A stretch of DNA of 56,126 nucleotides, counting the filler, from Asterionella formosa (taxonomy: Eukaryota): the NCBI GenBank assembly GCA_002256025.1. It is 5 parts of 5 records of this genome, joined end to end, with 100 filler letters (N's around TTAATTAATTAA, not from the genome) between each part and the next. Parts side by side here need not be neighbours in the genome. Positions count along the whole stretch, not along the records: positions 22,513 to 33,657 come from NKIB01008792.1; 4 more parts are not named here. The stretch is one strand, 5' to 3'. Position 1 is the first letter of the stretch; every line of letters starts with the position of its first letter. A program made the position numbers and the translations under genes. The notes below the pieces were generated by a model, which saw only the letters and a list, made by a program, of their open reading frames with translations, was not told the DNA's origin and made no database searches. Below are positions 1 to 56,126 of this stretch, piece by piece.

Positions 1-813
1 CAGATACACCGTCATAAGCTTTGTTAGCCATCCAACCTTGTCACACACTTCTGTAAATTTTTCCAACATATTGTGGTATTTTGATATAGGTACCTGAACA
101 CCAAACACTGTTTGACCAGACTTCCAGATCATGTCGATTTCAGGAAAATTGAAGTTTTGCGTTACATACATTCCATCCATTGCCATGATTTTTTTCGGTA
201 ACTCATTTGAGGGAAATGTTTCAATCAGATTGTATTCGTCCAAAGACAAAAACTCTCCAAAGCAACATTTACATTGAGTGAAAAGCGATTCATCGCAATG
301 AGCTCAAAAATCCAACCATGACCATGTGCATCATTTTTCAATGTCCTTCCAAAAGAAAATGCAATAGCCTACTAACCCCAAAAGATATAAAGGCTTCAAT
401 TTATTCTGTGATACAATCAAACTCCTCCTTTCGTTTCTCATCTCATAACTTGTTAAGAGAACATAGAATTGAGGGCAATTCATGCCCTTCATATTCGTCA
501 ATAAAGACTTGAACGAGATCAGATACCTCACTCGCAAGGGGACCCCACCAGTCACCTCCTCAATTGCCTCTTCTAATGACTTGTTCAAATTATTGTCATA
601 ATCAGGTTGATACCTCCTGTCATTCTCATCTTCGCTGTTGCTTTCTGTTCCATCTTCACTTTCATTTTCCAAAGCATCCACAATCTGTGCAATTTTTTCT
701 GGTCGTCGGATCTTCATCATTTGACTTAGAGTGTCATTAAGGTTGCGCTTTGCTGATTTCAGTTCATGTTCGTCCAACCGATTTTGTGCTTTCAACAATT
801 GCAGTTTATACAC
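1..813 (-). pseudogene. Frameshifted Crinkler (CRN)-like gene remnant with C-terminal PD-(D/E)xK REase-like motifs; runs off scaffold edge
   Basis: Manual minus-strand translation of 1-200 gives MYVTQNFNFPEIDMIWKSGQTVFGVQVPISKYH, matching the N-x-P-x-I-D...Q-V-x4-H pattern. Upstream are HGWIFE (~300-325) and, in ORF 331..813, EEVTGGVPL. These motifs lie in different frames. Confidence 0.5.
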
Positions 814-1369
814 TCTATGTTCCTATATATCACACTACAAAAATTGTTCCACATGAACTGCGAGCTGAGCAGCATCAGATCCATTGATGATTCCATTTGT
901 TGCATTAGCTTCCCAAGATTCACCTTGAGTTGACATAACATCGTTGGGAGGTAACGTCGCTTTCCCTCTGTTGATCTTTTAATGGAAGCCAGCAAAGATG
1001 ATGAACTCCACAATAATCTCGCCTTGACATCATGTAGACTGAGGGTCGAGGGCTGATCATTCAAGTGCACAACTGCGCTCTGTATCTTCGAATAACAGCG
1101 CCGTAGAACGCCTGTACAGGGCCGTCCAGTCCCTCCTCTGTATTGTCCTCAATAGGCTCTGACTGCTTTAGTTGAGGCCATCAGGGTCAATTTGAACACA
1201 ATGATGTGCATGTGTAGTATGAGTAGCAGCTGTCACGGCAGTGTCATCAAGCCAACTGATATCCGTGTACTAGAAAAAAAATAATTGGTGGTTTATATGA
1301 AGGCTATGTAGGCTAGGGTTTAAGGGTTTAAAAAAGAGGGGGACGAAATATCTTTTTCCTATATATATT

Positions 1370-1470
1370 GCCATACCGGTAATTATTCTGGCTTTTGTCA
1401 TGCTAGATAAAATCTGCAATTATAATTCGATATGCCCCATATTGCCCTTAAATAAAAGTTACTTAGAGTG
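1370..1470. repeat. Dispersed ~100-bp repeat, probably a DNA-transposon terminal region; inverted copy at ~45255-45355
   Basis: 1425-1468 ATTCGATATGCCCCATATTGCCCTTAAATAAAAGTTACTTAGAG is nearly the reverse complement of ~45259-45302 CTCTAAGTAATTCTTATTTAAGGGCAATATGGGGCACATCGAAT. A partial second copy lies at ~1521-1556. Confidence 0.75.
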
Positions 1471-1735
1471 TAAAAATTAGGTAAAAGTGGTACAGTGGCA
1501 ACACAATAGATGAAGCTAAAGTTGCCCTTATATTGCCCTTAAATATTGATTACTTAAAAGAAACCAAAGATTATTGGATCACCACGAGTTCTCATCGAAA
1601 GCAAGACGATATCTAAAACGTACGTGCGTGTTTAAAAATATGGTATTCAGCCATACTCGACTCCACCAAGGACAAACTTTGTGAACGATACGACCGTTCA
1701 GGATACAAAATCCGGTGTGCAAATTGACAACGACG

Positions 1736-2683
1736 ATGAAGCACCTTGCGGTATTCCTTCATCTCTTGGCAGCCTCATCTGCAGATGGCTTCCGCCCGAT
1801 TTCCGGCAGGAGCAGTAGGCATCCATTCTTGTTGCATGCCAAACAAAAACGAGTTCCCAAATCATGGAAACAGCATTTTTCGGCATTGGCACTTGCCACT
1901 CTTGCCTGGCGATCTCCGTTGACAGCTCAAGCTGCAGCCAAGAGAGTGGCGCCATTGGTCAAAAGGAAAGAAACAAGGAGTGTGGCTACTAAATATTATG
2001 CACCCATTGTTACTGCGGGGACTGCTGGTGTCTTGGTGGGACGTCGAGTGCTCGAACGAATGAAAACATCCCCTGACGCGGAACTAGACGACGTCATGGA
2101 AACCGCAGCGGAAAACAACAATACTGCAATCGAGGGGTCTGCAGATCTTTCGATAGCTCGAGACATCGTCAAGCGAGAATTGGCAAGAATGAAGGACGCT
2201 AAGAGTAAAATCGATCTCAACAAACGTGCTAATACGTTGGAACCTCCAAAGAAAGTTCCAGCTCCTACTACAACTGATGATCTACTTCTATCGAATCCAC
2301 CCAAGGCAAGTCATTTGTCGTCTTATCTCGATCAATTGAATACAAATCAGCCAATAATGAAGAAAAGCATCCCTGTTGCGGGATATTTGGACTCTCTCCA
2401 AACTCTTGATCATGATGAGACTGTCGTTGTAATGGATGCCCCTGTAGTTGTAGAGGCTCCAATTGCCATTGACGAGTCCATCGTGTTTACCGATGAAGCT
2501 CTTGTCGAGTTTGAACCTGACGAGCCCATGACGGTGAAACAAAATCGTCCTGTCGACTCTCTAGAGGAAATGGCCCTGAAAGCCAAATATGCAGCTATCG
2601 AGAACATTGGAGAACGAACCTACGCCGTGTTGGTAGATTTGGGCCTGGCGGGGAAAGAAGACTATTATGATGACGATGAGTGA
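1736..2683 (+). CDS. Plastid-targeted (possibly thylakoid-lumen) protein of unknown function, 315 aa
   Basis: ATG at 1736 lies in ORF 1715..2683. Signal peptide MKHLAVFLHLLAASSADG is followed by F (ASAF-like), then a basic Ser/Arg transit peptide, then a second hydrophobic stretch ending in AQA. C-terminal motif LKAKYAAIENIGERTYAVLVDLGL. Confidence 0.75.
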   Translation: MKHLAVFLHLLAASSADGFRPISGRSSRHPFLLHAKQKRVPKSWKQHFSALALATLAWRSPLTAQAAAKRVAPLVKRKETRSVATKYYAPIVTAGTAGVLVGRRVLERMKTSPDAELDDVMETAAENNNTAIEGSADLSIARDIVKRELARMKDAKSKIDLNKRANTLEPPKKVPAPTTTDDLLLSNPPKASHLSSYLDQLNTNQPIMKKSIPVAGYLDSLQTLDHDETVVVMDAPVVVEAPIAIDESIVFTDEALVEFEPDEPMTVKQNRPVDSLEEMALKAKYAAIENIGERTYAVLVDLGLAGKEDYYDDDE

Positions 2684-3179
2684 ACTTTTTGACAAGCCAC
2701 GCTTTTCACATTTAAATACAACGGTATTTCCAATTGGCAAGTCACCTGGAGCACACACTGAATGAGAAAATACTTTGAAAGAAGTGCATGGAACAGGCTA
2801 ATAGTCAGCTACTTATACAAAGTGCTAAAATAGATCGACATATAGACTAGTATGCATTAGCTGAACTAGAGTGCATGAGCTTTAGGATTGTAGAATGCTC
2901 TTTTTAGCACGAATGAGAAAATGCCAATGTCTGAATCAGGTATAGGAGTACCAGGTAGTATCAGCTGGTCAAGAAAACACCGTAAATCGATGATGTAAAC
3001 AATTTTCGGACATCGTAGAAAAGGCTCTAAGCAATACTCCTACATCGTTGCAAACAATGCATCAAGGTCGAACAGTTAAGTTGTCACAATAGACTGTCAT
3101 CGCCGCTTAAGATCTAATGATTTTATGACCCTTCCGCCGCGAGTATATACCAGGGTACCTTTCTTCAATACTGCATTGT

Positions 3180-3490
3180 TTTGTATTTCAAAATATTCGT
3201 CGTTGCCACATCCAAAGTCTGCTTCCCATCGCATATTCCCATCGTTTTGGATATGGCAACTGATGGCTCAGCGACAGGGCGCTCAACTGTAGTTTACTCG
3301 AGAGAAGGACTACTGGAAGGCTCCTGTGGAAGGGGCCACCGACGCGTTTCTTTTCTACTAATCAGAATGCGCATTGACAAGAAAGGCCATCTGTTGCGAG
3401 ATTGCCACTTGTAGCAACATAAGCATAAAAAGTCCGCTTGAACATGATTAAAGCTGACAGATCTGTATCGGCGCAAAGTTCACGAAATAG
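3180..3490 (-). pseudogene. Degenerate tandem paralog of the 3677..4228 gene (5' UTR and start shared)
   Basis: 3436-3487 GCTTGAACATGATT..GCTGACAGATCTGTATCGGCGCA..CACGAAA aligns with 4219-4272 GCTTGAACATGATT..GCTGAAAGGTCTGTATCAGCGCA..CACGAAA. Both begin MFK. This copy is then frameshifted, with a residual PQEPSSSPS Pro/Ser stretch. Confidence 0.5.
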
Positions 3491-3676
3491 GCATGAGATA
3501 TCTAAATATTCTTGATCGCACACAAGGCAGTATAGCAATTCATTCATCATCGTTTTTTAAGCTATTACAGAAGGGAGACTCGAGCTTCGTAGAGAGATAT
3601 TTTCTGGGTATAACAAGGTCAATCTAGCTTGTTTCTTCACATGTAACGACACGAAGTAAAAACTCGAATACAAAAA

Positions 3677-4228
3677 TTAAAGTAAGGTACGACCGCGAGC
3701 ACCTTTCTTCAATGTTCCAGTTTTTTCATCCTTCATAACATTCACATTGATAGTCTTCGCGCTCGGTCCCGTTGCTCCGCTACTTGGTGCTTTCGTTCCC
3801 GTTCCCATCATGCCACCATTGCTCATCATGCCAATTGATGCTCCACTAGGAGCCGTGCCACTAATTGGGGCACTACTTGGAGATTTCGTTCCCATACCCA
3901 TCATGCCACCCATAGCAGTTAATGAAACAGGAGCCAGGGTAGTTAGAGAAATTGGTGCTACAGTGACAGGGAGAAGTGTATCTAGTGTTGGTGCAATAAC
4001 AGGGGCGAGGAGATCTACTGGGGGGGCGACTGGGGTAGAGGAAAAAGGGGGAAGGGTATCTGGTGTTGGTGCATCGGCAGGGGAGATAAGAAACGACACA
4101 GGTGGCGCCGTTTCTGGTGTTGGTACATCAGCTGGGACGATGACGGGAAATGACAGGGGGGGCGCCGTATCAAGAGCAGCGATGGCTGCGACACCAACAA
4201 AAAAAGCTGCAATGGTGAGCTTGAACAT
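3677..4228 (-). CDS. Secreted Pro/Thr/Ser-rich low-complexity protein (cell-surface/extracellular-matrix type), 183 aa
   Basis: Signal peptide MFKLTIAAFFVGVAAIAA; repeated TAPP/VAPP/VAP units; duplicated GGMMG(M/T)GTK(S/A)PSS; basic C-terminus ending RGRTLL. Confidence 0.75.
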   Translation of the reverse strand: MFKLTIAAFFVGVAAIAALDTAPPLSFPVIVPADVPTPETAPPVSFLISPADAPTPDTLPPFSSTPVAPPVDLLAPVIAPTLDTLLPVTVAPISLTTLAPVSLTAMGGMMGMGTKSPSSAPISGTAPSGASIGMMSNGGMMGTGTKAPSSGATGPSAKTINVNVMKDEKTGTLKKGARGRTLL

Positions 4229-5201
4229 GATTCCTTTGCTGAAAGGTCTGTATCAGCGCAGCGTCCACGAAAGTGAGCAAGCGTTAGCACGAGAGAGCTG
4301 ATCAAAAACTAGGACCGGTACCACGGCAACTAATCGACTATCACTTTGTTTTCTCACTTACTATTCCTTTTTGAGGAGATTGTGTGCGGATTTTTTTACT
4401 TCTCTGTGAAATTCTGCATGTTTAGGCTGTTCACCAACTGCAGGAAGTTCGACAAGGAGGAGACGACTGGTACCAGGTACTACCCGGTGTGAATAATGGT
4501 ATACTGGTATTCATCACAAAAATTGAAAAAGGATCTTGAAGATCCATGGGAGTCAATCTGAACCCGACCTGATGTGCTTTGCTGATTACGCCCTCATTAA
4601 GAATCATTTGTCCGCCTGCCGTAACAAAGCCGTCTATAAGATGGACTGCAATTGTTCCCCAATTTTCAATATAGAGCCAACAAAGGAGTTAAACTGAATT
4701 GGCCTCCTCGTTTCATCCTATGTTAAAATATACATAATGGAGGTGTAAAAATAATACCGGTGTATGTAATAGATTCATTTATTTATATAGTAATTAAAAA
4801 CCTAGTATTTAAAGTGTATACAATTTACTATAACATTTTCTGGACAACAACGATGTGAAATATTATTACATATACCAGTAACGTCTATAGTGATGTGCAA
4901 TAATCACGAATCTCCTGTGGCGGAGTTGTTTATAATCGCGCCTTCCTCTATGTACTACATAATTTGTTTGGCTGGGATCGCTCATATTCAGTATCAGAGA
5001 ATATTTCGTATCGTCGCCTGGGAAGCATACTACCTGGTAACCTGGTACTGGTACCGTACGCTATGGTGGCTGATTGTTGCAACCTGTGATGTTAAAGAAA
5101 ATAGTAGGAAGACGAAAGCCTATGTATGCATCGATTGTTTTTTTGTTTAATAATTAACAGTGGAAATTGTAACCGTCACACGAAATTGATACAGCAACAG
5201 T

Positions 5202-7170
5202 TGTTATAGGCATGGCTGGGTCCGATTTCTGGGGCCACCAGGTAGACTCCGAACATAATAGAATTTTTCCTCCGGCATGTCGGGTACGGAACTGTGTACT
5301 AGTAGGAGTGAATACTTAAGGAGATTGCTGTCCACCTTTTCCTGTAGTAAACTGATCAATAATTTTATAGGTCTAAAATTATCGAAAACCCTGACCCTAT
5401 TGGTTTACTCAACAAGAGAACAACCTCCCATGTACAAGATATTTATATCTTGTGACGTTTTTCTGACGTCATTTTTCATTGGCTTCCATTAGACTTTCCA
5501 TGGTTGTATTTCAACTTATTTCCAAATTGTTCATTGTTGCCAACTGCCATCAGTTGCAATTATTCTTTGACTTTCAATCAGCCAATCTTTAGCTAGTCTA
5601 AGCAATCTCACAATTTCTAGAACTTACTTTCAAAGTACGTCGTTTAGATTATCCTTAGACTTTAGTCTGTTCTCATACATTGAGATACCTATTATTGCAG
5701 GTTATTAGAGCCCTCTTCCGTTTCCATCATCAACGTTCTATCCAAGTCTTCTTCCTTCCGCTTGCAAAGATGATTACACCCACACCTTCCATCTCTGGAA
5801 GCATCGGCAGCGCTCGCCCTTTTGGTCCCCTTCCATGATCCCCGCCTGCTCTCTCTGTTTGTCATGTCTCTACCCCTCCTGGAACCATCACCAAACTCTA
5901 TCGCTACCTCTTCTCCTCCACTGCTCCTGCACTTGCCGTTCCTCCTATCCCTCTGGTGGTCAGTTGTTTGGATTACCCCTGTGGTGCAGTCGTTCACTTC
6001 TTCTCCACCCCTACTGCTTATCCTCTTCTTGTCACTGTTGTGGCCATTGACCGGGATGATCCTCTACAGCTTCTCTACACTGTTCGCCGCTCCGATGGCG
6101 TTCTTATCGACACTGATTCTCGTTGTCTTCGCGCCCTTTCTGCTCAGCCTGTTGCCTTCTCAGTCGACATGTGGCTGTTCTCTACTCCAAACACTGTTCC
6201 TCGCCTCTCCTGTGCATTGTTCAGGCTGCCGATCACCCCAACTATACGCTCCGCACTCCTGACGTCCAGCTTATTCACACTGTTTTCAAACACATCAGCC
6301 TTGACCTCCACCACGCTACCCTTGCCCCCCTTCTTCCTGGCCCTTCCCCGATTGACTCTTTCTCCAATTTTTCTCTCAGGACGAAGCAGGTCCTTTTGTC
6401 TGTTCACCACCTCTCGCTTTGGGATCGTCACATCCTCACTGTCGCACCCCCTCTCGCTACATCCCTCTTCGACGGTTCCCCCTCTTCCATGCAGGATCTT
6501 CAATGCCAACTTGGCGAATTTATGACCATTGAACATTTCCATCATACGGGTTTCCTCTCCATCCCTGATGTCCGTGGTGTACCTCGCGATATTTTTCGTG
6601 ACTCCCACTCTCTTGTTCTTGGCGATTTTGAACGTGCCGAGGCCAGACTCCTCGCTGATACTTCTCCATCTGGTCTTGCTCTTGCCAAACTTTCTACTCT
6701 GCTTTTTCTTAAGCTACAAAATTTATGTAACCCCATCTTCCAAGCCACTCTCCGCAGCACATACAAGACTTTTTATGGGACCTCTTTTCTCCTCTATTGC
6801 AATAAGTACACTGAACATATTGCTAAGGATTGTAATAGAAGAAAAACAAAGGAAAGAAACAAGAAACTGGCATGTTTATTGGTATTGTTAAAAAAATCGA
6901 GTCCATGATGAAAGTGTGATAGCTACTAATTTCGAAATCATTGACTTGACTACAACAAAGAACAAGAGGGATTTTGAATATGAACATTTTGAAGACAGTG
7001 AGGTCTAGTACACTAGTACATGCAAGAAGGAAGAACAAACAGAATATGCATTTATTGGAGTGCCAATTGATATTGTGGATGAAGGAATCAATCAAGCACA
7101 TCAGCCATGCAAGCATCAAAATCAGTGAAAGAAAAATTTGCGGATCAAGTGATGAAAATGAACATTAGTT
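5202..7170 (+). mobile_element. Degenerate LTR retrotransposon (Copia-like) 5' part: candidate LTR 5202-5699, PBS-like 5700-5713, frameshifted gag
   Basis: A TGTTATAGG...ATTGCA segment is followed directly by GGTTATTAGAGCCC, which resembles Copia tRNA-Met PBS sequences. Then comes C/T-rich coding-like sequence split over three frames (ORFs 5822, 5956, 6123) and a broken zinc knuckle YCNKYTEHIAKDC near 6795-6835. No 3' LTR is present to confirm. Confidence 0.45.
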
Positions 7171-7489
7171 AGCAAAATACTACTACATGTACAATGCATA
7201 AGTAATATTACCGGAGGTGTCGAATTTATGTGCCTGCTGGCGCCAAATTTCAGTTTCGGCTAGCTACTAAATGACTGCATTTGCAGGTACTGCGTCTATT
7301 CATACTGGTTGCCTGCGAAGGCAGTCTACACGTACCCCTGAGGGAGTTGTGGTAAAAGACGGTTTTTCCTATCTAAAAAAAGCTAAATTTCTCGTTTTAC
7401 CCAACTTGCTAATAATAGGTTAGCTAGTACAACGACATTCATTGGGCCTAAAATTACATAGAAAATAATGGTCCAATATATATGGCAAT

Positions 7490-9485
7490 AATTTTTATAG
7501 AGCATTACTAGTTTTATCCTAGTAATGACAAGATTGTATTGTTCGTTGCGCTCCATGGCCCATAGCTAGAAAGGGCAATGGAGGTTTTTGTGGTGGTCGC
7601 ACTCCTTCGTTTAGCTACTTCTAGTAGGAGTTGGGGGAAAAATTCTTGTATTTAGGTTCTGAAACGGGCCGGGTTCCTTGAACCCGCAGAGGGATCTTGC
7701 GGGTGCGTTACAGGCCTGGATTGTGAATGTTGTTTGTCGCATGGTGAGCGACTCTTGCCGTTTTTGGGAGTGTTCTTGATGGCGCTTCCCATCGACTGGA
7801 CACATGACTGAAATGCTGTGTTATTGTTTGTTGTCCCATGGCTGCCATTTATCTTGAGGCCGCTATGAAAAATTCGGCCCTGTCCAGGAGCCTCCTTTCC
7901 TTGTTGTTCCTGGATTGCAGCATTGTGTCTAGATCTGTGTTAAAATTGTGTTTATCTCAGTTGCAAAGTCTATTTTGTTTCATAATGATATATAATACAA
8001 ATTTTTCATTTTGAGCTGATTGCGCGATATCTTCGTGTTTCTCTTTTTGTAAATCTTCGTTCCTAGTAGCCTTTCATGATCCCTGAGCGAGTGAGCGAGT
8101 TTCCATACTAGGTTAGAGATAGCCGCCGTTTTCGCGCAAATCTTGCTTGTAGCCCTTGTCTCATGGATCTCTCCCGCTTGCTGTCCTGGGGCTTCCCGCA
8201 ATTTGATGCTCTTCTAGCCTCCTAGAGGAGTTACTAGTTTGGCGTCCAACCTCCTCCTTTGCTTGATGGCTTCAGATGCTGTATTGGAGAAGATAGCTAT
8301 GCTGGAAACTTCCCAGCTGTCCCTGCATGAAATGTTTCACCTGTGCTAGCCAGACTTTTGTAACTTTGTGGCCTCCCTGGTTCTTGAAAATTCTAGCTGT
8401 CAGCGCAGTAATTCTCCAGCGTTGATGGAAAAGAGCTTTGTTGTCGTCCTGGCACATCGCCCATCATATGTTCATTATGTTCTGCAAGTCCGCAGTATGG
8501 AAAAGCATTGTTGCCATTTTCTATTAGCTTCCTCCTTTTTCCACAGGGAAGCACCCATGAATATGTTTTGTTATAAACGCCTTCGTTGGTGTGGTATCTT
8601 GGGAGTCACACGCTGTAGATAGACTCCTGCTTCTCCAGTCAATAACCCCCCTCATGGTGGGCGTGAATTTATAATTTTTCTAAAATAGGTGTCATATTGC
8701 TTTGTTTGTATCTTTGCTCTGCCTGATGGGGGACCATCCCACTCCAATTTGTACTTGTACCCCCTTGTTTATTAAACTCGCCTGCATTGCATGAAATGGG
8801 CCAAGTTGCGTATAGGGCCTCCATCCTCTGCTGTATGCTGGTATTTTGCTAGGAACTCAGCCAGTGACAAGGCAAATCATCTGCTTTACCATTAATTGCT
8901 GCTTTTGTACGATAATTTTGATGAACTGTCATTGTCTTGATGGGCTTTAATCCACTGGATATTTGTAGATATCCGGAGCCACTTGATGATTGCTGCTATT
9001 TAAGAAATAATATCCACATTAGCTGGAGGTTGTCCTGGATGCCTTGACCATGAAAGAAAGTGAAGTCTAGCCAGTGAAGCGGCACTGTCGCACCAGAGGA
9101 GGTATAGTGTTGATGTTGTGTTGATCTTGTGAAACAAATAAAAGAGGATATGAAAAGAGGGCTTGATGCAATCCCAAACAGTTCTGCACGAATTGAACTG
9201 CTGGCTCTCTTATCGCCATCTTATGGGCCCGAACAGATGAATCATGGCTACTGTTTCCCTAATCTTTCCGCTAGTCGCAGGTAACACCAAAAAGAACTTT
9301 GGCTGTCAACTAACAGAGGAGAGCCATCTGTCGCTCAATGTATCAATATATGTATGATACTTTTTTGCCAAGTGTAAAAGCAAGTTTACAAAAGACTACC
9401 TATCGGCACAGTACTAGAGCGCTGGCTGATTACAGAATTTGATGATATTCAGCCAAGCTCCAGGGACCTCCGGGTCTTCCTGATT
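7490..9485 (-). mobile_element. 5'-truncated, decayed non-LTR retrotransposon (Ambal-like diatom LINE): RNase H, CCHC region and 3' UTR
   Basis: Minus-strand motifs in the expected order: ATDGS (~9330), GP.DG...SSIRAELFGI (~9170-9230), LWCDSAASL (~9070-9100), IQWIKAHQD (~8935-8965), CGLAEHNEH (~8465-8500), then the conserved 3' tail at 7490-7606. Many stops and frameshifts. Confidence 0.8.
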
Positions 9486-9489
9486 GTTA

Positions 9490-10360
9490 ATAATTCCTAA
9501 AAAAGACTGATTCACCATGACGAAAGGCGCTATCCAAGCGGCCAACCAAGTAAAGAAAGAACAAATCATTCAATTGGGACAGAACCATAAGATAGTAGGG
9601 ATGAAATCCGATAGAAGCAAGAGAACGCAGCCAGAAAGAGGAGGAGGAGATGGAAAAGCAGACAAAGCGTATTACAGAAGCCGTGAAAGACGGCAATAGC
9701 ATGAATGTTGATTTGGCATTTGACACAAGCACTACAGTTGGGTAATTCATGGAAATGGTATCAACACAACGCAAACAGAAGAAGAACAGGGCAAAGACAG
9801 CAACAAGAGAAAATAAAAAGAAGAATCATGTTAAACTCTTTTTCACTACAGTGAGCGCTATTACAGTGCAAGAAGAAGAATACTAGTAGAATGGCGATGT
9901 GCCAAACATTGATAAGAACAAAGAAGAAGACAGAGAAATGAAGAAGTCATCTATGAAGAAATTGCGTCAGAGCTGGATGTACTGCTCAAAGCAATAAATT
10001 TTTGTGATGACAAAGACAATGAAGACAATAAGAAGACAAATACAAAAACAATGAGTTGGAAGCCCTGGAATTACCAATTGTTATGGATACTTCAAATTGA
10101 ACCAACAGAAGTGGGGCCAAAATGGAAATCTTTAATCCAATCCACACTCACCATCCAATTTTCCTGCTGAAATGAGACGTGCAGTCATGATAGAGAACTG
10201 AACCAAGAACAAAGCTACCACAATTTTTTAAACTACTTCCACACAAGGAAGTGACTACCACCCAAACCTTTCCACTGCCCCACTTTATATGGGCCATGGA
10301 GCGCACTGACGGCAACTCTAGAAATAGAATAGTACTAAGAATGCGCTATAAAAATGATTA
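9490..10360 (+). mobile_element. Short, internally deleted LINE derivative with the same 3' tail, tail-out relative to the 7490-9485 copy
   Basis: An A/G-rich decayed ORF1-like start (MTKGAIQAANQ..., 9517) precedes 10245-10360, which is a diverged reverse complement of 7490-7606 (core TATGGGCCATGGAGCGCA...ATGCGCTATAAAAAT). Confidence 0.6.
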
Positions 10361-11156
10361 CTACACAATAACAGTATATATATGATGTGTAAAAAGACCA
10401 ACTAAAGTCGCCCTTTCCACAGGCTTGTCTTGTCACGTGCTAGGACTAGGAGGTTGTACCTGGGTACACAGCTGTGGGTATTTTTGGCATTTGGCATTAC
10501 TACTAGGCCAAATCTGAGACCAGTATGCTGGTCTCGTCAGCACCTGGGTGGGTGGGGGGGGGGGTTTAATTAATTATCTGTCCAACACTTGTTGCTCCAA
10601 AAAATGAGCACTGTCCTGTATTGTCTTTTCAAGTGCAAATTAGGTCTGGTAATTCTTGAGGCTGAGAGCGGAGCTACTATGTAGGGGGGTGTTACTGCAG
10701 GTGATGAACCCTTGCCCATTCTCTGTTGCTCCTGTGGATATAATATATTTTTAGGAACCCTAACCCTGGACTCTTCCAAGATGTACCTTCTGAAGCTAAC
10801 TAAGTGTTAGGGTTAGGGTCTATTTTTATTTGTAAATGTGTACTAGACTACTGGTAAACACTTTGTAATAATTGCTGAGTGGGAGTGCTCGTCGTTGTTG
10901 TTGTAACAAAGGGTCTGCTACTGGTACCTGGTAGTACCAGGTACGGTACTATGATATAAAGATGAATGAATATTTATACGGGTGTATAAAAACAGTAGTA
11001 CTGGGCTGTATTCCTGCTCCAGAACCCTGGTACCACCTAAAAACTGAGAGTCATACAAACTTTCAGTTTTGTACTGATAGTCATAACAAAACGGGGTAAT
11101 CACACGGTTTGAGACGAATATTTGTAATATTATAAATCTGTATTAGACAAAGTCTT

Positions 11157-11256
11157 NNNNNNNNNNNNNNNNNNNNNNNNNNNNNNNNNNNNNNNNNNNN
11201 TTAATTAATTAANNNNNNNNNNNNNNNNNNNNNNNNNNNNNNNNNNNNNNNNNNNN
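11157..11256. other. Artificial scaffold linker
   Basis: 44 N + TTAATTAATTAA (stop codons in all six frames) + 44 N. Confidence 0.97.
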
Positions 11257-12442
11257 TATTGATCACAGCGGAGGGACCATTGCTGGCGACTCAGGAATCG
11301 AGAACATGATTCTGAATGAAAAGACAACTAGCAAGGAGAACATGAATGATCAACAGTTAAGTGAACTCAAGGCAGAGGTACTCGAGCGATTCACAGCAGT
11401 AGCATTCCTAGTAGGAGCTGATCGTGTGCGCTACGGCCGTCTGGTTGAAAATATGGAGAACGACTTCCTACAAGGACGAAACAACTACCCCGAGACTGTC
11501 AGTGCAGCCTACCATCTACTAACAAACTGGAAGCAGGATCCACGGCATGGGCTACGCGAAGTAGGGCCAGTTGGTGATGGCGTATCCTTTCACAATGTGG
11601 ATTACGAAGATGGAACGACACTGAACAACAACAGCGAGAATGGCGCGCGGAAAAGGCCAAAAGGAAAGGCACACATCATGTGCCACCGATGCCAAAAGAA
11701 GGGCACTACGCTACGGAATGCGAGGAGCCTGCACCTGTCCCTAGGAATTTGACCACCAGTACTCCTCCCACAGCTGAAACGACATCAACCCAGTCCGCCA
11801 CCACACTACTAATGGATGGTGTGCATGAGGGAGAATTCGAGGAAAATGTACACTTCCAATTTCTAAATCAAGGAGGAGTGAGTCTGAAAATTGGGCCCGA
11901 TGGAAGGCTACCACATACATGGATACTATTAGACAATCAGTCAACAGTTGATGTGTTCCATAACGCGGAACTCCTACGCAACATCCGTGTCCACACCAGT
12001 AAGATGGATATCCACTGCAACGCTGGTATAATCAGCACCCAACTCGTCTCATAGGAGACCTTCATGGATATGGAACAGTATGGTACAACCCAAAGGGAAT
12101 CGCGAACATCCTGTCCCTCGCATGTGTCAAGGAGCATGGATACAGGGTAACATTTGATAGCAGCCAGGGCAATGCATTCCATGTTCACAAACCTGACGGA
12201 ACCTATAGAGTGTTCAAAGAATCAATGAAAGGCCTATACTACATGGATACAAAGGATCGCTCTGGAGTCACACTTATCAATACAGTAGACGATAACCGTA
12301 CTAGCTACTCCCAACGTGACTACTCACAAGCTGTGCTAGCCCGAAAGATACAGAAGATTATTGGACGTCCTAGTACCCGCACATTCATCAAGATTGTCGA
12401 GAACAACCTGTTCCCAAACTGCCCAATCACACGCGATGACAT
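11257..12442 (+). mobile_element. CoDi-type Ty1/Copia gag-pol fragment (gag, CCHC knuckle, aspartic protease, start of GAG-pre-integrase), frameshifted and truncated
   Basis: Motifs AFLVGADRVRYGRLVENMENDFLQGRNNYP, CHRCQK/EGHYATEC (split by a frameshift), WILLDNQSTVDVF, FKESMKGLYYMD and ARKIQKIIGRPS...NCPITRDDI. Cut at 12442 by the inverted-repeat segment. Confidence 0.9.
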
Positions 12443-12746
12443 TATACCATGCATAGCAGGTATGATCCCATCTTTTCATGTATCGACGTCACAATGTTTT
12501 TCGTTATGTATTGCGAAAACTTTCTTTTCTTGTCATGTGCTTTACTAGTACGACGTATCTTTTCATGAAGCAGCAGGCATTGTTTGTTAACATGACAGAA
12601 CGATTTCAAAAATATAGATGCCATGAATATAGTAATAAAATTTGTAAATATATATATATATATTAAGTGTTATACATTTATAAAATTCAAAGGCGCTCTC
12701 GATATGGAACATCTGATATGGTTGAGATGATCATACTCGCATATAC
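12443..12746. repeat. Left arm of a ~300-bp inverted repeat (partner 16017-16338)
   Basis: Near-identical reverse complement from TATACCATGCATAGCAGG to CTCGCATATAC. The arms differ mainly in (TA)n length, and the ORF track shows twin peptides (12442/16157 and 12478/16097). Confidence 0.95.
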
Positions 12747-14338
12747 TTACGGGCAAGGTGAAATACTTGATCATAATGTTCATCCAAACTTGCATCTTTT
12801 CCTGGATCACGGACTTGACATAATCCATCATTTATAGCAAAAAGATAATGCACAAAATGATTGTTTTCCTCCTCATCTGATCTTTTGCAATACACAATAA
12901 GCACATAGTTACTTTTGTGATGAAGTGGATAACAATCACCTTGGTATATATATGGATTGTTATTTCCCTTTTCTGGGTTCTCATCAAGATCAAATATAAC
13001 CTTTACATCACTTGGATGAAGTTCATGAATTATATAATGGATCATAGAGGTAATTGTTTCAAGGTCCCAATATGCAAGATCTTTAAAATCTGAACATGAT
13101 TTTTTGATACCTTTGACTCCATAAAATACAGAGGCGTAATTGCATATATCTTGCGGGGTACGAGTGTACAAATCTTTCCACAATTTTAGTTGTCCATGCG
13201 ATTTTGGCAAACTCAAGGAAAATGCTGTTTGCTTTGGCATAATAACTCTACACATTTCACATGCCGACTCTTCACAAAAGTAGCTGCCTCCGGGATTATT
13301 TTCAATGATTTTACAAAGAAATCCTTTTTTTTCCATGTATGATTTGGAAAAAGATTCAATTTTGTTTTTCAGACTTCGTTCCCCACTCAGAGCATCAACT
13401 GCCTTAGCCAGTATCACATCTCTGTCTGCATTGATCTTCTTGAATTCGAGGTCTTGATCTAGCTCAGACTTTTTCTTGAATATCTTTTCTTTTAGAAATG
13501 CAATAGTTTCTCTGCTTTTATGATGTTCATGTTGATGTTCTGGATGGATAGTGAGATATGTTTCTTGGTTTTGCAACTTTTCAACCATTTCTACTTCTGA
13601 AGTGTTGTCTGCCACATTTCCGCCGATACTTTCATTCATCGCATGAATTTGTTCATCAAATGAATGACAATCACTGAGTTCTTCTTCATTATCAGCGATT
13701 TCGGGAGAATGAGGAGCAAAATATGACACTGGATGGTGGAACTGTGACTCTGTACAAATAGAGTCTTCATCCACGAAGACCAACTGTTTGGGTTTCCTCT
13801 GCTCTTCGAAAGCAATCTTTCCTTCTTTTCAATCTCAGCCACTATTGTATCGGCATACTTCATTATTTTTTCTGGAGTATTATGAATCTGTTCAAATTCA
13901 TTTGATCTTTGAGTGCATTCAAAGGAATCTTCGATTGATTTCATAACTTTCTTCATCTTCTTTTCCGAAAACATAAAGTCGTGTAGCGTAAACAATGGAA
14001 GTAAGTCTCGTTTCTTGTTTGACTGATACTTTCCATGAAATCCATGAAATGCCATTTGGAAAGTTGTCGAAGGGCCAGAAGACAATGATGTAAAACAGTG
14101 GAAGGGAAACGCGGAGCTTTTCGTGGAGCTTATTGCGGCGCCTGTGGAGGTGGAACTGGTGTGATGGTAACCGAGTGTAGTAATTGTTGAACAGAGCACA
14201 GTGTAATATGCGTGTTCCGCCAGCGTAGTGTTTACACAATACACATGCTGGCACATATATAGCTAAAACAAGGAAAGACGACACGACAATGAACGTGATG
14301 GCCGGTTGTTGAGGATACCGGTATGTGATATGCATCAA
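12731..14338 (-). pseudogene. Frameshifted gene: N-terminal Cys/His-rich (RING/PHD-like relic) region and C-terminal Ulp1/C48-like cysteine protease segment
   Basis: Three overlapping minus ORFs (13919..14338, 13636..14256, 12731..13783). CVLCKH..LHC..HQFH at the N-terminus. At the C-terminus, YWDLETITSMIHY and VLIVYC..NNHFVHYLF..CQVRDPG resemble the Ulp1 W-L-x-D and His/Asp motifs. No catalytic Q...C motif before the stop. Confidence 0.4.
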
Positions 14339-14458
14339 TTAATATCACAAATCATATTATAGTGATGTACATATCAACGCATCCGTATACTTAGATCCTA
14401 TCCACTGTATAATACTATCATATTAACTGTTGACTTTAACTGTATACATTAAACGACA

Positions 14459-14493
<35 letters not shown>

Positions 14494-14599
14494 TAACATA
14501 CTTTATGATTGCTTGATTTATATTCTATGATGTCTTGGTAACACTTGCGTATATATTTTATCGTATTTTATTGTCATTGTACTATTTTTACATAGAATT

Positions 14600-14871
14600 T
14601 CGTTGTTGTTGCAAAAATCAGAGTGATGACGGATGGAAATGACGAGCCGAATAACATTACTTCAGCTGGTACATTATCCTACCAAGAAATTCGAATACAG
14701 GAATCTAATAGAAACAATACATAATAATTAAATATATGTACTCAAAAGGGTTACTATTTAAATTACAAGGGCATTTATCATAATTATTAGATGATATAAC
14801 GAAAAATTATGATCAGATTATCACAATCCTATGATGCATCATGGAAATATGATATTTTTTATTTGCAGACG
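14600..14871 (+). repeat. Dispersed ~270-bp repeat including a 200-nt GT-AG intron-like block (14669-14868); second copy at 54212-54488
   Basis: CTG|GTACATTATCCTACCAAGAAAT...ATGATGCATCATGGAAATATGAT...TTTATTTG(C/G)AG|ACG is present at both sites. Confidence 0.9.
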
Positions 14872-15284
14872 GTGTATTAGCAGCTGATGGTGTCCCCATC
14901 GATGATTGGGTATTACCCCCAACGTCTCCCATTCGCCGATTGGGTTGCATTGGATAATCCTCACCTGTTCGCTTTTTCTTTGTTAACTCATTTTGGAACT
15001 TGCTTCTTTGTTCCTTACCGGCAGTATTTGCCACATGTCGCTTGTTTCCATGAACCTCTTTATGGTTTCTTGAAGACATTGTACTATTAGATAACTGTTG
15101 TCGTTGTTTTCCTTAAAGTTCGATGATCTTAAATTCAGGTGTTGCTAGTTACAATGAAATGAATCATCAGCCACTACAAATAATTTTTTACGCTGTCTAC
15201 ATATGATGATACCATATGACCAACAGTGCTATTTACATTATCATATACAAAATCAGAACCAAGTTTGAGTAATAGCAAATCTTG

Positions 15285-15740
15285 TTTTCAATTATATGAT
15301 TATACGATCCTGATACTATGATGCTTTACTGTCCCACGGTAGTAGCAACAGTCCTGAACATATGGTATTCTGTTGCTCGCTTACTACTCCGACTACCGTT
15401 TTTCAGTTTTACGATCATACAATCCTAAAACTATAATGATTTACTGTCCCACTGTAGTAGCAGCAGTCATGAACATATGGTGTTCTGTTGCTTGCTTATT
15501 ACTCCGACTATCTTTTTTAGTATTATGATCATATGATCCTAAAATTATGATGATTTACTGTCCCGCTGCAGTAGCAGCAGTCATAGACATAAGGTGTTCT
15601 GTTGCTCGCTTATTACTCCGACTATTGGTTTTTAGTTTTACAAACATATGATCCTAAAACTATGATGATTTACTGTCCCACTGCAGTAGCAACAGTCCTG
15701 AACATATGGTGTTCTGTTGCTAGTTTACTACTCCGACTAC
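15285..15740. repeat. Tandem array of four 114-115-bp units
   Basis: The conserved block TGTCCC...ACTCCGA lies at 15330-15392, 15445-15507, 15559-15621 and 15674-15736, separated by 52, 51 and 52 nt AT-rich blocks that are also similar to each other. Confidence 0.95.
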
Positions 15741-16016
15741 CCCCAGTATATCACTTACTACCTGCTACTGGTACTCTGTATATATATATGATATATTGTT
15801 ATTGTCATATGATGTCTCGGTACACATGAAGAGCTCCCGCCCAAAAAAGGGGCTTAAACAATTTGCTTTCAAAACTCTTGCAGCAATTGAATGGTCTAAA
15901 TAATTAGTTTCAACGGACGTAGAAAATATCGATGCAAACAAATTTCAGAAACAATACCAGTACACGCAGTCGTGGAAAACAATGGACATATAGTGCATTG
16001 AGTATTTTCGAATTAT

Positions 16017-16098
16017 GTATATGCGAGTATGATCATCTCAACCATATCAGATGTTCCATATCGAGAGCGCCTTTAAATTTTATAAATGTATAACACTT

Positions 16099-16136
<38 letters not shown>

Positions 16137-16338
16137 CAAATTTTATTACTATATTCATGGCATATATATTTTTGAAATCGTTTTGTCATGTTAACAAACA
16201 ATGCCTGCTGCTTCATGAAAAGATACGTCGTAGTAGTAAAGCACATGACAAGAAAAGAAAGTTTTCGCAATACATAACGAAAAACATTGTGACGTCGATA
16301 CATGAAAAGATGGGATCATACCTGCTATGCATGGTATA
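16017..16338. repeat. Right arm of the inverted repeat; a further partial direct copy lies at ~16515-16610
   Basis: Reverse complement of 12443-12746. TGCTTCATGAAAAGATA...GCACATGACAAGAAAAGAAAG recurs at ~16520-16570. Confidence 0.95.
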
Positions 16339-18255
16339 TATTAATTATAAATGTTCGATTTTACAACGAAATGTCCTGAATTACAATCCATTCATAAGTT
16401 AAAGATCATGACCCACCGCAATCAAATAATATTCATCTTATGTCATGCATATACAACGCAGCCATCAATCCTTGGGTTGCTTATGACATGAGAATGAAAT
16501 GCAATTAAGCTTATGCATTCTGCTTCATGAAAAGATATGTCGTAGTAAAGCACATGACAAGAAAAGAAAGTCTACGCAATACGTAACGAAAAACATTGTG
16601 GCTTCGACACATTGCGCATTCGAGGGATGGAGAATGATTAAGGTAATGAAGCCATCAATGTGGTAGCTACTACTTGGATGACAATCGTTGGGAGGCAGGA
16701 CAACAACAAATTGTTAACTAAATGCAGCCACATTTCCTTTTTTCTCAGTTGATTCAACAGCTCGATTTGCTTGTTGGGGAGCACCAATGTAAAACAAAAC
16801 CATATTGCATAAGTGCTCTTGTCGCTCGTTGGACCTATTCACTTCTGTTGGAACAAAGCTGACAAAATGTTTACCTTCTCTCAAAGTTAAGCTGACAAAA
16901 ATGAACCGGTAAGTTTCATTCCACAACATTGGATACCCGAAACTTACTTATTCAAGAATTTACTGACAATTTACTGTAATAGACTTATGCATCAGTTGCA
17001 TTGATTTGTGGTAAGTGAAGCAAGAGGATACGATGGAAATGCGTGTTCTTGTGTCAATGTAACATGACTACTAGCTAACAAATCATTCCTTCTCATTGTT
17101 TCTGTAACTGCATAGGACCATAAAACCAATCAAACAACGGAATAGTCGGCGAGTTCAGAGTGACACTAACAGATGTAACGACTATGCGAATCTTTTTGTG
17201 CCAGTTGTTCAATAATTTCATCCGAATGCTCCTGAATTGAAAGGGTTTGCTGCAATGTCTAGTGTGACATACCGGTACATAGTTCTGTGATACGTGGTAC
17301 TGTGATGTATGTACTAGTAGTGATGCACTACTGTAATACAGTACCAGGTACGGTATGGACTTGATATGCATCTACACTACATCTACCTACATTCCTATCG
17401 TAGAAGAATATCCTGAGTAATATTATAATTTTCCATTTCATCTTTTGATATTGCATTGACATGAAGAGATTTCCCTTTAATGGACCTAAGTAAATTTCTT
17501 TAGTTCTATAGGATAGCGCACATTTTTCTTAGATGTTTTAATATGACAATTATTTCCGTCTTTGTGAAAAATGAGAGAGTTCTTCATCTCGCAAGAAAAA
17601 CGCGACTTCATGTTGTAATCGGCGATCTCAATTTTCGTTGTCATTATTAGTGTTATTACTTTACTTCTTTTACGATTGTATTTTCCATGTCGTTCTTAAT
17701 ACAGATACTAAGTAGCAAAGCGTCGTTTCTCTATTTTCGTGGAGATAATTCGTATTTTCGTCATGGTCAAGGTTGCGACAACATCATGAAGGATTCTCCA
17801 GCTGCTCACAGCCACTACCTGTCGTCTCTTGTGTTTTGTTTGTACAAAAGAATCGCAAAATGGTAGCTAAATAATTATATACTAGTGCCTACGAGGACAA
17901 AAAGAATTATAGCACGTTTCTTTGTCTATGACAAGAAAATTATTGTGTGTTTGGTTCCACCTCGAGAAAAATGTACGGGTCCAGCAACCATAGGGGGGGG
18001 TCCAGGACAATGAAGTATACGGTAGTGCGCATGGTTTCAACATGAATATGGATGATGAGGATAGACAAACGAATTACGTAGAATTCGACGACAAGTGGTA
18101 GAGAAGAAAACACGAGAATTCCTTTTTAATCACGACGATGAGAAAAGGAGTGTTGACACAAAACACATTGCTCTCGAACAAGAACCTCTTCTTCCACAAG
18201 AAGTCGCTCGAATAAACAATAGACAACTTCATTTACCTTCAAGACGACGTTGACA

Positions 18256-20436
18256 ATGCTTCGATTATTTGGTTGGTACAGCGAACCATCAGCAGCCAAC
18301 ACAACTCAGCCAATCTCAACACCTAATGCAGCACATCATCCTTCTTCAGAATTAGAAAAATCTGTCGAACGGTTGAAAAATAATGATCCAAGTTTGACTT
18401 ACCTTTCTCTCAGTTATAAGTCAATTGGTGTTGCTGGCACCATTGCCATTGCAGAGGCTCTCAAGGGCAATACTGTCTTGACTGAACTTCATCTCCAAGG
18501 TAATTTCATTGGTAACGATGGTGCCGAGGCCATTGCAGATGCCCTCCAGGATAACAGAGACTTAACTACACTGCATCTCTCTGATGATTCAATTGGTGTT
18601 AAGGGCGCCAAGGCCATTGCAAAGGCTCTCATGAGCAATACTGTCTTGACTAAACTTAGTCTCAATTATAATTCCATCGGCGATGATGGCGCCAAGGACA
18701 TTGCAGCGGTACTCAATATGAATACTCTCTTGACTGAACTTGGTCTCAAATATAATTCAATTAATGTTGATGGCGCCAAGGACATTGCAAAGGCCCTTAT
18801 GAACAATAATGTCTTGACCAAACTTGATCTCAATGGTAATCGGATTGGTGATGATGGTGCCAAGGCCATTGCAAATGCTCTCAAGAACAATAAAGTCTTG
18901 ACTACACTTGATCTCAATAGCACTTCAATTGGTGATGATGGCGCAAAGGCCATTGCAGCGGCCCTCAAGGTCAATACTTTCTTGACTAAACTTGATCTCC
19001 AATTTAATTCCATTGGTGTTGATGGTGCCAAGGCCATTGCAGAAGTTCTTAAGATGAATCCCGACTTGACTAAACTTGATCTCAAAAGAATTGGACATGC
19101 CGTGCAAGCTGAGCTTTTCGAGATGGGAATCTGTCCTTATCATGCAGACATTCAGCTTAGCAGAACATCTTTGTTTGGAGGTTGTAAGATTGTGCGAGAC
19201 AGCTGCCCCAGATGCGATCATGAACGCATGAATATCCATGGGCCTACTGCCACTTCAATGTCATCTCTGATTGCTGCAATTATTTCAAAGATGAAAATGA
19301 ATGAGCGGTATGCTAAGATTCAAAAAGAAAGTCTCTTGGAGCTTGCCAAATTGGCTTTGAATAATGACAAGAACAGGCTGGCAATTGCTAAAGCAGGAGG
19401 TATCCCTACGATTCTATTTGCAATGCACAACCATTCCTCCAATGCTAATGTGCAACACTATGGTTTTGCAGCACTTATGAACTTGGCTGTAAATGGCAAC
19501 AACCAGGTGGCGATTGCTAAAGCAGGAGGTATCACTACAATCCTGTCGGCAATGAACAATCATTCTTCTAATGCTGATGTGCAACACTATGGTTGTGGAG
19601 CACTTTTGAGCTTGGCTGGCAATCATGACAACAACAACAACGAGGCGATTGTTGATGCAGGAGGTATCACTAAGATCCTTTCTGCAATGAACAATCATTC
19701 TTCCAATGCTGATGTGCAACACTATGGTTGTGGAGCACTATTGAGCTTGGCTTATAATAATGACAACAACAAGGTGACGATTGCTAAAGCAGGAGGTATC
19801 ACTACAATCCTGTCTGCGATGAACAATCATTCTTCTAATGCTGATGTGCAACACTATGGTTGTGGAGCACTTTGGAACTTGGCTGTGAATAATGACAACA
19901 ACAGGGTGACGATTGCTGAAGCAGGAGGTATCACTACGATTCTGTCTGCTATGAAGACTCATTCCTCCAATGCTAATGTACAACACTATGGTTGTGCAGC
20001 ACTTTGGAACTTGGCTGTGAATGATTATAACAAGGTGATGATTGCTAGTGCAAGAGGTATTAATATGATTGTGTCTGCAATGGAGAATCATTTAGGCAAT
20101 GATAAAGTGCAACACTATGGTTGTGCAGCACTTTGGAACTTAGCTTATAATAATGACAACAACAAGGTGACGATTGCTGAAGCAGGAGGTATCACTACGA
20201 TTCTGTTTGCGATGAAGGAACATTTGCCCAATGCTAATGTGCAAAAGTATGGTTGTGCAGCACTTAATAACTTGGCTGAGAATGTTGACAACAAGGTGAT
20301 GATTGCTAGTAAAAGAGGTATTGATATGATTGTATCTGCGATGAAGTATCACTTATCAAATGCAAATGTGCAACACTATGGTTGTGTGGCGCTTAATAAC
20401 TTGGCTGTGAATGATGATAACAAGGTGATGATTTGA
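18256..20436 (+). CDS. LRR (RI-like/NLRC3-type) + Cys/His zinc-ribbon-like + armadillo-repeat protein, 726 aa, apparently 3'-truncated
   Basis: About eight 28-aa LxxLxLxxNxIGxxGAxAIAxAL repeats; linker CPYH..IQL....FGG......CPRC; eight 41-43-aa ARM-like repeats (IAxAGGIxxILSAMxxHxSNAxVQHYGCxALxNLA). The ORF stops mid-repeat. Confidence 0.85.
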   Translation: MLRLFGWYSEPSAANTTQPISTPNAAHHPSSELEKSVERLKNNDPSLTYLSLSYKSIGVAGTIAIAEALKGNTVLTELHLQGNFIGNDGAEAIADALQDNRDLTTLHLSDDSIGVKGAKAIAKALMSNTVLTKLSLNYNSIGDDGAKDIAAVLNMNTLLTELGLKYNSINVDGAKDIAKALMNNNVLTKLDLNGNRIGDDGAKAIANALKNNKVLTTLDLNSTSIGDDGAKAIAAALKVNTFLTKLDLQFNSIGVDGAKAIAEVLKMNPDLTKLDLKRIGHAVQAELFEMGICPYHADIQLSRTSLFGGCKIVRDSCPRCDHERMNIHGPTATSMSSLIAAIISKMKMNERYAKIQKESLLELAKLALNNDKNRLAIAKAGGIPTILFAMHNHSSNANVQHYGFAALMNLAVNGNNQVAIAKAGGITTILSAMNNHSSNADVQHYGCGALLSLAGNHDNNNNEAIVDAGGITKILSAMNNHSSNADVQHYGCGALLSLAYNNDNNKVTIAKAGGITTILSAMNNHSSNADVQHYGCGALWNLAVNNDNNRVTIAEAGGITTILSAMKTHSSNANVQHYGCAALWNLAVNDYNKVMIASARGINMIVSAMENHLGNDKVQHYGCAALWNLAYNNDNNKVTIAEAGGITTILFAMKEHLPNANVQKYGCAALNNLAENVDNKVMIASKRGIDMIVSAMKYHLSNANVQHYGCVALNNLAVNDDNKVMI

Positions 20437-20439
20437 TGC

Positions 20440-21050
20440 CGTTCCCAGTCAACAAATTGTAAACGATAACAAGTCGTCTGCGAAGGAGACGGAAGATCAT
20501 GCAATCATGGTATCACAAGCTGTGATGGATTACATGAACAGCTTCACCGATGAATCCCTCAAGAAACAACCACCGGAGCTGATCATCATTTGCAGAAAAT
20601 CTTTGATCGTCTCGTTGTCTCTCGTCGAAAGCAGACGTATAAGTTTTATTCGTTTTGGCGCGGTCGGATTTTGAAATTGATCACTTCCCTTGAGACTAAC
20701 TGGTTGGGAACAGCTCAAGGATTGTATCGAGGCATGCAAAAATCATCGTCCACCACCAAAGATGTTCGTGGTGTTTCAAGCAGGAGGTCTCCATATTCGT
20801 CAACGGAATATTCGAATTCGCAGGAGTGATGCATTACAGCTGACGGGTATGCCCGGTGTTCCCGGAAAGGACCTGACACTGTTTCGTTGTACAATGCGCT
20901 CACAGCAAAAATGGTGGTTTCTGCAACCGGGAACGGATAGAGACATTGATTATTACCAGTACAAGTCGAAGGAAGATGAGGAGTTACAACCTCCCCCTTG
21001 CGTGGTTGGGTAACATGCCGAAATGCCGGCATTGATCCTCCACCTGCAGT
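20440..21050 (+). pseudogene. Frameshifted internal fragment resembling the N-terminal region of a large USP24/USP34-type deubiquitinase
   Basis: Frames join as QKIFDRL..FYSFWRGRILKLITS / LRLTGWEQLKDCIEA / LTLFRCTMRSQQKWWFL.PGTDRDIDYYQYKSKEDEE..PPP / GWVTCRNAGIDPPP. Family assignment is from memory of diatom proteins and was not searched. Confidence 0.45.
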
Positions 21051-21187
21051 TGTGGGGCGGAGGTCTGATGGTAGGTACCAAAGGGTGAAGAGTTAAATAC
21101 TCTTGAGCACTTACTAGCAAGATGGGCAATTGAAAATAACATTGTTGAACTTGTCTTGGGCGCATCGTTGCACCGTGAAGTTGTAAA

Positions 21188-21263
21188 TAGGGTTAGGGTT
21201 AGGGTAAAGGGAAGACGCCTCTAGGCGTCATCCCTATAGAGCATCCAGCCCTCTAGGGCTGGA
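21188..21263 (+). other. (TTAGGG)n tract followed by two hairpins; possible Helentron/Helitron2-type 3' end
   Basis: TAGGGTTAGGGTTAGGGTAAAGGG, then GGGAAGACGCC-TCTA-GGCGTCATCCC (21209-21234) and TCCAGCCC-TCTA-GGGCTGGA (21244-21263). Both loops are TCTA. Confidence 0.45.
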
Positions 21264-21784
21264 CATGTAACTGTAGTACGCAGTATGACTATTCCTACAG
21301 ATGGAAACTGGTATGGGAATGAATATGTAAGTACTGGTTGTTTGTTTTTGATATGAATATGTAGAAGGGCACTGTTTTTGTACTTACCAGAGTGATTGTC
21401 ATGTAAAATGTTACACATTATGTTATGCATGTCATATATTTATATAATTCGCATTCGCGGGTGCGTCCTGATTATCATGGTGGAGTGGAAATATTCGTTA
21501 TTTCTTTTTGGCCGTGGGCACGGCATCAGTTGCGGCATGTTTATATGGTTTGAAAGATGTAATTGGTATCGGTACGAAAAAGAATTTTATGTCATATGTG
21601 AAGATGAGTTGGGTTCACTGAATCGAGTAAAGACGTTGTCATTTGGACAAGAATTGGATGAGAAACAATGGACGGTGTGATCGTCATGGTGTGTTTGTTT
21701 TTGATGTCAATGATAATGGTTGTATGACAAAGTTGTACCTTTGTATATTTGTACTGGTTTACTGGTACTGATTTGAAATGACGA

Positions 21785-22180
21785 TCGGTATTTTGTTATG
21801 ATTATTGGTACGTGGTACCTGGTAGGTCATTGATCTATCCGGTAGCATGTCCTACGTAGACACAGAAGAGATCCTTTTTTTTACTGTACAGTATATGTAC
21901 GGTATTTTGTTATGATTATTTTTATGTAGCTGCACATACGTGTATTTGTTCAGTACCTGGTACCTGGTATGATGTATTGGTACGTGGTACCTTGAAGTTC
22001 ATTGATCTATCCGGTAGCATGTCTTCCGTAGACAGAGAAGAGATCGTTTTTTTACTGTACAGTATAATGTATAGATTTATACTGGTGACGGGCACTGATT
22101 TGAAATGTTCAGTATAATGTATTTGTACTTGTACTTGTACCTTTGTTGATTTATGCTGGTGACCGACACTGATTTGAAAT
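21785..22180. repeat. Cluster of local direct repeats
   Basis: A ~90-bp repeat at 21805-21895 and 21977-22065; GGTATTTTGTTATGATTATT twice; ACTGATTTGAAAT three times. Confidence 0.85.
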
Positions 22181-22412
22181 TATGGTACCTGGGATTTGGT
22201 ACAGTCACAGGCACGTCCTTATTTTGTTTGTATGTTCTTCTTTGTTGTTCAGGTAGTATTTACTTCATACCAAGAAGAGAGAGCCTTAACCCTAACCCTA
22301 ACAGCAGTATTTTGAAATTATGGTCGGCAGTTTTTATGTATACATCGGATTATTTGTATTCCTTCTTTATGTTTTTTAAATTCTTAGTTATATTTCAAAT
22401 TTTTGCAATTTA

Positions 22413-22512
22413 NNNNNNNNNNNNNNNNNNNNNNNNNNNNNNNNNNNNNNNNNNNNTTAATTAATTAANNNNNNNNNNNNNNNNNNNNNNNNNNNNNNNN
22501 NNNNNNNNNNNN
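22413..22512. other. Artificial scaffold linker
   Basis: N44-TTAATTAATTAA-N44. Confidence 0.97.
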
Positions 22513-23202
22513 TAAGACTTACGGTTCTGGTGTTGCGCTCAGAAGGGAACATCAGGAAACAAGAAGGAAAGGAATGAATATCTGTAATCATTGTGGCCAC
22601 AATGATCATCAAAGGAAAAGCAAAGGCAATCTGTCAATTCAATGTAGGGAAAGTGCCTGATCACACTGGTATGCATATGATCAATGATGATCAGCTACCT
22701 ACTGTGGATATTGTTCCGGCCAACACTCAAGAAAATGTTACATGTGCATCCATTGTGGCCAGCTTGGGTTTGCAAGACTGCGCAAACCGGGCCAATAATA
22801 TCTCGGTAAGTAATTGAATTTTACTAATCAAAATATTTATAGTGAAGCGGGCACTTACAATGGTTTTTTTTGTACAGGCGATTGCATTACGAAAAATTGA
22901 ATCACAAGACTCCTATTCCGATGGTGACGTTTTGGCAATTAGTGATTCTGATTCCGACATTTTGGCGACCATTGAAAATGCCAATATTGTTGAAATTTCG
23001 GGGGACAATAGCTCAACGTTGGCAGGGTTTGAAGAAGAGTTAAAAAATCGGTAATCTTCATTTAGCCCCAGAAGTTAACTTTCGGTGAGAAACTGCAGAA
23101 AGGAACTTCGGTTTTTTTACTAGGCCAAATCAACGAGTTGGCCCTGTAACATCCACTATTTTCAGCATAGTTACAATACCGAAATTCCTTTCTGTAGTTT
23201 CT
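22513..23202 (+). mobile_element. 3' remnant of a probable DNA transposon: Cys/His motif, intron and 25-bp subterminal inverted repeat
   Basis: CNHCGHNDHQRKSK at ~22580-22625; intron-like GTAAGT...TTTTTGTACAG (~22807-22877); inverted repeat 23088-23112 / 23178-23202 with 23 of 25 positions paired. Confidence 0.4.
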
Positions 23203-23786
23203 GGCTAGATCCTATATACTGACGTTATACAGAGTTTACCTATACCCAACATACCCCTACCGGTACTTCGATCGATGACGGTATCTAAGCATATGGAAAG
23301 GGTGTCCAATGGTGAAAGCTCCAAGTAGCGACATACATTTATTTTTACTCAAACGATGTCTGTGTTTGATTACTCTGACTAAATTTTATTTTTTAACCCT
23401 ACCTCGTGCTAGGGGTTCAAATGCAGGAACCTCAAGAAACTTCGATAATTTTAGTCGAAAGGAGTACAGTGCTGAAACGTTGACTCTCAGTGTTTAGGTG
23501 GTACCAGGTACTTCGTACGCTGGTAAACCAGTACACCACCCAAACTTTCACTTTTTGTAGCATTCCAACACAAATATTACAGTAGACTACCAGGTACCGG
23601 GACATATAATGGGTAAATAAGTTAATAGCACAAACCGTACAAACTCCAATTATGGCTCCGCGCGAAGTCTCGCTCCGTAAAATACAGGACAATAGAAGTC
23701 CAGTACAGTTCTACATACGCAGGTCATCGTGGCATCGGAGGTTTTGCACTCATCCATAAAACAAGCAGCCAGCTGAACTTGATCCC

Positions 23787-26663
23787 ATGGGAGAAACAGA
23801 GAACAACGGCGGCGGCGCCCCTGCCCCAACGGGCATGTCAGCCATGCTGAAAGAAGTACAAGAACTCGCTGACAAGTTCAAAGTAGAAGAAGATGTCGAG
23901 TACACCTCGCCGTATGCGTCTTTGGAAAAGGCTGCCGTCTTGCAAGATGCTCGTATCTTCCACGACCCTCACGAAGTGCGTGAAAATCCACGGAAATGTT
24001 GTACTGTAATTGCGCAGCTCCTTCACCTCCAAAATATGGGCCAGCAATTGCAGACAACTGAGGCCACTGAAGTTTTCTTTGGGGTTACTAAGCTTTTTAT
24101 GAGCGATGATGCCTCTCTTAGACGCATGGTCTACCTCTTCATCAAAGAGGTTGCTGAAACGTGTGATCCTGATGATATTATTATTGTCACATCATGCCTG
24201 ACCAAGGACATGACTTGCGATGTTGATCTTTACCGCGGAAATGCGCTGCGTGTGTTGGTCCGTATAGTCGATGCTGCTATGCTCGGGGCCATTGAGCGCT
24301 ATGTCAAGCAAGCCATAGTTGATTCTTCGGGCCAAGTTTCCAGCGCTGCTCTCGTTTCGTCTTTGCACCTCTTTCAGAGCTCACCGGAGAGCGCTGCTAT
24401 CGTTAAACGATGGATCACCGAGGTTACGGAAGCGACTGCGAGTCCTAATGAGATGGTTCAGTTCCATGCCATGCAATTGCTCTATCAGATAAAATCACAT
24501 GATCGGTTGGGAGTTTCAAAGGTGGTCCAGCAGTACAGCGAACGCAACTCCCTCAAGTCGCCCCTTGCGATTGTTTTGTTGATCCGCTATGCCTCCAAGC
24601 TATTGCGGGACGAGATCGCTGAGGGTCGTTTCAGCGGAAGCTCTCTTAAAGAGGGATCCCCAATGGCTCTCGCTGGTTATCACTTCCTCGAGACCAGTTT
24701 GCGACACAAATCTGAAATGGTGGTCTATGAAGCTGCTCGCAGCATTGCCACGCTTCCTGGACTCGAGGCTCAAGACTTGAGCCCTGTCATTGCCGTTCTT
24801 CAGTTATTCCTCTCGTCTCCGAAGCCTACTGTCAGATTCGCTGCTATGAAGACGTTGGCTTCCCTTGCCATATCGCAGCCCCGGGCCGTTGGCAAATGCA
24901 ATGAAGATCTCGAAGCACTTCTCAGCGATACCAATCGATCCATTTCCACTCTTGCAATGACCACCCTTCTCAAAACAAGTAACGAGTCTGCTGTTGATCG
25001 TCTTCTCAAACAGATCTCTCAGTTCTTATCCGACATTGCAGATGAGTATAAGATCACTGTTGTTAAGAGTCTGCAACAGCTGTGTTTGGTCTACCCTGCG
25101 AAGCACCGCATTTTGGTTGGGTTCCTTTCAAACTTTTTGCGGGAAGAAGGTGGCTTCGACTTCAAGCGATCTATTGTTTCCAGTATCGTATCCTTGATTC
25201 GCACCGTTCCGGAGACCACTGAAAGCTCACTCTTGCATCTTTGCGAGTTTATCGAGGATTGCGAGTTTACCATGCTCTCAACACAAATCCTCCATTTGTT
25301 GGGCGAATTGGGGCCCAGCACGACAGCGCCTGCTCGTTACATTCGATTTATCTATAATCGTGTGATTTTGGAAAACTCTTCTGTTCGAGCTGCTGCCGTT
25401 TCAGCATTGGCCAAGTTTGCTGCCCAGTGCCCTTCTCTTCGCACTTCAATCATGACTCTCTTGAAGCGTAGTTTGAACGATGAAGACGACGAAACTCGGG
25501 ATCGTGCCACTCTTTGCGTTTCTATTATTGAGGCTGCAATGTCGACATTCCCTTACGTTGCCCCTCCAGATGACATTGATGCCGGGGAATTCCCCCCTGA
25601 CAATCCTCAGGAGGGTGACACCGCGGCGTTTGTTTTGCTTGAGGCTTTACCCATGACATTCGACAAGCTTCAACGTAGTCTCAAGGTGTACATGGCCAGT
25701 CCAACGGCCATGGGAAATACCCAGCCTATTTCTGTCGAGACTTTACCTGTTGTTGAGGATACTGCTGAAGATATTGCTGCAGCGACTGGTGCTGATAGCA
25801 TGGATCTCGATGGAGCTAATCTTCTCGGCTCGGCAACCGACGAACCCAAGGAGGTCGTTGACCCTGCCGCTGCTTTGTACGAAATTCCAGAGTTGGCATC
25901 GTTTGGTCGTGTCTTCCGTTCTTCGCCGCCTGTTCAACTAACTGAGAGCGAAACGGAGTACGTGGTTCAATGCGTGAAGCACATATTTGCAAGTCATGTT
26001 GTACTCCAATTCAGTGTTCAAAATACCATTGAAGATCAACGGCTAGACAATGTGACTGTCCTTCTCGATGATAGCGATTCGGAAAACTTTAAAGTTTCTG
26101 GTGAAATCCCTGTCAACGGAATCTCGTACGGAATGACTAAGAATTGCTTCACTGTTTTGGAACGTGTCTCTGACTCCCCACTAGTTGCGAGCACATTTGC
26201 TTGTGAATTGCGATTCAATGTTGTCCAAGTTGACCCTGTTACAGGTGAAGTAGAGGGCGACTCGTTCGAAGAAGAATACCCAACCGAAGAGCTAGTTATT
26301 TCAACCTCCGATTTTATGGCGAAGGTTTCGGTCCCAGATTTTCGGAAGGCCTGGGAGGATGCGGGCAACGACAACGAGGTTCTCGAGAAGTTCGCTTTGA
26401 ATTACAAGAAAGTCGAAGACGCTGTTTCGGCTGTTCTTGGCATGTTGGGGATGCAACCAATGGATGGCACTGCTGTTGTCAAACCCGACATAGGAACAAA
26501 GGCGCACATGTTACACCTTAGTGGAGTATTTGTATCGGGACATAAGGTATTGGCTAGAGCGCAAGTTGCTAGTGCAGGCGAGAACGGAGGAGTTGTACTG
26601 AAGGTTGCTGTTCGAAGTGGAGACGCTGACGTCTCTCGACTCGTTGCTGATTGCATCAACTAA
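23787..26663 (+). CDS. COPG: Coatomer subunit gamma, 958 aa, intronless
   Basis: Gamma-COP motifs EKAAVLQDARIF, LRRMVYL, FLREEGGFDFK, LCEFIEDCEF, YIRFIYNRVILEN and LTESETEYVV. Confidence 0.98.
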   Translation: MGETENNGGGAPAPTGMSAMLKEVQELADKFKVEEDVEYTSPYASLEKAAVLQDARIFHDPHEVRENPRKCCTVIAQLLHLQNMGQQLQTTEATEVFFGVTKLFMSDDASLRRMVYLFIKEVAETCDPDDIIIVTSCLTKDMTCDVDLYRGNALRVLVRIVDAAMLGAIERYVKQAIVDSSGQVSSAALVSSLHLFQSSPESAAIVKRWITEVTEATASPNEMVQFHAMQLLYQIKSHDRLGVSKVVQQYSERNSLKSPLAIVLLIRYASKLLRDEIAEGRFSGSSLKEGSPMALAGYHFLETSLRHKSEMVVYEAARSIATLPGLEAQDLSPVIAVLQLFLSSPKPTVRFAAMKTLASLAISQPRAVGKCNEDLEALLSDTNRSISTLAMTTLLKTSNESAVDRLLKQISQFLSDIADEYKITVVKSLQQLCLVYPAKHRILVGFLSNFLREEGGFDFKRSIVSSIVSLIRTVPETTESSLLHLCEFIEDCEFTMLSTQILHLLGELGPSTTAPARYIRFIYNRVILENSSVRAAAVSALAKFAAQCPSLRTSIMTLLKRSLNDEDDETRDRATLCVSIIEAAMSTFPYVAPPDDIDAGEFPPDNPQEGDTAAFVLLEALPMTFDKLQRSLKVYMASPTAMGNTQPISVETLPVVEDTAEDIAAATGADSMDLDGANLLGSATDEPKEVVDPAAALYEIPELASFGRVFRSSPPVQLTESETEYVVQCVKHIFASHVVLQFSVQNTIEDQRLDNVTVLLDDSDSENFKVSGEIPVNGISYGMTKNCFTVLERVSDSPLVASTFACELRFNVVQVDPVTGEVEGDSFEEEYPTEELVISTSDFMAKVSVPDFRKAWEDAGNDNEVLEKFALNYKKVEDAVSAVLGMLGMQPMDGTAVVKPDIGTKAHMLHLSGVFVSGHKVLARAQVASAGENGGVVLKVAVRSGDADVSRLVADCIN

Positions 26664-27329
26664 AGTGGGTGCGAGCAGCATGCAGGTATACTCCATCATT
26701 AAAGAAATGTGAAGCCGAACAATTCTACAACTGTTCAGGTAGATAACGTATGGCTGAATTTTTCAAGTCATTATTTTTGAAATTTTAGTATGCCTAATGT
26801 TCAAACTTGTTTATGTTATTGCGATGTCCTGATTCTGTGAGGCTTGATGGATGTTCAACCAAAACTCAAGCATTTGTGATCTGGATCTGAACTTTTTTTG
26901 GGGATGAATAATGAAAGTAAAGCCAAGATTTCAAACAAAAATCAGCCAACCCCAACTTCCTGCCACTTTAGGGGGGTCTATTTGTCACACCCCAACACAA
27001 GAAAACTTGATTTTACTCCAGATTGGAAAGCCCTACTTGCTTGTTGAACCCTGTCTGAACTTCAATGTACCATCAATGAACATCTGGTCCAGGAAGCAGT
27101 CCAACAGTCAACACTAAAAGGCAGGTGAAGAATACAAGAATCGAACCCATCACCTCATGAGGTGTGCTAACCAATTAAACAAATGTATTTATTTTCCTCA
27201 GACATTCCCCTTGTACTTGCACTGACAATATCCTCTGATTTAACATGAGTTCCTGTGAGAGACATATGTAGTAATGAAGAATACATGTTGAGTTAATTTC
27301 CTACATCTTGTTTATGAAATGATGAAAAA

Positions 27330-27980
27330 GAATTCATTAGCAGTGATGCAAGTAGAACAAGAGAATAATGTTGCAACTTTCAATGCAGTAGCTTTGGGAA
27401 ACAGATCGAAATGCAACAACAGGAACAACAGCTAATGCTGCAGGAGGAGAAACAGAAAATGCAAGCAGAAGATGAGGAGAAACTGAAAATATAACAACAG
27501 GAACCACTGCAAATAAGAAAGAAAGAAAAAATTTGACAAAGTGACTCCAGCATCTATTCTCAGCCGAGCTGTCAGTCTTACTAAACTCAAGATTAGGAAA
27601 GAAAAAGAGATTTCTGGAACATGCAGATTTTCTCTTGAAAAAGTCAATAGAGTTTGCAAGGCAGAACAGGGCAACGCTCTATACAATAATATTTCGGGAC
27701 AACAAGGTTCCAGGGGAAAACAGGGACGAAGCAAAAGTTTGGAAGGCCTCAGGAAAGAGATTCCAATGGCAAACACAGTTACCAGTGGATTATAATGGGT
27801 GACATGAGAAAAATAGGATCCCGAAAAGAGGTTTTGCAATCAGAGTTACTATCAAACTTTTTATTTTGAAAATTCTCATAGGAGAGAGTGACCATCAACT
27901 TTCACTACCCCACCACCTTATATGGCCCATGGAGCGCAATGACGAAGAATCTAGAGGTGATGCGCTATAAAAATGATTGA
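27330..27980 (+). mobile_element. Third decayed LINE-derived piece ending in the conserved 3' tail
   Basis: 27880-27978 GTGACCA...TATATGGCCCATGGAGCGCAATGAC...ATGCGCTATAAAAATGATT matches 10250-10360. It is preceded by A-rich decayed coding-like sequence. Confidence 0.65.
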
Positions 27981-28120
27981 CAAATGCATGCTAACTACAT
28001 TAAATTCTAATCTTATTTTTTGTGTACTCGGAATACATTGTTATATCATTGTTTTCTTATACATCAGACCTGTTAAATTCGCATTACAAAAGACAAGAAA
28101 GCTAACAAAATCCGTCAGTA

Positions 28121-28662
28121 CCAGCAAGTTAGGGTTATTTTTCTGAAATGGACAAGGTGACGGTGGACATGAGTCATCAACTCTATCTTTGAGTTGACCG
28201 TATCACGACTTGTTAGTGACGTATTTAACTATTTCGTCTAAACACAGAAACGTTAAAACGAGGCAAAATGCTGAAAAAAAGAAAATGACAATGACTGGGG
28301 CAATAGAGTGGCGGCCCAAAGCAAAAGTTAGCAAAGTAAGCAAGTCTTGCTTACGTTGCTTTATTCTCTCCAAACTCAAAATCTTTCTCCTTTTCCGGTC
28401 GAAAATTCCCCACCTTCTTGCTTACTTTTGCTTCGGGCCCCCCTTTGCCCCAGTCATTGTTTTTATTTCAGCCATTTGCCTCGTTTTGACGTTTCCGTGG
28501 TTAGACGAAATAATTATTTACGTCACTACCGGTAGTTACAAGTCGTCATACCACTGTCGACTTACGGAGATTGTTGATGACGTTCTCTCTTTTTTGTCTT
28601 TTTAAGCGCCTGTCCTGCGTCACGTTGTCCATTTCAGCAAAGAAATCACCGCAACTTGCTGG
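28121..28662. mobile_element. Foldback/MITE-like element with long imperfect inverted arms and TA flanks
   Basis: TA|CCAGCAAGTT...AACTTGCTGG|TA termini. Outer arms 28121-28165 / 28618-28662 and inner arms ~28206-28340 / ~28414-28546 are reverse-complementary. No coding capacity. Confidence 0.8.
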
Positions 28663-29163
28663 TACCAGGTACACCAGGTAACTGGTACATACCTGTTACT
28701 GTTACCAGGTACCCTGTACTGGTAGGTGCATGCTTTGTACGTCATGCTAGTAAACTACTAGTGCACTAGCTTTCACGACGGCAAGAAAGGTACCGGTATT
28801 GGGGGTAACTAGAATTTTTTGTCAAAACAAGCACACCAGACAGTACACAGTCACCAGGTACTGTACCACTTACGCACGACAAAATAGATGTGATAGCATA
28901 CCCGTATCGAGTACGTATTTATTGATTCAATGATATGGATATGCAGGAAGACCAGGATACCGGTATTGTAGCTCCAACGGAAGACTCGTCTTCCAATCAT
29001 AGCTACAAGGGTAACTGGTACCCCTAAGTTGCTAAGTTCTTTGGATTGATCATCGTTACAAATATATTACTCCTCCACAGAAGAAGCGCTGAATATACTC
29101 GATCTTCGCTAAGCCATAGCAACACCACTGACCTCCTGCGCCTTGCTTAGGACCAACCATATC

Positions 29164-30113
29164 ATGGCCTTCGGAAAGAAGAAAGTTTTGGAAGAACCGG
29201 AAGTTGTCGTTGTTGACCATACCGGTTGGCTCCTGGCCAGCAGCGTGGCAGAGTTTATTTTGATGCACACTCATGAGATAAAGTACATGTGCATGTTTGG
29301 ATATACCTTCTACCATGGTATGTTAGTTCCAGGCGTCAAGTCTTTGCGTACCTATTTCACTTTACTCTCAATTTATATTCCTTTCCCCCTCTATGTGAAC
29401 ATGCAGGCTCCAATGTTTTTGGAAACTTGGGCAAAGACTCTCCTTTGTCGTTCAAATTCATCAATATGATTCTCGCCTGCACTGGTGGCGGAATCTTCGT
29501 TCCAATCTTCATCAATGCCATCCCCGTCCCTCTCTGCCAGGACGCCTATCCCATTGCTATCTTAGTTTCCTTCTTGCTTCACCAGTACATTCCCATTCTT
29601 CGCGAAGTCATGAAACTGTCCGCTGTTTTCCAGGTCAGTTGAGACAGGCAAATTGTTATACCCGCCTGCTTGTATTTTTCATCTGATTTTTTCTTATAAA
29701 TGTCACAGGCTGTCATCATCTTCTTGTACGAATGCCTGAGAGCCTCTGTAGTTGTAAAGCTCACCGCCGCTGCCGGTTCCACGATCCCTGCCAGTGATTT
29801 CAGTTTCCCTATTTTCGGCCCTATATTTTGCGGTGCGGTTGCAGGGTGTGGGGGCGCTTTCCTTCCATTAAACAAGGGGTTAGATCCCATTAAGAAGGAT
29901 GGATTGGCCCCTGCCATGATGTCTGCTTTAATCGCGGCCACTTTCTACCACCTCTTCGTGAACACATCACTGAGCGAAGGGGTTGTGGACGCTCCGAAGA
30001 AGGCTCATGTTGTTATCGCCATATGCTTTATTCTTCACCATTTCTCCTATACATTCAAACTGTTCGCGCGAGCTCCCAAAGTTCCTATCACCCAAGCCAA
30101 GAAGGAGAGTTAA
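29164..30113 (+). CDS. TRIC (trimeric intracellular cation channel, TMEM38/UPF0126)-like membrane protein, 261 aa
   Basis: Exons 29164-29317, 29407-29633 and 29709-30113; the GT-AG introns keep frame. Hydrophobic helices carry twin glycine motifs ACTGGGIFVP and AGCGGAFLP. Confidence 0.75.
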
Positions 30114-30312
30114 TGATACTCCCTTTTCTCCAAAAAACTACCGGTATTGATGTTCAGTTTTTTCATTACATGATGTGTTAAGAATAACCTTTGTGTAGCT
30201 GTGCCCAATACTTGCAAATATATTATACCGGTAGTCTACCTAGTCAAATCATGCTTTCTATACAATCCATCAATCATTCTTCAGTAGACTTTCTTAAATT
30301 TTACATTTGTGT

Positions 30313-33285
30313 TTAAATAGCAGTGTTAAGAGCCACCATTTGCGTGGTATCCAGCAATAGGAGGTTACTTTGATTCTCGATGAAAGCAAGAGTGTACTTG
30401 TTACTGTCGCTGATCGTCCTCAATTCATCGTGTCGTGTTTGAACCGCTTTGTGCATGGCGCGCAGTGCCCTCATAAATGGTCCTCGTGACTTGTCAATAG
30501 CCATGCCATGCGTTTGAAGCAGTTCCAAGCACCAATGCAAATAAAACTCAACATGTGGGGATTCCGACATAGCTTTGGAAACAAACTGAAGGAGTCGTTC
30601 AAGATGCTCGGGTCCAATCGCTCTGACAACATGTGGAATAGTTGCAAAAGGCGTATCCTCGAGTACTTCCTTGACCAAGGCAGACTCATTCAAATGCAAA
30701 GCCATCCGAAGGGCAGTACTGCAGTCCCCGGAAGCAAATTTAGCCTGGATAGTCGATGGGGTAATCTCTTCTGTCAAGGAGATCGGGTCAAACATCATGT
30801 CTTCATCTAATGAGTAAACATGGAGACCCTCACCAGACACGGCAGCCCATTCTCGGCCAGTTGAAGAAAAGGCAACTTGTTGAGTGAGAACTTCAACTCG
30901 ACTTTTGCGAGTACCATCATCGCCTCGCCGTGCTCCAGGCAAATTCAAAGCGTTGTATGTAGTTTCGTCTTCCGAATCGGCCTCCTCATCAACAGGACCT
31001 CCACCAGCGAGGTTTTTGGAGTTGAGCTGTAAACGAGATGAAGGAATGAATAAAGTTAGGACGTGGTCAGCAATACCAGCTATCTCAGGCAAAAAAAATT
31101 AGGGTGTGTTGCGCTCGGACATCCAAGGAAGTTAATTTCGCTCCATTGGGAATTAACCCGTCGGCGTTTCTGCGAACGTTTATGGGAAAGTCATCATCAT
31201 CGCACAAACCACACCATACAAGCAGCAAAAAACATAAATAAGGCTTTTACTCACCTCATCTAGTACTCCATCCAGCGATCGATTGAACGTGACTTGAAAC
31301 TTCTTCAGAAGCATCTGTTGACTGACTTCGTATATACATACGTACTTCGAATTTCCTCCAGCCAAAACACAGCATCCATCAGCAGAATAACAAACCGAGG
31401 TGAAGTATCGCGATGAAGCATTGTTGTCTGACGTCATCCGGTCGTTTATTTTCCTTCCTCCTGCAATGTCGCGTCGACCATCAATTTCAAACTTGAGCTT
31501 TGCACTCTCGACATCCCAGAAACTCAGTAGACCACCAATAGTTCCCGAGCAGACTTCTTTTCCATCAGGTCGAAAAGCCACACATACAACGTCAGAGGTG
31601 TGTTGCACACTCTCGGTCGCGATGTTTCCCTTGTAGAGATCCCAGAACTTGACCGTGCCATCCCAAGAAGCAGAAGCAAGACAGCCGCCACTGAGCTGGA
31701 AAGTGAGGTCGCAAACAGGGCCTTCATGTCCAGTCATAACATCGAGGAGTTTTCCAGTTTGAAGATTCCAAATGTATATGTGAAAAGGACCAGCTGACCC
31801 AGCAGCGACAATCTCTCCACTCGGATCGACTGCCAAGCTCAAGAATTGAACAGGTGTTGGTGTCGTTAGAGTTTTAAAGGTACGGTAACGGTGCAGGTCA
31901 TGAGCTCGAACAGTACCATCTAGGCTAGAGCTGAGGACGACACTTGAGTTTGCGAATCTGACAGCAGTAACTGGTGCTGTGTGAGACTGCTCCATGGTGA
32001 CATAACAAAATCCACTGGTTGCATTCCATAGTTTCAATTTGCCGTCTTCACCACCAGTACATACAACTACACCATCTGGAGAATACGCCATGGCTCGCAT
32101 ACCGTAAGCATGCCCACGCTGTTTAAGCACGTAAGTTTCAGATCTCCATTCCCAAACCAAGAGTTGCTGCGAACCAGGGCAACCCAGAGCAAGCCAATCT
32201 CCTGTGTCATTCAAAACAGCAGTTTTTATAACTTGATTGGATCCAACTGATAGAGTATGGATATTAGCAACGGATGGAAGTTCGTAGAGACCGAAGAGAC
32301 CCGAAGAAAAACCCACAACGAGAAGTTCTGCTTTTGCACAATATGATGTTGCTGTCACGTTGGCCCCTTCTTGATGAAAATAATGGCGTGATCTTAGTGA
32401 CCACGTCATCTTAACAAGATGATGGGCTTGGTTATCAGTATCATTATGAGCAGCTACAGCAATCGAGTTGTGAAGAGGACCACCCGAGAAAAACTCGAGA
32501 ACATCATCAATTTTGGCTTCACTGTCGCCATCGGCATCTGGAAGGTCAACGTCGTCGTCGTCACTGTGTCGGCACTGCCAGGTAACGAGTGCCCCATCTT
32601 CGCTAATGGTGTAACAAGAGTCAATTACTCTCCTGTTCTTTTCCATTTTCTGCGTGAAGTACGCACCGACGATGGGAGTCTTGTGTCCACTGAGAGTGAC
32701 GGGCAGGTAGTTTCTGGTTGTTGTAACAGTCCATAAGCGGCAAGTACCATCACGGCTACCAGCGAGTAGGACAGTCGAGTCTGAGCTCCAATGAAGGGAA
32801 GTAACATCATCGGACTGGCCAGTGTAGGTTCTGTGTAGGACAAGGGGTGCGAACTCCTTTCGCATCTGACTCGGTGTGTGCCAGACCTGTACATGCTTTC
32901 CATGTGTTACAGCTAAGTAGCTACCGTCTGGACTAAATAGAACTTGTCTGACCTTTCTCTTGAATCTAAAGCGATGCAGAACAATTCCTCGGTGAAAGTT
33001 GACCAGTAAAGCGTAGTTTTGAATGTCAACAACCAACAAAAGGGCATCATCGGGTGAAAGTGCCAGGCATCGAATATTGGATCTGGCCTCAATGGGAAGA
33101 GTTCTTACGGAATGAGCCTGGAGATCAATAACTTGTACACGATTAGAAACCGCGGAAATCAACGTGTTTCCCGAAGAAGAATACACAAGGTTTGCGCCAC
33201 TTCCTTTCCCTGCCTGTGTTGCAGTTGAGTTCGGGTGTCCGTAGTAGGCACCGCAAAGTCGTTGGAGCTTGTAATTGAACTTCAT
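30313..33285 (-). CDS. PWP2: Periodic tryptophan protein 2 (U3 snoRNP/SSU processome UTP1), WD40 repeats + Utp12-like C-terminus
   Basis: Exons 33285-31255 and 31026-30313 (228-nt GT-AG intron). Motifs MKFNYKLQRLCGAYY, QLLVWEWRSETYVLKQRGH, DGTVRAHDLHRYR, LPGARRGD and HVEFYLHW. Confidence 0.96.
31110..31204 (-). ncRNA. SNORD14: U14 (SNORD14/snR128) box C/D snoRNA, intron-encoded in PWP2
   Basis: Minus strand reads: TGCG stem, box C ATGATGA (31200-31194), domain A CGTTCGCAG (31178-31170), internal GTTAATT/AATTAAC stem, domain B TTCCTTGGATGT (31130-31119), box D variant CCGA (31118-31115), closing CGCA. Domain B is the exact complement of 18S ACAUCCAAGGAA. Confidence 0.9.
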
Positions 33286-33657
33286 TCTTACAGATTTCAC
33301 ACTAGCCAGTCTATGCCAACGAAAGACAGCAAGTGCGGTATTCCAATTCGGCACCGGGTCAGGATGGGGATAGGTAACATTGCCGGCAAATCACAAGCAC
33401 AGATCGAAATATATCCTAGCAAAATTATAAGGCAAACTTAAGGTGATGGAGTTCAGCCATCCTCTTCATGTTTGTTGCCAGGTGATGAGTGGCTCGAGAG
33501 ACAATGAGCTCATATTCAATTTTCCACCCAAAAATCCCTCCTCCAACCTCCTTGGATGGTTTGAGAAAAAGAAGGTCCGGTAAAAGACGGTTTGTTGCGA
33601 AGAAGAAAAAAAAGGATACATGCATACCTGGATCTTATGCTGGATCTAACCTCTAAG

Positions 33658-33757
33658 NNNNNNNNNNNNNNNNNNNNNNNNNNNNNNNNNNNNNNNNNNN
33701 NTTAATTAATTAANNNNNNNNNNNNNNNNNNNNNNNNNNNNNNNNNNNNNNNNNNNN
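33658..33757. other. Artificial scaffold linker
   Basis: N44-TTAATTAATTAA-N44. Confidence 0.97.
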
Positions 33758-34166
33758 GTACCGCATTATGAATATTAGCTAATAATAATCATACCGATAG
33801 AATTATCATTCATGGACATTTTTATCCCACACGCACTTTTTCTTAAATTGCATTGTTGATCTCCATCCTCCTCCTCCTTGTGTTGTCGTGATCATTGTAA
33901 TAGTCTTTTGCATTTTTGATTCATAATCTGTACGTTTTGCATCAAGCGAACGAACGATTATACAGATAGAGCGGCAGGAGGGCGATTTCGCAGTCGGCAC
34001 GTGTCTTGACAAGAAGCATATCATTGGTATCATCGGTATCAATTCTGAATCCAAATCTGAATCGGTATCAGAATCCAAATCTGAATCAGTATACCGGTAG
34101 ACCACAGCAAACATCGTTTCGCCATTTGTGACTGTATAAAGACTTATTATTTATACGAAACATAGT

Positions 34167-34955
34167 ATGAAAACGAGAACCAAGGGAACACTCGAGGAAC
34201 GAATCGAGAAAGTTCGATCTGATTTGGAAGACGTGAAAGAAAAGCGAAAGGTTGCGCAATATAATTGGGCAGAAGCAGAAGCGGCCCATTTGCAAACGAT
34301 ACACCAACTGCACAATCAATGGTTGATATGCAAGGGTCGGGTCAACATCCAACTGTACACCAAGGTCATGGAACGGGAGTTCGGGAGCAGGCATCTTATT
34401 CCGCAAAAGGTTGTCACGCAGCAAGCACACTTGTGTCGATCCTTGCATCACATGGAAGTTCACGAAATAGCACTTGCATTAGTGGACGAGCAGAACAAGG
34501 AATTGGTCAAAATGATGAAGAAACAAATTTTGGCGATTCAAGAGGAAGAATCAAATGTTGAGATGGAACTGATGAATCAACTATGTAAGGTGGATGCCAT
34601 TGTCAAGACGATGCAAGCTGCGTTGGGCATTGTACCTGATCCCGATGATGATTGGCTAGTGTCTCTCTCTCGGTCCACCATGAGTCGACGTAGCAGCACT
34701 TCCTCTCAAGCTTCGCCCCATCAAGGGATGATACAAGCGTTCAAAGGGTTCTGGTCATTTAGAACAAGGTCATTATCATCATCGTCATCATCTGGAAAGG
34801 ACAGCAAGGCCGTTGCTCACATCTTGGAAGAAGAACAGACACCAGGAGAACCCACAACACCACTGACAACAGTGGAGGACGACAGAGATTCTTTGACTAC
34901 CAGAGTGAGCAATCGACGCAGAGAATCATTGGCCATGATTACCGGTACACAATAA
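34167..34955 (+). CDS. Hypothetical coiled-coil protein with Ser-rich disordered tail, 262 aa
   Basis: Clean ATG-to-stop ORF with heptad-rich E/K/Q/L segments, a QQAHLCRSLH motif and AT-rich flanks. Confidence 0.7.
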   Translation: MKTRTKGTLEERIEKVRSDLEDVKEKRKVAQYNWAEAEAAHLQTIHQLHNQWLICKGRVNIQLYTKVMEREFGSRHLIPQKVVTQQAHLCRSLHHMEVHEIALALVDEQNKELVKMMKKQILAIQEEESNVEMELMNQLCKVDAIVKTMQAALGIVPDPDDDWLVSLSRSTMSRRSSTSSQASPHQGMIQAFKGFWSFRTRSLSSSSSSGKDSKAVAHILEEEQTPGEPTTPLTTVEDDRDSLTTRVSNRRRESLAMITGTQ

Positions 34956-35232
34956 AGGGAGCGATCATTTCCTAGACATTATGGCACATATATATACATA
35001 TAATATTTATCTACATATTTCATAAATACCTGTATTAAGCATGATGCTAAGCAACAGCTATTCGACCTATGATATGATGGTGGTCACGGTCTACAAAACA
35101 GAACGGCATTTACGATGAATAGCGGTCACGGTGTCGCAAAACTACCGTTATAGGCTATAGAGAGGGAAAAAAGAAAACAACACCTTGCGGTGTCACCACA
35201 GCATTCAAACTATAGTTATAGGTGAGTTAAAA

Positions 35233-36650
35233 TCAGATATCAAGGAGAAGACGATTAGGATCAGAAACCTTGTCAGCAATAGACTTGAGAAAAGTCACAC
35301 CTTCACGTCCGTCAATAAGTCTATGATCGTAAGTCAAGGCCAAATACATCATGGGACGTGCAACAACTTCCCCTTTTGCATTAACCACGGCTCGCATTTT
35401 GGTCGCATGCATACCCAAAATGGCGGACTGGGGAGGATTAATGATCGGGGTTCCCATCAATGATCCAAACACACCACCATTCGAGATGGTAAAAGTCCCT
35501 CCTGCCATGTCATCCAAGGACAGCGACCCGTCCTTGGCTTTGGCACCGTACATGGCAATGTTGCGCTCGACATCAGCAAAAGACATGGCTTCCGTGTTCC
35601 GTAAGACTGGAACCACAAGTCCATTGGGACTGGCAACTGCAACACTAATATCGCAATACTCTCGGTACACCACTTCCATGGTTTCGTCATCAATATATGC
35701 ATTGACTGATGGGATTTCTAGTAAGGCAGCAGTCGCTGCCTTGACAAATGCTGACATGAATCCCAACTTGACCCCATGTCGCTCCATAAAGGCATCCTTA
35801 TACTTGTCTCGAGTTTCCATGAGATTTCCCATGTCCACTTCTTGAAATGTCGTTAGCATGGCAGCAGTATTTTGTGCATCCTTGAGGCGGACTGCGACTC
35901 GTTGGCGCATGCGAGACATTTTAGTACGACGTTCGGTACGTTGTCCCAAAAAGGCTGGTGAACCAGTGGGTGTTGGTGGTGCTGATCTTCCGGCAGTCGG
36001 TGGTGCTTTGGGAGCCGCAGGAGGAAGTTTCGCCGCTGCAGCAGCAGCAGGCGATGGAGTAGCAACAGGTGAAGCCGCAACAGGTGAAGCCGCAACAGCA
36101 GCAGTCGCCACTGGTTCTGGCGCTTTAGCGGCAACGGCCTTGGTGGTTGGCGCACCTGCTCCATCTGGAGCTACCGCATCAGTATCCAAACGAAACAGGG
36201 CGGATCCGACAGCCACAATGTCATCAACTTCACCTAGAATCTCCACAACTTTTCCTCCTTCTGGCGCACGAACGTCCACGCTCACTTTATCGGTTTCCAA
36301 CACCACTACAACGTCATCCGCGTGCACATAGTCGCCCGGGGCACACGGCAAGTCAACAATGACACCTTCAACAATCGAGTCTCCCATAGTTGGGACCTGT
36401 ATCGGAAATAATAATTTCATTGAAATTAATTCAATTTGTGAGCGACATTCAGGGGGGACTCCGCTGAAGATTGACTCCTTCGATTGGTCCGCAAGGACTG
36501 CAACAACAGATGGCACGAAGCACGCGCACGTACCTGAACGATCTTGATGGGCATCATCAAGGCAGGCCGTGGGGAGTAACATCTGGAGACGTAGCGAGCC
36601 GCTGGGGCACGACGCGTCGCAGCGGTAAGCAGACGAGCAAAAGTCGTCAT
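35233..36650 (-). CDS. DLST: Mitochondrial 2-oxoglutarate dehydrogenase E2 (dihydrolipoyllysine succinyltransferase)
   Basis: Exons 36650-36534 and 36396-35233. Arg/Ala/Thr presequence, lipoyl motif LETDKV, Ala/Pro linker, and catalytic [10 protein letters not shown]. Confidence 0.97.
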
Positions 36651-37201
36651 TGTGGACGACGTTGTTTTTGTGTTTCCTTCAGGAAGAAGCAATCAAATGG
36701 TTCTCGCAGATGATTTTGTCGCAGCTATTTTTATATATAAAAATGATGAATATAAATATATTTATTCATGTATATATATATTAAAGATCAATAAGTGCAA
36801 ATACTGTCTGTCATGCTGGTAGGCACAAATGCAACCTCCAGCAGATGTCAGCGCGCAGTTGAACGAATTATTTTTACTACCGTTGTGCTGATATTATGGA
36901 GTTACAGCAGAAGACGGTTCTTACAATGAGGGGAAAATATAGCTACATTTCTCGTTGACCGCAACTTACTTCAGATCCAACTGCATACCGGTAGTTACAG
37001 GGTAGACGTACATTCAGCGAAGGTACCGGTACCAGGTACCGGGTACTGTTTTGGGACGAAATGCCGTACGAACTCCTTTTCCTACGTATATCAATACCAG
37101 TGTATATGAAATGTGTTTTGATATATATTAAAACATACCGGTAGAAATAAAGAATATATGTTTGTGGCCACTTTTTCCTCACAAAGAAGCACAAGCAGAA
37201 T

Positions 37202-40200
37202 TTACTGATGTGCGCCCTCATCAGTCGAAGTAATCTCTACTAAAAGGTCGCCTCCATCTACTTGATCCCCAGCAGTCACTACAACCCGTTCCACTTTCCC
37301 AGACACTGGAGAACTCACAAAAGTCTCCATCTTCATGGCAGAGAGCGACAACAAGTGATCGCCTCGCTTAACGATATCGCCCTTGCTCACCTTCGTTTCC
37401 AACACTACTCCAGGCATGGGTGCACCGACACTTCCGTCGACTCCATCCAATGCCTTGGCACGTTTCACAGTCGCGGTACCGACAGTCCTATCAGTCACGT
37501 GAACCGTGCGAGGACTACCATTCAACTCAAACTGCACCGACACCATTCCATCCTTGTCAGCGGCACTCACACCAGTCAACTTCACCATCAGCTGCTTCCC
37601 AGGTTCCAACGTCACAGACAACTCCTGGCCAATCTTCATACCGGTTAAAAACGTCCGGGTATCCAAATAACTCAATCGGCCAAATTCAGACTTGTGCTCC
37701 ATGAAATCATCAAACACCGAGGGATACATGGCGTGGGACATGACATCGACATCACGAATGTCCAGATTGCCTTTTTTACGCCCAGACTCGGGACCCCACT
37801 TTTCCTTCAGCTTGGTGCGAGCTGAGGCTAAATCCATTGGAGCCATATCAGCACCGGGGCGACCTTCAAACGAGACAAGTCCATCGGTTCCCTTGATTGT
37901 CTTTCCTTTCAGCACTCGACTTCGGAAGGGTTCAGGAAATCCATAAGGAGGGATTCCAAGGCAGCCTTGGAAGTACTCAACCACAGATTGAGGGAAGTTT
38001 AGAGTCTCGGCCTTTTCGACGATTTCTTCTTCGGTCAGTTTATTTGACACAATGAATTGGGCCAAATCACCTGTCACTTTGCTGGACGGCGTCACCTTAA
38101 TGATATCACCTAGTAATCGATTGGCAGCCGCATAGGCAGTCTTGACCTGGGACCACTGCCCAGTTAAACCAAGTTGTGTTGACTGGAATAAGAGGTTGGT
38201 GTATTGTCCACCAGGCATTTCGTGAATGTAAACGTCGGCAGAGCCAGTCTTTTGACCAGACTCAAACGGGGCATACAAACCTCTGCATTCTTCCCAGTAT
38301 TCATTGACAGTGGCAACTTCACTCAAATCCAAACCAGTGTCAAGATTCGTCCCAGCGGTACTGGCAACAATTGCCCCCAACGATGGCTGAGAAGTAGTGC
38401 CAGACATGGCGTCCATGGCAGCATCAACGGCATCGGCTCCAGCATGACCAGCGGCTAACATACTAGCCACTCCAGTTCCAGCTGTGTCATGTGTATGGAC
38501 ATGAATAGGCAAGTCGGGATGCGCCTCGCGCAAAGAGCTCACAAGTAATGTTGCAGCTGCTGGCTTGAGCAACCCAGCCATATCTTTAATGGCAAGCACA
38601 TGAATACCCGCATCAACCAACTTCTGAGAAAACTTCAAATAGTATTCCAGGTCGTACATGCCACGCTTAGGATTGCAGACATCACCAGTGTAACAAATGG
38701 CTGCCTCAGCAATCCCGCCAGCTTGGCCAACAGCATCGATACCCAATCGCATATTTTCAATATAGTTGACCGAGTCAAAAATACGGAAAACATCCATGCC
38801 ATGGTCCTTGGCCAATTGGCAAAACTCGTAGACCACGTTGTCAGGATACGAAGTGTAACCAACAGCGTTGGCTCCTCGAAGAAGCATCTGGAACGGAATA
38901 TCAGGGACAGCTTCTCGAAGGTGTCCCAATCGATCCCATGGGCATTCACGTAAGAAACGCATAGCAACATCAAAGGTGGCCCCACCCCAACACTCAAGAG
39001 AGTAGGCATTTTGAAGTGCAACTTTCGTAGCGGGAGCAATGTTGAGCATATCAATTTTACGAAGGCGGGTTGCCAAGAGCGATTGATGCGCATCGCGCCA
39101 TGTCGTATCAGTTATGAGCAACCCTTCATGCTTTCGAACAGCCTTGGCAAATGCCTCGGCGCCGTCATTGTCAAAGATTTCCTTTAGTGAACGTCCCGTC
39201 TTGGGACGTGTTTCAAGTGTTGGAATAAAAGGATCAACACTGCTTGGAGGCGGACCCGCAGCACCAAGCTCCTTGGGAGTTCCATTAACAATCACGTGTG
39301 CAATGTACGCCAAGAGCTTTTGGGCACGATCTTGCTCCTTGAGAGGAGCCAACAAGTACGGGTTGGCGGCAATAAATCCAGTATCAACTACACCATTCAA
39401 GAACTCTTCATTCTCCAAAACATTCAACAAAAATGACTTGTTCGTTGATACACCTCGCACACGGAATTCCCTCAAGGCACGAACAAGTTTGGCGGCTGCG
39501 TCTCGACGATTGCGAGCCTTGGCCGTAATCTTGACCAATAAAGAATCGTAATGAGGCGAAATGCGGGCTCCTGGGAAACCTGGACCATCGTCCAATCGAA
39601 TTCCCATCCCGGCAGGCATCCGAAATACGTCAATGGTTCCAGTGTCGGGACGAAAATCTTTGGATGGATCTTCCGTGGTGACACGACACTGCATGGCAAA
39701 GCTAGTTGGTTCGATAATTTGGTCTTGAGTAAGGCCAAGTTCTACAAGTGTCTTACCCGAGGCAATCATGATTTGCGACTAAATATAAGAAAAAGCGTGA
39801 GAGGGCAGTTGGGACGAACATACATGCCTTCTTCAATGAATACATGTCATACCTGCACAACGTCCACTCCAGTAATCTCTTCAGTAATGGTATGTTCGAC
39901 TTGAACTCTTGGATTGACTTCCATAAAGTAATGATCTCCGTGCTTGTCCACCAAAAATTCCACAGTTCCAGCATTTCGGTACTTGGCACCCGACAACATG
40001 CGAACAGCATCCGCGAAAATGGCCTTACGTGTGTCCTCTCGCAACCCCACCGCGGGTGCTGTCTCAATCACCTTTTGGTGCCTTCGCTGCACGGAACAAT
40101 CTCGGTCATACAAATGAACGACATTACCAGTCCCATCTCCCAAACACTGAACTTCGATATGACGAGGGGCCTCGACATACTTTTCCACAAAGCAGCGGCC

Positions 40201-41613
40201 ATCGCCAAAGGCATTGAGAGCTTCATTGGAGGCTTGGGTAAACATGGGTTCCAGCTCTTCTGCCGTCAAGACAACACGAATTCCACGTCCACCACCTCCC
40301 ATGGCAGCCTTGACAATGACAGGATAGTTACATCTGTTCACGGGGTTGTCAATGTAGTCTCGAGCATCTCTGACGGTAGCAAAGGCAGCGGCTGATCCAG
40401 GGACCACAGGCACATGATTTTGGATAGCCAGTTCTCGGGCTGTCGTCTTATCACCAAATGCTTGGAGATTGGCAACGGTGGGCCCAATAAAGGTGATGCC
40501 TTCAGCCTCCAGAGCAGCAGCAAAGGCTTGGTTTTCCGACAAGAACCCGTAGCCCGGGTGAACGGCTTGGACGCCATTGTCCTTGCAGATCTTGACTATA
40601 GTAGCAATGTCCAAGTATGCAGCCACAGGAGACTTATCGGTGGATAGTTGGAAGGCTTGGTCGGCCTTGTACCGGTGCTGGGCGAAGCGGTCTGTTGGTT
40701 GCCATGGTGTGGTTGCAAGTAAGTGAGGACCATGTCAAAGGGTGTAAGGGAATCATACCGACACGGAATGTTGGGTGATGAAATGGTGAGTGATGTGGTA
40801 CAGAAAAACAGTACCAGACTGGACGTGGAAAAAACTAGCGCGTCATGAACCCATGCAGATCTTCCTCTGGTTGAAAACATCACGCGACAATAACGAAAAA
40901 TTCAACAGAACGAGAGACAAATGATGACAATGGCGCTCATGATATACATTGATGTTGACACCCCATTTGGAAACAATACAAAATGCGAAGGACCACGAAG
41001 AAATGGGGGATTCATAGCAGAACACCTTTTGTATGACAATCTGTCAATAGTGCAGAAACATACCGGTAATGCCTTTAACAAAAGTAAAGATATATATATA
41101 GATATTTTCCTTCAGAGTCGATACGATGGAAATCAACAGCATCTATTGGACATGGCAGGCAAAACGAGATTTCGTGCACAAACGATGCGACAACGCACGA
41201 AGTGACGTTCTGAAAACAAGTCGAATCAAGTCATTGTAGGTGTATAAGACTCGTCGGCCTATGGGCCGAGTCTCTGGCGAATGTAGGAGGATGTGTTCTA
41301 TCAAAAGTTACATACCTTCGTAGGAATAGATTCCAGCAGTCAAAGACCCAACTTCGGCTGCCGCTCGATTAATACGAGTAGCAATTTCTCCTCGATTGGC
41401 TGCCAAAATTTTGGTAAAGGGAGGTTGTCGGTAGGCCTTTCGAGCCACATTTCGGACTTCTGGAGGAGCCTCAACACTAGAAAGCGTCGATGTGGATCGA
41501 AGGATCTGATGGCTAGATGTTGTCAGATAGTAAGGCACGCCAGTCAATGTGGCAGTGGCATTAACTCGACGCAGAGCCGCCAAGCGTTGAATCCCAGTCA
41601 CTCGTCGAAACAT
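37202..41613 (-). CDS. PYC1: Pyruvate carboxylase, mitochondrial-type presequence, 1237 aa
   Basis: Exons 41613-41316, 40691-39853 and 39778-37202, frames consistent. Motifs ANRGEIA, GGGGRG, QRRHQK, RDAHQSL, HVHTHDT and biotin site AMKM. Confidence 0.97.
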
Positions 41614-42052
41614 GACGGTGAAATCGGCTGATGGCTGATTAGATGTAAGGAAAGGATAGTAACAGACTTACTTTGAGACTGTCAGCGCCTTGTTTCCGAT
41701 CCAGTTGAAATTCCAACCCAGGATCGGTTGTTCGCAATTTATTATGTTGCGCCGAAATCCAAACGTTTTGTGGAGGGAAGGATACGATTCGTCATCGCAA
41801 AGCGTAGCCCAATACCAATATAAACAAGGCCGAAGTGTCAAGAAATGCAAAAGAATAGCTTTCACGGTTCTCATCCAAATATTCATCCAAGTGTCGTTTT
41901 TGGTATCCCTATAAAGTAATGGCAAGCAGTGTGAATCAATAGGGATAATGATGACGTCATGAAGAACCAAAAGCTGGTATACAGGTGTATTGTTCGCAGT
42001 TCATTTCGCATTCGTTGCAAGACGGTAAACAGCAAAACAACAAAGAATCACG

Positions 42053-42450
42053 ATGATTGCTTCTCGCTTTGCGTCCCGGACCGCCATGGTCGTTCATCAT
42101 CAACAAAAGCGTGGATTAATTGATTGGATGGTCAAGTGGCCTGACAGGGTGAGAAGCGGACGAGAAATAGACGCGGACGAGATGGAGGATTCGCCGTTGT
42201 CACAATGGAGGGAATACGGAATCTTTGTGTTCGAATCGCTAACTATTGCTTCTTTCTTTTTTAGGTGTTGGAATACAAAAAGATCCAACTCAAGGGTGGA
42301 GTCCTTCAAGGAGCATCCAACCCCACTTGGTACAAGCAACAAGGTGACACGGCAGTGCTTGTATTTGGTGCTGCACTTGTTGGGTATGGAATGTTTCAAA
42401 CTTGTGTAGGCTACTACCACTTGGCAACTGGAAAAGGGAAAATTCAGTGA
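42053..42450 (+). CDS. Small mitochondrial membrane protein, cytochrome c oxidase subunit VIIa-like, 93 aa
   Basis: Exons 42053-42148 and 42265-42450. Presequence ends QQKRG; then VLEYKKIQ...PTWYKQQGD, one transmembrane helix and GKGK. Confidence 0.6.
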
Positions 42451-42645
42451 AGAGGCGACAATTACTGACTTTAGTGGACTAGCAATGTAGTTTTCTTAAG
42501 AAGCTTTTTCATTTTTTACATACAGTGCTCCTCTATAGGTATGGTTGTTTGTAATTTCTTTGCATGGTGCTTATCAGTAAACAGTATTGCTTGACAAATG
42601 CAGGTGAAAGGCTCTTCTGATAGCAAATGTAACCTGCCCTAGTTA

Positions 42646-43601
42646 NNNNNNNNNNNNNNNNNNNNNNNNNNNNNNNNNNNNNNNNNNNNNNNNNNNNNNN
42701 NNNNNNNNNNNNNNNNNNNNNNNNNNNNNNNNNNNNNNNNNNNNNNNNNNNNNNNNNNNNNNNNNNNNNNNNNNNNNNNNNNNNNNNNNNNNNNNNNNNN
42801 NNNNNNNNNNNNNNNNNNNNNNNNNNNNNNNNNNNNNNNNNNNNNNNNNNNNNNNNNNNNNNNNNNNNNNNNNNNNNNNNNNNNNNNNNNNNNNNNNNNN
42901 NNNNNNNNNNNNNNNNNNNNNNNNNNNNNNNNNNNNNNNNNNNNNNNNNNNNNNNNNNNNNNNNNNNNNNNNNNNNNNNNNNNNNNNNNNNNNNNNNNNN
43001 NNNNNNNNNNNNNNNNNNNNNNNNNNNNNNNNNNNNNNNNNNNNNNNNNNNNNNNNNNNNNNNNNNNNNNNNNNNNNNNNNNNNNNNNNNNNNNNNNNNN
43101 NNNNNNNNNNNNNNNNNNNNNNNNNNNNNNNNNNNNNNNNNNNNNNNNNNNNNNNNNNNNNNNNNNNNNNNNNNNNNNNNNNNNNNNNNNNNNNNNNNNN
43201 NNNNNNNNNNNNNNNNNNNNNNNNNNNNNNNNNNNNNNNNNNNNNNNNNNNNNNNNNNNNNNNNNNNNNNNNNNNNNNNNNNNNNNNNNNNNNNNNNNNN
43301 NNNNNNNNNNNNNNNNNNNNNNNNNNNNNNNNNNNNNNNNNNNNNNNNNNNNNNNNNNNNNNNNNNNNNNNNNNNNNNNNNNNNNNNNNNNNNNNNNNNN
43401 NNNNNNNNNNNNNNNNNNNNNNNNNNNNNNNNNNNNNNNNNNNNNNNNNNNNNNNNNNNNNNNNNNNNNNNNNNNNNNNNNNNNNNNNNNNNNNNNNNNN
43501 NNNNNNNNNNNNNNNNNNNNNNNNNNNNNNNNNNNNNNNNNNNNNNNNNNNNNNNNNNNNNNNNNNNNNNNNNNNNNNNNNNNNNNNNNNNNNNNNNNNN
43601 N
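42646..43601. other. Assembly gap within scaffold 4
   Basis: 956 consecutive N with no linker. Confidence 0.99.
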
Positions 43602-43989
43602 AGACCCAGGCACTGTTTCCAAGAGTGATCCACAATGAACTGCACCACCATGATTGCTCCGAATAATTAATAATTTTACACAAACCATAATTCCTTAACC
43701 AGATGCATATGTATATATACTACTACCATACCTGGTACCGGGTATCACCAGGTACCGTATATTCAATTGTAAAGTCACTTTTTAGCCAACAAGTATAAAA
43801 GTTTAAGAAAGACTACGTACCCGTATCTGGTACCATGTCCTACAGGGAAGAATACGAAATTAGCAGTATTGTATCTCGTTTTCCATGTTTTCTCATATTT
43901 CTTTTATCAACTGACATGGCAAGCTTGTGTGAACACATAATCACTTGTCCATCACCACAGCTTCATCCTCCTCGTCAGCCGAGGCCATA

Positions 43990-44550
43990 CTTGCAGCTAG
44001 TGGCAGTCTGCTTTCGAGACCAAAGTCACCAGAAGCGAGGTAAGGACGTTGGAAAGATTGCTTGCCTTTATTGAGCCATTCCCTTTCACAACCTTGAGCA
44101 TTCGAACCATGTTGCACTCTCAGCCAAGAAGCTCATGTATCGAATCATCGCAAAAGCGAGACTTTCCATGGCGACAATCAGGCTGCTATCACTTCTGTGG
44201 TTGACGATGTCAAGGCAATGATCTTTGTCGAGCACATGATGATCAGAGCATCCAAAGTGGCCCACACAATGCTAAACTGGCATGAATTTTGCAAGTGGAA
44301 CATGCGTTTTTGTATTAAAATGCAGGAGGCTTGTCTGAAAGTCCTAAAACTGATCCATCCAACAGTTGGTAGGAGTTGGATATTGCCTATTTTGACTTTT
44401 ACATCATGATCCGCCCATGAGCCAAAAAATTGGAGCAGTATGGAGTCTTTGGGTTATCTTCTGGTGAATATCTCAATTATGCGCTGCGTAATCTAGTGGA
44501 ATGTGAAAACAAGAAAAGGTAATTTGCAAAGGAAATGATTGCAAAGTGGA
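43990..44550 (+). pseudogene. Internally deleted pseudogene of a diatom-type class I cyclic nucleotide phosphodiesterase domain
   Basis: Motifs IACLY*, PFHNLEHSNHVALSAKKL, EHMMIRASKVAHTMLNWHEFCKWN and AKKLEQYGVFGLSSGEYLNYALRN. The middle HD-containing part is missing, and stops and frameshifts are present. Confidence 0.8.
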
Positions 44551-44896
44551 AACATTGTTGGCGATTATTGTACATTTTAATGCTGCAGCAAATTTCATCG
44601 GCCGGGTCACATGAACCCTTGTGATGCAACTGAAATGTATATGAATTTTTATAGAATTCTTTACATCAATTATGACGTATTCACTCCAAGCTGTCTTCTA
44701 AATCATTGATGAACTGAGGGTAAAAGCAATTGTTGAGCGAGGGGGCAGCCAGCTTTTAAAGGTACCGAAAAAACTCTTACGTTACTTTTACTTATCCAAA
44801 TCATGAAGGCGATAAAAATTCTATTTTACTCCTTGATTCTTCTCAATATCTCTAAACTTCTTTTCAACTTTGAACCTTTGAACTTCCACGAGTTGC

Positions 44897-44996
44897 NNNN
44901 NNNNNNNNNNNNNNNNNNNNNNNNNNNNNNNNNNNNNNNNTTAATTAATTAANNNNNNNNNNNNNNNNNNNNNNNNNNNNNNNNNNNNNNNNNNNN
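44897..44996. other. Artificial scaffold linker
   Basis: N44-TTAATTAATTAA-N44. Confidence 0.97.
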
Positions 44997-46307
44997 ACAA
45001 GGGCAGAGAGGGGGAGGACAAAATTTATCTATTATCGACGCAAGGTTTTCTGGGATACAGTGGCAGGTCTTGTTCGAGCTGGGTACACTGCACATGCTGC
45101 AATCGACCGAATCTATGAGGCATGGCCTGAAGACAAAAGCTGTCCTTCCTCTCTCCCGGATACCACGTACCAGGTAAAGTACCGATACTGGTAGTTTGTT
45201 AGCAATTCCAGCTCCAGCTATCGTCTTGCCATTCGGGTACTTCTAAGTAATTTTTAGGCTCTAAGTAATTCTTATTTAAGGGCAATATGGGGCACATCGA
45301 ATTTTTCGGCAAAAAAATTGCCAATTTTAGCATGACAACCAGAATAACGGTAATATGCGTAGAGATGGCACAACAAGGGTGAAACACACGAGAACGATTG
45401 TAACATGCAACATCAATGAAAATTGAACATGATGTTTGGAGCAACCAAAGGATGAAATGCGTTGTAATAAGTAGCATCAAATGAGAAATTGAAAAAATTG
45501 TTTTGGGTTAGAAATGAAGTTTAAAAAAGTTTCAATTTTAAGCATTGCCACATTTGTTTCAACCAGATTAGGCATCATTGTGCGACATTGTTGCAACAGC
45601 ACAAAAACCACTCTTTCACTCAATAAAAACGGTCCTGATCTGAAATGGCCTGCTAAAATGTCAAGTAAATGAAAATGTGGAGAACAATAACAGATTAGTG
45701 TGAGCTATCGCTGATATTTTACATCGGCCAGCCACTAAAATATTTGTGGGAAACTGAATACAACATGTCACTATCATAATTATAGTGTAAATAGAGCACT
45801 TATTGTTTCGTGTACATTCTATGGTTGTTGCACGTACCTGGACCACACCACCGGACATATAATGGTTCCAATTGTCATGAAAACGAGCATACCATCGTTT
45901 TCTTCTTCCTGCCAATCATCGCCATTTTGCAGTTGCGCAATATAGAAGGCAAGTTCTTACCATTGTTCTTCTGTTATACTATCTTACTATAACAAGTCCC
46001 TGACAAGGAAGCAAGGCAGATGCCATCACTATCAAGCCAATGTTTTGACAGTTTCAGCAAGAACATTACCGCAACCTACCGGTACACATTTCTGGTCATG
46101 TCACCCCCACAGTTACAAATTGCGAGGTCCGTTCTTCATCAAAATTTTTTTGATGTACCTCAATCCACACATCACGTACAAGAAAATAAAATACTTAAAA
46201 GTTAAATTAGCTTTTACCATTACGACCACTTGTTTGCATATGCTTAGATACTGTCATTTCGCGACTTTGGGGTATGATTTATATACAGATATGGTAAGGA
46301 CCCCATT

Positions 46308-46430
46308 TCTGGAGAGAAGTGGCAGTTATGTATCAGAGATTCGTAACTACCGCAAAACTAGTCAAAAAAAGGGGCTACGAAGCTTTTCAAAAAATCTACG
46401 ATACATAGCTAACTGCCACTTCTCTCCGGA
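46308..46430. repeat. Inverted repeat with 18-bp perfect core, like a DNA-transposon subterminal repeat
   Basis: GGAGAGAAGTGGCAGTTA (46311-46328) pairs with TAACTGCCACTTCTCTCC (46410-46427), extended by TGTATC/GATACA. Confidence 0.85.
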
Positions 46431-46717
46431 AGTTAACTCCTGACGTTATAGGGTACACGGCTATCTATTTTAATCGTCATGAAACCCCGTAGATGTAGAG
46501 CAATCATCTTCCAAAAAGACCGACCCGATCGGGTTTTTCAACAGTCGCCAAAATATTGGAATCGGAATTAGTACGTGCAAAAACGTTCTCGTAGACTTAG
46601 GGTCTTGCGTAGGTATGTTTTGCTGAATAATTCTCTGTCCGAAAAGACTCCAGGGTGAGTTCCCGCGTCACTACACATATTCTGATTGGTTGAATTGAAT
46701 TACTCACCTGCTCCAGA

Positions 46718-47003
46718 TCGGCTGCAGTATCTCGGTCTTGAAAATTACAATTACGCCAGCCATACTTGAACCACATGTATTAGATGTACTGTACCGGTAC
46801 GTGATAGGTAAAATAAGTACTAACGGTAGTTTCATCATCTATCGTCATTAATTAACCAAGATTATGTACTACTGGTACCAGGTCGGCTGCAGTATCTCGG
46901 TCTTGAAATTACAATTACGCCAGCCATACTTCAACCACATGTATTAGATGTACTGTACCGGTACCTGGTAAGTAAAGTAAGTACTAACGGTAGTTTCATC
47001 ATC
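46718..47003. repeat. ~120-bp direct repeat, two copies 165 bp apart
   Basis: TCGGCTGCAGTATCTCGGTCTTGAAA...GGTAGTTTCATCATC at 46718-46839 and 46883-47003. Confidence 0.95.
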
Positions 47004-47732
47004 GACCCTGGTACACCGTTAGTCTGGTATTGGTTTATATACCGGTATGTGCCTTTGAGTGTAGTGTAATACCGGTATGCCTTTTAGGGGGGTAGAGTAA
47101 TATTAAATCTACATACAGCAACAAAGATTCAATATAGACGGATAAAAAATATCATGAGTATACATATGGGCATACTCCTGATTTATATATGTGTTTTGGC
47201 GTGGAACAAATTATGTCTACATTCAGCAACATAGATATAGTAAAAAAGTTTAAATATCATTTTTGTTTGTTTAAAATGGAACTCTGTCTATCTGGTGCCG
47301 ACTCCTATTTAATTCAAATATTCAAATGGACACTCGAATCATGGGAACTCATAGCAGCAAACTCCCTGTTCCATGCCATTTTTACAACCCTAGCAGCGTT
47401 TTCTCCAAACTAGGGTTAAGCCGAGGGCCGCAACCTCAGGGTCGGTCTTATCTTTTATTTTTCGTGTATTTCGGAATTTTGAAATTTTTTGAAAATGTAT
47501 CAGCAACAGTAACTCGATTTGAACTGGATTTCATTCATTCCAAAAGTGTCACTGCATCACTAATTTGTGATCACATTGTATCATGGAGTAACATGGATCT
47601 TCAAGCAACGGCAACAGGCTGGCGAAGATCATGTGTATATCCCTCCAGAATATAATGATGGTCTTGATATCAAGCAGCAACATTAAATAGAATTACCGGT
47701 AAACTATATATTATATTAAAAAACACCATTGC

Positions 47733-49017
47733 ATGAATCATGCCATCGCCATTTGATTTACTTGATGATAGTAGCAGTGATCTTGATTTCTTCTGGCTCT
47801 GTCATTTAGCTAAGGAAGCAGAGGAAAAAGAATACTCATCCAAACGACGAAGGCGACGCTGTAAACGGCAGCTTCACTCATCCGAACGACGATGACAACG
47901 AAGGCACAAGTGGCACCACGAAAGAATCTCCTGGCAATCACATCATGTCGAGAAACTCAATCACGAGACTGCTTTCGAGAAGACACACAGAATGTCACAC
48001 AGAGCATTCAAAAAGCTCACCTCCATGCTGGAAATTCAGATTGCAGGGAATTATTCCAAATGTGGCACTTCTGAGCCCATAATTCCCGAAATTGTGGTAG
48101 CCATTGGTTTGCAATGGTTGGCTGGTGGCAGTTACATCGACAGTCTTCATGCCTACGGTTGTAGCATTGCTTCACTTTATCGATGTCGTGATTTTTTCAT
48201 TGATGTTGTACTGAACTGTGAAGAACTCGAAATCAATTTTTCCGGAAGAAAAAGAAGAATTTCTTCAAATTGGCTTCCAGCTTTGAATGCAAAAGCTCCG
48301 AGGGCATGATGACAGGATGTGTTGGTGCTATTGACGGCCGGCTTCCTAGCCACCATCAACCACCGGACTTTAGTTGAATGTGGCAACAACCCTGGTTCAT
48401 TTTTTTCGGTCACTACATGACTTATGAAATCAATGTTCAGGCTGTTTGTGATGCTGACTCAAGATTTATTTATTTTGGTGTGATTGCACCGGGAAAATGC
48501 AGTGACCAAGAAGTAGCTTTTGAACGAACTTCCATTTTCGATCGAGTTGCAACATTCAATACAGGTTTTTATCTGGTCGGCGATGCAGCATACACATTGT
48601 CTGATCTAATGCTTGTTCCCTTTGTTGGTTCACAACGTGATGATCCAACACAGGATACTTTTAACTTTTTCCTTTCACAGCTGAGGATAAGAATAGAAAT
48701 GGCATTTGGTCTTCTTCAGACAAAATGGTTCTGCTTGGAAACATCTGCACGCATTCTTGATTCATGTGCTCGACTTCATAACTATGTGACTAATGAGAAG
48801 ATAATTGATAACGAGATTATGGATGATAATCAAAAAAATTACAGAGATAATTCCAGTCAGTCTGTCACCCCTTGGTTGGGGCTACTTACCTACTTTAGAA
48901 CCATTGTGTAGATGCGAGATGTGATTCTTACCAGATTGCAAACCTTGGGCTTGCAACAACCTCCTGTGAATATAGAGAGGAAAAGGAAAGAATTACATAA
49001 AATATATTTAATGTAGC
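47733..49017 (+). mobile_element. PIF/Harbinger (DDE_Tnp_4, HARBI1-like) transposase, frameshifted
   Basis: Motifs LQWLAGGSYID, GCVGAIDG (~48315-48338), INVQAVCDADSRF, YLVGDAAY, FNFFLSQLRIRIEMAFGLL and CARLHNY, spread over several frames. Confidence 0.92.
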
Positions 49018-49029
49018 TAGACAAATATA

Positions 49030-50936
49030 TAATATATTCATTAGTTGGATTTAATCTGATGTTTCACCTTCTGAAAGCAGATGAGAAAAGTAATCCCGCT
49101 TTCTCTTGCATATCTTGATTTCTAATTGAGCCTGAACTGCATCAGAATTTTCGGAGTCATACTACCCATGATTTTCCAACTCTTCAAAATCCTTCCGAGC
49201 CTTCTTTAGACGACATTTATAGAGATCCAGAAAATCTAGGATCTCTTTGTCGCGTCTTGTTGGCGCTGCTGAACACTGAAGCACTTGAAGTTTCACTGCA
49301 TTTACTCGTTCAAAACACTCTAAGAATGCATTTGCCATTTGTACCATAGAAGAGGAATGATGGGAATGATTGGATGAAGTAGATGAGCATTTTCCTTTCT
49401 TTGAGCCAACAGTCTTCGATGATAAGGATGAAGATTTAGCACTATCAGTAATTTCCCGGAATGATGATTTTGGAAGCAATGGAACAGCAAAATTGAGAAG
49501 GTGAGGAACTTGGCACAACCATAAATGGTAGTAATAAATATAAGGTCGGCTTCCAACAAAATTAACAAAGTCATCATGACTTCCTGACTTTTTGTTGTTC
49601 CTGTATGCAATTTGGTAATGATAGTTAATGTACCCCATTGCCATAAAAAATTCGACAGAGGACAGAGCATCATACATCTTTGGGTAACAACTGTCTATCC
49701 CCATTTGTTCCCAATATGGATTTTGTGAAAGGTAAGATTATTGCTGTCAACATTTTCATCATCAAGGAATGTAGTTATGAGTCTATCGAAAATTTATTTG
49801 TGCCTCAATTTCCTTGTATCCAGTTCAGCCATAGTTGGAGGCTGACCAAGCATCAACACATCACTTCTGTGTTGCTCACACAAGTACACATTGATGACAC
49901 GAAAATATGTGTTAGCACAAGTGACACTGCTTGGAGGAGTTAATTTTGCTACTGTAGCCTATTATGTTGCCTTCTTTGCAACACCAGGAGGAGGAAGAGG
50001 CAATAATTTGTCATTGTCATCACTGCTATTTTGCGAATTAAAAACATAGTCAGGGTCTTTGTCTACTTCATCTTGCTTCTCTTTCTGTGAACAATCAGAG
50101 TCCATATCAACATTGCCACGACTCTTTTCTTCATCTTCAATAATAGATTCATTATTATTGCTGTTGTTATTGTGGATGCCAATCACTTCATTAGAAGTGA
50201 TCATAGTAGAAGGGGGGTATAGTTGACCAACCAGCCAGTCTCTTTTCAGTAGACAAATAATTAAGGAAATAGTGAAGTCCTTCTTGCCATTCCTTTACCC
50301 TGACACTTTAAATCTCACGCAAATTTTTCGAAGTACCTTGACAGATATATGTTTTCTGTCGATTCCTTTTATATGGATCAATCCCAGCCCACTTTCATCC
50401 AGAACAAAGTCATCTGGTTCTATGAGCGAGTTGACGAACTCATCAATATTGGCTAGACAACCATGAAAGAGTTTCCTCTTTTCAGGGGGACCCATCTCAT
50501 CAATGTCAAGAAGTGTACCAGCAGTTGCAGGTATTTTATTTTCAGATGGATCCATCTCGTCAATGTCAAGAAGTGTACCAGCAGTTGCAGGTATTTTATT
50601 TTCAGATGGATCTATCTCGTCAATGTCAAGAAGTGTAGCAGCAGTTGCAGGTATTTTATTTCCAGATGGATCCATCTCGTCAATGTCAAGAAGTGTACCA
50701 GCAGTTGCAGGTATTTATTTTCAGATGGATCCATCTCGTCAACGTCAAGTGTACCAGCAGTTGGAGGTATTTTTTTCAGGTAGACCCATCTTGTCAATGT
50801 CGGTTGGACCAGCAGTAGAAGACTCAACAATATCTTCGACGTCCTCGTCATCAGCTACAAGGCATTGATTCTTTTCCGAAATGGGAATATCGGCAGCATC
50901 AGAAGTTTCAGCTGTATCCACTACTTTGCTGCTCAT
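49030..50936 (-). mobile_element. Convergent second ORF of the Harbinger element (accessory/DNA-binding protein), degenerate
   Basis: Minus ORFs 50745..50936, 50295..50675, 49962..50204 and 49162..49704 (KSGSHDDFVNFVGSRPYIYYYHLWL) lie tail-to-tail with the transposase, the usual two-ORF PIF/Harbinger layout. Confidence 0.65.
50492..50800. repeat. 60-bp coding minisatellite (DEMDPSENKIPATAGTLLDI)n
   Basis: Near-identical units start at 50492, 50552, 50612 and 50672, with degenerate units at ~50731 and ~50786. A 1-nt deletion near 50715 shifts the frame. Confidence 0.95.
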
Positions 50937-51134
50937 TGCGCCAATTAATCGAGATATAGTCGATGTTGGAAGACAGTTATAGAGATGAGCAGACTACTGA
51001 TTCTTGTTTGACTGATGAAGCTGAAAGGTAGTGTATACAGAGTACTGTATGATATATATAACAAAAATAGTTGGCGCAATATTTAATAGTGTTGTGCTTG
51101 CGTATTTACAGTTATTTTATCAGTGCCAATGGAC

Positions 51135-51306
51135 CTGATACACAGCTATCAACAGCTGTATCACTGATACAGCATAGGTCAGGGGTCCAAAAACTGTATC
51201 AGTGATACACCCATGATACACCGGTGATCGGACCAAAAAACCCGTTGGTGATACACAAAAAAACCCAAACCGCCATTTTTGTATCATATTTCGGTGATGA
51301 TACACC
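51135..51306. repeat. Cluster of nine TGATACA/TGTATCA motifs in both orientations (candidate transposase binding sites)
   Basis: Motifs at ~51135, 51157, 51164, 51195, 51202, 51214, 51249, 51280 and 51298, just outside Harbinger ORF2. Confidence 0.7.
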
Positions 51307-51866
51307 AATGACGACAAATAACAGAATGATAAGAATGGCCCTGACGTAGAATTCCCGCAAACTTGTTTGAGTTTCAGGACTTTGAGTTTTACCCTAAGTA
51401 TTTTCAGTCGAATCGAGCTCCAGCAAAAACGTTTCAAAAAGACCACAAATGGAAGATACCGGTTTATGAGGCTTATTTCCTTAAGTACTGGATAGGCTGG
51501 GTGAATATCTCAATATATACCGGTACTATGTCCAAATCGTCGCATCATCATTTTTGCAAAATTTAATCTTGGATAAAGATAGCTAATTCTTTAGCTTCAG
51601 CACAATTACAACAAGCAACTTCCAGATAATTTGGAATACGCACAAGGTGTACCAGGGTACTTCGTAGGTACACTTCAGTAGTAAAAAGCCACTTCTAGTA
51701 GGTACTGCATAACCATGTCAATGGATGGCTCTCGTTCGTCCTAGGATCATGCTGCATGATGCCACCGGCCATCGAAACTAAGGAAAAATTGCTCATTCGA
51801 GGACCCTATTGCATTGAATAGTGTGAGAGTCAAGCGTTTTGCTATTTTCAAAAGAAACCTTTCACC

Positions 51867-52418
51867 ATGACTGACGAAGAAGCTGTCGATACCCCTGTTG
51901 TTGAGGAAAATGTTGTTGTGGAAGAGGAAGTCGAGATGAGCGTTCTAGATGCTCTCAAGGAGGTGAGCTAGCTGGAGCCTCAGTCGAGGTGGTCCCTCTA
52001 CCACTTACTCGTTGGTCACTAATTCTGGCATATCGCAATTCAATCTTTTCCTCCATCTCTATAGGTCCTCAAGAAAGCTCTCATTCATGACGGTCTCAAA
52101 AAGGGGCTCCATGAATGCGCCAAGGCTCTTGACCGTCGCTCCGCTCGCCTCTGCTGTCTCGCCAAGGACTGTGAAAACGAGGAATACAAGAAGCTTATCC
52201 GCGCTCTTTGTTCCGAGGGAGAAGTCCATGTTGTCATGGTCGATTTTGGAAAGGAACTTGGGGCATGGTGCGGACTCGCTAAGCTCGATGATGATGGTGG
52301 TGTCAAGAAGGCTGTACGCACTTCCTGCGCAGTCATTACCGATTTCGGTGAGGAGACCCGTGCCCTTACCATCCTTCTTGACTACCTCCAGAAGCAAGCT
52401 GATGGTGCTGAGCTCTAA
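51867..52418 (+). CDS. RPS12: 40S ribosomal protein S12 (eS12), 149 aa
   Basis: Exons 51867-51962 and 52065-52418. Spliced peptide: [27 protein letters not shown]...LGAWCGLAKLDDDG..KKAVRTSCAVITDFGEE. The ORF track missed it because of the intron. Confidence 0.97.
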
Positions 52419-52830
52419 TCTCTTAATTTAACTATTCCTAGAACACGGATTGGTATTTCTGTCGTTTTTTCAGACTGTTGCGAAAACGAGCCATTGATAA
52501 TATGTTGAATGGACTTGACTCAATGTTGAGAAGGGGACTCAGTTGGGGTAGGTACCGGTAGGCCCTTTTCTTTACGGGTGATTGTTTCTCCGGACCGGCT
52601 TCTGTGACAAGTCAAGGGAGCGGAGCAGTGGCAATCTCGTAGAGGCGATCTATAGGTAGTTGGGATGGTATGCTATCCATTCGAATACGATAATCTCGCT
52701 CAAAGAGTAGTTACCAGCCCAAGACATATAGCCGCAAATGCTCGTGGCGCCTAATCCAACTCTACTCTTTCGAAAAATTCTGGTCTTCAAGTGTTGAGCG
52801 ACGATAACATTAGCTTACTTCCGAGACTTC

Positions 52831-53700
52831 CTAAGGTTGAGACAGTAGAGATGAGCCCAACAACGACACCCCGTTCGTTTGCTTCGCAGCATCAAAGTTC
52901 CCATATAACATGACTCTAAAGCCGAACCTATTCAACTCAGCTTTCATTTGCGGATCGAAATCTAGCACAAACTCAACTCGACGAGCTAGTTGACGAACCA
53001 ACGCTACGCGGCCCGTGACAGACTCCGCAGCAATGATGCGATGGTCTGCGAGCACCTGATTGGGGACATCAACCATGTTTTCACCTCTCAAATTCGAGAT
53101 CAATCCCTTTATTTCAACATCGGTCGTTGTGGAGGGAACGAGAATCACCAGCAATAAATTAAAATATGTAGCGAGTAAGAAGATGACCCTCCGTGCTTTG
53201 TCACATGCTACATCCTTGTCAATGATTGTTATGACAACAGTTGTTCCCCTTGGTGGAGGAAGCGCAGGAGACTTTTCCAGAGCCAATATTTTCGATAGCA
53301 GTTTGGCTCGATCCTTTCGATTTTTTGCTAACATATCAGGGTCATGTTGAGAAGCTTCATATGTTGATGCCTGAATGTTTCGGAAGGGGATCAAACCTTC
53401 GACCAAAATATCAAGCGTTTTTCCTGTTGCTTGCATATGCGGTGGACGTCGAGTCATTAACAAACTTACCTCTTCCGATTCCTGTCGGGAAGCAACTCTG
53501 TTAGTTACTCTTGGTGCAGGTCGAGCTGTCGTCGCCGCTGGTCGATGCACGACTTCATGTTGAGGTGTCGGTTGATCTGAGGCGAAAATCGGTTTCAGAA
53601 CTAACGTGTAAACTACCAAGGATATTACGGCGAAGACCACTAAAGTCATCCAGGCGGAAGCATCTAGTGATGGGACATTGTCTTCGGGTACTGTGGGCAT
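52831..53700 (-). CDS. Peroxisome biogenesis protein PEX22-like, 289 aa
   Basis: N-terminal transmembrane helix. C-terminal HRIIAAESVTGRVALVRQL...VLDFDPQMKAELNRF resembles plant PEX22 HKVLFCST.TGR.SFVRQL...D....QL.RF. Confidence 0.65.
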   Translation of the reverse strand: MPTVPEDNVPSLDASAWMTLVVFAVISLVVYTLVLKPIFASDQPTPQHEVVHRPAATTARPAPRVTNRVASRQESEEVSLLMTRRPPHMQATGKTLDILVEGLIPFRNIQASTYEASQHDPDMLAKNRKDRAKLLSKILALEKSPALPPPRGTTVVITIIDKDVACDKARRVIFLLATYFNLLLVILVPSTTTDVEIKGLISNLRGENMVDVPNQVLADHRIIAAESVTGRVALVRQLARRVEFVLDFDPQMKAELNRFGFRVMLYGNFDAAKQTNGVSLLGSSLLSQP

Positions 53701-54211
53701 GATAAATCAGTATTTGCTTTGGATTGTGGGTTGGTCAATGGTGTGCAGCCGTTCCATCAAGAATCATCGACTGTATTGCTTTTTCTTGTGCAGCCGTGTA
53801 CAGATAGGATACACATCATACTCATCAAAGGAAACCTGTGAGGGCAATTTTATTACCGGTATACTAAATGCCAGTGGATTTTGATGTCTAGGTACAAGCA
53901 AATGCATGCAACAATGCCCATACCATACTATGCTACCAGGAGTACTAGGTACCAGGTACCGGTATGCATAGATGCATAGTGAAAATTTTCTAGTTTTCCG
54001 GGTTTGTTATTTAATCTAAAACTTGTCCTAGTACAGTACCTGTAGTTGTTTCCCTGCGCGCGATTTTTGACGAGGCCAGTCAATTTCGTACAGGATTGCA
54101 TAGTACGAACATACTGTGCAATGTAGATGATGATTCATCGAAGACATATGATGACTTGAATGACAAATGAAGATTTTATCACAAACATTCGTTCCTCTCG
54201 ACATGGCTGCT

Positions 54212-55800
54212 TTGTCGTTGTTGCAAGAATCAGCAGAGCGAGGACTGGAGAGGATGATGAGCCAAACCACATTACTTTCACTGGTACATTATCCTACCAA
54301 GAAATTTAAATAAAAGAACCTAAAAGAAACAATACATATAATAATTAAATTTCCATAGTCAAAAGGGTTACTATTTAAATTACAAAGGCATTTATCAAAA
54401 TTATTAGATGATATAACGAAAAATTATGATCAGATGATCACAATCCTATGATGCATCATGGAAATATGATAGTTTTTATTTGGAGACGATTGCAGGTGCT
54501 GTAAAACAGAAAATCAATCAAATGTACTTTTTCTGGTCCCAAAAGAGAATCAAACATCCCGCCCTATCTTGTCCAAGTAGTATGAAAGGCATTTCCAATC
54601 ACAAACAGGATTGGTTTGCCGAATGTTTTCTAACTCGGCTATACACAGTGAAACCAGAGTTAGGCAAAGAAGTGGAGAGTGACCCAGAGCTTGCCGATTT
54701 CATATGGAATGGTTCTGATGCACTACTTCCAATGAATCAGACCATTGAACGTACCCACAAGGCACGGTGTGATTACATCAAATCAACATTTGGTGGCTTT
54801 TATGTCTTGCAGGGAGATGCTCCAAAAGCATGATGTTTTGAGTCGGTGATTACATTCTTATCAAATATGTTTCAATTTAAAAATGCTAACAAAATTCATG
54901 ACACACCAGCCAGCTGGTCTAACAGAATATAGCTAACTTCCAGCCTATGGATATTGATGACTTTATTAGGTGGGCGTTGACGCTTAATCGTTTTGCGCAG
55001 TCAAAGGACATTGACAGGGGAAGCCATGATGGATGCCAAGTCTGGCGTGATGTTCTTGCTCCGGTGTATTTTATAGGCAGGACAAGCCGTGGAGAACCAT
55101 TTTTAACAGGAGACAAATCTGGTTTGACCAAATTTCAACTCAGTCTTCGGGCACAGTGTGAATTGCAAACACGTTTTGTTGGTTCGCTGATCAATGCCAG
55201 TACAAAAGCATTTTGCTTCTTGGTGCTGAAAGGAAAATTCCGATTGCAACAAAGGCAGTTTGCCTTGGCACGAAAAATTGTTTTTGTAAGTGATTCATTA
55301 CATACAGAAAACAAACAAAAGAAGATGAGTAGAGAAAATACCATCAATGTAAATGAGGGTATTTCAACAGAAATTGATTTCGAAGGAATGATTCCGGATG
55401 CAATGATGTTGCCTAGTAGGTCGCCTGAAAATTTGGGAATATCGCCTACCAAAATCCATTCACCAGCCCTTCCTGTTTAAGTTCAATTTTCTGCTTCATC
55501 ATCAAATGGTCTATGGACTATAGCAGGTGTCCCTAATAAGATTGGGCATGTATCACGGAGTAAGGATGCACCCTTGTCTCAATTGGTTCATCCTGATTTA
55601 CCGAAGGGGGCCAACTACGCCGTAAAGAGCATTGCGAATTCAGCAATAGAAATAGCAAGAATCAAAAGTCTTGAAGATGGGATTGGCCTGTTTCCATTTT
55701 AAGGATTGACTTTAATTATCATGTTAAACTTGAAAGTAACGTTCCCGGCCAAACTACTATTTTCAGATGCCATCCGAAATGGAATAATGATTCAAAGGCA
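54212..55800 (+). pseudogene. Decayed gene of unknown family in a repeat element related to 14600-14871
   Basis: Shared exon/intron block 54212-54488, then collinear plus-strand ORFs 54480..54833 and 54947..55480 and a further open stretch to ~55700, separated by stops and frameshifts. Confidence 0.45.
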
Positions 55801-55866
55801 GGAATCTCTGGTCGTGAATGGTTTGACTGGGTCGAAGTGAACTGCATCTAAGACGCGAAATACGCC

Positions 55867-56126
55867 ACTTTTCGAAATTTCGTCTACGTATGAGTGTTAA
55901 TTATGTGGTACTTCACATGCATTAATGCCACTCTTCACGTAAAAAAGATTACTTTTAACGGTTTCATGTGAAGTTTTAACTGTTTCATGTGAAGTTTTAA
56001 CAATGAATTTTGAACGCGAGACTGAATTAGTTGATGTTTCAAATAATTCATTTGACTTTTCGAAATTTCGTTTACGTACGAGTGTTAATTATGTGGTACT
56101 TCACATGCATTAATGCCACTCTTCAC
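55867..56126. repeat. Tandem repeat with 188-bp period at the scaffold end, containing a 20-bp internal duplication
   Basis: 55867-55938 recurs at 56055-56126; GTTTCATGTGAAGTTTTAAC occurs twice at ~55961-56001. Confidence 0.9.

Follow-up and report, generated by a model that had tools for sequence, protein, structure and literature searches.

Does the last intron of a diatom PWP2/UTP1 gene carry a U14 snoRNA, and what do its two single-letter departures from the usual U14 sequence signify? The locus that raises this question lies in an assembly of Asterionella formosa (GCA_002256025.1), within the window analysed here, that is, the whole stretch of 56,126 nucleotides, filler included. Few snoRNAs are required for the making of 18S rRNA; U14 is among them and is expected in every eukaryote. 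An earlier note, made from the sequence alone, had assigned a U14 homologue to an intron of PWP2/UTP1, an assignment borne out by the Rfam alignment and by the matches of the exons to PWP2. The features of the locus are as follows:

31255..33285, minus strand: PWP2/UTP1 exon 1, 677 codons, ATG at 33285-33283
31027..31254, minus strand: phase-0 intron of PWP2/UTP1, 228 nt, GTGAGT...TTACAG (GT..AG)
30313..31026, minus strand: PWP2/UTP1 exon 2, 237 codons plus TAA stop, Utp12 domain
31109..31207, minus strand: very probable U14 (SNORD14-family) box C/D snoRNA with terminal stem, from Rfam RF00016 and conservation
31202..31207, minus strand: terminal stem 5′ arm TTGTGC, pairing with 31114-31109
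31194..31200, minus strand: box C ATGATGA, with a second register at 31197-31191
31178..31188, minus strand: conserved element TTCCCATAAAC, directly 5′ of domain A
31170..31178, minus strand: domain A CGTTCGCAG, complementary to 18S CUGCGAAYG, with the unusual G at 31177
31161..31164, minus strand: box D′ CCGA, from the aligned position in 9 copies
31147..31160, minus strand: small hairpin GGG/CCC between D′ and C′, from RNAfold in aligned copies
31140..31146, minus strand: box C′-like ATGGAGC, from conservation in 9 copies
31119..31131, minus strand: domain B CTTCCTTGGATGT, predicted guide for 2′-O-methylation of 18S ACAUC*CAAGGAAG
31115..31118, minus strand: box D CCGA, from sequence
31109..31114, minus strand: terminal stem 3′ arm GCGCAA, forming a 6-bp stem with TTGTGC

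The host gene is PWP2/UTP1

Exon 1 contains WD40 propeller families (Pfam), and a PDB sequence search matched it to human PWP2 (7mq8_LO, E 1.1e-171) and yeast Utp1 (5wlc_LO, E 1.4e-164), with TBL3, the next SSU WD protein after PWP2, reaching just 5.6e-29. Exon 2 carries the Utp12 domain (PF04003, E 1.3e-24), its top PDB match being a PWP2-like protein (chain 5oql_A, E 7.4e-39), and the protein alignment runs colinearly over the intron, with yeast residue 628 at the end of exon 1 and residue 630 at the start of exon 2. A protein atlas returned generic WD40 clusters without useful taxonomy. The joint 31026/31255, which skips 228 nt, was present in contigs of all four RNA runs, where the unitig depths were 1452, 902, 1080 and 7.2 for the spliced form and 117, 15.7, 28.8 and 8.95 for the intron-holding form. 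The whole intron is covered by one 286-nt unitig of a single depth (contigs only), in which snoRNA and pre-mRNA are indistinguishable.

The U14 host is PWP2/UTP1, and the snoRNA lies sense-oriented in the last intron of the gene. Both are on the minus strand, with 82 nt from the end of the stem to the last intron base, in agreement with the earlier estimate of a 228-nt intron whose snoRNA ends about 83 nt before the 3′ splice site (82-83 nt found). Intronic C/D snoRNAs have their optimal position roughly 70-90 nt before the 3′ splice site. The earlier note had also singled out a small-subunit processome gene as a notable host; PWP2 is indeed the host, but a ribosome-biogenesis gene is the usual kind of snoRNA host.

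Rfam matches the snoRNA below the gathering score

The SNORD14 model (RF00016) aligned end to end, positions 1-111, to 31205-31111 with 39 bits and E 1.2e-6 in a 501-nt search. Its gathering score is 64, an operational cut-off and no biological feature, and nothing in the whole window passes at Rfam gathering thresholds. Absence of an Rfam hit, together with absence of a stable RNA, had been proposed beforehand as grounds for rejecting U14; a match at the gathering score is indeed absent, but the sub-threshold match is significant. Eight related copies from metagenomes all matched SNORD14 as well, with E values from 8.4e-5 to 6.5e-11 and scores of 37.7-59.9 bits; because every one of them also falls below 64, the cut-off appears to miss this diatom clade as a whole, judging from these sequences.

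Within a unit of about 99 nt, the elements follow in the order stem, box C, domain A, D′, hairpin, C′, domain B, box D and stem, and the RF00016 feature check found box C near the 5′ end, closed by the 6-bp terminal stem with the 3′ end. The window contains a single occurrence of the combined motif of domain B and box D, where 0.08 would be expected. The single-strand fold of the snoRNA was no better than that of shuffled sequences (z -0.08), as is usual for C/D snoRNAs. Counting against the assignment are a score of 39 bits where 64 is the gathering score, a box D other than CUGA, and a domain A complementarity of just 9 bp.

The snoRNA is conserved in an otherwise diverging intron

We scanned metagenomes with a U14 motif that required exact TTCGCAG and the TGATGA of box C, so that copies with other domain A changes were excluded, and obtained at least 131 loci and at least 125 unique U14 cores among the matches listed. 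The diatom-type alignment (n = 9) comprises this snoRNA and the eight metagenome copies among those matches. A two-part motif matched bacterial genome contigs six times, and these matches were rejected as chance since box C and box D were absent from all of them; in a viral contig collection, the U14 pattern and the 18S motif were both absent.

The placement of U14 within PWP2 recurs in other diatom contigs. PWP2 is also encoded on at least four of the 131 listed loci (L039, L135, L121 and L069), and inspection of PWP2 introns elsewhere, as the earlier note had advised, accordingly located U14 in PWP2 introns of at least four metagenome contigs. The intron concerned is the same one in L039, L135 and the second copy of L069, and the preceding one in L121 and the first copy of L069. 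L039 clearly belongs to a further raphid pennate diatom, the closest match among named proteins being from Seminavis robusta (76%), and L135 is a close relative, with protein identities of 96% and 81% over two exon pieces.

The snoRNA is conserved while the remaining intron is not. Compared with L135, the closest relative among the matches listed, 73 of 97 snoRNA columns were identical (75%) versus 42 of 133 in the intron flanks (32%; p 7e-11), and the excess persisted after removal of the pattern-fixed positions (44/68 in the snoRNA, p 1e-5). A related strain in run X18 had eight intron differences outside the snoRNA and one inside. Furthermore, 85% of the terminal stem cells in the nine copies were paired, four of the six pairs changed on both sides, and the covariation score was reached by none of 500 shuffles.

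Box C was invariant in all nine copies, its TGATGA being imposed by the search pattern; TTCCCATAAAC, on which the pattern imposed nothing, was likewise invariant (9/9). In the C′ region, also free of the pattern, TGG was invariant and TGGAGC was found in eight of nine copies, and the aligned D′ position read CTGA in five, CCGA in three and CTTA in one. RNAfold placed a D′-C′ hairpin of differing sequence at the same place in six of the nine copies; at 37 °C it gave none in L097b and the two L069 copies, in which short complementary arms are visible by eye. We therefore regard 31207-31109, with high confidence, as a U14 (SNORD14-family) snoRNA of a raphid pennate diatom, sense-oriented in the last PWP2/UTP1 intron.

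Box D and domain A carry single-letter variants

No other letter was reported at 31177 or 31117 in the four RNA runs, so neither variant is an assembly error. At box D, the at least 125 unique cores listed comprised 120 with CTGA and 5 with CCGA, only T or C occurring at the variable position. CCGA had been put forward as a lineage-specific change; the variant is real, but it is not special to the lineage, recurring in three of the eight related copies and hence in four of the nine diatom-type copies among the matches listed. The C would replace the U of a U-U pair beside sheared G-A pairs, and these alignments suggest that the clade tolerates it.

The reading of domain A as CGTTCGCAG held, and the G at 31177 was uncontradicted in the four RNA runs. 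Across the at least 125 unique cores listed, this position was A in 122 and G in one; all eight related copies have A, and among the matches listed G was found in no other diatom-type copy.

The 18S sequences used for the duplexes came from contaminant contigs in bacterial assemblies and not from Asterionella formosa. Two were diatom-like, reading CTGCGAACGG (L139) and CTGCGAATGG (L147), and in both the CUGCGAAYG motif begins 81 nt past the 18S 5′-end motif CTGGTTGAT. A scan for primer sites aimed at diatoms gave no 18S contig beyond these two. A RuBisCO gene in the bacterial bin of L139 was, as judged by eye, unlike diatom plastid rbcL. In the literature searched, the 18S site as a printed sequence appeared in parasite primers only (Entamoeba, Blastocystis, Cryptosporidium, Apicomplexa), with no diatom among them. 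Domain A is complementary to 18S CUGCGAAUG in the 5′ domain and forms 9 pairs with either 18S variant, where yeast U14 domain A forms roughly 13. The 9-bp duplex had an energy of -16.5 kcal/mol with C (L139) and -14.7 kcal/mol with U (L147).

The G may be compensatory, as the earlier note had supposed: if the 18S of the lineage reads CUGCGAACG, the A-to-G change in U14 would restore a Watson-Crick pair, a reading to which we give even chances. In its favour, a C-bearing diatom-like 18S exists, L139 matching primer DIV4rev3 exactly and reading CTGCGAACGG, presumably a form present in pennate diatom 18S records; the site is variable, C being found in 3 of the 10 contaminant contigs with an 18S of stramenopile type; G is rare, found in 1 of at least 125 unique cores from other sources; and opposite C, G yields -16.5 kcal/mol as against only -10.7 to -13.7 for A. 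However, all eight relatives, including L039 and L135, keep an A that would mismatch with C, and U stands in the diatom-like L147 and in L141, which at its 5′ end shares 97.7% identity with L139 over 133 nt. A G-U pair would also be cheap, at -14.7 kcal/mol versus -15.1 to -18.1 for the A-U duplexes of the relatives.

The near-equal stability of these G-U and A-U duplexes fits neutral or slightly deleterious wobble drift, in which the 18S keeps U and pairing proceeds via G-U; its probability we likewise place at one half. Consistent with such drift, the relatives all keep A, and the fungal-type U14 L050 also has G while its close relatives have A. A second U14-like contig (X8, X18) apparently has TTTGCAG for TTCGCAG, seen in a loose end of just 30 letters, and this would be one more change of the wobble type. 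The occurrence of G in only one of the at least 125 unique cores elsewhere argues that it is not freely tolerated, and the existence of the C-bearing diatom-like 18S also speaks against drift. That the domain A A-to-G change tracks an 18S U-to-C change in this diatom lineage could as readily be true as false.

Domain B predicts a methylation target in 18S rRNA

Domain B is complementary over about 13 nt to 18S ...ACAUCCAAGGAAG... and forms 13 contiguous pairs with the 18S of both L139 and L147 (-22.2 kcal/mol), with the fifth nucleotide upstream of box D facing a C. The fifth-nucleotide rule therefore points to ACAUC*CAAGG, at the first C of CC, the same target as predicted previously. This predicted target is shared with SNORD14, for which a table in PMC6461891 lists SSU C462 as the human site and C416 as that of Arabidopsis.

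Reasoning from established facts on U14 and on intronic box C/D snoRNAs, we infer that splicing and debranching would be followed by exonuclease trimming as far as the snoRNP core that has formed on the C/D kink-turn. Together with box D, domain B would guide fibrillarin to 2′-O-methylate the 18S cytidine that corresponds to C414 in yeast and C462 in human. Domain A, its G facing 18S U (as a wobble) or C, would pair with CUGCGAAYG of 18S, within the 5′ domain of the pre-rRNA, and so support early 18S processing.

It is improbable that the snoRNA acts solely as a methylation guide at the C414 equivalent, with domain A a vestige that has lost its processing role in diatoms. The domain A complementarity of just 9-11 bp in all diatom-type copies would fit that reading, as would the nucleomorph U14 homologue, which PMC6461891 describes as having nothing but domain B in common with its human and plant counterparts. 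Against it, TTCCCATAAAC and (A/G)TTCGCAG are unchanged in all nine copies, whereas the spacers and hairpin next to them vary freely; the search pattern imposed TTCGCAG, but none of the 11 nt that precede it. Least credible of all is a chance cluster of motifs or a dead copy in an intron: the sub-gathering Rfam score and the non-consensus box D would allow it, but the conservation data already contradict it, given the full-length alignment at E 1.2e-6, the host-gene position conserved across contigs, the strong conservation of the snoRNA relative to the intron flanks and the covarying terminal stem. This U14 is a real but ordinary gene with two single-letter variants, a member of a known family.

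Discussion

The diatom copy shares with U14/SNORD14 (RF00016; yeast snR128, human SNORD14A-E, Arabidopsis U14a-d) box C, domain A (xATTCGCAG), the terminal stem and a domain B, CTTCCTTGGATGT, adjoining box D. It differs in that box D and D′ are both CCGA, domain A has G for A, complementarity 3′ of CGCAG has been lost, leaving 9 bp, and a clade-specific conserved element, TTCCCATAAAC, is present. Its host is PWP2, in contrast to RPS13 and HSPA8, the host genes of vertebrate U14, or to polycistronic clusters elsewhere. Like other intronic box C/D snoRNAs in ribosome-biogenesis or translation genes, it is sense-oriented and the only one in its intron, lies some 80 nt before the 3′ splice site and sits in a host with a role in ribosome synthesis. 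The literature searched held no paper joining U14, PWP2 and 'host gene', and the PWP2-U14 host-guest pair seems undescribed there.

Among algal homologues, Ot-CDsno13 of Ostreococcus tauri is a marine-alga U14 that accumulates strongly by RNA sequencing, according to PMC7671301; there it belongs to a four-snoRNA cluster, whereas the diatom U14 lies alone in a protein-gene intron and is known from sequence. GtNM-R9 of the Guillardia theta nucleomorph, another SNORD14 homologue from outside animals, fungi and plants, has kept a conserved domain B (PMC6461891); a figure legend of that paper marks only domain B as conserved in GtNM-R9, with domain A indicated in the human and plant sequences, whereas the diatom copy has a clear domain A.

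These findings leave the understanding of U14 function unchanged. Since all nine clade copies score below the gathering score, routine annotation at that score would miss U14 in these diatom genomes, and the nine aligned copies offer a starting alignment for a clade-aware model. The conserved placement within PWP2, whose product belongs to UTP-B in the small-subunit processome, would tie U14 production to the transcription of a gene of the same pathway and provides a simple landmark for U14 in other diatoms. The recurrent CCGA box D suggests that this clade tolerates a C at the position of the U-U pair in the terminal kink-turn. With its single G, domain A lends itself to a cheap test of co-evolution between snoRNA and rRNA: if the compensatory reading is true, co-evolution would have been caught in the act at the essential U14-18S contact, with sister lineages keeping the ancestral A-U pair or tolerating an A-C mismatch.

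A U14 snoRNA within the PWP2 gene

The RNA encoded on the minus strand at 31207-31109 is soundly annotated as a further member of the SNORD14 family. A permissive Rfam scan of 30900-31400 returned SNORD14 (RF00016) at 39 bits (E 1.2e-6, model positions 1-111), with runner-up families at ≤16 bits (E >2); at gathering thresholds, no Rfam match passed anywhere in the 56-kb window. A single copy of the motif formed by domain B and box D was present in the window, where shuffles gave an expectation of 0.08. The single-strand fold of this RNA was not better than shuffles (z -0.08), a result considered uninformative for C/D snoRNAs.

Elements of the snoRNA (all within 31207-31109, minus strand, 5′ to 3′, read from the sequence)
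5′ stem arm: TTGTGC, 6 nt
Box C: ATGATGA, in two overlapping registers
31178-31188, 11-nt element: TTCCCATAAAC, directly 5′ of domain A, kept in 9/9 diatom-type copies
Domain A: CGTTCGCAG
D′-like box: CCGA, 3′ of domain A
Small hairpin: GGG/CCC, between D′ and C′
C′-like box: ATGGAGC, 5′ of domain B
Domain B: CTTCCTTGGATGT, directly before box D
Box D: CCGA, after domain B
3′ stem arm: GCGCAA, at the end of the snoRNA

The minus-strand frames flanking the intron comprise 677 and 237 residues. In sequence comparison, exon 1 matched human PWP2 (7mq8_LO; E 1.1e-171) and yeast Utp1 (E 1.4e-164), whereas TBL3, the next small-subunit-processome WD protein, reached merely 5.6e-29; exon 2 contains a Utp12 domain, and its top match was a PWP2-like protein (chain 5oql_A, 7.4e-39). 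Across the intron, exon 1 stops at yeast residue 628 and the exon 2 alignment restarts at 630. The intron itself (31254-31027, minus strand; GTGAGT...TTACAG) is 228 nt long and in phase 0, and the snoRNA lies sense to its host, with 47 nt between it and the 5′ splice site and 82 nt between it and the final base of the intron. Ribosome-biogenesis genes are common snoRNA hosts, and the location is unsurprising in that respect.

The best named relatives of exon 1 were Seminavis robusta (75% identity), Nitzschia inconspicua (71%), Nitzschia sp. Nitz4 and Cylindrotheca (70% each), Pseudo-nitzschia (66-70%), Fistulifera (69%) and Chaetoceros (63%), which assigns the window to a raphid pennate diatom and bears out the attribution to a diatom made in the earlier note. 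Close PWP2 relatives in metagenome gene calls (many of P0002-P0022) span 680-725 residues rather than ~914. These short calls fit a prokaryote-style gene caller running into an intron after residue 677, an intron that is thus probably widespread in this clade.

Splicing and conservation of the intronic snoRNA

The stretch is contained in 20 of the 24 listed public runs (8 recorded as RNA); these are metagenomes or metatranscriptomes from freshwater or lakes, in each case in the form of contigs. Four RNA runs were compared over 30800-31500. All four yielded a contig joining 31026 to 31255, with exactly 228 nt skipped (depth 1452, 902, 1080 and 7.2), together with a 286-nt unitig containing the entire intron (depth 117, 15.7, 28.8 and 8.95), whose single depth figure says nothing on stable snoRNA accumulation. 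Alternative letters at 31177 (the G in domain A) or 31117 (the C in box D) were reported in none of the four. Run X18 contains a related strain with seven substitutions and one deletion in the intron outside the snoRNA, compared with a single substitution inside it, at 31135 in the spacer preceding domain B (Fisher p 0.08).

A second, low-depth contig in runs X8 and X18 (2.5-2.9) aligns at 31112-31145; its match is limited to box D, domain B and C′, with two differences, after which it diverges. At the loose end of this contig the sequence seems to be TTTGCAG in place of the expected TTCGCAG, and the contig probably derives from a different diatom's U14, carrying a wobble-type change in domain A.

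Between the window and the metagenome contig L135, 73 of 97 snoRNA columns were identical, as against 42 of 133 in the two intron flanks (p 7e-11). Since L135 had been found through a sequence pattern, the count was redone without the 29 pattern-fixed positions, giving 44/68 (p 1e-5). Across the nine diatom-type copies, comprising the window's U14 and eight related metagenome copies, the invariant positions not imposed by the pattern include TTCCCATAAAC, the GC before D′ and the TGG of C′. In the terminal stem, 85% of 54 cells were paired, both sides change in four of six pairs, and the covariation score was reached by 0/500 shuffles; slid controls were 18-52% paired. RNAfold (37 C) placed a D′-C′ hairpin of differing sequence at the same position in six of the nine copies, and found none in L097b and the two L069 copies.

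Related U14 copies and the box D variant

The metagenome pattern, which constrained neither the nucleotide preceding TTCGCAG nor position 2 of box D, recovered at least 131 stretches. Among the matches listed there were 125 unique cores: A preceded TTCGCAG in 122 of them, G, C and T accounted for a single core apiece, and box D was CTGA in 120 and CCGA in 5. The element TTCCCATAAAC was common to eight cores from six loci among the matches listed: L121, L097 (two copies), L135, L039, L016 and L069 (two copies). All eight scored 37.7-59.9 bits against SNORD14, under the gathering score of 64.

With both window exons as tblastn queries, four of the 131 listed loci matched, all of the TTCCCATAAAC type. 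PWP2 identity to the window was 75% across all of exon 1 in L039, 96% and 81% in two exon pieces of L135, 81% across 67 residues in L121, and 56% in L069. The nearest named relative of L039 was Seminavis (76%), and L069 was roughly equidistant from Chaetoceros (56%) and Seminavis (55%). The U14 occupies the window-equivalent intron in L039, L135 and the second L069 copy, and in L121 and the first L069 copy it is found one exon further upstream, in an intron at around residue 610; this upstream intron is absent from the window's PWP2. The two near-identical L069 copies (3001-3084 and 3414-3497) sit in consecutive introns around the exon for residues ~610-677. The 802-nt contig L097, on which no PWP2 match was found, carries tandem diatom-type U14s 34 nt apart (301-385 and 420-502), one with box D CCGA and D′ CTTA, the other with box D CTGA and D′ CCGA.

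Among the matches listed, terminal CCGA was present in 4/9 diatom-type copies (window, L039, L097a and L016) versus 2/117 other cores, and the second box D position was T or C only. CCGA also forms the D′ box in three of the nine (window, L097b and L016). Judged from these sequences, box D CCGA is genuine, but it is not a mark of the window's lineage alone. Given the known C/D motif, the T/C alternation would fit pairing of two pyrimidines next to the kink-turn's sheared G-A pairs. In the literature searched, CCGA appears among the D′ variants of Plasmodium and Entamoeba snoRNAs and not among terminal D boxes.

The domain A substitution and 18S rRNA

At 31177, the window has G where all eight related copies have A. 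Ten stramenopile-type 18S fragments, all contaminants in bacterial assemblies, carry C at the corresponding site in three cases (L139, L142 and L146) and U in seven; 18S of this type was absent from viral contigs. Two of the ten, L139 (C) and L147 (U), match exactly the diatom-aimed primer DIV4rev3 (PMC10376359, Table 1), and L141, which has U, is 97.7% identical to L139 across a 133-nt stretch at the 5′ end of 18S. Thus, both site states exist in diatom-like 18S. The predicted duplex of the window's U14 was -16.5 kcal/mol with 18S C and -14.7 kcal/mol with 18S U, compared with -10.7 to -13.7 and -15.1 to -18.1, respectively, for the A-bearing relatives; in these models, G pairs acceptably with C or U, and A well with U only.

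Compensation, in which an 18S C is matched by the U14 G, and plain wobble drift appear about equally probable. The scarcity of G elsewhere argues that the G in the window has a cause, and the occurrence of CTGCGAACGG in pennate diatom 18S records likewise points to compensation; conversely, A is kept in the raphid pennate L039 and the close relative L135, suggesting that their 18S has U. A fungal-type U14 (L050:1625-1720) also has G before TTCGCAG, in place of the A found in L020, L010 and other close relatives, and is an independent instance of the substitution.

By eye, the AUAAAC of TTCCCATAAAC is complementary to GUUUAU, which in the L139 and L147 18S follows the domain A site at a distance of ~30 nt; this pairing could provide a second, bridging contact. 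The L139 18S further contains a 120-nt insertion (2861-2980) between CACCACCAGG and GAGTGGAGCC, which starts (G)TATGT, ends AACAG and looks like a spliceosomal-type intron within the rRNA gene. Read in 18S orientation, as the reverse complement of the locus on record, L147 turns G+C-rich from ~1840, a little beyond the DIV4rev3 site, and stops aligning with the other 18S; the contig may be a chimera.

Proposed function and significance

Layout, splicing, conservation and complementarities are shown here, and the remaining steps are drawn from known U14 biology. The snoRNA would be released from the spliced intron through exonucleolytic trimming; domain B with box D would direct methylation of the cytidine equivalent to C414/C462, and domain A would act as a chaperone by contacting the 5′ domain of 18S. 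As domain A is placed in the window, no pair forms at the fifth nucleotide upstream of D′, which fits a non-methylating role for this domain. U14 is described as conserved in all eukaryotes, with roles in cleavage and methylation (PMC7671301; PMC3542256), and the target sites of SNORD14 and plant U14 have been tabulated (PMC6461891). The literature searched, including PMC4247016, yielded no description of a diatom U14 and no paper combining U14, PWP2 and 'host gene'; supplements could list such RNAs.

Collectively, the interest of these findings lies in a clade-wide Rfam blind spot, a conserved host gene and a recurrent box D variant, and the domain A G set against 18S offers an open and cheap test of co-evolution.
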